NCBI RefSeq assembly: GCF_000143415.4
Contig: NW_003314623.1
Coordinates: 1 to 9,306 of the forward strand
Reading direction: 5' to 3'
DNA from: Selaginella moellendorffii
Taxonomy: Eukaryota > Plantae > Lycopodiophyta
Length of the DNA: 9,306 bases
Positions 1 to 9,306 of the stretch are shown here, piece after piece (the first letter of the stretch is position 1; the number at the start of each line of letters is the position of its first letter). The position numbers and the translations under genes are program-made. The notes under the pieces are model-generated. The model worked only from the letters and a program-made list of their open reading frames with translations, was not told the origin of the DNA and made no database searches.

Positions 1-3
1 CAA

Positions 4-14
4 CTCCACCACCC
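4..14 (-). promoter_or_regulatory. Probable polypurine tract followed by TG (possible start of the 3' LTR at 2..1)
   Basis: Minus strand reads GGGTGGTGGAG-T-TG at the window edge. An alternative candidate is AAGTGGGGGGA-TG at 89-99. Confidence 0.45.
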
Positions 15-191
15 ATAGAAGATTGCGATGCCCACATCGAACGTCTCTCTTTTGATCCTACGACTTGTTGACCATGTCTCCAGGGGCATCCCCCCACTTA
101 GTGGTGTGCCTAAGTTAGCCTCCCTGGCCAAGAGCTCATGATAACGGAATATAGGTGTCCCTGTACTCCCCACCTCACCATGCCCTAGTAT

Positions 192-250
192 GGGGTCGGG
201 ACTCGAACCCAGCCTTGCTTTACTAGGGGGTTGGGACTCGAACCCAACCT
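192..250 (-). repeat. Two 24-nt direct repeats (35-nt period), each a tRNA T-arm/B-box-like hairpin
   Basis: Minus strand AGGTTGGG-TTCGAGT-CCCAACCCC (227-250) and AGGCTGGG-TTCGAGT-CCCGACCCC (192-215). Confidence 0.85.
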
Positions 251-448
251 CCGTAGAATACGTCTACGGATTCGACATCCCCGCAGGGAGTCGGGTGTAG
301 CTCCCTATGCCTGGTCGACCTAGTTAACCCATGCTAATTAGCTTACCTTCGGCGCGCCTTCGGGTCCCAACATATGCCACTTGCTCAACTTTGCAAATTG
401 GTATTTTTAATTGAACTTTGCATAAGTACATAGAGTTCTGCCTTGCAG

Positions 449-604
449 AAATTCCTCCACTAGATCTTGCGCGTTCGCTATGTTCTCCTCCGGTTCCCAT
501 GTTGCTTCGCAGTGTGGAAATCCTTTCCACTTCACATGGAACTCTCTCACCTCGCGTCCTTGTCGCTTGCTCTTGTGCGCATTGAGGATGGCCTCGACTT
601 CGTA
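449..604 (-). other. Chromodomain at the integrase C-terminus (group I-like, aromatic residues Y/W/F retained)
   Basis: EYEVEAIL...FHVKWKGFPHCEATWEPEENI..AQDLVEEF in ORF 407-811. Confidence 0.93.
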
Positions 605-788
605 TTCTTCTTCCCCTTGGATAACCTTAGGTAAAGGTCTTACTTGGTCCTTGCGAAGCGGATCCTCAAAGTACGGCTTGAGTAAGTTCACGTGGAACAC
701 TAGGTGCATCTTCCCCATCTCTCGAGGAAGTCGGAGTCGGTAAGCCACTTTACCGATTCGTGCCTCAATCTCATAAGGCCCTGCGAAC

Positions 789-840
789 CTGCTTAAGGAA
801 CTCAAGATCAATTCATTTACAGGAATACATGCATTTTTAC
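789..840 (-). other. Predicted 52-nt spliceosomal intron just before the integrase GPY motif
   Basis: CAAAG|GTAAAAATGCATGTATTCCTGTAAATGAATTGATCTTGAGTTCCTTAAGCAG|GTTC. GT-AG ends, 33% GC; removal joins ORF 837-1301 to ORF 407-811 in frame, giving SRKLTQRFAGPY. Confidence 0.87.
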
Positions 841-1257
841 CTTTGGGTCAACTTTCGGCTGATCCCACTTGGTAGCCTGAGGTTCTTGGTGTTCAGCCAC
901 ACCTTCTCCCCAGCTTGGAACTCCACATCCCAATGCTTTTGGTTCGCGTACTTAGTTTGTCTTTGTTGAGCCCGTTCAAAGGAATCCCTCACTAGATTCC
1001 AAATGTTGAGTCTTTCCGCCGTGAATGCCTTAACTGCGGGTAACTCTCCATGATACTCGGCCATGCTGAGTTCCACAGGACCTTCAATAGCTCGCCCATT
1101 GATGACTTCCCATGGACTCACCCCAATGCTCGAATGTGGTGAGTTGTTATAACACATTTCCGCAAGTCCCAAATGACTTACCCAGTCGGTCTGGTCTCCC
1201 GAGACATAGCATCGCAAATAATCCTCCAGCTGCCTATTCACCTTTCCGTTTGTCCGT

Positions 1258-1304
1258 CTGTCAAGAAGTGTTAGTGCCATCAATCTTGACTTAATACCCA
1301 TTAC
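1258..1304 (-). other. Predicted 47-nt spliceosomal intron in the integrase core
   Basis: ACAG|GTAATGGGTATTAAGTCAAGATTGATGGCACTAACACTTCTTGACAG|AC. GT-AG ends, CACTAAC branch motif (1270-1276), 38% GC, in-frame TAA; removal rebuilds HPQT-D-GQTER. Confidence 0.82.
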
Positions 1305-2046
1305 CTGTTTGTGGGTGATAGGCTGTGCTGAATTTCAACTTGGTGCGATACTGTTTTAGGAGTGTCCTCCAGAACCTACTGGTGAAGATCTTATCTCGAT
1401 CTGAGATAATCTCTTCCGGCCTTCCCCGCACTCAAACCACTTGTTCGAAGAACAGCTTCGTCACACCTTCCGCATCCACTTCCGTTGTGGTGGGTATGAA
1501 ATGTGCCATCTTTGAAAATCGGTCCACCACCATGAATATCGCATCGAACCCCTCACTTGGGGGTAGTCCCATGATGAAGTCTATCGTGAGACATTTCCAT
1601 GGACGATCTGGAATGGGGATGCTTTGCAACAAGCCCCCACTAGCCTTCGTCACGGCTTTGACCTGCTGACATGTTGGATATGTCTTTACATAGTCTTGGA
1701 CGTCCTTAGCCATATCTGGCCAGTGATACTTCCTTTTGAGTAAGCCCATCGTCTTGGGCACTCCGCCGTGTCCCGCGAGAGGTCCGTCATGACACTCTTC
1801 CAAGGCTACCTTCCTTAGTTCCCCTTCTGGAACATACACCCTCGTTTGCTTGTAATATATGAGTCCGTTGCGTTCCGCATAGCCCGTTTTCTCTTCCGTT
1901 GGCAGCTCACCTCTCTGGTGAGCTTCCCGCGCCTCTAGATTCCTCAGCAACACTTCTTGTGCTACACCATCGTTCTCATATGCTATCCGCACATCGTCCC
2001 AGAAGGTTGTTGTTGCGCTGGATATCGCCAACCTCAAGCTCGCTTT

Positions 2047-2390
2047 TCAACTTAGCGCATCTGCCATGATGTTGCTCTTCCCAGGCTTATACAAAATCTC
2101 ACAATCAAACTCGGCCAAGGCATTGGCCCACCGACCTTGTTTCCCTCTTAGGTCAGGCTGTGACAAGAAGTGTTTCGTTGCCACATTGTCCGTGTAAACC
2201 TTGAAGTGTCTCCCAAGGTAGTGTCGCCACTCCTTGAGCGCCTTGACCACCGCAAACAATTCCTTCTCGTGGGCAGGCCACTTCCGTTGAGCCTTGTCCA
2301 ACTTCTTCGAGAAGAACGCTACTGGATGGTTGTCTTGCTTCAAAACTGCGCCCAACGCAAAGTCCAAAGCATCCGTGTCTACCTCAAAGT
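2047..2390 (-). pseudogene. RNase H domain (Ty3/Gypsy type)
   Basis: [53 protein letters not shown]. Confidence 0.95.
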
Positions 2391-2659
2391 CCTTACCAAA
2401 ATCTGGTAATGCCAACACCGGAGCCTTCCTCAACTTCCCTTTGAGGTGGACGAATGCCGCCTCGCATTCTGCTGTCCATACCATCTTCCCTTTTCCTGTT
2501 TGGTCCGTTAAGGGTAGGGCTACTCTCGAATAGTGTCTGATAAACTTTTGATAGTAGTTGCATAGCCCCAAGAACGCCCTCAACTCATGTACATTTGAAG
2601 GTCGCTCCCATTCCTGGATCGCTTGGACCTTCTCCGGGTCCACCTTGAGCCCGTCCTGG

Positions 2660-3200
2660 CCCACCACATGCCCGAGAAACTTTACCTCTTGTTGAGCAAA
2701 GTCACATTTGCTCTCTTTAGCATATAGTTTGTGTTCCCTTAGTTTCTCAAACACCTTCACCAAGTGTTCGGCATGCTCCTCTAGCGTCTCACTATAGATC
2801 AGGATGTTGTCGATATAGACGACCACGAAGTGATCCAGATAGGGTACAAAGATGTGGTTCATTAGCACTGAAAACGTGGCCGGCGCATTGCATAGCCCAA
2901 AGGGCATCACCAAAAACTCAAAGCTCCCATACCTCGTTCGACAAGTTGTCTTCTCGACATCTTCCTCGGCTACCCTGATCTGGTAGTATTCTGACCTTAG
3001 GTCAATCCTCGAGAAGTATTTTGCCTTTCCCAACCTATCGAACAAGTCCTCAATCCTTGGCAAAGGGTACTTGTTCTTCTTTGTATACTTGTTGAGCAAC
3101 CGGTAGTCTATGCACATGCGCATAGAACCATCTTTCTTTTTCACAAATAACACCGGCGCCCCATACGGCGACTTGCTCAACCTAACATACCCTTTGTCCA
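2660..3200 (-). pseudogene. Gypsy reverse transcriptase domain (approximate bounds; catalytic YIDD altered to YIDN)
   Basis: [59 protein letters not shown] (YIDN at 2806-2817), FLGHVV. Confidence 0.97.
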
Positions 3201-3583
3201 CCAACTCCTCTAGTTGGCTCTTGAGCTCCTTGAGTTCTTTTTCGTTCAAACGATAGGTGGGACAAACTACTGCCTCAGCACCCTTGACCAGCTCAATCTT
3301 ATGTTCTATCGATCGTGCGGGGGGCAACCCCGCCAGTAGCTCCTCCAGCATGGTATCCTGGAATTGGTCCAACACCCGCTGGATCACCAAAGGTACTTCT
3401 TCCTTTCCTGTCTTTTTGTCACTCTTCACCGAGAGTAAGCACAAAAAGGCTGCCTTAGTTCCTTTGGTGAGTTGTCCTCTTGTAGACATCAGATTTAAGC
3501 AGGAATCTTTGGCCTTACTTTGCCCTACCTTTAGATCCTGGGCCTCCACCCTAGATCTTCTTCCTTGGGCATTTGCCAGTACC

Positions 3584-3683
3584 NNNNNNNNNNNNNNNNN
3601 NNNNNNNNNNNNNNNNNNNNNNNNNNNNNNNNNNNNNNNNNNNNNNNNNNNNNNNNNNNNNNNNNNNNNNNNNNNNNNNNNNN
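3584..3683. other. Assembly gap (100 N, probably a placeholder size)
   Basis: Run of N. Confidence 0.99.
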
Positions 3684-3960
3684 TTCCGAAGATCACGTCA
3701 AATCCCGCCATGTCCAACACGGTGAAATCCATGTCTACTTTCCATGTCCCTACTTCGACTCTCGCTTGTCAAAGTACCTCATCGGTGCTTTGGCTACCTT
3801 GAACAAACTCTGTAGTCCTTGGTTCGCCTAGCCGCTGCACCGTTAGTCCGGCTTGCCGGACTATGTTTGCAGCCACAAAATTATCCGAAGCACCCGTGTC
3901 AATAAGGATCTTAACAAAGCTGCCTCTGAGCTTCCCTCGGAGGGCTAGTAGATGTCGCGA
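3684..3960 (-). pseudogene. Aspartic protease domain (approximate bounds)
   Basis: ILIDTGASDNFV active site (DTGA at 3889-3900) and C-terminal FDVIFG motif; in-frame TGA at 3769-3771. Confidence 0.9.
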
Positions 3961-4083
3961 ACGACTCTTTACCAAAGTTGCTCGTGTAATGAGTAACTTT
4001 GAGTTAGGGACTAGATCACATACCTCAGTTTGGACTTCACCCGACTTGATGGCCATATTGGCTCTGGCCTTCTTCGGGTAGGG

Positions 4084-5223
4084 ACATTCCCTCGAAAAGT
4101 GTCCCGCTTCACCGCAGTTGTAGCATACGTTGTTTCCCACGCTGCTAAACGACTTGACCTTTTTATCTGTGGGTTTGTCTCTTTTCGCTTGACTTCCCCA
4201 CGTACTCGCTCGCTGGTCACCGGATTTGCCTTTCCGGAACCCCGAGGACTCATTCTTAGAGAAACTCTTCTTGAATTTCCCCTTGCTATATGTTCCCCTC
4301 GGTTTGGCCCCTTTGTGAAACGTGGATCCCGACCCTGTCGTGTTCCCCTTTCGCAGGTTATCGTTGAAATGCACCTTGATGGCCGCATCTAACGCTTCCT
4401 TGTAGTTGGTCGGGTTTCAGCGCATCACCTCACCGCGAGCCCAGGTTTGCAAACCTGATATAAAGGCATGGAACGCATCCATATCCCCCATGTCCGTGAC
4501 AAGTATCCTCTTTGCCATGAACCCATTCACATATTCTTGGATGGTTCCAATCTGCTTCAGCCTACTCAGCTCATCTCTCAGATGCAGAGTGGCATTCGGA
4601 GGAACGTATGTTGCGCGGATCCTCGCCTTCATCATGTCCCAAGTGGCCACCGGTCCTTCGTTGGCTTCTGTTGTTCTCCACCAAGACTTGGCATTATCTG
4701 CCAAGTATGGTTTCGCACATGGGACCTTCTCCGAGCTCGGTAACCGCAACGCTCGGAAGTAGTCCTCCATATCGTAAAACCAATCCTCCACAACCTTATA
4801 GTCGTTCACTCCCTTGAACACCGGTGGGGGCTTTGGTTTGTACTTGGGAACTGCCTGAGGGACTGATTCCACTTCGGTCTGTTCGACCTTGTCTGGTTTT
4901 GCCTCAGTCCCTGCCGAAGGGTCCACACCTTCTGCGCTGCCAGCATCCGCAGTCTTTCGCTTTTTCTTCCGCTTCTCGTCACGCTTTAACTTGCATACGA
5001 GAGTCTCTAGCAGGGCATTGGTCTGTGCCAACTGTCCTTCTAGCACGTCCAATCGAGCCTTGGACGACAGAACCTCGCCACCGGACTCCTGTTTGGAAGT
5101 TTCCTCACTGGAGTCCTCCTCATGCAAGGATTCCTCATCCATAGCCTCTTGTTCAACCGGAGGCTCCAGCTCTGGCGGAGGTTCCGTCTCCGCCTAGGTT
5201 CGCTTACACCCTGCCCTTGCCAT
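4084..5223 (-). pseudogene. gag: Gag (retrotransposon gag/capsid domain plus CCHC nucleocapsid knuckle)
   Basis: KPPPVFKG..VEDWFYDMEDYF..YLADNAKSWW..TWD..LRDELSRLKQIGTIQEYVNGF..FISGL is typical retrotrans_gag. CYNCGEAGHFSREC (CX2CX4HX4C) lies at 4084-4125. Confidence 0.9.
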
Positions 5224-5256
5224 CTCCCAGCAATCCGCCTCTATCCTTCGCTACAA

Positions 5257-5322
5257 CTGAGGAAAAGGCTCCGATACCAAATTGTAAGCCACAAATTTTT
5301 CCTTTCCAATTTGCTAACTTAC
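5257..5322 (-). other. Candidate 66-nt 5' leader intron spanning the LTR terminus and PBS
   Basis: GAG|GTAAGT consensus donor (5317-5322), CTTAC branch-like motif at the LTR end, CCTTTTCCTCAG acceptor ending 5257, 38% GC. Non-coding, so no reading-frame test is possible. Confidence 0.6.
5267..5279 (-). promoter_or_regulatory. Primer binding site for tRNA-iMet
   Basis: TGGTATCGGAGCC versus canonical TGGTATCAGAGCC (one A>G, allowing G:U pairing), separated by ATT from the LTR end ...GGCTTACA. Confidence 0.9.
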
Positions 5323-5860
5323 CTCGTCTATCCGTCCGACACTGCCTTGGCTTTTGCTAAGTTCCCTCGCCAAGGTTCTCGCCTATGGTACTAACTCCTT
5401 ACTTGGTCCTACTTGCTTTCAGCTACTCACTACACGAGCAACGGAGCATTAGCCATCCATCCTCGGATTCCCAATTCTCTCCCAATCCCCCTCCCCGGGT
5501 TAGACTAGACTTAAGGTTCGGCTACACTCCCTGCAGGCACAAGCAGTCAAACACATCAAGCCTCCAGGTTCCTAACACCCCTTGGTACAACAAGACTTGA
5601 TCATGGGACCCTCTAAATCCCAAGCCTTGGGTGCAGCACTTGCTTCGGGACGTCAGGGCGAAACACCGTGGCCTAACGGCCCGGTATGGGTACCTCTAGC
5701 CTGCCATTTCCATCCTGAAGGAAGGCCCATGCCCCTAGGCAGGGCGAGGACCAATGAGCCGCATGGTACTCAAGTGAGGCACCACTCCACATGAGCCGGG
5801 AGCACCGCAATCGGTTTCCCTTTCGGGAGTGGGAGCTGCTCTTGAGCACTTCCTTGGATG
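5283..5860 (-). repeat. 5' LTR of the Gypsy element (partial; upstream part lost in the N gap)
   Basis: Non-coding segment ending in ...TTACA directly before the PBS. No second copy is in the window to confirm its extent. Confidence 0.75.
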
Positions 5861-6387
5861 NNNNNNNNNNNNNNNNNNNNNNNNNNNNNNNNNNNNNNNN
5901 NNNNNNNNNNNNNNNNNNNNNNNNNNNNNNNNNNNNNNNNNNNNNNNNNNNNNNNNNNNNNNNNNNNNNNNNNNNNNNNNNNNNNNNNNNNNNNNNNNNN
6001 NNNNNNNNNNNNNNNNNNNNNNNNNNNNNNNNNNNNNNNNNNNNNNNNNNNNNNNNNNNNNNNNNNNNNNNNNNNNNNNNNNNNNNNNNNNNNNNNNNNN
6101 NNNNNNNNNNNNNNNNNNNNNNNNNNNNNNNNNNNNNNNNNNNNNNNNNNNNNNNNNNNNNNNNNNNNNNNNNNNNNNNNNNNNNNNNNNNNNNNNNNNN
6201 NNNNNNNNNNNNNNNNNNNNNNNNNNNNNNNNNNNNNNNNNNNNNNNNNNNNNNNNNNNNNNNNNNNNNNNNNNNNNNNNNNNNNNNNNNNNNNNNNNNN
6301 NNNNNNNNNNNNNNNNNNNNNNNNNNNNNNNNNNNNNNNNNNNNNNNNNNNNNNNNNNNNNNNNNNNNNNNNNNNNNNNNNNNNNNN
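5861..6387. other. Assembly gap (527 N) hiding the Gypsy/Copia junction
   Basis: Run of N. Confidence 0.99.
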
Positions 6388-7330
6388 GTTGGTGATGTGT
6401 TGTATTGACTCAAGGCAATAGTAGCATATGTGGGGCGAGTCATCAATGCCAAATATGTGAGGCAACCAATGAGATGCCGATAGGGAGTCCCAGTGGGTAG
6501 AGGCTCACCAGACTGCTCAACTGTGAGGTCGATAGCACCAACGACCATCGGGGTCTTGACGGGGTGGCAATCACGCATACCAAACCGATCCAGCAAGACT
6601 TCGACTTTACATCGTTGGCTGCATGTAGCCACCAGACTCAACGTGTGACTTCAAAGCCAAGAAAGTAGGAGACTTGGCCAAGGTCCTTCATCTGGAATTG
6701 CTGGCTGAGAGCAGCTTTCAGAGCAGCAATGGCATCGGTGTCATCACCCATGATGAGCAAATCATCAACATAGAGGGCCACAATAAGCATGTGCTCAGCA
6801 TGACCATTCACATACACATTGTGATCAGCATGACAGTGACGAAAGCCTTGAGCGCGTAGGGTGGCATCAAATTTTTGATACCAAATACAGGAGCTCTGTT
6901 TTAGGCCATACAAAGCTTTCCGCAATTGCCATATAGGGCCACCAAGGGCAACATCGTCCTCAAAACCAGGAGGTATATGCATATAGATGTCCTCTTGCAA
7001 ATCCCCATTCAAAAATGCAGTTTTGACGTCCATATGGTGGACTTGCCATTTGTGAGCAGCTGCAAGTGCAAAAAGAGTACGGAGGTTGGCCATTTTTACA
7101 ACTGGTGAGAATGTTTCATTGTAGTCAAGGCCATGGACTTGGCGAAAACCATGAACAACCAACCGTGCCTTATAACATACAACCTGACCATCTTTCCCAT
7201 ACTTTTTGGAAAAAATCCATTTTGGATCCAAAACACGTCATCCCAATGGCGCTGAATCAATTGGAACATAAGTTCCGTTAACCTGAATGGAAGAAACTTC
7301 TTCCGCAATAGCTTCCATCCAAGATGAAGC
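6388..7330 (-). pseudogene. Copia reverse transcriptase (RVT_2-type), cut by the gap before RNase H
   Basis: WMEAIAEE, YKARLV, DYNETFSPV, MDVKTAFLNG, LYGLKQ, LYVDDLLI, MKDLG..FLG, YRHLIGCLTYL..TRP. Confidence 0.96.
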
Positions 7331-7618
7331 CTCAGGTCCTGAGACGGCCTCATCATAGGTCATGGAGATGCTGACGTCAACAAGGACACAAAAGTCATCA
7401 AGCTTTGCAGCATCTGCTTCAGCATTTTCCCAGACTTTCAACGAGGGCCGACGTTCCCGGGGGTGATCAAGAACTGGCATCGGATCAGGCATGCCATGAC
7501 GTCGACAAGGTGGTGGAGGTGTTGGAGGCCTGTCCTCGACTGGAGGAGCATCAGCTGGTTCAAGCATGTCTAGAAGTGGAGGATTCCCTAGTGGAATCTC
7601 TGGTGGCAACTCATGAAT

Positions 7619-7788
7619 AGGATCTTGAGGTGGAGGCAAGAGTGGACCATCTCCCATAAGTGGATCAAAGGAACAAGTCAAGTCTCAGCAATGAAAGAAG
7701 GATCTTGAGGCAGAGGCAAGAGTGGACCATTTCCCATAAGTGGATCAAAGGAACAAGTCGAGTCTCAGCAATGAAAGAAGGATCTTGA
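7619..7788. repeat. 80-bp tandem duplication in the Copia IN-RT spacer
   Basis: Units start at 7621 and 7701 (gatcttgagg...atgaaagaag) with a partial third at 7781; 4 mismatches in 80. Confidence 0.95.
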
Positions 7789-7829
7789 AGAGCCTTTGTA
7801 CGCATGGGAAAGTCGTCTTCATTGAACAT

Positions 7830-8720
7830 GACATCTGTGCTTACAAGAGCCTTGTGAGATGCAAGATCCCATAATTTGTAAGTTTTTCTCCCGATGGTGT
7901 CGTCCTGTGCATATCCAGATGAATTTTTTACTTTTGGGATTTAGCTTTTTCCGAAGTTGATCAGGGGTATGTGAATATGCTGCACAACTGAAGACTTGAA
8001 AGTGGGACACATTAGGAGTAGAACCTGTCCAAAATGCCTCAAGGGTTTTTCCATCCAAAGCAGCCGTGGCAAGGCAATTTTGTACATGCATTGCTGTGGC
8101 TATAGCCTCTTGCCAAAACATCTTGTCAAGATGTGCATCAGCTAACAAAGTGTGAGCATCAGCTAACAAAATGTGAGCAGCATTAACAAGAGTGCGATTC
8201 TTCCTTTCTACAACACCATTTTGCTGGGGGGTGTAGCGGGCTGTGGCTTGCAGTTGTATGCTTACATCATGACAGATGCCCCGAAGATCATTGTTGAGGT
8301 ATTCACCACCACCATCAACTTGAAGAGATTTTATCTTTCGACCAAGGAGGTTTTCAACATAGGCCTTGTACGTTTGAAAGGCAACAACTGCATCACTTTT
8401 ACGCATCAAGAAGTGGATGCATGTTCGACGGCTATAGTCATCAATAAATGTGATGAAATATCTTGCCCCATTGTGACTTGGCACGTCCATGGGGCCGCAA
8501 AGATCAGAATGGACCAATTCCAGAAGTTAAGTGCTCGATGCTTACTCGGCGAGAAATTCTGACGGTGATGCTTGCCTAAAATGCAAGCTTCACAAAATGT
8601 AGATGGGATACGTCGGAAATCCAATCCAGTAACAATATCTTGGGATTTCATCCGTTGAAGAGATTGGTAATGAACATGACCAAGTCTTTTATGCCAAAGC
8701 TCCGCACAAGAATCTGCCTC
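7830..8720 (-). pseudogene. Copia GAG-pre-integrase plus integrase core (approximate bounds)
   Basis: AELWHKRLGH, FCEACILGKHHR, VHSDLCGP, FIDDYSR, VDGGGEY, TPQQNGVVERKNRTL, FWQEA, RKKLNPKS. Confidence 0.94.
8135..8179. repeat. 21-bp in-frame tandem duplication in the Copia integrase
   Basis: gcatcagctaacaaagtgtga / gcatcagctaacaaaatgtga; translates as AHILLAD-AHTLLAD. Confidence 0.92.
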
Positions 8721-9306
8721 CACAGTCTGAAAGGCTTGAACCGGGTCAGCAGCAATAATCTCATACAAGTCCCCAATGCATGACCCACGAAGCAATTGTG
8801 TCCCAAGCATATAAAAGTTGCTAGAGTCAACCAAAGAGACTCCCTTTGCATCAAAGATTACCACTACATTTTGATCATATATCTTGGCGACAGACATTAA
8901 GTTTCGTCGCAAAGTGGAAACGCGCATGGCACCATCAAAGGCTATGGTCCTCCCATGATCAAGTGAGAGCCAAAATTGCCCAATGCCTTCTACGGGATAA
9001 TGGTATTGTCACCTAAATGAACACCATGTTTTCCAATACTTGGCTGATAACACTCAAAAAGACTCTTCTTATTGCTCATAAGATTAATACAACCAAAGTC
9101 TAAGAGCCACCGGCTTGGTGCTGCAATTGCCTCTGCGTTGTAGAGCTCCTCAGCAGCCTCATTTGCTGTAGCAATTCCATCATGCTCGAGTAGATTGGCT
9201 TTTGCCGGCGTAGCTAGTCGCTTGACAGGCTTGGGAGCAAGGCAATCTCGAGCCCAGTGGCCCATCTCCAAGCAGCGAGCACACTGATTCTTAGCAAGTC
9301 TGGGCT

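Follow-up and report, generated by a model that had tools for sequence, protein, structure and literature searches.

Two short inserts in the integrase gene of a Ty3/gypsy chromovirus from Selaginella moellendorffii look exactly like U2-type spliceosomal introns in their sequence hallmarks, and judged by those hallmarks they appear to be more than chance. The inserts, of 47 nt (1258..1304) and 52 nt (789..840), lie on the minus strand of a 9,306-nt window, by which we mean the whole stretch of DNA analyzed here. Introns should be purged whenever spliced RNA is reverse-transcribed, and a pair of intron-like inserts inside the integrase of a retrotransposon is a rare find. At somewhat below even confidence, we favor an arrangement like that of Ogre elements, in which this chromovirus would have been copied from unspliced RNA while a full integrase came solely from spliced RNA. 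Tentatively, and a little less firmly, we propose that a chromovirus lineage stably carried two integrase introns, that splicing decided whether a complete integrase was made while unspliced RNA was copied, and that the introns possibly arrived by being reverse-spliced into genomic RNA of the element itself.

The minus strand of positions 1-5860 holds a single Ty3/gypsy chromovirus comprising an LTR end, a primer binding site (PBS), gag, protease (PR), reverse transcriptase (RT), RNase H, integrase (IN) and a chromodomain. The chromovirus identity proposed in an earlier note on this DNA is supported by the Pfam domain order, in which gag with a CCHC knuckle leads into PR, RT, RNase H and IN as collinear pieces in one frame, and by a chromodomain (446..604; Chromo, PF00385, E=1e-16) fused at the integrase C-terminus immediately after the SH3_Tf2-1 domain. 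The gag domain (Retrotrans_gag, 4420..5142; PF03732, E=2e-12) terminates at an in-frame TGA (4417-4419), and is followed by the zinc knuckle (4081..4131; PF00098, E=2e-8) and by an aspartic protease with a DTGA motif (3684..3936; Asp_protease_2/RVP_2), which carries an in-frame TGA (3769-3771) and enters an assembly gap. RT (2665..3144; RVT_1, E=2e-37) and RNase H (2107..2403; RT_RNaseH, E=1e-30) come next, the latter with an in-frame TGA (2047-2049) right after ADALS. The integrase then begins with an H2C2 zinc-binding domain (1654..1821; PF17921, E=9e-20) and a catalytic core running to STAYHPQT (1305..1650), in which lies another in-frame TGA (1432-1434). The match of this core to the C-terminal part of rve (E=8e-5) is below the curated cut-off because just a piece was scored, and the core is collinear with its relatives.

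Beyond the 47-nt insert, a three-frame reading recovers a piece coding DGQTER (1239..1257), which we take to hold the integrase catalytic glutamate, and then a 1-nt frameshift before VNRQLEDYL. The integrase C-terminal region up to the first SH3-like part (841..1238) ends in RKLTQ plus the AG of a split codon, and is collinear with the homologues P0119, L002 and P0272 at 35-38% identity. The second part of the SH3-like domain lies past the 52-nt insert (671..788; SH3_Tf2-1 profile positions 24-63, E=2.5e-14; Integrase_p58_C), and the ORF closes after the chromodomain at a TAA (407-409). HP1 and CHD1 chromodomains in the PDB match that of the element at E of about 1e-9. Inspected by eye, without a residue alignment, the element's chromodomain keeps an aromatic residue at each of the three positions expected to form the cage (Y..W..F); such an aromatic cage has been reported only for non-seed-plant chromoviruses (PMC6317226).

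The copy is dead. It carries four in-frame TGA stops, a 1-nt deletion that shifts the frame, and YIDN (2806-2817) in place of the RT active-site motif YxDD. Compared with L003, a locus of the same family, C>T/G>A differences affect 50% of CpG sites and 17-29% of other contexts, an excess whose CpG weighting is by its sequence signature the plant-type pattern of methylation decay. The element at 1-5860 is best described as one methylation-decayed chromovirus with an integrase-fused chromodomain. Apart from the two inserts, the four TGA stops and the 1-nt deletion are the only breaks in the ORF; together with the CpG decay, this suggests that the progenitor ORF was probably intact once the inserts are taken out. 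The 100-N gap at the protease C-terminus (3584..3683) is, by comparison with L003, harmless: L003 has 55 nt opposite it, the sequence on either side is collinear and keeps to one frame, and because 55 and 100 each leave a remainder of 1 on division by 3, the frame is unchanged across the gap.

Both inserts have GT..AG ends in the element's sense orientation and sit at MAG/R sites. The 47-nt insert (GTAATG...CACTAAC...GACAG) is in phase 1 at CAG/AC, just before DGQTER, and its CACTAAC lies 17 nt short of the 3' end; the 52-nt insert (GTAAAA...AAGCAG) is in phase 2 at AAG/GT, inside the SH3-like C-terminal domain, and has just a loose YTNAY match. Their GC contents of 0.38 and 0.33, respectively, compare with 0.50 for the coding region, and coding windows of the same length that are equally AT-rich amount to 3% for the 47-nt insert and 0% for the 52-nt insert. 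Introns of 47-52 nt would be too short for seed plants. The relatives compared were P0119 and other intronless homologues found by tblastn, the loci L001 and L002, and the single-ORF P0272 (1578 aa); all are collinear over both sites and have no extra DNA there, so the inserts are additional relative to every relative examined. When each insert is cut out exactly from GT to AG, the frame is restored (0 to 1 for the 47-nt insert, 2 to 1 for the 52-nt insert), which joins HPQT/DGQTER and KLTQR/FAGPYEI exactly, the latter junction falling inside Pfam SH3_Tf2-1 at profile position 23/24. By our estimate it is very improbable that two unrelated random insertions of about 50 nt would acquire all these features by chance. 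The earlier note had held that two segments break the integrase, and that a complete protein needs both removed; the first point is borne out by the positions of the inserts and their absence from relatives, and the second accords with the reading frame. Translation reading through would stop after 4 codons in the 47-nt insert and 1 codon in the 52-nt insert, and thus a complete integrase-chromodomain protein is predicted to be readable only with both removed.

The model that we tentatively favor would work as follows. Both inserts would already have been present in the RNA that was reverse-transcribed into the present copy, and would have been part of a replicating lineage whose template, like that of retroviruses and Ogre elements, would be unspliced RNA. 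Such RNA would encode Gag-PR-RT-RNase H and an integrase truncated before the catalytic glutamate, and only a doubly spliced fraction would yield the full-length integrase, SH3-like domain and chromodomain included. Leaky, partial splicing would fit the donors GTAATG and GTAAAA, both of which depart from the consensus. This model has a precedent in Ogre, where a heritable, partly spliced pol intron is documented (PMC6317226, PMC12786077). Weighing against it, the element is represented by a sole copy, which is dead, the branch site of the 52-nt insert is loose, and both inserts are absent from the closest relatives (55-61% amino acid identity), which makes the intron trait at most family-specific. 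A search for a sibling copy covering the integrase found none, L003 extending no further than the LTR, gag, PR and a portion of RT. Spliced RNA that keeps the leader could moreover be packaged and give rise to intronless, fully competent copies, so long-term retention of the introns needs a bias toward unspliced RNA that is unexplained. The earlier note's proposal that host splicing gates transposition could, because this copy is dead, concern only an ancestor.

A one-off acquisition seems to us an unlikely alternative, yet it is the one that survives best. Excised host introns would have been reverse-spliced into one genomic RNA, or captured in some other way in the replication cycle from which this copy came, and fixed by the element's own RT, in a single insertion that founded no lineage. 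Such a route is conceivable because the RNA of a retrotransposon undergoes reverse transcription and integration in any case, which would bypass the step thought to limit intron gain by reverse splicing. The positions of the inserts at the proto-splice sites CAG/A and AAG/G would fit, as would their absence from relatives and the lack of any similarity between the two inserts, or to other sequence in the window or in the loci L001-L003. Against this, two independent rare events would be required on one RNA, and the window itself does not separate a one-off acquisition from inheritance within a lineage.

We consider it more doubtful still that the inserts arose after integration as copy-specific insertions (filler DNA left by repair, small duplications or a tiny mobile element) that are merely intron-like and play no role in the element's biology. 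A dead copy is free to gain indels, and a neighboring copia remnant carries 21-nt and 80-nt tandem duplications; however, that remnant is at least as decayed and has no such inserts. The 47-nt insert weakly resembles the 47 nt on its upstream side (55% identity, with a raw p of about 0.008), but six comparisons were made and p drops to about 0.05 without the shared CAG. Neither insert is duplicated elsewhere in the window, and the only repeats flanking them are those of the splice consensus (ACAG; AG/GT). Copy-specific insertion is also hard to reconcile with sense-strand GT..AG ends, extended GTAA donors, proto-splice flanks and a strong AT bias in both inserts.

The earlier note had counted a third intron, a 66-nt leader segment (5257..5322, minus strand; GTAAGT...CCTCAG) holding the LTR end and PBS. 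On re-measurement, the coordinates, lengths, GT..AG ends, sense orientation and AT-richness that it gave for all three segments are correct, and the leader segment does enclose a PBS-like site, TGGTATCGGAGCC (5267..5279), read from the sequence 3 nt past a terminal CA. We take this to be a putative tRNA-iMet type PBS; L003 has TGGTATCGAAGC at the same position, and in L001, which is more distantly related, TGGTATCAGAGC lies immediately before gag. The LTR end placed in the segment is a putative one. The visible 3' part (R/U5) of the 5' LTR (5283..5860) ends in CTTACA directly upstream of the PBS-like site, its boundary being inferred; it is 79% identical to L003:2238-2790, and is cut upstream by a 527-N gap (5861-6387). 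A putative 3' LTR start (TGTTGG..., 1..372) is placed by position only: between it and the stop codon lies a weak tract rich in purines, a candidate polypurine tract (PPT). The putative LTR start contains a 35-nt tandem pair (178-247) and continues off the window edge. No similarity was found between 1-400 and 5250-6700 within the window, where the visible LTR parts do not overlap; they need not overlap if the LTR exceeds about 950 nt or lies partly inside the 527-N gap.

The claim that the leader segment is an intron fared worse. The donor of the segment is a perfect GTAAGT, its acceptor is TTTTCCTCAG, and a CTTAC within it resembles a branch site; its GC content of 0.38 is matched by 0.7% of coding windows of the same length and falls below that of the surrounding non-coding DNA (mean 0.56, minimum 0.455). 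However, L003, the only same-family relative, keeps all 66 nt with no indel and has CTAATA at the donor, that is, CT in place of GT. The segment is 88% conserved relative to L003, compared with 79% overall, and 3/8 of the differences fall in the donor hexamer, making the donor the least conserved part of the block. When the window was scanned with loose splice-signal criteria, look-alike loci turned up at about 5 places on the minus strand and at 4 on the plus strand; one of them, which runs antisense to the copia ORF, is a perfect GTAAGT...TTTAG. With look-alikes at chance level on both strands and a CT donor without an indel in L003, the leader segment does not stand up as an intron; on the evidence of sequence it corresponds to the conserved end of U5 together with the PBS, whose function accounts for the conservation. 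We therefore think it highly improbable that three introns gate the element by a leader intron whose removal of the LTR end and PBS leaves spliced RNA translated but unprimable and only unspliced RNA copied, a scheme that would recall the separate translated and replicated RNA pools of BARE (PMC3735527) but would demand coupled splicing of three introns per molecule, for which nothing speaks.

If sister copies share the inserts, the element would add an independent second example of a pol intron that is inherited, this time in another lineage (chromoviruses) and another gene (integrase), and integration, perhaps including chromodomain targeting, would be under host splicing control. It would also offer a tractable system for asking how retroelements keep unspliced RNA for packaging, and a test of whether reverse splicing into RNA that is naturally reverse-transcribed creates introns; introns that entered in this way would be a natural example of a long-proposed route of intron gain. 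Inserts private to this dead copy would instead be a curiosity about intron-like insertions.

We know of no described plant chromovirus that has introns. The element shares with plant chromoviruses gag-CCHC, PR, RT, RNase H, IN and a C-terminal chromodomain in one frame, as well as a PBS-like site of the TGGTATC... type. Plant LTR retrotransposons in general are likewise intronless, apart from Ogre and cases of Gag-only splicing (PMC12786077). Among the elements in which splicing alters the proteins made are BARE1 (Ty1/copia, barley; PMC3735527), EVADE (PMC12786077) and Drosophila copia, but splicing there removes coding pol sequence and raises Gag output, whereas the inserts described here are non-coding extras whose removal would be needed for a complete integrase. 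In Penelope-like elements, the retention of introns is attributed to a different mechanism. These elements resemble ours in retaining spliceosomal introns in genomic copies, according to work cited in PMC6431247, but they are an unrelated class with a GIY-YIG endonuclease, a telomerase-like RT and no LTR/PBS cycle. Introners, the intron-generating transposons, are also short insertions, which carry splice signals with them or recruit them and in this way give rise to new introns (PMC12130899); however, they form multi-copy families with recognizable ends and target-site duplications, while the two inserts here show no similarity to each other or to any other sequence compared. In Ogre (Ty3/gypsy, Tat/Ogre lineage, legumes), an intron on the sense strand splits the polyprotein ORF and is kept in genomic copies, and translation of downstream Pol requires the splicing of a subset of transcripts (PMC6317226, PMC12786077), a requirement that the reading frame would predict here too. 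Splicing and presence in many copies are experimentally established for Ogre, whereas our element is known from the sequence of one copy, and its two tiny inserts (47 and 52 nt) lie within the integrase of a chromovirus. The gag-to-integrase-core stretch forms one frame without an insert and a chromodomain is present, and the element would thus work like Ogre while not being a member of the Ogre lineage.

A single LTR retrotransposon fills the minus strand of about 1-5860 of the window. A Pfam scan of the stop-free pieces of that strand recovers, in order of translation, Retrotrans_gag (4420-5142), a CCHC knuckle with an aspartic protease (3772-4416), RVT_1 with RNase H (2050-3582), the H2C2 zinc domain of the integrase (1435-2046), the end part of the rve core (1306-1431), and SH3_Tf2-1 with a chromodomain (410-787). 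By this domain content the element is a chromovirus. Solved HP1 and CHD1 chromodomains also match its chromodomain, which by inspection carries aromatic residues at the cage positions; such an aromatic cage is reported only in chromoviruses of non-seed plants (PMC6317226). A PBS-like TGGTATCGGAGCC lies at 5267-5279 on the minus strand, 3 nt past ...CTTACA. Because the two visible LTR parts (1 to about 372 and 5283-5860) have no common sequence when compared within the window, the LTR boundaries are inferred only. The putative 3' LTR (U3) holds a 35-nt tandem pair at 178-247 (80% identical). A tRNA scan and an Rfam scan gave no matches.

The integrase is interrupted twice, by 47 nt (minus strand 1304..1258, GTAATGGGTATTAAGTCAAGATTGATGGCACTAACACTTCTTGACAG) and by 52 nt (840..789, GTAAAAATGCATGTATTCCTGTAAATGAATTGATCTTGAGTTCCTTAAGCAG), and both segments hold up as the real additions that the earlier note took them to be: they are extra DNA relative to all relatives compared, they are AT-rich, and their removal restores the frame. 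The homologous protein P0119, the product of an 871-aa ORF from a 3-kb contig, aligns with 3255-1306, 1244-840 and 790-560 with its own residues contiguous, two further loci carrying relatives (L001 and L002) run in one frame without added DNA at either site, and P0272, the closest full-length relative, aligns collinearly with all seven pieces as one uninterrupted ORF of 1578 aa. Without the 47 nt, frame 0 continues into frame 1 and ...STAYHPQT is followed directly by DGQTER; without the 52 nt, frame 2 continues into frame 1 and ...RKLTQR runs straight into FAGPYEIEARIG, a junction inside SH3_Tf2-1 at profile position 23/24. The junctions were read over no more than about 20 codons. Both insertion points are proto-splice-like (CAG|AC, phase 1, and AAG|GT, phase 2, respectively). 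Read-through meets a stop 4 codons into the first segment and 1 codon into the second, and both have to be removed for the complete integrase-chromodomain to be readable, as had also been claimed. GC content is 0.38 and 0.33 against 0.50 ± 0.06 in equal-length coding windows, 3% (47-nt length) and 0% (52-nt length) of which are equally AT-rich. Sequence comparison thus shows both inserts to be extra DNA with the hallmarks of introns. They have no detectable kinship with each other, with the rest of the window, or with loci L001-L003.

The copy that carries them is dead, with damage of a simple methylation-decay kind. A single reading frame spans gag through the integrase core, interrupted at four in-frame TGA stops (4417-19, 3769-71, 2047-49 and 1432-34), the second of which is CAA in L003, a contig of the same family. 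There is also a 1-nt frameshift near 1239, between DGQTER and VNRQLEDYL, the RT active-site motif at 2806-2817 reads YIDN and not YxDD, and CpG observed/expected is 0.74. The TGA-only stops accord with CpG deamination of one strand or the other and not with random decay; reading TGA as a sense codon is ruled out, since the ORF terminates with TAA and the pattern fits deamination. Nor does an alternative acceptor bypass the frameshift after DGQTER, as no AG, judged by eye, yields the correct frame. The assembly gap at 3584-3683, in the protease C-terminus, is 100 N against 55 nt in L003, both 1 mod 3, and leaves the finding unaffected because its flanks are collinear and in the same frame with L003.

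That contig (Logan ERR10900155_11727) came from a gag search whose one close relative, P0121, is 74% identical; at the DNA level L003 is 79% identical to the window over LTR, leader and gag. Its 5' end (1-23) is GCAGTGGTATCAACGCAGAGTAC, which we take to be the SMART cDNA primer, so that run ERR10900155 is probably cDNA. L003 is probably a transcript through transposon-rich DNA, and the family is probably transcribed, at least by read-through. Window G/C corresponds to A/T in L003 at 471 sites and the opposite holds at 81, with substitution rates of 50% at CpG, 26-29% at CA/CT and 17% at CC, which by its sequence context is plant-type methylation decay and not the CpA-biased pattern of RIP. This decay pattern and the aromatic cage of the chromodomain, taken jointly, hint at a host among non-seed members of the green lineage. 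The contig holds two fragments of the family in opposite orientations (L003:29-1676 and L003:2238-3839), both heavily C>T/G>A relative to the window with the CpG rate highest, and between them, at about 1750-2050, short GAGTCTGAGAYC-like repeats.

A sibling covering the integrase did not appear in a protein search with RT-RNase H, where identity peaked at 61%, nor did a protein search with the inter-insert exon return a candidate; a representative search with that exon reached 46%. In genome, viral and metagenome contigs, back-translated pattern scans found no related locus and a family-specific LTR-end/PBS 20-mer had no exact match, while a look-up of a further ORF on L003 led back to that contig alone. 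Neither insert occurs in the nearest relatives (55-61% identical in amino acids), and the intron trait is therefore at most family-specific.

A single dead copy is very unlikely to have gained two such segments after integration, so both were presumably already in the RNA template from which this copy was made. Less certainly, the likeliest reading is that they belonged to a replicating lineage that would be copied from unspliced RNA and translated partly from spliced RNA; partial splicing would be in keeping with the weak donors of the two inserts. Chief among the rivals is a one-off capture, for example by reverse splicing into a single genomic RNA.

Less likely is the scheme of the earlier note, with three functional introns of which the third is a 66-nt leader block (5257-5322, minus strand). 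A loose splice scan of the window (GT..YAG, 40-80 nt, GC <=0.40, >=4/6 GTAAGT matches, YTNAY branch site) returns about five minus-strand and four plus-strand loci, among them a perfect GTAAGT...TTTAG look-alike of 67 nt at 7878-7944, on the plus strand and antisense to the copia ORF, which is a useful chance control. L003 retains the block complete, without an indel and 88% identical, but of its eight differences three lie in the donor hexamer, CTAATA there against GTAAGT in the window. The conserved core (AAATTGGAAAGGAAAAATT ... TGGCTTACAATTTGGTATCG) is as would be expected of a U5 end plus PBS. With look-alikes on both strands and that donor, the leader is not supported as an intron; the three-intron model keeps a small probability because the block stands out in composition, with a GC of 0.38 where the surrounding non-coding region averages 0.56.

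The copia ORF belongs to a decayed Ty1/copia remnant at 6388-9306 on the minus strand, unrelated to the chromovirus and upstream of a 527-N gap into which it runs. It retains CCHC, protease, integrase and RT with YVDDLLI, and shows several 1-nt frameshifts and two tandem duplications in its coding region, of 80-nt units (7619-7778, 95% identical) and 21-nt units (8132-8173, 90% identical). Because the chromovirus 5' LTR lies across the gap, one of the two elements may have inserted into the other. Frameshifts and duplications being all that this neighbor shows, we reject the idea that transposons throughout the genome tend to carry intron-like inserts. Ancient shared introns are likewise rejected, the sites being uninterrupted in L001, L002, P0119 and P0272, as is a common introner family, given the dissimilarity of the two inserts.

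Origin of the inserts by chance or repair is also less likely: a tandem-duplication source for the 47-nt insert is not supported, its raw p of about 0.008 becoming about 0.05 without the shared CAG, among six tests, 11-mers of the inserts occur elsewhere no more than by chance, which argues against filler from nearby, and two random sense-orientation insertions of ~50 nt with all these features are, by our estimate, far too improbable.

Introns of 47-52 nt would be too short for seed plants. Those of Selaginella genes are reported to be shorter than in Arabidopsis (PMC3095285), whose bearing on the inserts we regard as a lead only. In the literature that we searched, no chromovirus with integrase introns is described. 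The same logic that we propose for the insert-bearing lineage, with unspliced RNA copied and spliced RNA partly translated, has been shown in Ogre (PMC6317226; PMC12786077), and the scheme is reminiscent of BARE, in which the RNA pools are separate (PMC3735527). If the inserts are inherited, they would represent an Ogre-type arrangement in a new variant and not a new category.

Follow-up and report, generated by a model that had tools for sequence, protein, structure and literature searches.

How does a stretch of DNA with the ends of a spliceosomal intron come to lie in the integrase gene of a retrotransposon? Gains of introns are considered very rare in land plants, and, since retroelements copy themselves by way of RNA, one would expect any intron that is spliced efficiently to be lost from the next generation of copies. 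As a rule, the LTR retrotransposons of plants have no introns, Ogre and EVADE being noted exceptions (PMC12786077). The question is posed here by a 9,306-nt stretch of Selaginella moellendorffii DNA, all of which was analysed and which is called the window below. In it, the initial annotation had placed a 47-nt intron at 1258-1304, splitting an integrase motif just before the catalytic Glu; both the coordinates and the sequence proved correct, and on the minus strand the stretch starts with GT and ends with AG.

The integrase gene is part of a gag-pol copy in which the Pfam domains follow one another as gag, zf-CCHC, aspartic protease, RVT_1, RNase H, Integrase_H2C2, rve, SH3_Tf2-1 and Chromo. 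In other words, the order is gag-PR-RT-RNase H-IN with a chromodomain at the integrase C-terminus, as in Ty3/Gypsy chromoviruses, and the closest solved structure to a relative of the element is that of yeast Ty3 Gag-Pol (7q5b). The window is laid out as follows.

407..5142, minus strand: coding region for gag-pol in a single Ty3/Gypsy chromovirus copy (Pfam), handled as one broken gene
4447..4707, minus strand: Retrotrans_gag domain (PF03732, E = 2.2e-12)
4081..4131, minus strand: CCHC zinc knuckle (PF00098, E = 2.2e-08)
3778..3936, minus strand: aspartic protease, partial, running into the 100-N gap (PF13650 and PF13975, both below cut-off)
2665..3144, minus strand: reverse transcriptase domain (PF00078, E = 2.6e-37)
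2107..2478, minus strand: RNase H domain (PF17919 and PF17917, E about 1e-30)
407..2037, minus strand: integrase gene with C-terminal chromodomain, containing both the 47-nt stretch and a second one of 52 nt
1654-1821, minus strand: H2C2 zinc domain of the integrase gene
1312-1425, minus strand: end of the rve core of the integrase gene
1258..1304, minus strand: candidate intron 1, 47 nt, GT...AG, phase 1, separating ...AYHPQT from GQTER
671-790, minus strand: SH3-like domain of the integrase gene
446-604, minus strand: chromodomain of the integrase gene
5268..5279, minus strand: primer-binding-site-like word just upstream of gag, read from the sequence, which we take to be a tRNA-iMet-type site
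5281..5860, minus strand: non-coding sequence farther upstream, probably the last part of the 5' LTR, truncated by the 527-N gap
6388..9306, minus strand: Ty1/copia neighbour with CCHC knuckle, integrase and RT (open reading frames)
3584..3683, unstranded: assembly gap of 100 N
5861..6387, unstranded: assembly gap of 527 N

The 3' end of the chromovirus copy is cut by the window edge and its 5' side by the 527-N gap, and there is no LTR repeat pair within the window; the region at 5281..5860 does not match the copia sister copy. The Gypsy copy adjoins the copia element or is nested in it, the junction being concealed by the 527-N gap. The copia element itself is 87-92% identical at the nucleotide level to S. 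moellendorffii scaffold GL377565.1 (GCA_000143415.2), and its integrase shares 77% of its amino acids with one S. moellendorffii protein, every other match being at 50% or below; the host is accordingly S. moellendorffii or a close relative, a lycophyte. Between its integrase and RT regions, at 7619-7778, it contains an 80-nt tandem duplication of 95% identity. At the other end of the window, 178-247 holds two tandem 35-nt units that are 80% alike and whose minus strand has tRNA T-arm-like words (GGTTCGAGTCCC-like), while Rfam and tRNA scans of the window returned no RNA gene, there or elsewhere. S. moellendorffii is the sole plant reported with a Helenus TRIM bearing tRNA-like LTRs (PMC10886601), and these units could represent a Helenus-type TRIM insertion or a portion of the 3' region of the Gypsy element.

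In what state is the copy? The gag-pol frame contains four in-frame stops, one each in gag, in the CCHC/PR part, in RT-RNase H and in the integrase gene, of which the first sits at the end of gag and is possibly a natural terminator. The integrase gene has, in addition to the two extra stretches, one single-base frame change, as had been claimed from the reading frames. Part of PR/RT is masked by the 100-N gap, and the RT active-site box has a form found in 3 of 120 relatives, the usual form being present in 77 of them. The copy is dead, and it is unable to make its proteins whichever way the 47-nt and 52-nt stretches are processed.

Let us now consider the 47-nt stretch itself. The piece directly 5' of it ends in ...AYHPQT and matches positions 63-102 of the 102 positions of Pfam rve, while the first five codons 3' of it read GQTER. 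Its length is 2 modulo 3, and read-through gives HPQTGNGY and then a stop, just as the initial annotation had stated for the unspliced frame. The donor is AG/GTAATG and the acceptor ACAG/. The branch motif that had been reported near the acceptor is there too, a CTAAC with its predicted branch A at a distance of 13 nt from the 3' end; TTGAT occurs 22 nt from that end. What is more, the composition changes at the boundaries, with 38% GC and 30% U in the stretch as compared with 47% GC and 18% U in the flanks. How often would such a combination turn up by chance? GT..AG ends are found in 0.31% of the window's 17,080 47-mers, and GT..AG together with CTAAC placed 8-25 nt from the 3' end in two of them, 1258-1304 being one; the chance of this combination in a 47-mer is about 1e-4. 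On both strands of the window, 1258-1304 is also the only GTAA...CTAAC...AG segment of 40-70 nt. Note that the repeat at the junctions allows the bounds to slide by up to four bases; even so, we estimate that a random 47-nt insertion would look like this with a probability of the order of 1e-3 or less. The same repeat, ACAG at both junctions, had been offered as a possible target-site duplication. The repeat is present, but at 4 nt it is largely splice-site consensus, and we do not retain that interpretation of it. An ATG within the stretch starts a 154-aa open reading frame (840-1301, minus strand) that continues into the integrase C-terminal region; most matches to it in an exhaustive search begin near residue 19-20, its initial residues having no homologues.

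About 0.4 kb downstream, in the same integrase gene, there is a second extra stretch, of 52 nt, with the integrase C-terminal region on one side of it and the SH3-like domain on the other. Its donor is AG/GTAAAA, its acceptor GCAG/, and TTGAT lies 19 nt from its 3' end. Its GC content is 33% and its U content 35%, as against 52% and 18% in the flanks, and read-through into it halts translation at once. AG/GTAA...CAG/ segments of 40-70 nt number only four in the entire window, both strands included. The two stretches are both sense-oriented and less than 0.5 kb apart, and short direct repeats occur at the junction pairs of both. Read exon by exon, frames and flanking conserved residues fit at both stretches, in a copy that has other breaks. 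Compared with one another, the two are similar at chance level only; they are unrelated sequences.

Are these stretches extra relative to other elements? To define surplus DNA, 387 related proteins were compared with the element piece by piece. At the 47-nt site the median surplus across 73 relatives is 46 nt, which equals 47 minus the single-base change, and at the 52-nt site it is 52 nt across 62 relatives. In the whole element these are exactly the two sites with a consistent surplus; none comparable was found in gag, PR or RT-RNase H of the chromovirus copy, nor is there one in the neighbouring copia integrase. Other insertions within the alignments were considered as further stretches of this kind and set aside, as they have coding-like GC or correspond to the N gap. 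Four related elements were compared as DNA, of which two are metagenome contigs, the third is a Haematococcus locus and the fourth a Logan contig. In every one of them the three integrase pieces share a single frame, the first site has six codons exactly, and the second has no additional sequence. Among 390 related proteins, the motif is contiguous across the first junction in 115 and across the second in 57. With relatives contiguous at both junctions, the stretches are not ancestral to chromoviruses.

These relatives are rather distant ones. The exact open reading frames of the element are absent from the protein collection, and word searches gave best identities of 61% for RT and 58% for the N-terminal part of integrase. 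An exhaustive search of cluster representatives with the 154-aa frame gave at most 44% identity, where the representatives stand for 50% clusters and the result is accordingly not proof of absence; among these 50%-identity representatives, the closest named clusters are Haematococcus and metagenome proteins, none of them from Selaginella. For the integrase C-terminal region, the nearest relatives with a name come from the green alga Haematococcus lacustris (41-42% identity). They are multi-copy chromovirus polyproteins (JASKMD010000017.1), not elements of land plants, and are encoded by contiguous frames. A metagenome locus search with the element returned no loci, and the 23-nt core of the 47-mer had zero matches in metagenome, prokaryote-genome or viral contigs.

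Would stretches of this size be processed as introns in this host? Introns of S. moellendorffii average 110 nt, with a median of 59 nt (PMC3729371, Table 3), and the intron-length distribution of Selaginella clusters with those of fungi (PMC6157073). In a 22-kb host locus (L003), one of our own gene models requires a single AT-rich intron of 53 nt (L003:4-629), in which TTGAT lies 21 nt from the end. The ferrochelatase gene of the same locus requires, in our modelling, 627 nt of introns in 7-11 pieces, a solution that is not unique, and the best candidates among these, likewise from models that are not unique, are 43-63 nt long, of the form CAG/GT...CAG/ and 29-34% GC. A precise exon-intron model of this gene was given up since the solution is not unique, and it is kept solely as a rough guide to size. 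Although 47 nt is 12 nt under the host median, both 47 and 52 nt are ordinary lengths for Selaginella when set against that median and the range of about 43-63 nt in our L003 models. The comparison with host intron lengths that the initial annotation had proposed thus comes out in its favour, and the objection that the host might not process introns of about 47 nt falls away.

Two further features are in line with plant introns. Each stretch contains a predicted branch-site-like word at a distance of 10-30 nt from its 3' end, and both are U-rich and GC-poor relative to their flanks, a property of plant introns quoted in PMC3735527. TTGAT recurs in both stretches and in the 53-nt candidate intron of L003, each time at 19-23 nt from the 3' end, and, in what is a tiny sample, may be a host branch-site word. 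The 47-mer and that candidate intron also have the 10-nt word AGATTGATGG in common.

The initial annotation had also seen in the 47-nt stretch a 7-bp inverted repeat reminiscent of introner-like elements. Such a repeat exists, but the significance given to it does not hold up, the repeat being internal and not terminal. As a hairpin, or as terminal inverted repeats, it was rejected: with z = -1.26, 22 of 200 shuffled sequences fold at least as well. Local duplication was likewise discarded as a source of the 47-mer, there being no second match longer than 11 nt in the window. A second copy of the 47-mer was found neither in the window nor in 22 kb of host DNA, loci L001-L002 or three public collections. 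Neither stretch has terminal inverted repeats, and the 4-nt repeats at the junctions are largely splice consensus. A survey has reported introners from 175 genomes but from no land plant (PMC9860276). With two stretches that are unrelated, a repeat that is internal and at chance level and a 47-mer that was found once in the sequences searched, we do not follow the introner-like interpretation.

Judged by the DNA alone, then, both stretches are intervening sequences relative to their homologues, with full splice signals, intron-like composition and a size that fits the host. Namely, we are dealing with two independent sense-strand stretches of host size and composition, with full signals, which are the sole surpluses of the element, and for this reason the most economical reading, and a well-supported one, is that both are real introns of the spliceosomal kind. 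That the 47-nt stretch would be of spliceosomal type had been the core of the initial annotation, and its signals beyond chance, its Selaginella-like size and the second, 52-nt stretch all speak for it.

How would a retrotransposon come to possess them? The explanation we favour, with a probability of roughly 0.55, is that the 47-nt and 52-nt stretches would be host-type U2 (GT-AG) mini-introns borne by a Selaginella chromovirus lineage, of which the copy studied here would be a decayed member. Both stretches would already have been present in the RNA that templated this copy, and would in this sense be borne by the lineage. Unspliced RNA would serve as the template for new copies and would encode Gag, PR, RT-RNase H and an integrase truncated by an early stop, within five codons for the first stretch and immediately for the second. 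Removal of both stretches by the host spliceosome would give an RNA encoding an integrase with the catalytic Glu, the SH3-like domain and the chromodomain, so that integrase synthesis would be gated on splicing, like RT-IN synthesis in Ogre. The shared orientation of the stretches and their proximity are what one would expect if a replicating lineage tolerates only spliceable insertions. That said, this explanation is drawn from one copy, and a dead one, and retroelements are expected to lose spliced introns (PMC12786077). What is more, a copy whose own integrase is defective can still propagate with the proteins that other copies supply, and splicing therefore need not be under selection.

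Could the stretches instead have been gained by this copy only, after its integration and at the level of DNA, as filler at a repaired break or as small introner-like insertions that were never usefully spliced? We regard this as unlikely, yet deserving of serious attention. The copy is otherwise decayed, there are short direct repeats at both junction pairs, and the protein and metagenome searches brought up no family copy with the stretches, all of which would agree with a private gain. Such a neutral process, however, must yield two full sets of sense-strand signals within 0.5 kb while leaving nothing of the kind in the remaining ~7 kb of transposon sequence in the window, and the junction repeats are mostly splice consensus. 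Insertions of the introner kind are difficult to reconcile with two stretches that are unrelated in sequence and without terminal inverted repeats, the internal hairpin being at chance level, in a land plant, a group where introners were not found (PMC9860276). A different route to the same end would be the entry of host introns, by reverse splicing, into the genomic RNA of the element and their fixation by the element's own reverse transcription, in which case the copy, or a small sub-lineage, would have been integrase-defective from the start. The sense orientation of both stretches, their exact GT...AG bounds and their host-like size and composition are what this route would produce, the 10-nt word that recurs in the L003 intron model hints weakly at it, and the reverse-transcription step would presumably come free in a retroelement; but two rare events are needed in one RNA lineage and the donor intron was not identified, which makes it, in our view, quite improbable.

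The confinement of both stretches to the integrase gene raises yet another possibility, that the integrase-chromodomain part came from, or was exchanged with, a domesticated integrase-derived host gene that had gained ordinary introns. This we hold to be very improbable, given that gag, PR and RT-RNase H lie upstream equally preserved, collinear and in one frame, that the integrase part has a stop and a frame change of its own, and that our searches returned no such host protein. Finally, one may ask whether the stretches are simply chance insertions or an assembly artefact with fortuitous GT/AG ends; the assembly is, after all, a draft with N gaps, and introns were sought at breaks of the reading frame. 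Such an outcome is scarcely credible when the odds of GT..AG ends and a placed CTAAC in the 47-mer are those given above, when a second stretch with AG/GTAA and CAG/ compounds the improbability, and when both surpluses were objectively defined against 60-70 relatives.

If the two stretches are indeed mini-introns borne by a chromovirus lineage, as we favour, the element would keep separate pools of RNA for translation and for copying, with integrase gated on splicing. Somewhat short of an even chance, in our estimation, is the stronger proposal that a lineage stably carries two integrase mini-introns and would make integrase solely from spliced RNA, which would be the second independent case of splicing-gated pol after Ogre. 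On stable carriage, the 47-nt stretch may be the first such intron inside the catalytic core of an integrase, possibly a mimicry of host genes toward silencing systems, a suggestion we put forward just as tentatively. Were the stretches private to this copy, they would document a recent gain of introns in a land plant, naturally recorded and open to dating. Either way, the gains and retentions of introns can be tallied, one copy after another, among the transposons of short-intron genomes like that of Selaginella.

It is instructive to set these stretches beside known systems. They resemble ordinary Selaginella introns in their size, in their AG/GT...CAG/ bounds, in being GC-poor and U-rich and in having a YTNAY word some 20 nt from the 3' end, but differ from them in lying in a retrotransposon gene whose homologues in other hosts are intron-less at these places. 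With introners, of which some families have flanking repeats of 3-9 bp and whose median length varies among families from 30 to 654 nt (PMC9860276), they share being short and GC-poor, being inserted in coding sequence and providing or recruiting GT...AG sites; introners, however, are defined by many near-identical copies, whereas the Selaginella stretches are mutually unrelated and lack terminal inverted repeats. Among retrotransposons, BARE1 has a 104-nt intron that is U-rich compared with its flanks and whose splicing abolishes pol expression (PMC3735527). As in BARE1, copia and EVADE, host splicing would set which proteins an RNA can encode, but those elements make a Gag-only RNA by splicing and their genomic frame is continuous, while in the Selaginella copy the frame is broken as long as the RNA is unspliced, and integrase would depend on splicing.

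The nearest analogue, on our best reading, would be Ogre, a Ty3/Gypsy element of the Tat lineage in legumes, whose intron separates gag-PR from pol and whose splicing can give Gag-Pol (PMC4408406). Both are LTR retrotransposons with a spliceosomal intron on the sense strand, those of Selaginella being candidates; in both, removal of the intron joins, or would join, frames and lead to downstream pol products; and in both the unspliced form must persist if the intron is to be inherited (PMC4408406, PMC12786077). The difference is that the single intron of Ogre, placed between gag-PR and pol, has been shown experimentally to be spliced, whereas the Selaginella copy would have two mini-introns, of 47 and 52 nt, within the integrase gene of a lycophyte chromovirus, as known from the DNA of one decayed copy.
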